From Octopus vulgaris (Eukaryota), in the NCBI GenBank assembly GCA_951406725.2, contig OX597826.1:32364001-32428000 (forward strand): a stretch of 64,000 nt of DNA, read 5' to 3'. Made by a program: the position numbers and the translations under genes. Positions 1-64,000 of this stretch are shown in pieces. Numbering within the stretch: position 1 is the stretch's first letter; the number at the start of each line of letters is the position of its first letter. The notes below the pieces were generated by a model. It had not been told where the DNA came from, did no database searches, and saw only the letters and a list, made by a program, of their open reading frames with translations.

Positions 1-659
1 GTATCACTGTTGTGTATTCAGATGATGTTTTCATTGGTTAATATATATTCTATTCAAATATTTTTGGAGAACATCTTTTACAACTATTTCAATAATTGAA
101 CAAAAGATTTCCCTGTATAAATATTCCATATGAAAGCAAATTTTATAAGAGTTACTTGAGTATAACAATCGTTATATAATGGTATATACTACTACATTAT
201 GTATCAACAGAGTTAAATGTATGCCTCTATTTAAAATATTGCTAACCTGAATAGAAGATGATAAATTAAATAGGGAATATAGATATAAATATATTATGTA
301 TTAATCTTAAGATTAGATTTTTAACTCTGAAATAAATTCAGTTGATACACATTCCAATATTTCATTTCCTATGCTTTGAACAGGAAGCAAAGCATAGTTT
401 TAGAGGCTGTGTACAAAGAAAGAAAAAAACAAGTGTTATGTTTTGAACTATTTTCATTAAATCTATTGTTTGCAGATTAAAAAGTTAATCTATTGTAAAA
501 TAGAAAGGAAAAAAAAAACCTGCGCATTATTTAAAATTACTGAGTGAAGCAGTAACATTAGACATTTATGCACTAAATAAATTATTATTTGGTGCCAAGA
601 AACAAATATTTAGTTGCAATCCAATGATATGGTGGACAGTCACTATGGAATGTACTTAC

Positions 660-750
660 GCAGTAAATAGACAGCGCACACAGTGGTTTACAAATGGTTG
701 GGTACTTTTGAAAGCATGTTAAGCCAAAGCGTCATTGTTCCCGTCCCCTT
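660..750 (-). other. Candidate non-coding (UTR/lncRNA) exon
   Basis: Acceptor TTTCTTGTTTCAG (CT at 751-752) and donor GTAAGT (659-654). Stops in all three frames. Downstream acceptor CATCTTCTATTCAG at 247. Confidence 0.3.
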
Positions 751-1455
751 CTGAAACAAGAAATATCGGACCTAGAATGTGGAGTGTGTTGAAAAATGAA
801 TCAAAAAAGAAAGAAAAAGAAGGAAAGCGTGGAAAAACAAAAACAGTTGAAATAAAAGGAATCAAAGATAAAACTGGCTACATTGGCAACGATTCAACAA
901 ACAAGGCGAGGTTTTTAGTAGGATGCCTTTGGTATAAGTTAAGGACATTTACGTTATTATACATCATACATAATTAACCATCAACAATACAATATACACA
1001 ATAAACCTGCAACAGTGTACATAACAGAATTTATGTAGAACATCACACCACATTGCATTAGGCAACTACCAGAAAACAAACCATTAACTTGAATAGCTCA
1101 GAAAATAGGCGTTGGTGAAATGTTTACCAAATATAAATATGGAATATAGTTGAAAGAGTTCAGAATTATAATTTACTGCAGTTCTATCTATTGAACTCTC
1201 AAAATTGCAATTCTGAAGATTCACAGATGAAACTGTAAGCAATACTTTTGAACTATTTTCAACTTTAGTTTTTATTTATAATACTCTTATCCCAGTATTG
1301 AGTTCTTTGTGACTGTTGTTGTCTGTACTGTTGGTCAACAATTACAGAATTTAATCAAAGCAGCAGGATATATGAAATTATTGTTGCCTATTAAATTGTA
1401 GCCCTACAATATGCATATGTAATATGTAACTGTATTAAACATGAAAATAATAATG

Positions 1456-1504
<49 letters not shown>

Positions 1505-1505
<1 letters not shown>

Positions 1506-1686
1506 TTCTATTACAGGCACAAGGCCTAAAATTTTATGGGAGGGGATTAGTCGATTACATCGATCCCCAGTGCTTCACTGGTATTTAATTTATCAACCCC
1601 GAAAGGATGAAAGGCAAAGTCTGAACTCAGAATGTAATGACAGACAAAATGCCGCTAAGCATTTTGCCTGACATGTTAATGATTCT
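1505..1686 (-). mobile_element. tRNA-derived SINE family A (Nin/Deu-like central domain), 5'-truncated, with (ATT)n tail
   Basis: Reverse complement carries CTTTGCCTTTCATCCTTTCGGGGTTGATAAATTAAATACCAG, shared with >15 copies in the window. The (AAT)n at ~1446-1505 is its tail. Confidence 0.85.
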
Positions 1687-2002
1687 GAGAAGTATGAGTC
1701 ACTGAAGGAAGGGATTGGAAAGTGGTGGGGGATGAAGAAGGTTTTAGGGATTTCAGAGGTGATTGGAGCAGTGAGATGCATATTGTAGAATCTTGAGAAG
1801 CTTGTAAATGAAATTGGAATTGGTGCAAGGTTTACAGAGAATGCAGAAGACAAACACTTCTTGGCACAGCAAGGATTTTAAGAAAAGTCTTGTCTGTATT
1901 AAGGCTTAGGAGAAGAAGGGATCATTATCGACTTGTTGACTACTCCCTAACTGAAATGAATTGATCATTTTAACATCTATTTGGGATTTACAAAAATGAA
2001 AC

Positions 2003-2003
<1 letters not shown>
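1687..2003 (+). mobile_element. R4/Dong-clade non-LTR retrotransposon 3' fragment (end of restriction-like endonuclease plus 3' UTR), decayed
   Basis: Translation from 1687: EKYESLKEGIGKWWGMKKVLGISEVIGAVRCIL*NLEKLVNEIGIG...MQKT / LLGTARILRKVL, matching the R4/Dong C-terminal pattern KY.DL..EI..LW.M..V.V.PVVIGALG...LQK..LLGTARILRKVL. It is followed by (TAA)n. Confidence 0.8.
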
Positions 2004-2356
<353 letters not shown>

Positions 2357-2439
2357 GCCAAATGAATAAACCATACTACTTAGCCTTGAAAATTTATCAA
2401 CAAATGAACATAGCCAAGGCTGACTACTCTACAGCCAAT

Positions 2440-2512
2440 TCTAGACAAGAACAAGTTATGTCGAATCTAGACAAGAACAAGTTATGACAAGAACAAGTTA
2501 TTGTCGAATCTA
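2440..2512. repeat. Local tandem duplication: GACAAGAACAAGTTAT x3 and GTCGAATCTA x2
   Basis: 16-mer at 2444, 2470 and 2486; 10-mer at 2460 and 2503. Confidence 0.9.
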
Positions 2513-3574
2513 TTTGGCAGAGTATAACATTTTTCACAGATTTGGCATTTGATGAATGTGTGATGACGATTTATTTATTAAAGTGTAATGAAACCAAAAT
2601 TATTTATTGTTTTCTCCTTTTTTCCTCAATGCAAATTATACAAACTTAAAAAAAAATATATTTAATTTAAGCACAAACAAAAATCAGTGATGTAGTTTTC
2701 AAATCAGTGAAAGAAAAGTTTTGAGAAATTTAAACTTAGAAAATAAGGTACTATATTCCACCATAAAACCAAAATTAATCTTAGCAAAATTGATTTTTTT
2801 TTGTATTATTTTTGAAGAGAAGAAAATGTTTTCTAACTTTGAAGCTGGATTTACTAAATTCCATACACAGTTCATAGAGATTTTGAAAACATAGAAAATG
2901 TGTTTTCTGCTGATAACATGATCAAGATCACAGACAGAACTCATGAATGATGGATTAAAATGCTTGTTCAGCAATGTCTTATATCTTCAGAACTAGCCAA
3001 AATAGTTGAGAAAAATTTCCTTTTTCAAATAAATAAATAAATAGCATAAAAATTAATGTATGGGAATGTATAAAGATTGGTAACAGCATTAGACCATGGA
3101 AACAGAATACCATATGATGATGTCGTGAGAAATCTTATTATTCATTTCCATTTATTGCAGAACCAGATTTGCAGGGACCCAAATAAAGCCATAATCAAAG
3201 TTATGAACCACAATTGATCAAAAGAAATAGCCATTTTCTTGAAGTAAGGATAAAAAAATATTGGAAGCAATTTGAAATATTGTTCCTAATCATTGTATGT
3301 GTCCACATCTATACAAGTATATGTATTCTAACTGTAACATTGTCCACTTTACAGTTGTAATTCCAAAACAACAGCGACAAAAAACAAGTAAAACAAACAA
3401 AAACAAAATAAACAAGTTTTAGCAAATCGTAGCTTTGGCAAAAAGTGTATAAATATTCAATCTTTGGAGAGGAGCTCTGTAATATTAGATCTAATTTTTT
3501 TCTTTTCTTCCAGTTGCTTTAAAATAAGGTTTAGATGAATTGCCATTTTTGCTGGTAATAGTAATATAAAGTGA

Positions 3575-3897
3575 GGGCGCATGGCTTAGTGGTTAGGGCA
3601 TTCGGCTCATGATCGTAAGGTTGTGAGTTTGATTCCAGACGATGCATTGTGTCCTTGCACAAGATACTTTATTTTACGTTGCTACAGTCCACTCAGCTGG
3701 CAAAAATGAGTTGTACCTGTATTTCAAAAAAGGGCCAGCCTTGCCACACACTGTATCACTCTGAATCTCTTTGCGAACTACGCTAAAGGTACACATGTCT
3801 GTGGAATGCTCAGTTACTTGTACGTTAATTTCACAAGCAAGCTATTCCATTGATCATATCTGCTGGGACCCTCATCATCGTAACTGATGGAGTGCTC
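3575..3897 (+). mobile_element. tRNA-derived SINE family D, near full length, with 13-bp TSD
   Basis: A-box TGGCTTAGTGG, B-box-like GAGTTTGATTCC, core GTGTCCTTG..CAAGATACTTTA...CAGTCCACTCAGCTGGCAAAAATGAGT. Direct repeat ATAGTAATATAAA at 3558-3570 and 3900-3912. Confidence 0.85.
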
Positions 3898-3959
3898 TTA
3901 TAGTAATATAAATTGTGAGTTGAAATTTCACAAACACTGGGTAACATGCAGAGCTATCA

Positions 3960-4415
3960 TCATCACCATCGTTTTAATGTTCACTTTTCCATGTTTGCCT
4001 GGGTGAGATGGAATTTATGGAGGTCAATTTTCTTGTCACCAACCTTCACCAGTTTCCAAACAAAATAATACTTTCCTGGGCATGATTCTACAGAATATTA
4101 GAAGTGAACAATACAGCTTGTTTGACAGTGACACTCATTAACAACTATCCCACAATGCCAAAACAATGAGGCACAAACATGCACACATACGCATATGTTG
4201 GCAGTGCTCCAGCATGGTCACAGTCTTAGGGGTGAAACGCATAAAAGGATAAAAGAATATATATATCATGGGCTTCTTTCAGTTTCTGTAAACCAAATCC
4301 ATTCACAAGGGTTTGGTGGATTTGAAGCTACAGTAACAGATTCTTACCCAAGATGCTACACTGTAGGATTGAACTTGCAATGATGTGGATGGGAAGAAAA
4401 CTTCTTAGCCACTCT
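3960..4415 (-). mobile_element. Chimeric SINE: family B head plus RTE-type tail, with a short family B tail fragment inserted at ~4197-4258
   Basis: Colinear with 8168-8577 (+) and 49545-49965 (-). Confidence 0.65.
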
Positions 4416-5292
4416 AAGACACCAGTCTAAATTTTAAATTTCTTAAGATTAACTTTGGGTTTATGCAAAGGATTAGCAATATAAGGAAATACTAAAATTT
4501 ACAATTGTTTGTAATGACTCAGTCAGTGATGGAATGCCATTGCCCTTGACTATTTTCTGGGCCTCCAAGACTGGTGGGAAAGGGGGAAAGAGGAAGAGTG
4601 GCTTGAATGCTTGCAACAGAGTAAACTCTGCTACAGATAGGTAATGGCCCAGTGCTTTTATTGAATCAGGCAACAGAGATATAAGTTTCTCAGAAGTATT
4701 GTTACTTTATGACAACCACAAAAATAAGTATGTTCTTTCCCTGAATGAAGATAATTAAAATTTCTTTTGAGAAGCAAGAATTAGTTTGTGTCAGTTGAGT
4801 GTAGATGATATAAGAAACAACTTTGTGAAGTACAAATAACAGTAAATTATAAAGACCATTGTCAGACAAATGTCATCATTATAGGTTGTGATTATTGAAT
4901 CAAACATTCTACGACATACGTTTTATATATGTCAGAAATGTAGATCTAAAATGTTTTGCTAGCAAGAATTATGTCAATGAAAAACCTTTTACCAATGTGA
5001 CCTCACCAATTTAAGGTTGGCGTAACTCTAAGAAAGATATTTATATCATATAATAGCTGACACTCTGATCAGAGAAATGGATTTTGAGTAGTTATGAAGT
5101 GAAAAATATATAAATAAACAAAACTAAGTGCAGATATATTTCTAACTTAATCAAATTCAAAAAATATATTTTTGCATTAAAAAAAATTAGATGATGGTTA
5201 GAGAAAATATTCTTTTATAAAAATTGTATTAAAAATATTTCAGTAAAAAAAATCAGATGAAACATTTTGAATATTAATTTTAACATAAGCAT

Positions 5293-5696
5293 ACTCTTTT
5301 ACTCTTTTACTTGTTTCAGTCATTTGACTGTGGCCATGCTGGAGCACCACCTTTAGTCAAGCAAATCGACCCCAGGACTTATTCTTTGTAAGCCTAGTAC
5401 TTATTCTATAAGTCTCTTTTGCTGAACTGTTAAGTTATGGGGATGTAAACACACCAGCATTGGTTGTCAAGCGATGTTGGGGGTGACAAACACAGACACA
5501 CAAACACATATATATGCATATATATATATATACGACGGGCTTCTTTTAGTTTCCGTCTACCAAATCTACTCACAAGGCTTTGGTCGGCCCGAGGCTATAG
5601 TAGAAGACACTTGCCCAGGGTGCCATGCAGTGGGAGTGAACCCGGAACCATATGGTTGGTAAGCAAACTACTTACCACACAGCCACTCCTGCACCT
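5293..5696 (-). mobile_element. tRNA-derived SINE family B, full length, with internal (TA)/(TG) microsatellite and (TAAAAGAG)n tail
   Basis: Head with GTGGCTGTGTGGTAAG and GGTTCCGGGTTCAC, core CCTGGGCAAGTGTCTTCTACTATAGCC, tail GCTCCAGCATGGCCACAGTCAAATGACTGAAACAAGTAAAAGAGTAAAAGAG. Matches 28697-29217. Confidence 0.9.
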
Positions 5697-5926
5697 GGTG
5701 ACAAAAATTTTGGGGGAGGGGTATGACAGATTATATTTAGACCAATGCTTGTCTGGTACTTGATTTTTTTTACCCCAGGTGGGTGAAAATCAACGATGAC
5801 CTTGATGGGGTCAAAATGTAGAGAATGGAAGAGCAATACTAAATACTGCAAGGCATTTTGTTCCCTATATCAACGATTCGGCTAATCCCCAGCCCTTAAA
5901 ATTTTTTCAATATTATGAAATGAAAT

Positions 5927-6143
5927 AAGGTGGTTACCTGGCAGAACCGTTAGCATGTGTGGCAAAATGCTTTGTGGCATTTTGTCCATCTTTACGTTCT
6001 GAGTTCAAATTCCACTAAGGTCGACTTTGCCTTTCATCCTTTCAGGCTTGATAAGATAAGTACCAGTTATGCACTGGGGATCAATGTAATCGACTTACCC
6101 CTCTCCCTCCAAACTGCTGGCCTTGTGTCAAAATTTGAAATCA
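5927..6143 (+). mobile_element. SINE family A, near full length; decayed opposite-strand copies flank it (~5700-5895, ~6380-6530)
   Basis: GGCAGAACCGTTAGCA...GTTCTGAGTTCAAATTCC...CTTTGCCTTTCATCCTTTC...GGCCTTGTG. Confidence 0.85.
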
Positions 6144-8128
6144 ATTTGAAATAAAATGACAATAATGTTTGATTTAAACTCTGGTCTATGGCCTTTTTCT
6201 GCTAATGGTCAATGACTATTTGCACCTGGCATCTGCCTTTGTATGACGAAGGCCCTTGTCCAAGAGAAAGGCCAGGAGTGAATTAACTAGACTCCAGTGT
6301 TGTCTCATATGAGCTCAAAATGTAAAGACAGAACCAATACAGAAAACCATTTCTTCCCTAGTTCTAACCATTTTGCTATTACATGGTCCTGAACTTGCAC
6401 TTTATTTTATCATCCATCAAAAGATGAAAGAGAAAATATGCTTCAGTAGGATTTGAACTTAGGGTGTAAACAGCTTGAAGAAATACAGCTTTTTTGAGCA
6501 ATACTGTAAGGATTCTGTCAATTCCCCCCTTTTGATACAGATCTAGCAAAAATGAAGAGACAGAATGACAAGTCCACAATGTCAGCATGAACATCGTCTA
6601 ATCACATTTCTCTCTGCCCTCAAATATATTTGAAGCTTTAGGCCAATATAGTAAATCAATTTTATTTCTAAATTTAAAAATTCCTAACCTCATTATGAAC
6701 AGAAGTCCTAATACATATATTAATTAGCATCAAGTCGATTGTGATATAACTGTGGGGTACACCATCAATAAATCGTATTTGGTCAAGTTGTGAGGATTCT
6801 TATTGGTGGGGAGTGACTGATAGAACTAGCAGAGAGCTGAAAGAATATACGAGAGAATATTTGTAAGAAGCTGCTAATGAAATTTCTTCATGGAAAATTA
6901 GTAAATCAATCTAATTACCAATTAATCTTAATTATTTAATTAATTAATCTTAACCTCACTTTATGGTTTATTGAAAAGAATTTATACAGAACAAGAGAAA
7001 TAGAAGGATTCATACTTAAAGCATATTAAACAAAATTGTCTGTGGCTTTAAATTCCATTCTTGAACATTTCAAAGTTATTTCATTGAAAATGAATTTAGA
7101 TGAAATGGCTTAAATACTAGCTAAAAATAGCAGTTAAAACTTTTTTTAAAAGTTAGGATCAAAGAAGGTTTATTAATGAATAATATAATAAAAACATGGA
7201 ATGCTAGATGGTTTAATAAGTTTAAATAAAAATTGATTTGATGATCAACAAAATCCACAAATGGATAGCATGAGAAGTAGTGGCGTACTGTTTAAAGTTA
7301 TTCCAATTTTATAATAGAATTTAGCTATGAAATAACTTTGTACAAATGGTTTCATTTGCAATATCTGCCTATCCAATTCCGGTGAGGAAATTTCGAATTG
7401 ATATAAAATAGCAAACAAAAATATTCATTTCTAATTTGTTGCTATTATAATAGTTAGAATATATATAGATCTGAAAATATACTGACAGTCTTCAAAGGAA
7501 ACATCTAAACCATACATTTATTCATACAACTCTGCTATTGCATGACATAAAACTTCCAAATAATGAAATTGGATTAAAATTATATTAATGTGGATAACTC
7601 AGTGTGTTATGCTATTGTTAATATTCTACAGAATCCTTGCAAATATGTTCTTCATAATTTTGTTTCTGTTATCACATGATGGCAACTCTCAAAATATTTC
7701 AAACTATTCCTTCTGCAAAACATGCTGCATTTTTTTTTAAATTCCAAGCCAGCCCATGAAGAAATTATGAGTAAAGTAAATCTCACTATTCAGTCTGATT
7801 GTGCTAAAACCAGCATCTCTCCAATTCTTGTAAAACATATAATAGAATACTGTAAACTACAAATGATGGAATTTAAATATTTTCTATTTTAGCAGATCAA
7901 ACTCCTCTGTAAAATATTTCTTGAATAAATACTCTAAAGTGAGTTATGCATTTATGTTGTTAAAATACTTTGTTATTAAAATTATATTAAACTCCATGAA
8001 TTCAACAGAATAATGTGCAAAGAAATCTATATTGAACCATGTACACACACTCAAACACATGTGCATAAAATGCATGCGTGCACGTGGAGACACACGCACA
8101 CACACACACGCACACACACACACGCACA

Positions 8129-8167
<39 letters not shown>

Positions 8168-8168
<1 letters not shown>

Positions 8169-8302
8169 GCAGTGTGGTTGTGAAATTTGCTTCCCAGTCA
8201 CATGGTTTTAGGTTGTCCCATTACACAGCATTATCAGTAAGGGTCTTTTACGATAGCCCTGAGGGAATTTAGTTGGTAGAAACTGAAAGAAGGAAAAACT
8301 GC

Positions 8303-8337
<35 letters not shown>

Positions 8338-8577
8338 CTCTGTGTGTGCTTTTGTCTGTTAGTCTCGATATGATGTAATATTTGTAAATGAACATCACCA
8401 TTATCCAAGTGATGTTGCTTGTTTTTGATCTTCCATGAGAAACATAGGGAAAGATTGCCTTGCATAGAACTGGTGAAGGTTGGCAACAGGGAGGACATCC
8501 AGCCGTAGAAAATCTGCCAAAATGAATTCCATATCATCCATGAAAGCATAGAAAAGTGGATTTGAAAATGATGATGT
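8168..8577 (+). mobile_element. Chimeric SINE: family B head, (TG)n, RTE-type tail ending (GAT)n
   Basis: B head up to GAAACTGAAAGAAG, then GGTTGGCAACAGGGAGGACATCCAGCCGTAGAAA...GCATAGAAAAGTGGATTTGAAAATGATGATG. Confidence 0.7.
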
Positions 8578-9815
8578 CAGATGCCAAAAATAGAAAAGCT
8601 GATACATACACATACATACACACATATATACATATATAATATACATATATGTGTGTGTGCATAGTACTTGGAGTTCCTGCACCAGCGGACTTGTTTAAAT
8701 TTGAGTGCTTGTCTTAAAGGATAAACAGGCAAGAGTTTGTATTGAATACTAAATAAGGAATATTCTAGGTTTTTACCCATTACAAACTTACAATTCAGGC
8801 ACACACATATATATATATATCCACATACATATATATTCTCTTTTATTGGTTTCTATTAGACTTTGGCCATGCTGGGGCACTGCTTTCAAAGGTTTTAGTC
8901 TATTCTATGAACTCCATCATTTATTTCAGTCTGGTATATATTTAGAGTTCTTTATTCACCAAAAGGCTAAGTAATACTTTTTGACTCACAACCAGCATTA
9001 TAAACACTCAGACACACAATCACATCACACAAACACACACACACACACACACACATACACACACAGAAATACATATGGGAATAAGTAGAAATTGGAAAAA
9101 TAAGTGCTTAGTAAATAATGCTTGAAGAATGGAATAAGAATGTTCCAGATGCAATTTTGAAGGGTAAACAGCAAGCAATGGGTATAATTTATTTCGATGT
9201 TATAAAACCTAAGACGACAGACACTCTATCAATATATTGCAGGAAAGAAGGGGAATTTGAGGGCGAGAAGGAAATTGGTTAAAAATGGTGATGAGAAGTT
9301 CCTTTCCATTATCTACAGCGAACATAATTCATCAGAAAAATACATTTATCAATTCCATTTAAAGTAGGTTTTCTTTTTCTTTAATGAAATGACTTTTCCG
9401 TATCAACCATTAGCAACATTATTGAATGTGCCAAAGATATTTTTAAGAAGATAATGTAAATATCATAATAAATCTTCCTCTTTCAATTTATTATAAAGAA
9501 TGAATAATTTTTTTTCTACACTCAAAGCCCTTTATCAAATTTAAGCAGTAACTTTTTGTTTCTTTTTTTTCCTCATCAATTCACTTCTATTTTCTGAGTG
9601 AACAAGTTACTTAAAATCCCAGTGAACAGGACGTTACGAAAGCAGTCAATGCATTTTACAGTCTGTACCTATCGAAAAATAACTGAACTCCCACAGACCA
9701 ATAATGTAATGCCACATGATATATATATCTAGTATTGAAAATAAAAAAAAATTACCACACTTGGAGCTTTTAAAGTCCTATGTAACTGAGTAATGGGGTT
9801 TCTATTAATCATATA

Positions 9816-10033
9816 CGCAGGGGTGTTGAAAACTTCATGGCTTTTGGTAAAGAAAAAATAGAGAAGGATCAGTTAATTATGATTTTATTCAACATATTCC
9901 CCTCTCATATTCACAAACTTATTGCAGCAGTCCATCAATTTTACTAAGCCCCATAGAAGAACTTGGAAGGTTGAACCATTAACCAGGCCTTTTGCAATAC
10001 TTTTAAAGTCAGGAACTTTTCAGCAGTCCCTCG
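9816..10033 (-). mobile_element. Mariner-derived MITE (~220 bp) with TA TSD
   Basis: TA|CGCAGGGGTGTTGAAAACTTCATGGCTTT ... AAAGTCAGGAACTTTTCAGCAGTCCCTCG|TA imperfect TIRs. Minus strand retains the mariner C-terminal GEYVE*. Second copy at 45686-45909. Confidence 0.85.
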
Positions 10034-10886
10034 TATATACCTTCTTTTCCTGGAGTCCATACTGAACTCAAGTGATGCACTGAAATATGTTTTAATCTCA
10101 TTACAAATATCTTCATATATAATGCACATTGATAGATATCCTGTGGTCATTCGCATTATATCTATGTGCATCTCACTAATATTTAATTACCTTTTGGTCA
10201 TAAAGCCCTTAGAGATGATATAAGCACCACAATATCTAATTTCCACTCTTAGAAATCTGAGGTATCTGAACATATAAGAAATTAATAATCTTTCATAATT
10301 ATTCTGTTGTCAGCCACCTTTAGAACTTTGGTCACCGAATATAAATTGATATTGGTTTAACTGATATGATCATATAATACCCTTCTCTTTAATGTATATC
10401 ACACAATGTACATAAACAAATAGAATTATATACACTAAAGTGGTTGCTGACAGGGAGGATGCCCAGCTCTTGAAAACGTTTCCCAAAATGGAATGTACAG
10501 TAAGATATGGTCTCCAATCTATCTTGGAGGCCAGTTGCTTTGAATAAAAACTGATTCTATCTGCGATGATCTTTCCAATCTAGATTGGGATATAAAGGTG
10601 ACATAAAAACATGATATTGAATGCTGATGTCATTAAATGACATAAAAATGTCTGGAACGTGAAGAATTAAGCCTGCTGCATTAATTTCGGTGATCAACTT
10701 TTAATAAATGTTTATAAGAATGAGGCATGAATCTCATTTATTTGTATAGCATCACAAAATACAGGATGAGGCAAAAACCTCCCACACTTCATTTGTTTCA
10801 GCTGGCAACAGTCGGCTGCATCACACAGCCTCTCACAACCAATTGATGCTACATTACTGTCTTTGTTGCATTATTGGGGGCACAAT

Positions 10887-11037
10887 GGTTCTGAGTTCAA
10901 ATTCCACCGAGGTCGACTTTGCCTTTCATCCTTTCAGGACTGATAAATTAAGTACCAGTTTGTACTGGGGTAGATCTAATCGACTGTTCCCCCTCCCCCG
11001 AAATTTCGGGCCTTGTGCCTTGAGTAGAAAAGATTAT
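10887..11037 (+). mobile_element. SINE family A, 5'-truncated, with TSD
   Basis: ATTATTGGGGG(G)CACAA at 10870-10885 and 11033-11049 flanks the element. Confidence 0.88.
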
Positions 11038-11078
11038 TGGGGGGCACAACAACACTTAGAAACATGCTGTTGCTGCCT

Positions 11079-11101
11079 CTACTACTACTACTACTACTAC
11101 A

Positions 11102-11167
<66 letters not shown>

Positions 11168-11193
11168 ACTGCTACTGCTGCTGCTGCTGCTGC
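11079..11193. repeat. Compound (CTA)n-(CTG)n microsatellite
   Basis: Read directly. Confidence 0.95.
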
Positions 11194-11940
11194 AAATGGA
11201 AAGTTTTTCTGTCTCACTTTGTGAATAGGCAAATATGGTTGACTCTGTACAAAACCAGATACGTTGAATATGGTTGACTGACGCATTCTGAGGTTTTGAC
11301 TAGTTCTCATTTTATTGATTCTAGTTGCATGAAATGTAAAGTTAACTGTGACAGGGTGCACAGCTTTGCACTCTGAGTTTAAACCCTGCTGGGATCAGCT
11401 TTTTTCTTTTGTTCTTTCAGGGTCAATAAATAAAGTACCAATCTAGTAGGCTAGTTTTTGCAGATTTGTTAGACAAATGGATGGGATGCATTACAGTAGT
11501 GGCTATCCTGAATCATTGTATCCTGAGTTCAAATCTCACTCTGTATGACCTTTTTCCCCACAGCCGAAAATACGTCCTTTAGAACCTGCCTAACGGTGAA
11601 GGGTAGCCAGCAAGAGATGAAAAAACCCATAAATTAAAGCAATCTCTTGTTAGCATCAATAAAACAAGTAGGCTCTGCATAAAGCAAAATAAATGCTTGA
11701 ATAGACATTAAAATAATTTCTTTGTTTAATGGTATCATTTCTGGCACTCTACCATTTTTTGACACTCTATCAATTTATTTTAGCTATAATTTCTTCTAAC
11801 TATGCCAAAACTGTTTGTATTTGAATAAAATAACTCCAATATATCACTGATACCATTTTTCAATAGTCATTTCTAAGAGAAAAAATTAAATTGTTTGGCA
11901 ATGAAGAAATGATGATCTTTAAAGAGGTATCATAAATAAT

Positions 11941-12153
11941 CTTTTCTACTCTAGGAACAAGGCCCAAAATTTTGGGGAAGGGGCCAGTCGATTAGATTGA
12001 CACCAGTACACAACTGAGAATTAATTTATCGACCTTGAAAGGATGAAAGGCAAAGTCAATCTCAGCAGAATTTGAATTCAGAATGTAAAGACAGAAAAAA
12101 TACCACTAAGTATTTCATCTGGCGTGCTAATGTTTCTGCCAGTTTGCCGCCTT
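11941..12153 (-). mobile_element. SINE family A, full length, with perfect 18-bp TSD
   Basis: AGAGGTATCATAAATAAT at 11923-11940 and 12154-12171. Confidence 0.92.
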
Positions 12154-13342
12154 AGAGGTATCATAAATAATAGTGAAGAAATACTACAAATCTGCATGGT
12201 TTTCTATTTGGCATCCTCTTCTTATCGATGTTGAAAGGAATTTAATAGGCTTTGCAGATATGAACATTTACAAATTTTCAAATTGCTATTGGGTACCGTT
12301 TTTATCATATGCACTACCTATCTGTAAAGTGAGAGCATACGTAAACCTTCAATAAGTCTCTCAGTAACAGACTTCCAAGAAGAAAGATTGAACTGTCAGA
12401 ATTATTGTTTATGAACACAGACTTCTTAGCTATTTCGCAATCTCTTGACAGAAAATAGTAGTCAGTCTCAATTAACAATAAAATATTTTGAATGAGACAA
12501 AGTAGTTATAAATACATTTCACCTAAAATCAATGATAATGACAAAATTTGCATACCTATCCAATCTGTTAAAAAAAATGACAGAAAGTAAGTTTTTGAAC
12601 GACGAAATAAAATTCGATTAATTTTCTAATTTTAGTCAGTTGCTTTTCATTGTGTTTTAGTATTGTTTTTGTTATTTTTCCATTTTCAAAAGTTCTAGTG
12701 CATTCCTTCACTCTATTATTACCATTTCTAACAATGCACTTGTGGAACTTGCAGAGTATCAACTGTCTTTTACTTAATTTCAGAATACAATTTAAGATCA
12801 TAAGTTCAAATTTAGTTCTGCATATTTAATTACAAAAGGGTACGGGAAAAGAATGTGTGGTGGAGTATGTTCGAAGTACATAGTAATGTGATCAAAATCA
12901 GATATTCTACATACATTTTCAGACTGTGTGACTACATATGAATTGCCATAAATAGATAAACACTTACAAAGAGAGATGAAGACAAACTGACTGATAGAGA
13001 GAGAGAGGTTGACTCCAACTAACCGGGCTCAATTCACAAGAACATTGGTATGCTTATGTATGTGGAATCACAAAAGATCACACTTATTCCTTCTGTCACA
13101 CACACACACACACACACAAGCAAACACATATGCTCATACACATATACATACACAAACCCAGTATCACACGCACACACATGCATGTGTATGTGGCGGGGTA
13201 TATCCTTGTTAACTCACAAATAAAGAATATTTACCCACCAATGTGGTGTTCAACACTCATTCTCACTGTTTGATATTAGTGTATAAATATATATTATCAT
13301 CATCATCATCTAATGTCCACTTTCCATACTGGATGGGTTGGA

Positions 13343-13412
13343 TACACACGCACACACATAAATACATACATATATGTATATATATATGTATATATGTATG
13401 TATATAAGTATA

Positions 13413-13446
<34 letters not shown>

Positions 13447-13487
13447 CATATACTTATATACATACATATATACATATATATATATAC

Positions 13488-13518
<31 letters not shown>

Positions 13519-13560
13519 CACACATATATATATATGTATGTATATATATATATATGTATG

Positions 13561-13623
<63 letters not shown>

Positions 13624-14310
13624 GTGTGTGGGCAAGATCTAATATATAATTTCTCATTTGAAATAAGATAGCCAAATCTATTTATCAGTTTTAATAAAAG
13701 TAAGGAATGGTGTGTTAAAGAGGCAGGATTGGAGCAGAAAATCAATCAGTTTCCATTTGTAAAGTTATTTCTGTCAAAATCAATAGCTCTAATAGGAGGG
13801 GAGTTGACATTCAGAAGTGGTTTCTGTTAAAAACGAGATTAGGGAATGTATATATGCATAAATTTATGTATACAAATATATTTATATTGAATACAATTTA
13901 TGGAGAACATTTGAGGAAGCATTAAATTTTCCTCATTTTAAGCTATGTTCATTCTGCATTAAATGAGCTGAACTTATTTAATGCTGAGTGAACATGGCTT
14001 GTCATTGTGTGTATGTGTGTATATGATATATATGTGTGTGAGTATGTTTGTGTGGGTGTGTGTTTGTTTGTATGTGTGTATGTGTGTGTGTTTGTGCACA
14101 CATATATACCTATATGCATGTATGTAGATATATATATATATAATATATATACACAAATATATATGTGTGTACACACGAATGTGAAGGAAAACTCTTTTAT
14201 CATTATCATTACCATATCTATGGTTATTATTATTATTATTGCTGTTGTTGTTGTTGTTGTTATTGTTGTCATTATTACGTGTGCATACATGTGTGTAGGA
14301 AAAATATATG

Positions 14311-14348
<38 letters not shown>

Positions 14349-14480
14349 TTACATATATATATATATACATATATATACACATAGAGAGAGAGAGATGGAT
14401 AGACAGATAGATAGATATTGTGGGTATATATATGTGTAGTACGTGTTTATTATATCTGTACACACATTTATATACACATA
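13343..14480. repeat. (TA)n/(TG)n/(CA)n compound microsatellite fields (13343-13630, 14005-14480)
   Basis: Read directly. Source of the YI/CV/HT-rich spurious ORFs. Confidence 0.95.
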
Positions 14481-14649
14481 AATTAGGTGTATGTTATCTA
14501 TGTGAAATAAACTGTAATTACATAACTCAAACTGTAGTTTTGTTCAGTTGGTCAGCTATTATGTAACTGCAGATTTGAAATTAATCAGCTGATTATCGGC
14601 AGTGTACATTGTTGGTTGTAAACTGTCATAAATCAGGAGTGCCTTCTTT

Positions 14650-16050
14650 GAAATTATCCATAAAGAATTTTAACATGTGTTGGCAGAATGAGATTAGTTC
14701 ATTCTGTTAATTTAAGAGTGTGGTAGGATGGTATTTGTTTTAGAGACAGAAGTCAGGATTATGATCTATTTTTAAATTCCTGTGTCTTATCTAACACTGA
14801 TTATAAGATGTTGGAAATGCCTCTTGTGTTTCTCAATTTCCAAATGTGCTTTGAAAATGCTGTGGTACTCTCCAAGTGGTACTGATTGAACGACCGATTG
14901 CTCTGATGCAGGCAACATTTGAAGAAGTTAAGTCAATGTAGCTGTGTAGCTGGCGAACTTGATATAGCTTGTTAATGTGGAGTCATCAGCCTTGTATACA
15001 ATATTTAGAGTAAATGTATACCTTTTGGGATGTAGAATTCTCTGTTTCTGCAATAACATGCCAGCTCTACCTTTGGTCATTTAGTATTTTGCTTTGTAAT
15101 TGTGAATGCCATCAGTTATTTTTTCATACAACTGTAGCTCATCTTACTATACTTTATATTAGACAAACTGTACCAAGTAATATTTCTTTTCTTAGTCTTT
15201 ATTGTGGTTATTTGATGGCGCTCATGAGTACTTGTTCTTTCTGGGTATCAGCTACATGATAGTGGTTCACTGTTGAACTCTAACAGCTTCATGACAGAAT
15301 AATGAACTTATCTTCTTGCTGATGAACCATTCAAACATTATTAATATATCTGGATGGTACTGGGTTATGTATGGCTAAGCAACTAGGCCTGTTTGGTTTC
15401 TTAAAGGACTCAAACAGAATTTTTAAAGTTGTATTTACTGGTTCAAAAGTGTGGCTGCCTTCTGTGTTGAAAATTACGAGCCAGTCATCTCTGCACACAC
15501 CTGTGCTAAAGCCATCAGAAATGCTTTCTATTTCATAGAACAGAAACAAGCTTTCCAGCATGCACACTTTGATCTCAAAGCTCCCCATGGCAACATCAAA
15601 ATTAGCTGTTCTGTCATTCTAAACCCAACAAGCGTCTTCGTTAGGAAGTATGAGATCTGTCAAACATGTATAATGACATTCAATTTGCTTTCTGTGATAT
15701 TACAGCATCTTCTGACGAAATTCATGGCATTTGGAAGAAGTTTTTTTGGATTATGGAAGGATAATAATCAACAATATCAAATTAGATTTTTTTTTTTTTT
15801 GGTTCTTGACCCTTTTGAAACATGTGATGATTGATGCAATGCTGTTCCACTGATTCATATTCACAGATTACATTGTCAGTGATTAATCTAAGATTGTTTT
15901 ACCAAAATCACTTTTGCTTAGATTAATGAGTCTACAGTTCTGTGAGACTTCAAAGTTTTATTTTTATATCCTTCGGTTTGATGAAGGCTGTATTTTTTTA
16001 TGGAGTAGCATTTAAGTTTGTCAAGTTTATAAAGTAATCCTGCTTTATAA
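14650..16050 (-). mobile_element. Penelope-like element (PLE) remnant: reverse transcriptase plus GIY-YIG endonuclease region, many stops and frameshifts
   Basis: Ordered minus-strand motifs: AFIKPKD; CRLINLSKSDFGKTILD (~15890-15936); NQWNS; DIVDYYPSI (15752-15778); NFDVAMGSF (15577-15603); GVCRDDWL (~15480-15500); KKRNITWY; KMSYSCM; CYCRNRE; NIVYKA (14988-15005); STTAFSKHIWKL (~14835-14870); NELISFCQH (~14676-14700). This order matches the PLE ORF. Confidence 0.9.
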
Positions 16051-18028
16051 TCATTCCTAACCTCATCACCACCATCATCATCATCATCATTATTATTATT
16101 ATTGGTAGTAATACTAATTCAAGAATTGTAGTTGGTATTATTGTTTTTGTTGTTATTAATATCGTTAATTACCAATAGTCTATATTTGATCCTCCCTTCT
16201 TTCTTTTTTTCTCTTTTTCTATAATTCTTGAAACAAGCCATAATACACAAAACTACCACTTCTAAGGTTGTCTTAGATGTTATGTTTTGTAGTTATCACT
16301 TGCACTTCTGTGTTGATTTCATTTTCTGTGTTGACGCTGCTTGTTTTATTGGATTTTGTTCTGCTTTTGTGCAAAAGGTTGTTGTGTCTCTGCTTACCTT
16401 ATATCAATTCCTTGTTTTGTCTGCAAGTACGAATAGACTTCTGGTGGATTTTATTGTTATTAACTTCAAGCTTAGCTCATCAAGGAAATCTTTCTATTAT
16501 TAATATTCTACATTCTTAGCTATGTGAAAAAAATATGTGGATAGTGGTTAGGGTGTTGGACTCATAATCCTAGAAGCATGAGTTCAAATCTGGGGTCATG
16601 CAGTGCATTGCAACCTTGACCAACATACTTCCTTTCTTGTCTTTTCAACTGAAAATATTGTGAGAAGAATGCTGGAGCAGCCTTCTTTCCCTCCAGCTCT
16701 TACCTTATTTGTGTACCACAGGGTCATTGATAAGACGATCAAGCAAGTTCCTCTGTGTGCTCACAACAATGGAAGCATCTCAGACAATTGGCAAAAGTAT
16801 GGAACATGCTAACAAGCCATGTTAATTTACATGTGATAGCTAGGTCCTATTTTTCTTTTACTAAGTTACGAAGGTCCATTTCAAATGCATCTCATTCTTT
16901 GTTTTTCAGTGGTGTTTTCTCCAAATTTGAATATAGGACTGATTTCATCTTGTGATGCTTTATTGTCTTTCTTCTCAGACTCTCTACTCTGATTTACCAT
17001 TCTTTTTCCTAGACAAGTGTTGTCAAAGAGACTTTTGTGTACTTACTCTTACTTGTGGTAACATTTGCCCAGAATGGGTTGAGCTGCTCCAACCAGTAAG
17101 TTTATGATATACCTCATGAGTGCTGATCTATGAACTTTCCTGAAGGGTATTAAATTGTCTTTCATCATATAACTCATGTCTATTCTTTCTATTCTCTCTA
17201 TTCTATGCTTATATTTAATAGTCATCTATGTATATAGTGTTTGACATGTGGAAATGATTCTATACGCTTTTTTTCTTTTTGCTTATGTTGTTATCCATAA
17301 ACATAGTGTGTTTATCATCTCTTTGCATTGAAAGTGTGTAGAGTCTAATATATGTTAATTTATGTGTAAAATAAACTGAGATTATACTGTATGTATCAAC
17401 CAAAAATTTCAATAGTTTCAGAATGTAATAATTGTTTCTAATTTAGGCACAAAGCCGGCAGTGTTTGAGGAGAAATATTAGTCAGTACAATTTATTCCAG
17501 TCAGTTTTACCGGCCCCAGAGAGATGATTGACAAAGTTGACCCGGGCAGATTTGATCTCAGAATGTAAAAAGTTAGGAAAAATTAGTCATTTTTCTGATG
17601 CTCTTATAATTCTGCCATCCTCAGTTGTTGTTTGTCATGCTTTTAGGAAGAATTCCTTCTTGGAAATTCTCATTGAAAAATTTGGGAATTTGGTGGTAAA
17701 TCAATGTCAATTTGTTTTGTATTTAATTTAAGATTAGGTTAAGGTAGAAAATGGTGTGAAACTTTGGCTATAAGGTAAAAGAGGTCCCACTATCATTCCC
17801 CATTTAATAATTTAATTTATGAGTTGAAGAGATAATCAACTCTTTATTCAACTGGTGTCTCAGATCAAAGTGGTTATGACATTCAAAGTAACATGGCCCT
17901 CCCACACCTTAACCACCCAGGACGGTACAGATTAAAACACAAACGGTAACACAAATGTGGCAGCAGAAAGTTCTGCAGGAATCTTGATCTAGATGTCACC
18001 TGAGCCCCTTTAAATTTTAAGGGATTAA

Positions 18029-18245
18029 CCCATTAACATTCAGATTACTTGATCAAATATAATACTTGTTTATTTACATTTTATAAAATTAATCTTGTAT
18101 TATGCCATAGCTTTGAGATTTCGAAGATGTGACTGCTTATTTTTAGGAAGACATTACAGGGCTGATGTGAGAGGCTGGATCTGGCCAGTTTCAACATAAA
18201 ACAGAAATATTTGGACTGGATATGGCTGGCTTAAATTCTAAAAGG
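18029..18245. mobile_element. piggyBac-type MITE with TTAA TSD
   Basis: TTAA|CCCATTAACATT ... AATTCTAAAAGG|TTAA (TTAA at 18025-18028 and 18246-18249); degenerate CCCTTTAGCATT-like TIRs. Confidence 0.7.
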
Positions 18246-18875
18246 TTAAAGGCCAAATGATTTGTATGATGGCAAGGGTTTCTTCTCTGAAGACCTTCTG
18301 CCATTTAGTTCTCCTAAGACCTCACTTCTCCCTATTCTCAGAAAAAAGTTTATTCTAAGGTAGATATGTTCCACTGGCATCAATAGAACTTTTTTTTTTA
18401 GCTAGACAGTCATTTTCCACTCTACAAAAAAACACCATTCTCTTAAAATCTGTGAGTTATGGCACCATTTTTTTCCCACCATTACTCTCATATCTGTATT
18501 GATTTATCTTTCCTATTGCTATTCCAGCTTCTATTTTAGAATCAACCCCATCCCTCTCCCCCCTGTTTCCCCACAACCACCACCACATTAAATTCTGACC
18601 CCTGCCAGTTGTTCAACAATCACTTTTCCATTTTTTTCTCTCCCCGTTTTAATCAATTCCAGTTCTATAAGTGTGCCATAGTTGAATAGCCAATACGGTA
18701 CTGGGTTGCATTGGAGCTGGAATTGTTACCAACTGAATGGTTGAATGTTATTCTTTTTTCTTTCAAATCTGTTATCTAAATAATATTTTGTTTGTAAAGA
18801 ACAAAATGAAATGGTTTATTGTGTAATCCCACAGAGTATTCTCAGAAAATACAGATATTCTTTGTACTTAGTTAA

Positions 18876-19087
18876 CTCTTTCATTCCAATATCTAATTTG
18901 TTGTTGTAAAAACAACAAAAAGAAGAGAGAAACACCATTAATGGCACTTTTGTCACACAAATTGTTTGTATTTTGTTTTCATAATCTAATTGTATTGAGA
19001 TTTTTGAAATCCCTTATGTATTGTGATTATTAAAAAAACAATACAAAACAGTAATAATGACAGCAGATTAATTTGGTATTTGATGGG
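18876..19087. mobile_element. Possible second piggyBac-type TTAA MITE, decayed
   Basis: TTAA|CTCTTTCATTCCAA ... TTGGTATTTGATGGG|TTAA. Confidence 0.45.
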
Positions 19088-19479
19088 TTAAAAGGCCAGA
19101 CATCTCATGCTGAGGAGATTGATCGATATTTCGATGAAATACCTCAATTATATTAGAGTCATTTGTTGAACCAAAAGAGATGGGCCTATTTCTTCCTTTA
19201 ATAAATAATGGGAGGAATAAAGTGAAGCCAGCCAGTGCTGTTCAATTCATAATGGTCTATTATTGATACACAGAAGCAAGAACAGTGTTAGGAAAATGCT
19301 TTGGGGGGAAAAATGGTTTTGAGGAAATATATAGTGTGAGAAATATTCTGCATATAAAGTAGCTTAAAAATGATAGGGCCAAAGAGTTCAGTGTAATGTA
19401 AACTGGTGAAGGGACTGAAGGAACTAACGAAAAGCCAAGTAATGAAGGAATTGAGCATAGCAAAAAAGGAAAGTTTCCC

Positions 19480-19765
19480 TAACCCATGCTGGTGTCACAT
19501 AAAAAGCATCCATGCTGATGTCAGTTACAAAGCACCCATACTGGTGCCATGGAAGAAGTAAACGTGCTGGTGCCATGTAAAAAGCACAAAGTATGCACTG
19601 TAAAGTGGTTGATGTTAGGAAGGGCATCCATCTGTAGAAACCATGCCAAAACAGACAATTGGATCCTGGAGCAGCTCTTTGGCTTCCCAGCTCCTATCAA
19701 ACTATTCAATCCATACCAGCATGGAAAACAGATGTTAAATGTTGTTGATGATGATGATGATGATG
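19480..19765 (+). mobile_element. Family C element (RTE-type 3' end, internal short tandem units, (GAT)n tail)
   Basis: GTTAGGAAGGGCATCCATCTGTAGAAACCATGCCAAA...CCATACCAGCATGGAAAACAGATGTTAAATG...GATGATGAT. Confidence 0.8.
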
Positions 19766-20423
19766 TAGTATTAGATATATTCTTCATATGAAATAACTGA
19801 AAGATGATAGAGCAATAGAGGAAAGTTTCACTAAGCATCAGCGAGGGTTTTACATTAATAGTCAATGAGATAGCTTTAAGATGTTATTGCTATTGGCTTT
19901 GAAATGCCATTGGTTGTCTGGCCTTGATAAAGTTACTATTGTCCAGTAAGAAATTTCATAACCAATATAAGTATTAATAATATATGTGCATATTTAAATA
20001 TCAGCTCTACCACTGTTTTTTCATGCTGTCATGAGTTAGATTAAAACTTGTGGAGACCCATTTAATTTGGTCTGTTGCTTTGCCTGTTACCAACACTTAC
20101 CTGTATTTTTTTTACAATTTAGTGATCCTACACATGCATGCAAGTATACATAAACACATACATACATACATACATACCTACATACATACACACACATCTG
20201 TCTATAGAGAGATAGAGAGATGTGTAAATAAGTGTATATGTTTCTTCCTCCTCCTTCTCCTCTTTTCAGTGTCCTCTTTTCAGTGTCCACTTTTCTATGC
20301 TTCGATGGATTAGATGTAGCCTATTGAGACGTGATTTTATGGCCAGATACCTTTCTATACCTGTCCACACCCTCCATGTTTATAAAGGTAATATTTCCAC
20401 ATAGATTTGTGTGTTTGTATACA

Positions 20424-20504
<81 letters not shown>

Positions 20505-20506
<2 letters not shown>

Positions 20507-20725
20507 TCTTTACTCTTTTACTGTCTTATTTGTTTCAGTCATTTTGCTGTGGCCATGCTGGAGTACCACCTTTAGTCGAAAAAGTCGACCCTAGGACTCA
20601 TTCTTTGTAAACCTAGTACTTATTCTGTTGGTCTCTTTTGCTGAACCTCTGAGTTACAGAGACATAAACACACCACCATCGGTTGTCTAGTGATGGTGGG
20701 GAGACAAACACAGGTACACAAAGAT

Positions 20726-20786
<61 letters not shown>

Positions 20787-21005
20787 CACACAAGGCAAAC
20801 TGGCAGAGTCCTTAGTATCCTGACGAAGTTGCTTTGTAGCATTTCGTTTGCCTTTAGGTTTGAGTTCAAATTCTAGTGAGGGTGACTTTGGCCTTTCATC
20901 CTTTTGTGGGGTTGATAAAATAAGCACCCATTAAGTGTTGGGAGTGATGTAATTGACACTTATGCCCCCCTCTGAAATTATTGGCCTTGAGCCAAAATTT
21001 GAAAT
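20505..21005. mobile_element. Family B 3' half (-, 20505-20720), (CA)n, then family A (+, ~20790-21005)
   Basis: Matches to the family motifs above. A sits in or next to the B internal microsatellite. Confidence 0.8.
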
Positions 21006-21043
21006 CAAAACACACACATATGTATATATATATGTGTATATAC

Positions 21044-21076
<33 letters not shown>

Positions 21077-21099
21077 CAGATATATATATATACATAAAC

Positions 21100-21138
<39 letters not shown>

Positions 21139-21155
21139 CATACATACATACATAG

Positions 21156-21188
<33 letters not shown>

Positions 21189-21904
21189 TACACACAGACA
21201 TATATATACATATATATATCAATGTAAGTGTATGTATGTATGTATGTATATAAAAGATGTGTGTGTTAAGAGAGAAAACATTTCTAAATTTAGTCCTGTT
21301 GCTTCTTATTGTTCACGGTTTAAGACATTTATAACATAACATTTAGTTTTTTTTGCTGAAATGCTATTTTCGTTTATATTTTTTTATTATTATTATACCA
21401 AAGCAGAGAAATGATAGTGTAAACATTTTATAATATTACAGTGTTGATTTGTATACAATTTGATCAAATAACAATTTGTTGTCTTTGATGATAGTCATAC
21501 TTTTGACTAACGACAGTAATTTGCTTTTGACAACAATAATGCCTGACATATCACCAAAAAATCAAACAGTGTGGTATAAAGATTTATTGAATTAGATATG
21601 AAGCTCTAATATATTTATTAGATATGAAGATCTAAAAGTTATTCAGAAGGAAAATAGGAACTTGTGGCTGGTGTTCATTTCTAAACACATTAGATAAAGC
21701 CATTCTGACCAAGAATCCAAACAAGGTGCTAGACAATATTTGGTGGTAATTTATTGCTCTGCTTAAGGGTTATTAAGGCTGTGAAATGCCAATTATTATT
21801 CTTTATTTATTTATTTATTTTTATGTAGAGTTTAAGGGTAAGAGAGAGTTCTGTCTTTCCTAAAATGAAGAAAGATTTCAACCAGACTTGTAAACACTCT
21901 CCAC

Positions 21905-21929
21905 ACATATGCATACACACTCAGGTATG

Positions 21930-21962
<33 letters not shown>

Positions 21963-21987
21963 GTATGTATATATATTTGTATATGTA

Positions 21988-22045
<58 letters not shown>

Positions 22046-22075
22046 AATATATATATATATATGTGTGTATATATG

Positions 22076-22125
<50 letters not shown>

Positions 22126-22260
22126 TATACACACACATGTATATACATATACATATACACACACACATATAAATATACACACATATATATATATACATAT
22201 TTATATATATATATTGTAATATATTTATATATATATATATATATATAAGTATATGCATAC
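21905..22260. repeat. (TA)n/(TG)n/(CA)n field
   Basis: Read directly. Confidence 0.95.
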
Positions 22261-22384
22261 ATTTCACACTGTTCTGAATTCCTTATCAATTGCAGCCAGT
22301 TTCTTTTCTTTTTTTTTTTTTTTGTAACTCAGTGGCTGTAAAACTCTGTTCCCTCTCATATATATTTTTTCTTCCGCTTTCTCT

Positions 22385-22415
22385 CTTGAAGAAGGTTTCT
22401 GTCTGAAACGTCAGA
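22385..22415 (+). ncRNA. Degenerate Penelope-type minimal hammerhead motif
   Basis: TTGAAGA-AGG-TTTCTG-TCT-GAAACGTC: core with U in place of C3, 3-bp stem II, palindromic ACGT stem III and GUC triplet. Stem I is poor. Confidence 0.45.
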
Positions 22416-22929
22416 TTTTCCTCTCCTCATGGCAACTTCATTCACTGTATGCTTTTTATTGATTTTACCAATGATACAAGTCTTGCCAATGCAGACCACC
22501 ACCAATCACTTTGGAGTCTTTTTGATCATATATATAAATATATAAATATATATATGTGTGTGTGTGTGTGTGTATGTATGTGTGCATGTCCACATTGTCC
22601 TTATATGTCTGAGGAACTGGTCATGTTTTTCTTGAAATTTACAAAACTTTAGGTAACATGAGATGCTCAGTCGACCCATTATACAATAAGTACAACTCCA
22701 ACTACATATAGTGGAGAGTACTTATATGAATGTGTGTGTGTATATATGTCCAAACTATGCCAGCATGGGATACAGACGTTAAGTGATGATGATGCCCATA
22801 CATACACATATATTTATACATGCATGCACACACACACACACACACATGCATGCACACACATACATGCGTGCGTGTGCACACACACACATACGCCTATATA
22901 TTCATGTATACAGACACACATATGCACAC

Positions 22930-22978
22930 ACAGAGAAAGAGAGAGAGAGAGGGAAAGTGAGTGAGAGAGAGGGAAAGT

Positions 22979-23017
<39 letters not shown>

Positions 23018-23150
23018 GCAGACAGATAAAGAAAGAAAGAAAAAGGAAATAAAGAAAAAATAGATGCCAGGGAGAAAGAAAGACTAGGAAAGCCAATGAG
23101 AGTGAGAGAAAGATAGAGAGAAAAATGGAGAGAGGGAGAAAGAGGGAGAG
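22930..23150. repeat. (GA)n / polypurine tract
   Basis: Read directly. Includes a duplicated GAGAGAGAGGGAAAGTGAGT unit. Confidence 0.9.
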
Positions 23151-23485
23151 AGTGTGTGTAAGTGAATGCTGAGAAATTTGATCAGCATATTTCTTCGAAG
23201 TGCCGTTGAACAATATTGGCAGCAACGAGAGAGTAATCAATATTATCAATAATTGTCAAGAAGTTAAAAGAAACGAAGAAGAACTGAAACAAAAGAGCAA
23301 CTCCATTCTGTGCAGTTTTAAGATAAAGAATATTTGGAATATTATTCATTGAGTTGGGGCCATGCAGATATCTAAGGCGGCAGAATTTATTTAGCTTCAG
23401 TCTGCTAAATCCTAAGTTTAAGTACGGTTAATATTAACTTTGTGTTTCATTTACCCGGAGTTGTCGGTAATATTACACTCTGTCC

Positions 23486-23925
23486 AGGCAGCGAGCTGGC
23501 AATATTGTTAGTACACCGGGTTGAAATGCTTAGCAGTGTTTCGTCTGTCTTTACATCCTGAGTTCAAATTCCGAGGAGGTTGACTTTGCCTTTCATCCTT
23601 TCGGGGTCAATAAATTACATACCAGTTGCATACTAGGGTCAATCTCATCGATTGACCCCCTTCCTCAGACATTTTGAGCCTTTTGCCTAGAGTAGAAAAG
23701 AACGTTATACTCTGTCATAAGGTGGTGAACTGGTAAAATGTTTGGTGGCATTTTGTCCGTCTTAACATTCTGAGTTCAAATTCTGTCAAAGCCGACTTTG
23801 CTTTTCATCATTTCATCTTTCTGTTTGATAAAATAAATACCAGTCATACATTGGGGGGTCAATGTAAGCAACTTGACCCTGCCCCCAGAGTTGCTGGCCT
23901 TGTGCCAAAACTTGAAACCAGTATA
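23486..23925 (+). mobile_element. Two head-to-tail SINE family A copies (23486-23700, 23718-23925)
   Basis: Both carry the family core. The first is flanked by TTA(C/T)ACTCTGTC at 23473-23484 and 23705-23716. Confidence 0.88.
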
Positions 23926-24184
23926 ATCCTTTGTCTTTGTTACTGTTCCATTCTTTATTACATATTACATATTTATTACATATTTCTTCAAGTAACGGAT
24001 CTCTTATTCTTGTATTTGAAAGTACAAAGCCAGGGGTTGGACTTGTTGACAAGATAAATGACAGTAATTTTGCAGCTCGTACTTGAGAGGCACAAATCTT
24101 TGTTTTCATTTATCAGAATCAGACTCTTATATATATAGACTAAAGTACTCAATACGTTAAAATGTAGCATGTGTTATTATATTA

Positions 24185-24415
24185 CTTTACTTGTTCCAGT
24201 TATTGATTATGGCCATGCTAGAGTGCTGCCTTGACAGGTTTAATCGAATCAACTCCAGTGCTTATTATTTTCAAGTCTTTTACCAAACTACTAAGTTATG
24301 AGAATGTAAACAAACTAACACCAATCGTCAAGTGGAAGGGGAATAGACACAAAGACACACACATATCGAAATGTCAACACCAAGCAGTGTTCTAACCTAA
24401 ATTTTGCTCATACAT

Positions 24416-24485
<70 letters not shown>

Positions 24486-25105
24486 CAATAACATCATCAT
24501 CATCATCAAGGTCATCATCGTTTAACGTCTGCTTTCCATGCTGGCATGGGTTGGACGGTTTAACTGAGGACTGGCAAACCAGGAGGCTGCACCAGGATCC
24601 AATCTGATCTGGCAATGTTTCTACAGCTGGATGCCTTTCCTAATGCCAACCACTCTAAGAGTGTAGTGGATTCTTTCATGTGCCACTAGCAAAGGGGCTA
24701 GTCAGGCAGCACTGGCATCGACCATGTTCACATGGTACTTTTTATGTGTCAATCAGGCAGCACTGGCATTGGCCATGACTATGATTTCACTTAACTTAAC
24801 AGGTCTTCTCAAACACGGAATATTGCTTGACAACTGAAAGGTACTTTTAAAGGGCCAGTTATGCAACACTGGCATCGGCCATGGCTACAAACTCACTTGG
24901 ATTGCCAGGTCTTCTCAAGCATAGCATATCTCTGAAGGACTGTTTATATATATGATGTTCTACCACTCCATTTCTATCTATCAAATTCACTCACAAGGTT
25001 TTGGCTTGTGCAGGGAGACACTTGCCAAGATGCCACACAGTAGGACAAAACCCAAAACCACATGGCCACAGAAAAAAGCTTCATAGCCACATAGACATGC
25101 TTGCG
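24185..25105 (-). mobile_element. Family B SINE interrupted at its internal microsatellite by a family C element (24492-24940)
   Basis: B 3' half 24185-24355 and B 5' half 24955-25105. The C element has a (GAT)n tail and internal tandem units. Confidence 0.8.
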
Positions 25106-25528
25106 CCTACACATTTTAACCCATTTTAAACCTTGTTCTAAATCTTAATCACAAGATACTAAGAGTAGAAACATCTATGTCTTCAGCAACACAAAAAATG
25201 TGTCGTTTTATGCTACATATTTTTTTCTCTTTAAAACATTTAAAATTTGTTGAGGCAAATTTATCTCTGAGCAGAGTCTCCTATAAATTAGATCAATATT
25301 TTAACAATGCATAATCAATTTAATCTCCAAAAGATCTGTCAGATTAGTTATAGAATCATCCCTCCCGCCTTTTTTATAGTATTACTATCTCTTTCTGTTT
25401 TTCTTTAAATGTTTAACATTTATCAAAATTACATAGAAAATAATTATAGACAGTTCAAGACTATTTTAATAATAGAATTACATAGAAGAAATCTAAAAGA
25501 AATACAATAATAATGATGGTGGCAATGG

Positions 25529-25587
<59 letters not shown>

Positions 25588-27478
25588 TTAATGATAATAA
25601 AAATAATAACAACACCAGCGACAATAATCTTATAAAGTGTTGCAGATGTTTTATATTATTAATTTGGTTTAACCTTTAAAATGTGGATGCTAGTGTTTGT
25701 GCACAGAAATATATTTTACCATTTTTTCAGATTGTAACATCGAAATAACATATTTAAGTTTAACTGTTACTATTTTGAGAAACACACACTTTTATTAATG
25801 TATATTTGTTTAGCTAGAATTTTGGGGACAATTTTTTCCCCCAAAGAGTTTCTCGTAAGATACAACAGAATTACTTGCAGTAAATGTTTTCTTTAGAGTC
25901 TATTGCTAAAATTGCCAAAATATTCTGCTCAAAAGGAACTAGGAAGAGTGGTATCATATTCTCAGCAAATAATTGAACGAGGTAAAATCCCCAAGGAACC
26001 CCTGTGTGGGATTTAAATCATGTAAAATAGAGAAACTTTTGTTTTACATCTGTTCTTCATCCAAATTATGTGAAAATATTAAACTAAAGGAGAGGAAAAA
26101 AATCTGTCAAATATTGTTGTCTTTTTTTTTTCCTGTGCTATTTCCAAAGTTTCCATGCTGAAATAATTAAATATTGCTTTGCTAACAGAACACAACAAAA
26201 GTGAACTAGTTTATTTGCTGGTTTGTTTATTTATTCTATTTATAAACAACCAAGTCATTATTGCAATGATACAGAAATAAAAATAGAACAGTTTAAACTA
26301 AAATCACTTAGTCTATAGAATTTGAAGTAAAGATTTAATGCGACTGAAAATATTAGTGATTGCATGAATTTTTTATATAGAAATACAAATAAACATCAAA
26401 TTAATTGCTGTATTAATTAGTGTTTGTCTCTTGTAAAATATTAGAGTGCATCTGTTATGGTTTAATTTTTTTCATAAGTGGTGCGTTTATGTTTGCATTT
26501 ATGCATAATTACTTGTGTGTATGGGTGTATTTTTGTGCATGTGTTGCAGCAATGTGTGTCTAGAGACATTTAACAGACCAGTTGTCAGTTTGGAAAGATA
26601 AATAAGCAATAAAATTGATTAACAAATACATCTTCAGCTTTGACACGGTTTAACACAATTATACTAATTAGTTTTGAGTGCTTGAATTATTTATATAATT
26701 GTATGCAATATATTTACTGTCTTTCATAAAATATATGTACCATAGCAAACAAAACTGTTTGCATAATGTATGCAAGGAGAATTGGTCGAATAAAATACAA
26801 AACAGATAAAATATTTTGACGCCATCACAAAATTGACTTAGTTGAAATTTTCTGCAGAAAATTGTCCATAAAATTCTTTCCCTTGTTAAAGACTGTGAAC
26901 TGCTAAAGAACAATGCCTTTGATCTCACAAGAGACTAGAAAATGGAAAATAAAGTGGAAGATACTAGGAGTGGCCAAAATCTTTCTCAAAAGAGAGACGA
27001 GGCAATATCTCTGCAACTAATTGACCTGAAATTCTGTGTACTACTCCATTAAATAAAGAAAAAAAGGCAAAAAAGAAACTAGAGAAATTCAAATATCAAA
27101 CACAAAAATAGAGGATTGTTTTAATATCATCTGAGAAACTAAACCGAAGGAAATGAGAAAGGAGATAATTGCTAATGGGTTAGACAATTCTAAAGATATA
27201 TATGTTGACATGGAAATTTCCTATAGAACATTCCTTAATATATTGAAATCTTTCAAAGACATGGAAGAGAAAGATTCAAATAGCAAAACAGACTGTTGAG
27301 ATGTTCGTGATGTTCTTACCAAAATAAAAAAAATTGAATTAGTTGTATGTTGGGAGGGTTGTTATACTAATAATAAATATATGCATTGATTCTATTTCAC
27401 TTCTTTTATCACCATCATTATTAATTAACTAACTGGCTAACTAGTTGACTAATAATACTAAAAGAAGTAAAACAGAAC

Positions 27479-27520
<42 letters not shown>

Positions 27521-28616
27521 AAACCAAATACAAAACTGAAATAAAAAAAAAAGAAATGTAATTGAAATAAAATTGTTGTAGCCAGGAAATGAAACAGGTT
27601 TCCCAGATTACTCTGTGATATTTACTACTAAAATACACGTGACACATAGTATATTAAAGTGTTTTTTCTGATACAAACAGACTGTTTGTTTCATCTCTCC
27701 AGGAAAGTTATATTTAGATCAAAGTGTGTGTGTGTTTGTGCCTGTGTACTCCCCAAAGTTTTCCGTTGCGGTTAGTGTTAAATTACCTCTTGAAATTATG
27801 TTCTATGCTGATGTTTCTATTGACTGCCGTCATGAAACCACTTATTTTTCTTGTTTCCAAACATGTGTTACTCATTTACAAATAGAAAAATGTAACAACG
27901 TGAGAAAAACAAAAAAACTATTGATATTCCAGGAATATGGTTCATGAATGACTGGTTCAAGTCCTGTTAAAGGCAGTGAATTATATTTTGAAAGGAACAA
28001 AAAAACGAAGAGAAACTTTATTTTGTCTAATTTGTTTCATTTTGAAAATAAGGATCATTTCCACCTGTTTTTTTGCCAAATTTCCAAGTTTCCTGCATTG
28101 AGAACATTTTCTTTCCTTTGCATGTATTAATCAACTACGGATTGACTTTTTGAACATTCTGTATACTCTCTTTATGATTCTTTTTATGCATTTGTCTTCT
28201 TCCAATTAAAGAAAATTTGTTGAAAATCTAAGGGAGTTCCTGGAGTGAGAGAATTATCCAGGAGATTGAAAGAATAAAAGGAATGTTACATGGAAGAATA
28301 AATAAGGCCGGATCAAATTGCTGTAAAATGGAATTGGTAGTGAATTGTTGAAGTTAGATAATTAAAGGCAGAAGTCATCGTATGTAGTGGAAAAAGAAAA
28401 ACACAAAATAGAACCATTTTGTATGTCTATGAGCATAGATCTCTTCTGACTGTTTAATGCAGTAGAGGCGCTTATAGAATTGGCATGGAAAAGCAGGAGA
28501 CAAATGTATGCAGACATGTTGCGTGAAAGAGATGTAATTAAGTCTTTGTCATTTATTGCATCAAAATACCAGCATATTATATGTAGGGACTACATATATA
28601 TATATATATATATATA

Positions 28617-28696
28617 GTTAATCCAAACAAGAAAACACAGAAAAAAACATAGCAACGCGAGGACGTGGAACAATTAAAGTATTATTTGACGCTCAG
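28617..28696 (-). mobile_element. Terminal fragment of a (TA)n-adjacent element related to 38230-38430
   Basis: Begins directly after (TA)n. CAACGCGAGGACGTGGAACAATTAAAGTATTATTTGACGCTCAG resembles the pre-hammerhead segments at 38010-38050 and 38270-38320. Confidence 0.5.
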
Positions 28697-28860
28697 CACA
28701 GGAGTGGTTGTGTGGTAAGTAGCTTGCTTACCAACCACATGGTTCTGGGTTCAGTCCCACTGTGAGGCACCTTGGGCAAGTGTCTGCTACTGTAGCCCTG
28801 GGGGCTGACCAAAGCCTTGTGAGTGGATTTGGTAGATGGAAACTGGAAGAAGCCTGTCGG

Positions 28861-28914
<54 letters not shown>

Positions 28915-29217
28915 ATCTAGGGGGAGAATTCACAAAAAACAAAAGACGAAGATAGGTGGTGTAGACAACAAACATATATATATATATATATCTATGTATG
29001 TGTGTGTATTTGTTTGTGCATCTGTGTTTATCCACCCAACATCGTTTGACAACCAATGCTGGAGTGTTTACACCCCCGTAACTTTGTGGTTCAGCAAAAG
29101 AGACTGATAGAATAAGTACTAGGCTTACAAAGGATAAGCTCTGGGGGCGATTTGCTCAACTAAAGGCGATGCTCCAGCATGGCCACAGTCAGATAGCTGA
29201 AACAAGTAAAAGAGTAA
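28697..29217 (+). mobile_element. Family B SINE, full length, with a ~55 bp insert (28919-28972) in its (TA)n
   Basis: Full head-to-tail match to 5293-5696. The insert GGGGAGAATTCACAAAAAACAAAAGACGAAGATAGGTGGTGTA matches 37973-38020. Confidence 0.9.
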
Positions 29218-30049
29218 AATATATATATATATATGTATGTATGTATATATGTATGTATATATATGTATGTATGTATGTATGTGTGTATGCATGTATGTAT
29301 ACATAGGAACTGTCACATCACTTAGTATATGTATTCTCAGACTGAATGAAATAAAGGACTTTAAATAATCACCTGAGAAGGCACATTTTATACCTTGGAA
29401 AAAGGATAATGGTTGCACATCTCATCAATGTACTATGGGTGTAAAAATGAGTAAAAAAAATTGTAGCGATTTAAAATAAAGAATTTCGTTCATTCCATTT
29501 TCTATCATTCATCCATTTAAATAAACTCTACTGACACCATGGAATTCTTGTTATATATCCAGTAGCAGGAGCATTTCTACTGCCTGATGGCCTCAAGTAG
29601 CCACTAGCTGTGGAAGAGCTTTACATAACATACTGCATGAACTATGTATGCCTCAATTATATATGTATGAACTATATGAATGGTGCGATGGGTCAAGCAA
29701 GTGAGAATAAGTTTAGGGAATGAATAGGAGGAGTCTGGAAGACGAGTAGGAATGTAACGAGTGAATTAGGAATTTAACATGTAGCAGTGTCATTTGTGAA
29801 TTGGAATTTTTTGAAGTACCGTACTAGAATCCTATTAAGACAAGTTATTATCTGTTATCGGATAATTTTTTTAATATTTTATTTCCAATCTGCCATGTTG
29901 AATGATCTTCAGGCCAACGTCTCGTTCAGAGGAGTACAATTGACAGACAAAAAGTTTTGGCACTGGCTGATATCAATTTCAAACTATACAGGGTAGGTTA
30001 TCGAATCTGTCAGATTGATAGAATGTCTTACAAGTGATCACATTATATT

Positions 30050-30667
30050 TATCATCATCATCATCATTGTCATCGTCGTCAGCGTCGTTGTCATTGGCAT
30101 CATCATTATAATCATCGTCCCCACTGTCATCCCCATCATTACCATCATCATCATCATCATCACCATCATCACCTTCATCATCATCACCATCATCATCATC
30201 ATCACCATCATCATTATCATCGCTTTCGTTATTGTTGTCGTCATCGTCATTACCACCACCACCACCACCACCACCACAACTGCAACCACCATCGTCATCG
30301 TTATCATCATCATCATCATTGTCATCATCATTATAATCATCATCATCATCATCATCAGTTTTATTGCCTTTGATTGCAAGTCTATTTTATATTGTTCGAT
30401 GTTGTTGTTGTTGTCACCTTCATTGTCTATGAGTGGCAATCACATGCAAATTGACAATCATCATCTTTAACATTACCATAGCAGTTGTCATATCATCATC
30501 ACCATCATCATCACCACCACCAGCACATCATCATCATCATCATTATCATTATCATCATCAAAATCATCAGCCTCACAGTTGTAGTGGTAGTTAATGCAAC
30601 TTCCTGCACAAAGAAATTTTCATAACCGTCACTATCCTTGCTATATTCATCGTCACCATATCTATCA

Positions 30668-30735
<68 letters not shown>

Positions 30736-30750
30736 ATCTATCTATCTATA
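30050..30750. repeat. Degenerate (CAT/CAC)n field followed by (CTAT)n
   Basis: Read directly. Confidence 0.95.
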
Positions 30751-31009
30751 ACGTGTAATTTCAGTTTGAATTCTAGCACAGCATTAATACTCCTTGTGTA
30801 TTTCTATATATCTGAAGACATATATGGGAATGTACAGAGTTTTGTTTGGTTGCAGCCTACAGTTAGGTAGGTAACAGAAGTGGTATACATATGAGTGTGA
30901 GTGTGTTTGTGTGTGTGTGTGTGTGTGAGTGTATGTGTATGTGCGTGTGTGGTATGTGTGTGTATGTGTGTTTTTGGACATGTATGTATGTGTGTTTTTG
31001 TGTACTGTT

Positions 31010-31262
31010 GTACACATCACTTAATTGTAGTAAATGAGTGCCATTGTCATACAAACAATGTTGTTTGTCTCCAGTCTTTAGTGAAAATCACATCTGAGCA
31101 TGGGAGAAAATATTGTCTGACTCGAAAACTGGCACAGGTTGGTGACAGGAAGGGTATCCAGCTGTAGGAAACCTGCCTCAACAAATTCCTGTCTGACTCA
31201 TGCAAGCATGAAAAAGGGGATGCTAAAACAATGGTGATGACAACGATGATGATGGTGATGAA
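31010..31262 (+). mobile_element. RTE-type SINE tail (as in the chimeric family), head absent
   Basis: GGTTGGTGACAGGAAGGGTATCCAGCTGTAGGAA...CATGCAAGCATGAAAAAGGGGATGCTAAAAC(GAT)n. Confidence 0.75.
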
Positions 31263-31999
31263 GATGATGAGATAATGAGGAGGAGGATAGGGAAAATGGT
31301 GTATATGTATATATATATACCTGTATATACAAACACAGTGGTGTGTGTGTAGACACATGCACACACACATACATGCACACATGTGTATATGCATATATAT
31401 GTGCATATATGTATGTTTAAAAGTTTGGATGGTCATTGAAGTTTCTCTCATAAACAATTCCCATTGTTTTTGATATCTTTATTGCAGAGCCTAAGTGGCT
31501 TACACTTCAAAAGCAGCAAGAATACAAGAATGCTCTTGATATTAAAGACAGTTACCAACAGCAGAAGAGGAAATCTCTTTGAAAGGCTACTAAAGTTGTT
31601 TTAAGTAATTGTAACTACTTCATAATGAATACAAAGGTTTCTCATGTACAAAAGGTTAAAATGGCAAAGGAAAGAAATCATAAACAACAACGAGGAATAT
31701 ATCTGTGCTTTCGGCCAAATACAGATGCAGCTCAAAAGTTATAGGAATCTTGTAAATACAGGTTAACTGTGGATTGGTTGAATTGTAGGAATATTGGCAA
31801 AAAAAAAAGCACCTTTTGATGTTTCTTTCAGCATTTTATGTTCTGAGTACAATTGCTACTGAAGTTGACTCTATCTTTCATCCATTTTTTCTTGCGGCAT
31901 TCAATGAAATGAGTAACATTGCAAGTCTGCAAGTGGAGTTCCCACCTCAAAAATTGCTGGCCTTGTGCCCAAATTAGGAAGTTTTATTATTAGAGAGCG

Positions 32000-32320
32000 A
32001 CAGGCATGGCTGTAGAGTTAAGAAGTTTGCTGCCCATTCACATGGCCTTGGGTTCAGCTCCTCTGCTTGGCACCTTGAGTAAGTGTTTTCCTACAATAGT
32101 TCCAGGCCTGCCAATACTTTGTGAGTGAGTTTGATTGACAGAAGGGGAAAGAAGCCTATCATGTATATAGATTATATATATCATATATATCATCATCGAT
32201 TAACGTCTGTTTTTCCATGCTGGCATGGGTTGGACGGTTTGACTGGGGACTGGAAATCCAGGAGGCTGCACCAGGCTCTAATCTTATCTGGCAAGGTTTC
32301 TACAGCTGGATACTCTTCCA
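32000..32320. mobile_element. Family B head (+, 32000-32160) followed by family C 3' end (-, 32190-32320)
   Basis: Matches to family motifs. Confidence 0.75.
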
Positions 32321-32799
32321 CCATGATGGAGTGGAAACGGTTATGTAGGAGTACAGGGATACTGTGAGTACCATTCTCACTGCCCTAATATTTCTTTCCC
32401 ACAATGCAACATACCCAGAGAAAGTAAAGAATTGAGCCCAGGATCTCAGTATTTGATAGTTGTTTTGTTTTATTGACTCCAGAATGAGTAAAAGCAAATT
32501 AAGTAAAAAAAGTAACAGGATTTGAACACAGAATGCAAAGAGCTGAAATAAATACCACAAACTTTCATGACTTGGCCAAACGGTTGCCTTGGATTAAGTC
32601 TACAAATTTTGCTATAGACTTCATCATTTTCTGTTTTTAGTTTACAAACAAAGACAGTTTGCTTCACTGATGTTACTAATACACTTGTGATAAGAACTTT
32701 AACATTACATCACACTATACACACACACACACACATGCATAGAAACACACACATACAGGTACACACACATATATATATTCATTTATCATCTAGAAATCT

Positions 32800-33000
32800 A
32801 ACACATTATCACTGTAATGATCATCAACATTATCATCATCATCTTCATCGTCGTCATCGCCGTCATCCTCATCAGCATCATTACCAACACCGTCATCATT
32901 GTCATAATCACCATCATCACAATTGTCAACATATTTATCATCATACTTATCATTACCAACACCATCCTTGTGATATTCCTCCTCCTTCTCCTCCTCCTCG

Positions 33001-33091
<91 letters not shown>

Positions 33092-33850
33092 TATCGTCCT
33101 TTTTCTCCTCAAAGTCGTCATCAGTTATGGAAATGTTTATTGTATTTTTACTCTTTATTGTCATAAACATCTTATCATTCTCACCATCTTAGAAATATTA
33201 TCTCTTCTAACTGTTACCACCACCGCCACTCCCCCCTCCCCACAACAACAACAACAACGACAACAACAACAATGGCAATATATTCAATTTTGCTATCGCA
33301 ACTTCTCTCAACAAATCTCACCCACCCCACCCTTATTACCAATGGAAAGAAGAAGAGAAAATGAAAGTAAAATAAAGAAAGAAAATGGAGGGGAAAAAAA
33401 GGTGATCAGTAAAATTTCCGATAAACTTCTCGCTTCAAATTACGGACCATTGGTATCTCATTTTGGGTTTGAACTCAGTAAAGTGAAACACTGTTTGATA
33501 AAGTTCTGCTGTCCTCATCGCCATCATCATCATTACCGCCACCATCACCATCAATCGTTATCATCATCATCATCATCATCATCGTCGGTGTTGGCGTCAT
33601 TGTAATCATCATTACCATGAGCATCATCATCACTACCATCATTATCATTGTTATCATCTTCATCGTCACCACCACCATCATCGTTACTTTATTATCGGTG
33701 TCATCATCATCATCATCATCATTGGCCTCATCATCATTATCATCACTGCCAACATCGTCATTATCCTCATCACCATCATTATTGTAATCCTCCTCCTCCA
33801 CATTATCATCATCATCATCGTCATCATCATCATCATCATCCTGCTCCTCC
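32800..33850. repeat. Degenerate (CAT/CGT/CCT)n fields with a unique island at ~33380-33510
   Basis: Read directly. Confidence 0.92.
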
Positions 33851-34494
33851 TCGACGTTGTTAGAAGTGTATACCAGCATATATAGATCTATATATATAAG
33901 TATTTGGAATATCTGTAAACGTTCTAATGAAGTATGTGAGGCAGGGTCAATTATAAAGTCTCGTTAGAGTGTATTATCGGAACGAGCAGAGAGCAGAAAT
34001 ACACAAATACCATTTCCATTGGGAATAAATATATTGGCGCTCTGACAGCAACAGATATGTAGTTGTTAAGCAGATAAAAATGACGATGATGATAATCATG
34101 ACAATGACGCCAAGGCCGAAAATGATGTCGGTGGTGATGGAGAGGAGGAGATGAAGGAGGCATTGAAGCAGGGCTATGATTGTGTCTGTTAGTTATGGGC
34201 AATCAAAATGGTCAAAATACTGTTGATAATGACAACATCAGTTAAGTCAGAACTTATTTCAACTAATAAAGGCTTGGTGGGTGGGGATTAGTGGTAAGAG
34301 TGTTGAGTTTGTAATCATAAACTGTGGGTTCAATTCCTAGAACAGGCAGTGTAGTAGTGTATTGTGTTGCTCCAGTCTACTTAGATGCAATGAGAACAAG
34401 CTAAGTACTGAGACAGATCATTATCCCTTTGGTTCTCCCATCCTTAAATTTCCATTGGATCAAGTTTTGGGGGTTGTGTGATCAATGACATGTA

Positions 34495-34700
34495 TATTCT
34501 TTTACTTGTTTTTGTCATTTGACTGCAGCCATGCCAAAGCACTACCTATAGTCAAACAAACCAACCTCAGGACTTATGCTTTGTAAGCCTAGTACTTATT
34601 CTATCGGTCTCTTTTGCTAAACTGCTAAGTTACAGGGATGTAAACACACTAACATCAGTTGTCAAAGCAATGGCGGGGGAACAAACACAGATACACAAAC
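34495..34700 (-). mobile_element. Family B 3' half
   Basis: GGACTTATGCTTTGTAAGCCTAGTACTTATTCTATCGGTCTCTTTTG. Confidence 0.85.
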
Positions 34701-35229
34701 ATATACATATATATGTATGTGTATATATATACACACATATATATATGTATATATATACATATATATATATATATATGTGTGTGTAAAACTGTATAATCTA
34801 AAAACTAAAAGATTCATAAAAGGCTAAAACACTTTTTTTAAAAAGTATTACATCATAAAAGTAAACAGAATAATATTTAAGAAAACTTATTTTTGAAATT
34901 AAAATACAATGTCATCCTGGACAACACAGCCAGGACTGTTTTTTGAAAAACTGAATGAGTCCCAGGAAACCCAGGATGGCTGAATACCCTACAAAGGCCA
35001 ACACTTTGAAGTAGGTACAGCTACATGATCAAGCCTGACTCACAAAAACAAAGATTGTTTGTTCCACAGCAATATTATCAATGATGTTAATGGCAGTAAT
35101 ATCAATGCGTATTTCTAATTGTGATAACGAGAAGGATAATTTTTGTAATTTTTCATGGTGATTATATGATTGCTAGCGATATTATTATTGAATAATGTTA
35201 GTCATCTTTGCTTAAGTAGGTCTAAAGTG

Positions 35230-36160
35230 GGGTGGTGGTGGTGAAAATCCCCCTTTCAGGTATGCTTATGTCTGATGGGGGTGATGATGCTGATGATAGC
35301 AGTGAGAATAGTAATGATAATGGGGGTGGTGAAGTGGTTATTGTGTTTTTGTCGTTGTTGTTGTTGTTGTTGGTGGTGGTGATGGTAGTGGTTGTCACAA
35401 TGATAAAGAAGATAGTTAAGGCGATGGTGGTGGTGGAGGCAGGTTTTGTAATGAGGACAGTTATGGTGGTTGTGATGATAGCTATGGTGATGGTGGTGGG
35501 GACAATGATGTTATTGATGTTATTGTGGTAATGATGATAATTATGGTGATGGTGGTGGTGTTGGCAGTGCCGGTGGTGATTGGGTGGTGTCAGTGTTTGC
35601 AGTGGTTGTTGTTGTTGCAGTGGTGGTGGTGATTGCAACAGTTATGTCAGTGGTGGTAGAGATGGTGGTGGCAGTAGTTATGATAACGGTAGCTATTGAG
35701 GTGATAGTGGTGATGATGTTGGGGCTATTGTTGTTTGTACTCGTGGTGATAGTGGTGGTGGTGGTGGTGAGGGCAGTGAAAGAAGTGGTGGTGATGATGG
35801 AGGTAATAGTTAAAGATGGTAGTCATAGCAGTTACTGTGCAGACAATCAGTCGTGATGACTGTGACAATGCTACCACCACCACCACCACCACAACCTCTA
35901 CTATTACCATCACTACCTCCACTGCCACCACAACCACTGACTCCACAATGACAACCACCACTATTACCACTGTAAACACTGCTGCCACCACAACCACCAC
36001 CATTGCCACTACTATCACCACTACCTCATCCACCATCACTATAACCACCACCACAACCACTGCCACCACTGCAACCACCATCATCACCACCACCACAAAC
36101 ACCAGCACCATGACGATGACCACCACCATGATCATCACCACCACCACCACCATACCCACC
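35230..36160. repeat. Degenerate (GGT/GAT)n field followed by the complementary (CAC/CAT)n field
   Basis: Strand polarity flips at ~35820-35870. Confidence 0.92.
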
Positions 36161-36624
36161 CTCAGCAACATCCTTATTGTAAAACCACAATCACCACAAC
36201 TTGCAGTAAGCTCTTCTTCGTCCGCTCCCCACCGTCCATCTCCTTCCCTGACACCTCAGCCCTCCTGCAACATAGTGACCACCATTGCTTATTTTTATGT
36301 ATTTTAAGAAAGCATTGCAAAAAGTCTCTTGCTGTTAGAACAAGCGAGAGAGAGAGAGAGAGAGAGAGACAGAGAAAGAGAGAGAGGGGGACAGGGAGAT
36401 AGGAGACAGGGAGACAAGGAGAGGGGGAGAGAGAGAACTGATACTTTTGTCTAGTCATAAATCTAGTTTATTTCGTTAGGTAATAAAACAATGCTATACG
36501 TTATTGATCTGTGTGTTTAGGGAGGAGATGCAAGGGGCTGGTGGTCGTGGGAGGAAGGGAGACGTCAGTGCGAAGATCAATCAGTAACAGGATAAATAAA
36601 GCAAACAAACACAGGAACTGTTGT

Positions 36625-36854
36625 TTATACATACATACATCTACATGCACACGCACACACACATGTATAAACACACATGCATATATAAATATACACGTAT
36701 ACATATATACACACACACACACACATATATATATACATATGTATAGTGTACATATGTGTATATATATGTATGTGTGTACATGAGTATGTATATAAGTGTG
36801 TGTGTGTATATATATATATATATACACACACATATATATACCTATATATATATG

Positions 36855-36886
<32 letters not shown>

Positions 36887-37037
36887 TATATATATAAGTA
36901 TATATATATATATATACATACATACACACACACATATATATGTCTCTATATATTATGCATATATATACATATATATATATGCATGTATATACATATATAC
37001 ATACATGTATATACATACATATATATATACATACATG

Positions 37038-37071
<34 letters not shown>

Positions 37072-37165
37072 TATATATACATGTATATACATACATACAT
37101 ATATATATACATATATATATATATATAAATACATGCACATGCATACATACACACGCATATAGATG
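36625..37165. repeat. (TA)n/(CA)n/(TG)n field
   Basis: Read directly. Confidence 0.95.
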
Positions 37166-37779
37166 TCTAGGTTGGCGTTTCTATTTTAAATGTCCGGCCT
37201 CCTAGTTCATCAAATAAAATAGACACAAAATAAATGCTGATGACAAAAGTACCCATCAAACAGCAACAAATTTTGGTAGACTGGTGGAGGAGGAACACTT
37301 AGTTTTGAGCTTTCTGCAGCAGCGGATAAATTCTTGAAGCTTAACTGATGATCATAAAAAGGGGCATCATAAAATTATATTTGGATAAAATTATTGCCTC
37401 GTAAGAATATTATGTTTAGTTATTTATATATTTGTATAAATGGTCAACCCTATCAAAAAGGAAAAAAAAATGTGCATATATAAATGCCGTTTTGTTTTTG
37501 TATTCTTCTACGTAGGTTTGTGACCATACTGGAGCATTTCTCTTTGAAGGTGTGTTTTATCTTTAAGTTTGGATTGCATTGATCCTGGGACCTATTTTAA
37601 ACCTGGGACCTAGTCTATCGAGTCTCCATATGCTGAACTGTCAAGGTGTAAACAAGAGGTGTAAACAAACCTACACTGGTTGTCAGGAGATGGAGGAAAG
37701 ATAACATGAAGATACATACATGTACACACACAAGCATACATGTATACACACACACACACATACATATGTAGATGTGGAA

Positions 37780-38160
37780 CAGTTAATCCCTGCACAATTT
37801 TTTTGTCTCTATATATTTTTGTTCAATATTTTTCCTGTCTGTCAAAGAGGTTTGAAACATCAATGACTTTTCCATTCTTCCTGAGTGTCAAACTAATACA
37901 CCTGCTTGTCGTTCCTTCCCCTGTCTTTGTCTTTTGTTTTCTGTAAATTTGAACGATATATATATATATATAGGGAGAGTTTACAAAAAAAAACAAAAGA
38001 CGAAGACAGGTGGTGTACAAAACAAACAGATGTATTAGTATAACGCTCAGGAATAGAAAAAGTCTTTTACATTTTGAGCCTATGCTCTTCTACAGAAAGC
38101 GACACAGAAAAAACAAGGAGAGAAAATAAATGTGTGTAGTGGCTAATGATCTATCATGGT

Positions 38161-38163
<3 letters not shown>
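37780..38163. mobile_element. Tail-to-tail pair of short non-coding elements around (TA)n, each with a decayed hammerhead-like motif
   Basis: + copy TTCCTGAGTGTCAAACTAATACACCTG...CCTGTCTTTGTCTTTTGTTTTCTGTAAA versus - copy TTCCTGAGCGTTATACTAATACATCTG...CCTGTCTTCGTCTTTTGTTTTTTTTTGTAAA. The - copy motif is CTGTAGA-A-GAGC-ATAG-GCTC-AAAATGT. Confidence 0.75.
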
Positions 38164-38209
<46 letters not shown>

Positions 38210-38729
38210 TATGTATGTAAGCATATATGCATGTATTGTAAAAACAATGAACAAAATTAAAAAGAAAAAACCCAACAGAGGAAGGACAAGTTTTAATAAA
38301 TATTGGATTGTTTAGTGCTTAAAAAAAAAAGAATTGAAAGTGCCTCAATGATTCGGACACTTGTCTTTCATCAGAAGAAAACAATCAACGAAAAAAGCAA
38401 AGTGCAAAAAAAGAAGAGCTGTTGAGAAGAGAGAAAGGGAGAGAGAGAGAGAGAGAGAGAAAGAAGTGGCAGGAGGAAATATGTATGTATTTATACATAT
38501 GTGACAAACTTTCACACAGTTTCTATTGGCCAAATTCACTGGGGCAGCAATAGTTGACCTGGAGCTAGACTAGAAGTCACTAGCACACAGTGGGATTGAA
38601 TCCAAAACCATGTGGTTGTGAAACAAGACTGATCTGTAAAACACACACACACATATGTGTATGTATGTATATATATATGTATATGAATATATACATATAT
38701 ATGCATGTATGTATAAATATATAAAAGAG

Positions 38730-39027
38730 CATCATTTGAGCATAGTCGGTGCCAGTGTTGCCTGACTGGTTCCCATGCCAGTGGCACATAAAATGCACCA
38801 TTCGAGCATGATTGATGCCAGTGCTGCCTGACTGGCTTCTGTGCTGGTGGCACATAAAAAATCACCCACTACATTCTCAGAGTGGTTGGTATTGGGAAGA
38901 GCATCCAGCTGTAGAAACTTTGCCAGATCAGACTGGAGCCTGGTGCAGCCTCCTGGCTTGCCAGTCCTCAGTGAAACCATCCAACCCATGTCAGCAAGGA
39001 AAGTGGACATTAAACGATGAGGATGAT
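38730..39027 (+). mobile_element. Family C element with two ~65-bp internal tandem units
   Basis: GCCAGTG(T/C)TGCCTGACTGG...GTGGCACATAAAA repeated, then the RTE-type tail. Confidence 0.85.
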
Positions 39028-39108
39028 AATGTGTATGTATATATGTATATATATGTATGTATGTATATGTATGTATATATGTATATATATATGTATATAT
39101 ATGTTTGG

Positions 39109-39180
<72 letters not shown>

Positions 39181-39792
39181 ATATATAAGCATTTATATGT
39201 TTGTATGTAAATATACATGCATATAAAATGTATGTAGGACACTCATATCACTGCATATATTCATGTTTGCCATTAATCAAGGCATTGTTAGTCAAGTTAA
39301 TTAATTAGATTTGAGTTCAGCCCTAGTTCACAGTGTTTAAACAAGAGATACAATGCCATATGACTGACTGGCAGAAAACCAGTTCTGGAAAATAATCATT
39401 GGTTCTTTGATAACCAATTCTTGAAGGCTGCAAGTCAATGTTCTTGGAATTTGCGCTTTATCTGTAGATTTTTAACAAAAAATTAAAAAGGTATTAGTTT
39501 CTGTGATGAGTCAAAATTAAATTGAAATTGGTTCAATGTGGGTCTGGAAAGGTAATTTAGATCTAGGTACAGTTGTCATGGTTCCCATCTGGTTCATTGG
39601 TGTACACAGACACAGAGACACACACACACATTCTAGTAGACACATACATACATGCTAATATCCGAGTCTATATCTCTTCATTTATCTATATTGGTTGGTT
39701 CTTCTGCGTTGAACTTACATTAGGTTTGCTCTGTGTTTATGTGTCCCAGTACATGCATGTGTGTGTGAGTGTGTATTTGTGTGTGTGCGTGT

Positions 39793-39830
<38 letters not shown>

Positions 39831-40021
39831 ATGTGTAGATATATTGATCCTTTTTTCTAAGAATATTCTGTAATTTTTATTTTGTTTGTTATTCTTTGTC
39901 ATCATCATCATCATCAACATCATCATCTTCTTCTTCTTCGCTTTCCTCTTCTTCCCCTCCCCTCCCTCTCCCCCTCCTCAAAGTATTGCCATGAATGATT
40001 GCCAAAATGATTTGTCATCAG

Positions 40022-40223
40022 AGCCACAAAATATGGAGGCCAAGTCAACTATCTGCGTATCAGTGGTATTGATAAGAAAATAAACAACAACAACAACTCT
40101 GGCCAATTTACTGCCAATACTTTGGTGCTTCCATCGGCACTACTTCAAAAAAGCGTGTCTAACAATGTTTTGGTGCACTTGTGCTACATTGCTTTCTTAG
40201 TCCTTGTCACAACATTCAAACAG
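40022..40223 (+). other. Candidate exon in a unique-sequence island
   Basis: Strong donor CAG|GTGAGT at 40223/40224. Open frame ATKYGGQVNYLRISGIDKK...HLCYIAFLVLVTTFKQ. Acceptor is weak and no domain was recognised. Confidence 0.2.
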
Positions 40224-40462
40224 GTGAGTTGCAACATCCGAGATCTGAATATCAGACGAACCATCACAAGCAACAAGATGCCTGGGGCAGACAGAAAACA
40301 GAACAACTAGTTTGGACATTTGCCAAAACCACAGTCCACTATGGTGAGATCCAAGATCACCAAATGCCAACACTCACACGAAATTGTTTGATTAATTTTA
40401 TAGATATATTTTCTTACTAAGGTGGGTTATTTTTTATCTTTTAGCCAGGTAAAATAATTTTC

Positions 40463-40689
40463 GGTGAGATGGCAGAATCGTTAGCACACCGGGTGAAATG
40501 CTTAGCGGTATTTCGCCTGCCACTACGTTCTGTGTTCAAATTCCGCCGAGGTCAACTTTGCCTTTCATCCTTTCGGGGTTGATAAATTAAACACCAGTTA
40601 TGCACTGGGGTCGATATAGTCGACTTAATCCGTTTGTCCATCCTTGTTTGTCCCCTCTGTGTGTAGCCCCTTGTGGGTAGTAAAGAAAT
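40463..40689 (+). mobile_element. SINE family A variant with an alternative 3' end and perfect 16-bp TSD; looks young
   Basis: AGGTAAAATAATTTTC at 40447-40462 and 40690-40705. Many CpGs retained. Tail TTGTTTGTCCCCTCTGTGTGTAGCCCCTTGTGGGTAGTAAAGAAAT differs from other A copies. Confidence 0.92.
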
Positions 40690-41009
40690 AGGTAAAATAA
40701 TTTTCATGTGAAAGTCCATATACAAATTATTTGTTTGCTAGAATATTTTAAAGCAGGTTTTTTTACTTTTTTGTTGCTTTTGGTTTCTTTAATTTGTTTT
40801 ATTTATTTATTGCTTAATGCTTGTTCTTTTGCACTAAACATTGTAGGTGCAAGTATGGCTGAATGGTACTGAACTTTGCTTCTCAACTATATGATTCTAT
40901 GTTCAGTTCTGCTGTGTAGCACCTTAGGAAAGTGTCTTCTACTATAGCCTAGAGTCGGCCAAAGCCTTGTGAGTGGATTTGGTAGATGGAAACTAAAAGA
41001 GGCCCATTA

Positions 41010-41320
41010 CATGGTAAACAGGTCACGGTTTCAGAGCGATGAAAATATTTTGACAAATTGAATTTAAATATTGAAGTGAATTTAACAGTTTTGTAGTAAA
41101 GATTGTTTGCCAACATAACATAGCAGCCCTGATTTAGGACGAATGTTGCTGTAATTTAGCCCCAGGAGACATTGTCTCCAGCTAGCTATACATTCAGTTT
41201 TGAGCTGAGTGGGGGTGCTAGATTGCCTTGCTAGAAAATATAAGGATACATATCGTGTTGTATAACCAGTGGGAGATGATGTCTTCTGGTGCTAGATTAC
41301 AGCAACATTAGTCAACCATG
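41010..41320. mobile_element. Internally deleted, opposite-orientation copy of the inverted-repeat element at 61822-62250
   Basis: AGTAAAGATTGTTTGCCAACATAACAT...TTTAGGACGAATGTTGCTGTAATTTAGCCCCAGG arm, internal TTTTGAGCTGAGTGGGGGTGCTAGATT, and a partial right arm GCTAGATTACAGCAACATT. Confidence 0.75.
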
Positions 41321-41672
41321 ATGTGAAAATTATGGATCATAAATATTTCAGAATGGAATAGTCTTGGTTCAGAAGATTATCTCTAAAATAATAACATCGT
41401 TGTGATGCAAGTGCCTGATATTCCCTTATCAGACAAGAAGTCATTATGGATATAATGGGATTCGTATATTTGTACCCCAGCATCACTTTGATGGCATGCA
41501 TTGCTCTCTCACTCAATAATAGGGACAGTAAAGATTATTAGGAGGGTTCTAAGCACTTGAAAGACTTGTTAGGAATGGCAAAGATTATTCAAAAGTTCTT
41601 GGATGATTGAGTCATCCAAGAGTAAATCCAATTAATTTCCATCACAGGGATGAGATACAAAAAAAATTTTGA

Positions 41673-41702
<30 letters not shown>

Positions 41703-41705
<3 letters not shown>

Positions 41706-41920
41706 CCTTTCTATTATAGGCACAAGGCCTGAAACTTTTGGGGAGTGGGGCCAGTGGATTAGATTGACCCCAGTACATAACTGGTACTTAATTTATCGAC
41801 ACGGAAAGGATGAAAGGCAAAGTAGACCTCGGCAGAATTTGAACTCAGAACATATGGACAGACAAAATGCTGCTAAATATTTTGCCCAAAGTGCTAATGA
41901 TTCTGCCAGCTCACCATCTT
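41703..41920 (-). mobile_element. SINE family A, full length, embedded in (AAT)n
   Basis: Family core present. (AAT)n on both sides. Confidence 0.88.
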
Positions 41921-42189
41921 AATAATAATAATAATAATGATAATAATAATAATAACAACAACAACAACAACAACAACAACAATAGTCATCAAACATCAAC
42001 ATTTACTGCTTATTTTGTTTATTTTTCATCTCTATGATTACAGCTGTATATGCTACCATAGTTTGTTTTTGCATTAAGCTGTTAAGTTTTGTATTTCTTC
42101 TTTGCAAACATGCATTTTATTTAAATGTTACACATTTGTGCTTCCATACTTCAGTTAACATATCTGATGCATTATATCTTTGTGTGTAC

Positions 42190-43745
<1,556 letters not shown>

Positions 43746-44330
43746 AAGTTGTGAAGAATAAATAAAATATATATCTGGAACATTTTTGCTGATTCTTTTT
43801 ATCCTACTCTTTGTCTTGAACAGATTTCATTGCAAGAACAACAGCTTTTTTTTATGTTTCACTTTTTAATGCCAAAATCAAAAAGAAAGAATAGAAAAGA
43901 AAAAGAAAGCATACCTCAGTATGTTACTTATATTTCTTTCTTTTTAAAAAATTTCAATTCGATATGCAAGATTTTAACGCTCTTTCGTACATGTCTGGAG
44001 TAAGTAGACAATTCTGTTTTGTTGTACAGGTTGTGACACGTGTTTACCATTCTTTCTGCTATTATTGATCAGGCCAAACATTATATTAGGTATAAATGAT
44101 TCTGTACAAAGTGATATTTGTTTTGATCTGTTGATTAGAATACCAGGTTTCCTTGGTTTCATATGTAAAATATGAGGATACAGTAGAAAACTTTGAAGCA
44201 AAGTATCCAACACTCATTACTTGATACCCTCTGCAGATGAAGATGATGAGGTCTAAGGGTATTAATAATGGGGGTATGAAGGGTTATGACTTGGAATTAA
44301 ACACTGGAAACTATTACCAAAATTTATAAA

Positions 44331-44549
44331 CTCCTTTCTACTCTAGGCACAAAGCCTGAGATTTTGTGGTGAAGGGGCCAGTTGATTACATCGACTCCAG
44401 TATGCAACTGGTACTTAATTTAGTGACTCCAAAAAGATGAAAGGCAAAGTCGACCTTGGCGAAATTTGAACTCAGAACATAGTGGCAGACAAAATACCAC
44501 TAAGTATTTCACCTGGTATGCTAACGATTCTGCCAGCTTGCCGCCTTTG
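44331..44549 (-). mobile_element. SINE family A, full length, with 17-bp TSD
   Basis: TTACCAAAATTTATAAA at 44314-44330 and 44550-44566. Confidence 0.92.
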
Positions 44550-45685
44550 TTACCAAAATTTATAAAGCTTACCTCTTTTATGCATGCCAACATCATCGTC
44601 AGCTTCATCGTCACCACCACCACCACCACTACCGTCATCATCACAATCATCATCCTTGTCCTTGTCAATGTCATCATCATCATTATCATCATCATCATTT
44701 GAATGCATATGATGTAATGTTGCAGGTGTTTAGCTCATGATTGTTAGACCAGGTGTTTTGATTCTCAGACCAGGTGATGCATTTGTGTCTTGAGCAAGGT
44801 ACTTCATTACACAATACTTGTAGTTAACCCTCGTTATGGACTGGTGCAAACCCGACACATATATATGGGAAGATTTTTCATACTCACAGCTACTTTTATG
44901 CCACCAACTGTCAAATAATCTCTAGCCTAACATGAAACAATAAAAAGCACAACTGGTCCCAGCAGGGTTTGAACTCAGAATGCAAAGAACAGTAACATAT
45001 ACAACAAGGTATTTTGGCCAATATTCTCACACTTCTGTCGATTCACAGTCCTCCCGTCATGTACTTAATGCTATCAAAACCGAAGATGAACATCAAACGA
45101 GATCAATTAAAGGATGACCAAAACGTTAATACAGGCTTAGAGTAAATAATACACTTAGTGGCAGTATTATGGTCGTAAATGTTGTTATTGCTTTATTATT
45201 GTCCTCGTTCTTATATAATCAGTATTAAATTGTCATGGCTGTTGCTGTCAGTAGAAGCATTGCTTAGCTTTAGTGATATCAATGTCCAAACTATTATCTT
45301 TTAATTATCTCAACTGTCTTAATTATAACTAGGCTGACAACACACACACATGTATGTGTACATGAGTGTGTGCAAGAAGGTATCCGTTTATATATGTATG
45401 TATATGCAGGATGTTCCATAGTTATGGGATAAATTTGAAATACAGTATATTTAAAGTGGAGTAGGTACATGCAGTCTTCTAAATTACTAATAAAATATAT
45501 CCCCTCATTATATATATATGTAGGTATATAGATAGTTGCAGCCAGTTTTCCTAAATTAAAGGATGTAACCATTTTTGTATACTTCTACCAAAAAATACTG
45601 GGAAAAGTGCCTAGTATTTCTCAAGGAAGTTCCCAAGGGTTGTTAATCAAACTAGTGGCCTAATGTTCGAATACTTATGCCTATA

Positions 45686-45909
45686 CAAAGGGGTGCTGTA
45701 AATTTCCTGGCTTTAAAGGTGTCGCAAAAGGCCTAGTTGGAAACCCAAACTTCCAAGTTCTTTTCCAGGACTTAGAAAAACTGAAGGACTGCTACAATAA
45801 GTGTATGAATCTAAGAGGGAAATATGTTGAATAAAATCGTAATTAACTGATCCTTCTGCATTTTCTTTTACCTTTAGGTAACAGCCTGGAGACTTTCAGC
45901 ATCCTCTCA
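45686..45909 (+). mobile_element. Mariner-derived MITE, second copy
   Basis: TA|CAAAGGGGTGCTGTAAATTTCCTGGCT ... AGCCTGGAGACTTTCAGCATCCTCTCA|TA. Internal frame FQDLEKLKDCYNKCMNLRGKYVE* matches the mariner transposase C-terminus. Confidence 0.85.
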
Positions 45910-46178
45910 TATGTATGTATGTGTATCTGGTACATTTAGCATATTTGGATCCCATTGACCAGTCTTCTCCATGGTTCCCTGGCATCAAGCTACTGCTACA
46001 AACCCAATTCCTAAGGGCCAACCATGCTTTTATAAAACTTTTGGAATTATATTTCTATTTAAGTGAAAACTGAAAATTCTTTTCATTTTGATAGAAATAA
46101 ATTCATATTAAATGAGACACAAACTTTTTGGGTTTTCTACTTCAAATATTTCCATTTCCAAAATTTAATATTCTAAGT

Positions 46179-46512
46179 TGGGTAACACCAAGAGAAAGGT
46201 ATACAAACAATGAATTGCAGAGACTGATGGGAATAGAGCTAGTGATGGATTTTTCCAAGAGAAAGGGGAGGAAATAGCTGGGTCATGTGCTGAGAAAAGA
46301 TGAAAGGGAAAGGGTGAGAAGAATGAAGGAAATGAATGCAAAGTGAACAAGAGGAAGAACAGTGACAAAGAAGCCATGATTAAGAAGAAACAGGGGCAAA
46401 TGAAGTTGGGGTGGAGAGGACATAGGGGATAGGGGAAAATGAAGAAGATTTTCATGAGGGTTGTTACACAAACTTCTACTTTAGCAGGGAATACTAACCT
46501 TAAAATGTTTGT
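46179..46512 (+). mobile_element. RTE-clade LINE 3' fragment, decayed
   Basis: VTPRERYTNNELQRLMGIELVMDFSKRKGRK*LGHVLRKDERERVRRMKEMNAK*TRGR...DRGK*RR matches the RTE pattern GVT..DR..N.ELR...G......R..RL.W.GHV.R......V.......G.RGRGRP.KTW...DR..WR. Confidence 0.75.
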
Positions 46513-46516
46513 TGTA

Positions 46517-46725
46517 TGTTTATTCTTTTATTCTTTTACTTGTTTCAGTCATTTGACTGTGGCCATGCTGGAGCACCACCTTTAGTCGAGCAAATCGGCT
46601 TACAATTCTTTGTAAGCCTAGTATTTATTTTATCGGTCTCTTTTGCCGAACCTCTAAGTGATAGGGACGTAAACACACCAGCATCGATTGTCAAGTTATG
46701 TTGGGGGGACAATCACAGACACACA
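46517..46725 (-). mobile_element. Family B 3' half
   Basis: Close match to 5293-5500. Confidence 0.88.
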
Positions 46726-48720
46726 TTAACATGGAATTTTAATGGAAGCTTTTAATTTAGATCCCTTTAATAAAAGGAGTTTCTATCATGGGACTAGGAG
46801 TGGTCCCAGACAGGTTAAACAGGTTCAGAGACTTAAATGTAAATCTCATATCAAACAGGATATAAAGACATTCATTCTTTTCCCAAAGAAATTATCAGCT
46901 GAATGTTGCTAGTGAAACTGAGATGCAGATGTGTTTCTTTGGAGTGTTGGCATCTTACTGCATATCTCCGAGTAGAAATTATTTAAAAAATATAACAAGG
47001 AACTTCTGAAAGAAATCTTTTAATTTTCGTTGCTGATATTTTCAGTTGCTATAAATGATAAGTGATAATTAGATGTTGAATTCATTGCTTAAAGGTCAAG
47101 AGTTCAGAAGAAGTCATTAAATCTACTCGCCTTAATATTTTTCATGACCAAACTTGAGAAAATTGGTATTTATAAAATCCCAGCTTCTTCAGCACGTGAA
47201 TATACTTTAAATAGAGAAATAAAAAGACAACAAAAAACACCAAGGCGACAGAAAAATTTAAAATAAAACATGTGAGACAATATATTAATTTAATATGTCT
47301 ATGATGTTGTTTCACAAGATTAAGATATTTTTTCTTTAAGACAGGATGCTTAAAGAATGGGATCAGCATTAAAACTTCTATTTTATATTTCTAAGAAACA
47401 TTTAATATCAATAGATTTATAAATGCTCAGTGATAGAAAATGTTAACAGTAGCAGATCAATAATTGTCAAATGACCAAACAGCTGGCAGTTTTTCGAATG
47501 CAACACAGTTGCATTACAACAGACAATAGACATGTCACAGAGCGGTTATGTCTCACTCTTCAATAAAACTTTTATGGTATTTTGGAATTATAATACCATT
47601 TCGAGTATTTAAGCAATAAATGCTGAGCTCCTTAAACTGTAACTTTCATTTTTATAATCTTGAAATGCTTCAAGGTTTCTTTATAATTCAATACGGTGAG
47701 AGATAAACAGCTTAGAATGAAAAGAATACAGAATTATTAGCTTCCTAAACATTCAATAAGTACTTTTAATACATAAGAAGAATTAGATTTCCAGTGGTTC
47801 TATTTTGAAACAACAGGTGTTTGCTCTCTGCATGGGAAAAATAAAATTAAAGAATAAATAGTAAAAAAAAAAATATACTATTGTTTGGAAATTAGTTATT
47901 TCTTATAACCTATCACAATAATAACTGAAAAAAAAGAAAGAAATATTGATACTATTTTCAAAATGAAGGTAAAGATAAATCAAATTTTAAAAAAATGAAA
48001 ATAGCTATTTTGAAAATTTAGAATTTGCTTCTTCATCTTACAAGCAGGTGTAATAAAATGTGTTGAAAAATGAAGTTAAAATTGTAATTTACTTAATTTC
48101 TTATTAATTTTTTTTGTAAGCACATTTATTTATTTATTTATTTGTTTGTTTATGTGAGTATTGTTTTAACCTTGAAGCCTCAATAATACACACCAAAACT
48201 GGTGCTTCCGTTATATTCTCAAAGGTTTTCAAAAGGCGTTTTTGAAAATTTAATGATTCTATAGCGTACAAAATATTAAAAAAAAGAATGAAGATTTTGG
48301 AATGTATTTATAATGTGCTAAATTAAGCAAATTTTCTCAGAAATTTCTTTGAAGCAAAAGAATAAAAATATATATGGAGAGAAGAAGAATATTTCTTGAA
48401 CTATGGGTTGCTACTATCTATAAAAGAAATTTCAAAAACATAGAAAATGAAAAAAAAAAGAAATGAATGTAAAAAGTTGGTTTTTAAGATAAATGCAAAA
48501 ACAGTGAAAGAGTTCTTTGTTAGGTGAGATAACTTTATGAAAATTAAATTTTCCATCTTGCAGGTATGTCTCTATTGATTGAAGTGAAGATTCTTTCTTA
48601 TTTTTGGAGTCGAAATCCAGAAACATGAAAACAATAATGTGAGTGTGTGTGTGTGCGTGTGTGTGTGTGAACATGCAAGTTTCAGGATATGATATTTCCA
48701 TTATAAGAATGCACGCGTGC

Positions 48721-48793
<73 letters not shown>

Positions 48794-49089
48794 AGCATAC
48801 ACTTGTATTTCCTTGCTAACAAACAGAAAGGTAGAAAAATTATTTCTAACATAAGTATAAGGACAGAAATTTTATGAGAGGGAGTTAGTTGATTACAATT
48901 GCCAACCTTACCCATTATATGACTGGTACTTGAATTTTTGCTTTAACATCTTCAGAAGAATCGTAATTCAAATTCAGAACAGAAAGAGCTGGAAAATACT
49001 ACAAGGTAATTGGTTCTAATGAGTCTGCCACTTCATATAATAGAAGATAACAATACTTAGTAATGAATATGAATATATATGTGTGTGTG

Positions 49090-49445
49090 GAGGTGCAATG
49101 GCCCAGTGGTTAAGGCAGCAGACTCATGGTTGTAACATCACAGTTTCAATTCGCAGACTGGTCATTGTGAGTGTTTATTGACTGTAAACACCTAAAGCTC
49201 CACAAGGTTCCGGCAGGTGGTGGTGGCAAACCCTGCTGTACTCTTTCGCCACAACTTACTCTCACTCTTTCTTCCTGTTTCTGTTGAACCTGTATTTTGG
49301 AGGGCCAGCCCTGTCACACCCAAGAACTATGTTAAGGGTTCACATGCCTGTGGAGTGCTCAGCCACTTGCATGTTAATTTCTTGAGCCGTTTGTTCTGTT
49401 GATCGGATAAACTGGAACCCTCATCATTGTACCGACAGAATGTGC
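49090..49445 (+). mobile_element. tRNA-derived SINE sharing the family D 3' half but with a different head and body
   Basis: A-box TGGCCCAGTGG. From ACCTGTATTT onward it matches 3714-3897. Confidence 0.8.
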
Positions 49446-49450
49446 CACAA

Positions 49451-49494
<44 letters not shown>

Positions 49495-49544
49495 TATATG
49501 AATATATATCAGTCTTCATTGTTTCCTCGTTATCTTTTTAATTG

Positions 49545-49965
49545 TAATTCCCACATTTTCTATGCTTGCATGAGCCAGACAGCATTTATTGAAGCAGTTT
49601 TCCCATAGCCAAATGCTCTTCCTACTGCCAATTCTCAGTTGTCTTCAAGTAAGGTATTATTTCTGCATAACTAGTCACATTTCCATGGAAAACTGGAAAC
49701 AAATGACACTGTTTGTATGATAGCAATACTAATTCATGTGTATCACATGATGTCAAGAGCCAGGCATGCACGCACCCTCCACACACGCACACACACACAT
49801 GTATACAATGGAATTCTTTCAGTTTCCATCAATCAAATTCATTCATGAGGCAGTGGTCAGCTTAGGGCTATTGTAGAAGACATTTGGTCAAGGTGTTGTG
49901 CAGTGGGATGGAACCTGAAATCAAGTGGCTGGAAAGCAAATGTCTTAACCATGCAGCAAAACCTG
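49545..49965 (-). mobile_element. Chimeric SINE: family B head plus RTE-type tail
   Basis: Colinear with 8168-8577. Confidence 0.7.
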
Positions 49966-50439
49966 TAACTTATTTTTTGTTCAAATTTCAAAAACTGACT
50001 TATAATACATATAAAAATCTCCCCATATTCTGTTATTCCATGCTGCAATTTATGGCAAAATCCCTCAATTCCATTCTAATATGATGTAAAACGATGTGAC
50101 TTTCAAGGAGTGATACTTTTTCAGTTACCAACAGTTTCAGGTTCTTCAACAAATAACCTATCCCACATATTTTTCAAATCTCTTTTGTCTTTCACTTGTT
50201 TCAGTCATTAGACTGCAGCCATGCTGGGGCACCACATGGAGAAAAAAAGTTGCCAGCCAGCAGCCATGGAGAATTGAGCTCCGCACCTCTCAGGTACTGG
50301 TTGAATGACTTGTGCTATTAAGCTAAATGATTCCTGGTAACAATTACTGTCAATTTTAATGCTAAGAAATAGCTTTTTGGAATGTGGGAACATTTCATAG
50401 ACAAACTTTAGAAGTGATGAATGTGCAGACAAGAAAGTA

Positions 50440-50801
50440 AATTTCAAATGCAGTCGTCAGCACCACTTGTGTCCATGTTTGGTTCATCTGGTACCTCCAT
50501 GGTGCTTAAACTTGACATGGCTCAGAAGGTCAAGTCAGGAATAGAACAGTCTCAAGCATTGATCATATGGCAGCATGGGTGGTGGTCTTGGCTGGAGTTG
50601 CCAGGCTTTGTGTTGCTTTTTTTTTGCTTTTTCAGTCTTTCTCCTCTCCTCAAAAGTGGGACAGCTGAGATGAATAACTCTTCATCAGGATTGATGGTCG
50701 TTGGCTTCTGCTTCCCAGGTGTTAGGACTGATGCCATCTTGAAGATGAAAAGACTTCAGCTGATCTTTGAATCTGCGTTTTGGAGCTCCTTGATGTTGCA
50801 T
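50440..50801 (-). mobile_element. RTE-clade LINE C-terminal fragment (second lineage), 3 internal stops, frame intact
   Basis: 50801-50484 translates QHQGAPKRRFKDQLKSFHLQDGISPNTWEAEANDHQS**RVIH...FEERRK...DQCLRLFYS*LDLLSHVKFKH, matching the RTE pattern R..GG..KRFKD.LK......I....WE..A.DR..WR...C..C.R.F..R.GL.SH...H. Confidence 0.85.
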
Positions 50802-52780
50802 ATATATATATATGTGTGTATAGTAGTGAAGGCTACCAGGTAGGATTGTGTATTTACCCTTGGAAGATGAAAAAAAGTTGCTAGTAGGCAGCTATAGAGA
50901 ATAGAACCCCATACCTCTCACATACCAGCTGAATACCATTAAGCTATGTGCTTTTTGTTATTAGCAATAGAAACAGTGTTATTTCAAAATAGTATTCTGC
51001 ATATCTTGGTGTGGATATACAGTAGAAAGCTAGAAAACTGTGGTATTTATTACATTTAAGATCTTTCTACAGACCCTAGAAATGGAATGATACTCAAAGA
51101 ACTAAAAATCTACATTTAACAATTCCAATGCTGTTGGATGGCTTTTATACTTCTGTGCTTTTTGGTGCTATAATATCTATACAAAATATTTTCTTGAAAC
51201 AAATGCCAAAGCTTTCTGGTCTTCCACAGCATATCCATGTTAAGTAAGACAAACAGAATGCTATATAGAACTCTGATATGTGGAGGAATTAGTTACATTA
51301 CTTAAAGAATAATAGGAAAGCTATGATAGAGAAATAAGTATTAAATTATATCATTTAGTAAGTCCAGCAATTTAGGGGGGAAAAAATCAAGCCATTTACA
51401 TTGACGTTGATTGAAGTTTGTGGCACAGATCTCGTTTTATACATTACAGAGGAAAACAAGTCATTTATATGGTATTATATAAATTGCCAAATTTACAAAT
51501 TAGCCATTATTGTGTGTACAATTGTTGGGGTAAATAAATGTTTATCAGGAAATAGGAACAAATATTGTTTGTTATTGTAGTGGAATAACAAAGTATTATG
51601 TATTCTTATTGGTAATAAAGGCAACATAGCTAAATGAGTAGCTTTGCAAATTGAAGAAACACACACAACACACACACACACACACATGCACACACACACA
51701 ACATAGAGCACATGTATACACACATTATAAACACACTTACACACACACACTACACAGCAGATGCATATGTATATATATATATATATATAGATATATATAT
51801 ATATATATATATATACCACCTACACATATTTCATAGTAGACATCACACAGACACAGACATTTGAACATACATAGAGTACCTATATATGTATGTCTGTGTT
51901 TGTGTGTGTGTGTGGGTGTGGGTATATATATATATATACACACACACACATAAATATGTATATATGGACATATATAGACATACATATAAACAGCTAGCTA
52001 CCTATACACACCCACACCCACCCACACACCCATAAAGATTCATTCACATGTGCATACACGCATGTATGTATGTATATATATTGGCTACACAACTGTCATG
52101 GAATTGACTTAGCCAAACTTATGTGTTCTTCGAATATATTGCATAGATTTCTATGCAATCAGCATCATTGTCATCATTCATATTGTCGTCAGCATATCGG
52201 TCATAGCTGACGTCAGCATCATTATCATTCCACATCATCGTCATCATCATCACCATCATCACTGTCATCGTCATCCCCAGCATCATCATTACCATCGCCA
52301 TCGTCACTGCTCTCATCCAATGTATTCACCATCAGCTGTCCAGTTTTCCATATCGCCAGCATCATCATCAATCAGTTAAATAGTTTCATTCAATCAGCAT
52401 CCGTTGTTGTTATCATCTTGCCTGTAGCTATTTTGCTATCCTGTAGCCCTCTTAACTATAATTACCTAGTTCTATCATTAGTATGTCCACCCATCAATAA
52501 GGAGCTTTGATTCTTATTTCCATCAATCTGAGCTGTTATATTTTCCTTTGTTTACTCTCCTGTATTCTCTCTTCTACAACTTCAGCATCGGCAGAAGAAT
52601 TACCAAGAGACAATTACTCCAATGCAGACTCCATCACAGATCTTCTCCATTCTCCTCTTTTCATTTCTTTCTCATGCATGTTGTACACAGAGATGTTTAT
52701 ATAAAACCATACTACATCACTGATTCATATAGTGTGGTAAAATAGCATATAAGCAAACTGTAGTATCAGGGATATTTCGT

Positions 52781-52819
<39 letters not shown>

Positions 52820-53254
52820 CTATTCATATTATTATTTTTTCCTCCAATTTTTCAACCCTTTCGTACGCAGCAAAACTGGAGTGGATTTTTTTGTGCCAGA
52901 TTAATCCACGATTCAGTTTTACCAGTAAAATAACATCATCGTTGTCATCATTGTTCTCATGTCCACATTTCAATACTTGTGTGACACAAATACACACATG
53001 CACTCACACACACACATGCACATGCGTACGTGCACACGTACACACACACACATACTCACACACATATGCACTCATACATATACACACTTACACACACATA
53101 CATACACATATACACACACATGCACACACACACATATATGCATGCATACACACATGCATACACACATGTATACACACACACATGCATATACTTCAAGGAT
53201 TGTGATCTGTCTGGCTGTTTCCCTTATTTAAGCCATCTCTTTATCTTTCATTGT

Positions 53255-53640
53255 TTAGTTGTCTCAGTCATTAGACTGTGGCCATGATGGAGCACTGCCT
53301 TGAAGAATAATAGTTGAATGACTTGAACCTAGTTCTAATGCTTTTAAAGCCCGGTACTTATTCCGTTGGTCTCTTTAGCTGAATTGCTAAGTTGCAGAGA
53401 TGTAAACACATCAACATGACTTAACAACCAGCAGTGGGGACAAACATATGCACATATACACACACACACATATATACCACAGGCTTCTTTCAGTTTCCAT
53501 CTATCAAATCCACTCACAAGGCTTTGGTCAGCCTGGGGCTTTAATAGAAAACACTTGACCAAGGTGCCATGCAGTAGGACTGAACCCAGAACCATGTGGT
53601 TGAAAGGCAACAAACTTCTTACCACATAGCCATGTCTGAC
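53255..53640 (-). mobile_element. Family B SINE, near full length, followed by (TA)n-(GATA)n at 53648-53766
   Basis: Family head, core and tail motifs. Confidence 0.85.
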
Positions 53641-53643
53641 CCT

Positions 53644-53686
<43 letters not shown>

Positions 53687-53708
53687 TAGATAGATAGATA
53701 GATAGATT

Positions 53709-53767
<59 letters not shown>

Positions 53768-54041
53768 GATATGTGGAGACAATTATATAAAGGCCTGAAA
53801 TATCTTTTGCCATGTTTAATATAGAGTTTTCTGCTATTTTATTTCTTGCTATAGTTTATTTATTTATTCTAATTCCTCACTAAGAATATAGTTGTGGAAT
53901 ATTGCTATAAAACAGATATCCAGATGATGTCTCATAAACCATTGGCCAAACTGGGTTTCATTTGGAAATCGAAGACATAAAGAAAAAGATAATGAAGAAA
54001 GAAGAGAAAGAGAGTGAGGAGTGGAAATAAGAGAGTGAGAG

Positions 54042-54076
<35 letters not shown>

Positions 54077-54889
54077 GAGAGAGAAAGAGAAAGAGAGAGA
54101 GGAGTAAAAGAGAAAGATAGAGTAGGTAGAATATAAGTAGCAGTAAAAGTATAAATTGGTATCATTGAAGAATGAGAGAAAAAAAAACAACATAAATATA
54201 TGAACAAAATAAAATAAAAAATATTTATTGCTTGAAGTATTTCAGTGATGTGGAAGATGGCATTGGAAGTGATAAAGTGTATGAGAAAGAAGAAGAAAAG
54301 GAAAAAAAAAAGAGCTAGAGAGAATTGCATAAAAATCCTTTAAATAAATGCTGGTTAGTTCCTCCCATCCACTTTCGTTTTGGTTGTGTCGGCACATATA
54401 TAGATGTGAACGTTTTCTGCTGACATATAACCAGGAGAAGAACTTCAGTTAAGTTCCTGTATTTCACTAATTTAATAATGTAACCCAATCACCTGTCATA
54501 TTATTCTTTGACCCAGACATTGATGCTCGTTAATTTTATGCAAGAGTCTTGATTTGTATGGAGTATCGCACATAAACATGTTGTGCTATCCGTAACTGAA
54601 TAGTTAAGCAGAAGATAGGAATTAGAATGGTATTAAATGTCTGCTACAAGAACAAAAGACAAAGCCACATTCTGCTTCAGATACAAGTTTTCGGTAGTTT
54701 TTCTAAAATGGTCTACTAAGATTCGGTTGATGTGATATGGTTTTTAATTTTGGCATAAGGCCAGAACTTCTGAGTGGGGGAGTTTAATGGATGATATCAG
54801 TGGTTCTTTACTGTTGTCTGTAGGATGCCTGGGGACACATAGAAGATTTTTGAGGTTCCACGCAAGCAAAAGAGCAAACTTGAGACTCA

Positions 54890-55262
54890 CAGTAGGAGAA
54901 AATTACCGAGTGCTCCATTTCTCATCCGGCTGCAATCATCAGTTGAGCGCTGTGCTTCACTGAGATTTTGGCCCGTTATGCTCAGTATCTCTCCACAAGG
55001 TGGGCCCACAACAGCTGGATGTATTGCGTTGCAACCAGATTCATGCCAATTCTGTGGTCTTATATGCTTTCGCAAACCTCCTGGTAATCCAAGTACTACC
55101 CTCAACCACTTTCTCCCCATATTCCTTTAAGATCCTCCTCGCAGCAGATACACCAGCCACCTTCAGAAACCTTCTGAGAGAAGCTGCTGGGAAACCACCA
55201 CAGCCAACCTCAAACGTCCAGGAGCCAGGAACACATTTTGCTTCAGATGTGTTTATTGCAAG
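54890..55262 (-). mobile_element. HERO-clade non-LTR retrotransposon 3' fragment (end of restriction-like endonuclease plus 3' UTR)
   Basis: Open frame 55259-55041: ...WTFEVGCGGFPAASLRRFLKVAGVSAARRILKEYGEKVVEGSTWITRR...*, matching the HERO pattern EVGCRGF...S....L...G.......I...AE..S.WLW..R. Confidence 0.8.
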
Positions 55263-55304
55263 AAACTTCTAGGTTTCTTTCTCTAGTATTATACATAGTT
55301 CAAA

Positions 55305-55517
55305 GGCGACGAGCTGGCAGAAACATTAGCAAGCCGGGTGAAATGCTTAGCAGTATTTTGTTTGTCTTTACGTTCTGAGTTCAAATTTTGCTGAGGTCAA
55401 CTTTGCCTTTCATCCTTTCAGGGTCAATAAACTAAGTACCAGTTGTGTACTGGGGTTCAATCTAATTGACTGGATCCCTGCCCCAAACTTTCAGGCTTTG
55501 TGCCTTGAATAGAAAAG
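55305..55517 (+). mobile_element. SINE family A, full length, with perfect 17-bp TSD
   Basis: ATTATACATAGTTCAAA at 55288-55304 and 55518-55534. Confidence 0.92.
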
Positions 55518-55745
55518 ATTATACATAGTTCAAACAGTACAAGTTAATGTGAGAAAAACAAAATAAAAATTTGGGAAGAATTATCTACAGAACTCATTTA
55601 AAAGCATCAAGTGGCTGTGGGAGATCAATCAAAATAAAATAATAATTAATATGGTAATTGCCATTGTATTTCATCAATGGAGAACATCTTCTCCCTCCAG
55701 ATGACTGTGGGTTCATGCCACACTCAATTCATTGGAATAAAGGAA

Positions 55746-55795
55746 CTTTGGGATACCAATGTTTCGACATTCTTGAGTGTCTCCTCAGCCACAGC
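55746..55795 (-). ncRNA. Minimal type I hammerhead ribozyme motif with intact core boxes
   Basis: Minus strand GCTGTGG-CTGAGGA-GACA(CTCAAGAA)TGTC-GAAAC-ATTGGTATC-CCAAAG: perfect CUGANGA and GAAA, 4-bp stem II closed by G-C, stem I CTGTGG/CCAAAG 5 of 6, tiny stem III. Confidence 0.6.
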
Positions 55796-56311
55796 TATCT
55801 AGGACTAATGAATCTAACAAGAGTTTCTGGTTTCTGGCCCTTGTTGATAGGACTCAGTAAAGGAATTATTTGTCAATGTATGCTAATATCTGCCAACTGA
55901 TAACAAACCATCATGTGTATGGTGAACAGTGAGAATCAAATGATGCTACGAATACTCATTCTTATATTTTTCTTCTATAAAAGTGAAAATGAACACACAC
56001 TGTACACACATATACTTTTACGCATGTACGCACGTGCGTGCACACACACACACACACACACACATATTACTGTATCTATATTTCTCAGCTTTAAGCAAAC
56101 AATGTTTTAACAAAGTCAAACATCTATTTGTTTTTTCTTTATAAAGGGAATTTATTTTCACTGGGGTGTGATTCTCAAGGAGTGGTACATCGGAGGAAAA
56201 ATAAGCTGGGGAAGATTTGGCACAAAATGAAATAATGGAAACCTAGACATGTAGACTACAGAAACGAGATTAAGCTATTAGACAGACCAGTCGAACTCTT
56301 CAAGTTTGTTA

Positions 56312-56426
56312 TTGATGAAGATGATGATGATGGCCATGTTGATGATGATGATGATGATAATGGCCATGTTGATGATGTTGATGATGATGGCCATGTTGAT
56401 GATGATGATGATGATGCCATGATGAT
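56312..56426. repeat. Minisatellite built on (GAT)n with a recurring GGCCATGTT unit (~27-30 bp period)
   Basis: Three clear units plus one decayed unit. Confidence 0.9.
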
Positions 56427-58836
56427 TGACCATTCTTATCAGTAAATAGTGTGAGTATGCATGTAGTTATGTGTTAAGTAGATATGAAGTATTATAAGGA
56501 AGCCGAAGATTAAGTCATTTAGATGTAGCCATTGCCTTGCCAGTGATGATGTTGTGACTATGATACTACGAATCGAATCGTAGACAAATCTAGAATTGTT
56601 TCATATGCGACTGACAATGAGTTAAATATATTAACCAAGAAAAAGAATACATAAGCTGGTGTGGATGGGTGGATGGATATTGCAACATCTACATTGTTAC
56701 AGGACAGATACATATCAAAACTAGGAAGCATATATCAAAGCTAATATAAATATTTGTAGTAGAAGTAGTTGTATTAATAGCAATAATTCTAAATAATTAA
56801 AAAAATCTTCTAGTCGGATAGTAATGGCAGCAGTAGTAGCTGTAGTAGTAGTATTAGTAGTAGCTGTGGTAATGTTTGTAGCAGTGGTGGTAGTGATGGT
56901 AGTGGTAGTGAGTTTCTTATGGTGTCTTCCTACAATAATAGTTCGAAATGTTGGCCCAAGGCCAACGATCTTGGGGAAGGAAGAAGGCTGCTTACATTGA
57001 ATACAGTGATCATTCAGTATATATTTTATAGACTTAGAAAGGATGAAAATCAAAATCGACATCAGCAGAATTTGAACTCAGAATATAAAGAGCCAGAAAC
57101 AAGGCTGCTAAACATTTTGCCCCACATGCTAATGGTTCTACTAAACCATTGCCTTTTCTGTCATCTAGCTGCCTTCTTCCTACCATAGTGTACAATAATT
57201 CAGATACAAAGTTAACTAGTCTCAAACTAATATTACATGCCTTTGAAGACAGTACCCAAGCATAGAAACTGCTAAATTGCTAAAACCAGTAAAGGGATTA
57301 TTTTTCAATTTCTGAAAGATATGGGCTTACACACTTAACATTTGTTTATCATTTCATGAATTATCATCTTCATTAAAAAACTCACCTCTAGCAACTCCTT
57401 TATACTTCAGTGATAGCTATCCAGAAACTTTAAGGCCTTGTTTTAAGGTCATTGTTTTTCCTTACCTAAAATTATTAAAGCCCTTCATGAATTGTAACCT
57501 GCTTCTCTAATGTTGCCCTCACATGAAGACCCTGTGGCAAATAAAAGAAATCCTTATTTGTTCTAATGCAAAAATGTCGTCAGAAAGAGGACATTTTTTT
57601 TAAAAATGGTTTTTAAAATACTACCAAGATTAGAGAAGCAATTTGTTTTCAAGGATGCACCAACCATAATTGCCTTTTGGTTTAGGAACAAAGCTAGTAA
57701 GTTTGAGGGGCAAGAGTTAGTCAATTCCATCACCTGCTCCACCCACTACTTGGAAATTTCTATTTTTATTTAACCTGACAATAAAGTAAAACATGGTTCA
57801 CTTCACCAGGATTTGAACTCAGATTGAAAAAAAAAAAGAAAAGTAACACCCACTGCAAAGTAACTTTTCCAACACTCCACTGGTTCTGCTAACTTGCTGC
57901 CTCTGATTGCGTCTTTCATGGAAGCTATGAAAGCAGATTTAATAATAGAAAACATTCAATTGTTTTCTGTCTCTACTTCTCCATCTCCTCTTTTCCTTTT
58001 TTCTAGTTTTTTTCCTTCTTCTATATAAGTGGCATTATTGACCTCTCTCAGCCAGTCACAGCTTACCTGCTTTACAAGGACGTTTAAATTGATTGAATAA
58101 ATAAACACCATATAAATAATAGAAAGGAGAAGATTGATGGTCACTGAGCACGTAAAGCCTCAGATTTGCAAAACAGGAGATATGAGATTATGGGACGTTC
58201 ATGCATTTTTCAAGATGATTAACAACATTGCAACGTGAATTAAAATAGCTGTATGCCAGACTTGAAACAGGAGATAGAGGATCGTTTTTATCCTCTGTTA
58301 ATTGTTTCAGTAACTGTTCAGTGGCCATACTGGAGCACTGCCTTGGAAAGTTTATAGTTGACCAAATCAACCACTGTACATATTCTTTAGCGTGGTACTT
58401 TGTCTATCAATCTCTTGTTTCCCTGAATAAGTTACCAAATCAACATGAATGTACATACAGGCATACATACATACATGCTTAAATATGTACGCACAGGCAT
58501 ATATGTGCATATGTGTGGCTTGGTGGTTAGAGATGTCACACTCATGATTCTAAGATTGAAGTTTCAATTCTAGATTGGGCAAGACCTTGTGTTCTTGAGC
58601 AAGATGCTTCCTCTCAAGTTGGTCCAGTCCACTCAGCTGGCAAAAATGCAAAGACTGAGTAATATTGCAACAGACTGGTGTCTTATCAAGGTGTGTGTGT
58701 GTGTGGGGGGGGATATATATGCCACAGAATGCAAGAAATGTTCTTATGAACCTATGACTCAGCAAGAACTTTCCACCCACTATTTACATTTATACATACA
58801 TTTGTGTATGTCTATTTATTTCTCTCTCTCTCACAT

Positions 58837-58883
<47 letters not shown>

Positions 58884-59489
58884 TATGGAAAGGATTATGA
58901 TTCAAGCTGTGTCAAATATTGCAATCCACTAAGAATCCCAACTTATATATATATATAAATGTATATATACCTGTATATTTAGAAAGTGATGTCACAGGTT
59001 GGGATTGAACTCAAAACTATGTGAATGGGAAGCAAGGTTCTTACCATACAACCAGGCTTGCATCTATCCTGGACTTCCTTTCATATGCAGCATCATAATT
59101 GTTTAAACCAACTAAATATGAAGTAACAATGACTGCGATGTCAGAGTGTTGCTCTACAGATCATTGATATTGAGTCATAAGTTCCGATCTGTCTAATGTC
59201 AGGATGTTGTTTGTGTTCCCTTGTACAAATTACCTACGTCTGCTTTTATTCAGTTTATTGAAAATGAACAAAAAGACTGACTTTATTCATATTTCATAGT
59301 TGAGTAGTTAACAGTGGGACAGATATCCAGCTGCGACAGCGAACAAAGGACCCACCCCTTTCATACGAGGAAGGGTATATAGAAGTAGAACACTAAAAAT
59401 AACAGGTAATGGCAAAAAAAAACATTTAAAAAATCAAATAAATAAATAAATATCGATTTCTATAGACTTTTGTTTTAATGAAATTGTTG

Positions 59490-59720
59490 CTGTTGTTTCT
59501 GTTGTTGTTGCTGTTGTTCACGCCCATCTCAGCCCTGATCGACCAGTTATTGATCTCTGGTATGTCAGCTGTGACCATCTCTCGCTTTCCCTCTATGCAA
59601 AAAAAGCCCTGGGTCGAATGATCAACCGTCCTTTTTTCCAAGCAGTAGGGTATGATTTAAAGGAGACGTAACTGCTATTTCTAAAAAGTCAAATAACCTC
59701 ATAAAGAGCCCCTCATTGAC
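59490..59720 (-). mobile_element. 3' end of another retroposon family with (CAA)n tail
   Basis: (GTT)n followed by CAGCCCTGATCGA...CAGCTGTGACCATC...CTGCTATTTCTA. Recognised as repeat-like, with only one clear copy here. Confidence 0.45.
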
Positions 59721-61445
59721 TTGTTACATTGGATGTGATAGTTGTATGTAGCTGTGTGGTTAAGTGGTTTGCTTCACAACCTCACAGTTTTGGGTTCAGT
59801 TCCAGTGCATGGCATTGCACATTGGGTGTCTTCATTTATGGCTGTATGAATGGAAATTTCCCTGATGGAAACTACAGAGATGTAGTTGGTTGAAACTGAA
59901 TATAAATGTTAAATATGTGACTTAGCAATCCGGGAAATAGTGGTCAATAAAATACATATCTAAGAAAAATAAATACTGAGGATGATATAATCAATTAAAA
60001 ATTCTTTTATGTATTGCCCCAGTATGGCCACAGATCAACGACTGAAACCCTATAAGCGAGTAAGGCTGAGGAGTGGGAAGGAATAGTAGAAAGTGAGACA
60101 GAATAGCATGTGGTATTTAGTAATGATGACAATGATGATGATGATGACGGTGGCGGCGGCGGTAGTGGTGGTGGTGCTGAAGGTGTCAGTGGTGATGATG
60201 GTGATGATGTTAGTTTTAGTACATACTAGTAGTAGCAGCAGTAAAATGATGAATGGTGATGTGTTCCAACAGGCAAAGAAAATTAACTGCAAATTATATA
60301 TATGTGTGTGTGTGTGTGTGTAAATTATGCATTCTCTTATTAATATTTTGTCTATGTCATATGTAAATATCTTTGTGTATATATATGTATGTAAACTTAT
60401 ACATATATATATATATAGATAGATAGATACACATGTTTGTCAGTATTACTACCTCTCTCTCTATACATATACTAAGAGAGTGAAAGAAAGAGAGAGAGAA
60501 AGAGGTGTATGCAAGTACATGTGCATACCTATCTATCTATCTATCTATCTCTTTATATATATATAAATGTATGCATGTATGTGTGTACGTCTATATATAT
60601 ATATATGTATTACTATATGTATAAATTTAATAAAATACATACATATATGCCTTTGTTTATACATAGATGTATATGTGTATGAGTGTGTATATATATATAA
60701 TATATATAAATATATATATATGTATGCACACACACCACACACACAACACACACAGTGCCAAAGCAGCATACACACACCAGCACACATATGCACACGTATA
60801 AAATAAAAAAGAAATAAATTCATAATATATTCGCATATAGAAAGTCATGGCGATGCTGGAGCAAGCAAAGCGTATCATTATTTATTTAATTCTTTCCAGT
60901 AGCTGAAACCTTTGCAACTAACGAAACCTTAAATAATTAAACAGCTCAAAAAATATAATAAACAAATATATAAATAGATAAAAAAATAAAATAGATAGGT
61001 AAATAGATAAAAGCGAGTGAATTGTATAGATGGAGAATGAAGAGAGGCGAAAATATATTGGAAAAAAACATACAATATATATATAAATATATATACACAC
61101 TACATACATACATATATATATATGCGCATATCTACACATATGTATGTATATATATATATGTGTGTATGTGTGCATATATATGTCAGCAGATAGATTATTT
61201 TTAAAGTCGATATTAAAGCAGCAGTCACTAGCTATTAGATATTGTTAATTATAAATACTATTTCTAATTGCTTTTTTTCACTTTTAGATGATAATCAGCC
61301 CTCTCCTCCACCATCTCATTTTTCTCATCATCATCACCATCACCATCAACATCATTGTCACACACACATATACATACATTTATATGTACACACACATATA
61401 TATATATATACATGTGTGTGTATATATATATACATACATACATAT

Positions 61446-61491
<46 letters not shown>

Positions 61492-61821
61492 GCATACATA
61501 AACACAACTATATTGTTATCATCTTAACGTCTATTTTTCCATGCTTGCATGGGTCAGATGAGTGTACATTGAGACAGAAAGAAAGAGAATAAAGCTGTTT
61601 TAAGTAAACAACAATATATTTTAATTATAGAGGAAGGACAGTCAGTCTTCCAGCAAAGACATAGAAAACCCATAGGGAAGGTTACAGATCTGACACAAAA
61701 GCCTTTGACAAATCAATAAATTAATAGATAAAAGAAATGAATTGCAACCAGTGCAGGAGTTTTTATTAACTGAATAGAATGACCCTCCCAAATTCACCAA
61801 TAACAATATAAACAATGTTGT

Positions 61822-62250
61822 AGTAAATATTCTTTGTCAACATAACATGTCAGTCCTGGTTTAGGATGAATGTTGCTGTCATTTAACCTCAGGAGGCCCT
61901 TATATTTTTGAACAAGGGAATCTAGCACCCTCACTCAGCTCAAAACAATATCTGAGTATCACGATTTCCAGGTATTTCCCTTCATCAGCACAGAATACTT
62001 GTTCGGCCCAAGGTGGCACTTCCAAATTCCTGTTCGAAATATATAGTTTTCAAAGTGACAACTAGTCACTAATCTATAAATTTGGAGACGATGCCCCCTG
62101 GGGCTAAATTACAGCAACATTCGTCCTAAACCAGGATTGCCATGTTATGTTGGCAAACAATCTTTACTCCAAAGTACCGTTGCTGAATCTCTCATTGTGA
62201 GATTTAAAAATAATAATTTTCTAAACAATATATTGTTCTCAGACAGAAAT
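61822..62250. mobile_element. Long inverted-repeat (foldback/MITE-like) element
   Basis: Arms 61822-61897 and 62093-62168 align ungapped as reverse complements at 66/76 by hand count. Related copy at 41010-41320. Confidence 0.85.
61951..61995 (-). ncRNA. Hammerhead-like motif inside the inverted-repeat element
   Basis: Minus strand TCTGTG-CTGATGA-AGG(GAAATA)CCT-G-GAAAT-CGTG-ATA-CTCAGA: CUGAUGA, 3-bp stem II, one extra G, 2-bp stem III, AUA triplet, stem I 5 of 6. Confidence 0.5.
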
Positions 62251-63279
62251 AAAGTTGTAAATCATTCTTATTCTGTTATTGTGTGTGTGGGTGTGCATGT
62301 GCGCACACAGATGTTCATATGTGTATGTGTGTGTGTGTGTGCATGTGTGTATGAGTGATTGTGAAGAAATGACATGTCTGTAGAACTGGAGATGTTGATG
62401 CAGAAATTTGGAGATATGGTAACTGAGATATTGAATTTTATGTGCTTTGTGAAGTGGTCGGTGATAAGAATGATGTCCAGCTGTAGAGACCAGGACAAAA
62501 ATCAAAATATGTCTGAGCACCAGTTTGGAGAACTGTAACTCCTAGCAAGAAATGGCTTGGATTATAGCGATCCATCTAACTCATGCCAGCATGGTACGTG
62601 GATGTAATATGATGATGATGATGATATGTATGCCAGTTTCAAGAATAGTGACCCAGTAATGCAATGTGTTATGAAAAGTAATAAAAGAGTTATTGTCAGG
62701 AATGGAACCCAGCCACGAATTACTGCTTCTGAAAGCACTCACCACTTTCTAATTCTCATACCATCATAGAAAAGTGGACAAAAACAAAACAATTACGATG
62801 TTTATATACCTCAAGTCATGAAACTTTTTGGAGGAACAGACATCAGATCTTCTGACAGCCTTCTCTGTCAAAGACTAACAATCTATCCAGAAGCAGTTTT
62901 GTCTCTCATCTCTCATCTACAATGTGCTTTAATGTTACAGACTCTCTGATGTTGTCAAACAATGGTTTTTGTTTTTTTTATAAACAAAACAAACTACCAG
63001 TGGCTGAACTAGCATGTCATGTTTATCTGCGTTTCTGTTCATTGCAGCACACACAGCAAAAATGGTATTAATTCAGTTAGGAACATAAGACATCGTTTAA
63101 TCTAAAATCTTCACATTCTTCAAACACAGCAAACTACAATATGTCTTCTTCTCTTGACCTCTGCCAGAAACAGAGACCATCAGCTGTCATCTTGACTGTT
63201 CTTCCCCGACTTACAGACACACTTTCAAAGCACCGACCACAATATTGTTCTACACTACTGTTACTCCAAATATCACTAA

Positions 63280-63303
63280 TAATATTATTATTACTACTAC
63301 TAC

Positions 63304-63353
<50 letters not shown>

Positions 63354-63398
63354 GTAGTAGTAGTAGTAGTAGCAGTAGTAGTATCATCATCATCATCG

Positions 63399-63430
<32 letters not shown>

Positions 63431-63637
63431 ATTATTATTATTATTATTATCATTGTTATTATTTACTTTAAGTAATAAACTAGAGTTATATGACGTTTTA
63501 CCGTCTTCTACATAAACACCATTATTGCTTGGATTTTGACAACATTTGTATAGGTTTTTGTTTTCGTATCTGTTTAGCCATTACAACTAGTAGTAAAAGT
63601 TGTAGTAGCAGCAGTGGAGTGATGGTGGGAATAGAAA

Positions 63638-63730
<93 letters not shown>

Positions 63731-63733
63731 CAG
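63280..63733. repeat. Compound trinucleotide microsatellites (ATT/ACT/AGT/ATC/GTT)
   Basis: Read directly. Confidence 0.95.
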
Positions 63734-64000
63734 CAAGAATATTAAAAGTTAGTAACGATGTTGAATGCAGTTGTTATTTAGCACCAGGTGAGTTGTGAAG
63801 AAGCAGATCAATGGTGAAAAATCAAAACAGAGACGTAACATGAGAGAAGGAATGGGTAGAACAAGCTGGCAGGGGTCACGGTCCCATGGGCACAGATGTG
63901 AAGGGGCACAGAATTTCTTCTGGTCAGCTTCTTCACATTGCTGCTATTAAGGCTGCAAATCAGAAGGGTCATTACAACATCTGAGTTCAAAGCCTACCAA

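Follow-up and report, generated by a model that had tools for sequence, protein, structure and literature searches.

Hammerhead-bearing short repeats beside TA tracts of Octopus vulgaris are probably 5'-truncated pLTR ends of Neptune-type Penelope-like elements

Short elements of the window and their families

The window, a stretch of 64,000 nucleotides from Octopus vulgaris (contig OX597826.1, positions 32,364,001 to 32,428,000), contains three short elements that border (TA)n tracts, and two end fragments. All five were located where the first-pass annotation had placed them, and the motifs it quoted were present in the sequence. The features were assigned as follows.

28617..28697, minus strand: 3' fragment of f4, a fourth sister family whose full copies carry a U4C core; its 5' side abuts another repeat
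28921..28975, minus strand: 55-nt 3' fragment of the f2 kind, flanked by TA tracts
37772..37954, plus strand: e1, probable 5'-truncated pLTR end of the Penelope-like element (PLE) family f1 (older; 88% to the family model), a family joined to a PLE ORF remnant in locus L190
37835..37865, plus strand: decayed minimal hammerhead of e1; the family core is A6U, and the e1 copy also has G8A plus a stem II/loop deletion
37955..37972, no strand: (TA)n tract common to e1 and e2, which lie tail-to-tail
37973..38164, minus strand: e2, 192-nt probable pLTR end of the young Neptune-type family f2 (96% to the model); its 5' end is the A of AGTC, the main f2 edge
38064..38099, minus strand: minimal hammerhead of e2; the family core is A6U, and the e2 copy has G12A and C15.2U by CpG decay
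38164..38234, no strand: partly decayed (TA)n tract, from the 5' end of e2 to the 3' end of e3
38235..about 38430, minus strand: e3, old copy of family f3 with the canonical CUGAUGA core, assigned by its similar layout
38343..38378, minus strand: decayed minimal hammerhead of e3

The three elements had been described as related. All of them are real, but they belong to three different sister families, f1, f2 and f3 for e1, e2 and e3, respectively; e1 and e2 showed 77.5% identity over 80 nt, and e3 gave practically no direct match to either. The end fragments at 28617 and 28919, described as being of the same type, are likewise both present but are of f4 and f2 type, respectively. With the two suggested CpG changes undone, e2 agrees with the f2 majority at both positions: of 87 copies, 64 have G12 and 65 have C15.2. 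Rfam scans of the window returned no hammerhead, the matches being microsatellite-driven miRNA models only, and no PLE ORF was found within the 64-kb window. The repeats at 28698-28860 and 38520-38640, beside the fragments, gave the impression of being SINE-like, and the former adjoins the 5' side of the f4 fragment. A 66-nt unit present twice at 38721-38866 (77% identity between the two) belongs to another repeat.

We searched the assembly (2.8 Gb, 227 contigs) with each element. With e2 this yielded 3925 first-look candidates. The 40 best had 94-96% identity and define f2; e1 led to the older family f1 (matches at 78-94%) and e3 to the older family f3 (70-83%). For f4, one 29-nt word alone had 983 exact matches. 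A blind sample of 800 kb, chosen at fixed positions regardless of content, contained 15 copies of f2 with scores over 90 bits, leaving aside one weak match of 21 bits, and 12 copies of f4. Scaled from this sample, the genome was estimated to carry about 52,000 copies of f2 (95% range 29,000-87,000) and about 42,000 of f4. The two families represent an estimated 100,000 short inserts, which could wrongly be annotated as SINEs or retrozymes. The suggested targeting of TA repeats was borne out for f1, f2 and f4, the families covered by the tally: TATATA lay directly 3' of the end in 16 of 31 f1, 61 of 77 f2 and 76 of 85 f4 copies (the last counted with a slightly different pattern), as compared to 3.3% of random positions. 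A literature search, with Repbase and Dfam lying outside it, found no paper on families f1-f4, on the A6U hammerhead core or on the start-site edge described below.

Hammerhead fold and core variants

Family majorities fold as a minimal type I hammerhead of the kind described in PMC4209133 (papers are cited by PMC number, from the portions available). The motif is ordered as a 4-bp helix I, the core, one extra A, a 4-bp helix II, GAAA, a palindromic CG, U and the cleavage base, with no helix III stem. A descriptor of the minimal hammerhead gave 9 matches in 864 kb and none in each of five shuffles. Over 32 copies taken from four families (10, 10, 10 and 2), 89% of cells were paired, as compared to 52% or less with slid partners. 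Four of the eight stem pairs change on both sides, a count that is not above shuffles (488/500) and stems from just a few events between families. The hammerhead-like motif reported earlier is indeed of type I, though minimal rather than canonical and with an A6U (f1, f2) or U4C (f4) core. At position 6, U prevails in f2 (84 of 87 copies) and f1 (50 of 56) and A in f3 (42 of 46), and 52 of 91 f4 copies share one core with U4C. The exact f3 core was found only twice in the core search, and RF00163 had six matches genome-wide, none with the f1-f4 cores.

Metazoan PLE pLTRs carry minimal type I hammerheads (PMC4209133) that agree with these in the 4-bp helix I, the additional base ahead of helix II, G10.1-C11.1 and the palindromic C15.2-G16.2. 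They also occur mostly as solo copies, which that paper attributes to truncated PLEs. Helix II is 4 bp in f1-f4, as compared to 7-8 bp in its schistosome examples. The fixed changes A6U (f1, f2) and U4C (f4) also set these families apart, its main text, in the portion available, naming only U3-A8.

The copies in the window have core changes of their own, namely G8A and a deletion in e1, G12A in e2, and changes at 10.1 and 15.1 in e3. G8 and G12 are catalytic positions of the hammerhead. Owing to these further changes, the three window hammerheads are unlikely to cut. The A6U core is predicted to cleave weakly, and the changed core base in the most abundant families would likely weaken self-cutting. 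In PMC3088659, as available, a natural A6C variant had low activity and U4C had reduced activity in vitro. When a two-unit piece of the f2 array in L140, described below, was folded, the pairing of stem II was about 0.5 and that of stem I about 0. Canonical, A6U and U4C cores are all represented among these sister families, and their hammerheads could be compared in one assay.

Other features were noted around the hammerheads. At 38089-38135 (minus strand) of the window and in sister families, a pyrimidine tract leads into the hammerhead, and in f2 the A6U change makes an acceptor-like CTGTAG within the core; splicing there would delete half the ribozyme, and the contig runs listed no joint of this kind. 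Loci L032, L033 and L036 have Rfam hammerhead matches with a stem II region of about 70 nt, and an inverted copy lies beside L032. Another minimal hammerhead family, with a U3-A8 core and a CGCG palindrome, was seen in L264, L269 and L272; it had four matches in the 800-kb sample, two of them 362 nt apart in L269.

Junction with protein-coding Penelope-like elements

Copies of f2 have a fixed 3' end and a variable upstream reach, with nested extension from 330 bp to more than 3 kb. Six f2 loci extended to 10 kb led into RT and GIY-YIG coding sequence. The full unit consists of a pLTR, TATATATAT, a 5' UTR, an ORF (RT, CxxxxCxxC linker, GIY-YIG) and a 3' UTR ending in the same pLTR, followed by (TA)n. 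The complete unit in L128 is flanked by (TA)n on both sides and has a 346-nt pLTR at its head, and L347 is a second complete unit of the same layout. The f1 end runs continuously into a decayed PLE C-terminus among the ORF remnants of L190, and the f4 end is followed in L385 by a related UTR start and the N-terminal part of a PLE ORF. The proposed link to PLEs was thereby confirmed for f1, f2 and f4. Upstream of f3, 60 loci taken with 1.5-kb flanks and nine loci extended to 7-8 kb yielded no ORF; a weak match in L220 was rejected as an f3 ORF, being downstream and on the other strand. The short repeats are very probably pLTR ends of PLEs, and f3 likely consists of such ends too.

The f2 ORF matched RVT_1 (E 1.7e-5) and GIY-YIG (E 0.009) of Pfam, both matches failing the Pfam cut-offs, and its copies are frameshifted. 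It had 910 homologous proteins at E<=1e-20 and was 49% identical over 590 aa to one protein, P0014, which by eye differs from Neptune1_Ap at only 3 of about 90 residues in the supplementary alignment of PMC8557442. A CxxxxCxxC linker precedes GIY-YIG, as in Neptune and Nematis. The grouping of f2 with Neptune is tentative, going by way of the by-eye match of P0014 to Neptune1_Ap.

Neptune-clade endonuclease-bearing (EN+) PLEs, as described in PMC8557442, resemble f2 in having RT followed by a C-terminal GIY-YIG, a CX2-5CxxC linker and pLTRs, as well as heavy 5' truncation, inverted and tandem insertions and a microsatellite bias. In f2, pLTRs in partial tandem with 5' truncation were seen in L128, L347 and L346, along with inverted copy pairs. 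A retained intron near the 5' end is a further trait of EN+ PLEs, and acceptor-like sequences were noticed here. The portion of that paper available does not mention a sharp 5' edge for Neptune elements. The Octopus rows available from its supplement are Naiad and Hydra families, among them Hydra-1_Obim with a hammerhead, and the f1-f4 Neptune types are absent from these rows. Octopus Penelope families are also reported in PMC13282606, the main text of which, as available, mentions neither hammerheads nor Neptune. The endonuclease-bearing PLE class itself is already known; f1, f2 and f4, and likely f3, add Neptune-type families to it. A second PLE family (RT, CxxxxCxxC, GIY-YIG; minus strand) lies at 3200-4960 of L128 with an inverted copy of its 3' UTR, and abuts f2 across a TA tract. 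Its UTR has, by eye, an apparent minimal hammerhead with a U3-A8 core and a CCGG palindrome.

The 5' edge and the origin of the short copies

Among 30 f2 copies picked by their last 90 nt, e2 included, 25 were 155-201 nt long (11 at 189-194), five were longer and none was under 155 nt; in the blind set, 13 of 15 were 139-194 nt, five of them 190-194. Together, 16 of the 45 5' ends fell within one span of 6 nt and 7 were scattered over the entire upstream length. The predicted cleavage site lies at -94 and no copy (0/45) started there; in f2, the ends of copies are not determined by hammerhead cleavage. Resolved to single bases, the edge falls on the A of AGTC, within TCAGTC or CTAGTC, blurred over about 10-20 nt by microhomology. 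The initiator consensus is TCAKTY, which these sequences resemble. An untemplated G preceded AGTC in four of the six f2 loci that start exactly at that A (p 0.011, post hoc), as copying of a cap would give. Depth dropped 6- to 80-fold just 5' of AGTC in all four runs, weak evidence as it is of contigs and as subfamily differences may contribute. Ends of f1 clustered at the matching place in a sample biased to long matches, and 48 of 91 position-ordered f4 copies (two rows being one duplicated locus) begin within a single 23-nt interval, some 110 nt ahead of the cleavage site. In f1, f2 and f4 alike, the edge recurs just before CATG. The spot where most copies begin is likely the element's own transcription start, to judge from these sequence features.

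Longer copies were examined in 30 loci retrieved with 5' UTR (L303-L332). An optional 30-40-bp tail is a trait of EN+ PLEs; most copies here stop at the pLTR, and in five of the 30 loci the end lies within the UTR, at +162-177. Eighteen were ORF-less mini-units of the form pLTR-UTR-pLTR, in which the UTR runs to +228-300 and then meets a truncated pLTR, so that the two pLTRs lie about 270 nt of UTR apart; their junctions all differ, and the position of the UTR ends suggests a preferred template-jump site. Four continued into the ORF region, and the upstream pLTR was 195 nt or less in 18 of 21 UTR-bearing copies. In L140 (G000:C23:44072535-44075624), seven f2 units lie head-to-tail with TA runs of varying length between them, and four of the seven start GG-AGTC with an untemplated GG. 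It was the one array among the loci scanned for arrays, and none of the 15 blind f2 copies was in tandem. The array may stem from one event or from later duplication, and its hammerheads may lie close enough to dimerise if transcribed.

Taken as a whole, the data are best read as 5'-truncated pLTR ends of EN+ Neptune-type PLEs lying in TA repeats (f1, f2, f4 and likely f3), the short copies likely arising from internal priming and run-off at the RNA 5' end; we put the probability of this reading at about 0.8. The particular route would be as follows, and we give it roughly even chances. Transcription would start inside the pLTR at about -194, at the initiator-like TCAGTC or CTAGTC. The endonuclease would nick (TA)n, and the nicked end would pair with UAUAUAUAU directly after the upstream pLTR. 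RT would then copy about 190 nt back across the hammerhead to the RNA 5' end, and the cDNA would be linked to the target, in many cases through TA/CA microhomology; this would yield the solo copies that dominate. The rarer long copies would come from priming at the downstream pLTR, and the mini-units and occasional arrays from template jumps.

Parts of this route have precedents in the available portions of published work. The Penelope promoter lies inside the pLTR (PMC2377424), and a tie between the linker and microsatellite bias has been put forward as a hypothesis (PMC8557442). For the PAc/Poseidon element of the green anole (PMC11167929), internal RT initiation near the pLTR-ORF junction and AT-rich targets are reported, which f2 would share, and hammerhead cleavage was not needed, mutants having no effect on insertion in vitro. 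Against the UA-priming step, the initiation sites in PMC11167929 are not homologous to the target and lie inside the ORF, whereas f2 3' ends fall in a UA run able to pair with (TA)n, and the f2 ORF begins about 800 nt downstream. More tentatively, and at somewhat less than even odds, the copies of about 190-210 nt may be full-length cDNAs that reach from an internal UA priming site back to the pLTR transcription start, in which case both sites of a Neptune element would be recorded by tens of thousands of insertions; the A6U and U4C families, which kept the stems and changed the core, would then suggest a hammerhead retained as a fold or a tuned-down cutter and not as a processing enzyme. The copying route of PLEs and the reason for their hammerheads are open questions (PMC8557442, PMC11167929, as available). 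Families f1-f4 offer abundant young material, in which the fixed 5' edge points to a start site and the UA run to TA-repeat priming; it is the fixed start and the core variants that deserve to be followed up.

The edge could instead be an RT pause, a processivity limit or a protein barrier on full-length RNA, sharpened by (TA)n microhomology and involving no transcription start. Many junctions do use TA, AT or CA microhomology, no untemplated G was found at the f4 edge in 91 copies, and 5 of 30 f2 and 14 of 91 f4 copies run past the edge. We consider a pause rather unlikely, given the sharpness of the f2 edge (16/45 against 7/45), its recurrence before CATG in three families and the extra G in four of six f2 loci. 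It is also conceivable, if a shade less probable still, that the short copies, once truncations, are now their own masters, with an internal promoter and transcripts that read into (TA)n and are copied in trans by PLE protein like a PLE-dependent SINE, which would work like the retrozyme idea without circles. Short copies do predominate (13/15 in the blind set), still include the presumed start site and have (TA)n behind them, and the seven-unit array is in keeping with such masters. We compared 44 short and 32 long f2 copies over their last 192 nt, different queries having been used to collect each. The two consensus sequences are identical apart from a T-run, and both upstream subfamily variants occur in short as well as in ORF-linked copies. 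On the f2 tree, the labels were mixed yet clustered, with 13 label changes as compared to 24.6 in shuffles, and no bootstrap tree (0%) had a single change. Query bias may explain the clustering, which leaves room for short-copy masters; no separate lineage of short f2 copies was found, the consensus being shared and the short copies not forming one clade.

Preferring truncated PLE ends, we regard as highly improbable the earlier proposal of an independent non-autonomous family of non-LTR retrozymes spreading by self-cleaved circular RNA monomers. Like metazoan non-LTR retrozymes (PMC7229834), the families have a type I hammerhead, here with covarying stems, a size within 150-450 bp, low GC and a proposed dependence on PLEs; the L140 array of units of about 200 nt and the paired pLTRs of 18 of 30 UTR-bearing loci also recall them. 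Retrozymes, in the text available, have canonical hammerheads, tandem repeats and expressed circles, whereas f1-f4 have minimal hammerheads, with altered cores in f1, f2 and f4, and are mostly solo, and f1, f2 and f4 lack non-coding independence, being parts (the 3' ends) of autonomous ORF-bearing PLEs, with one consensus for short and long f2 copies. Moreover, (TA)n separates the units, which begin some 100 nt ahead of the cleavage site and in f2 never at it (0/45), mini-unit junctions all differ, and stem I hardly pairs in the folded L140 dimer. Starts at the cleavage site were seen in f4, in 4 of 20 copies (0-6 nt after the site) and in 5 of 91 in a second sample; the difference of the latter from f2 had p 0.17, and TA microhomology sits at the f4 site. 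With this microhomology as a confounder, the f4 copies of L394, L402, L442, L445 and L453, which begin at the predicted cleavage site, are a possible trace of cleavage in vivo.
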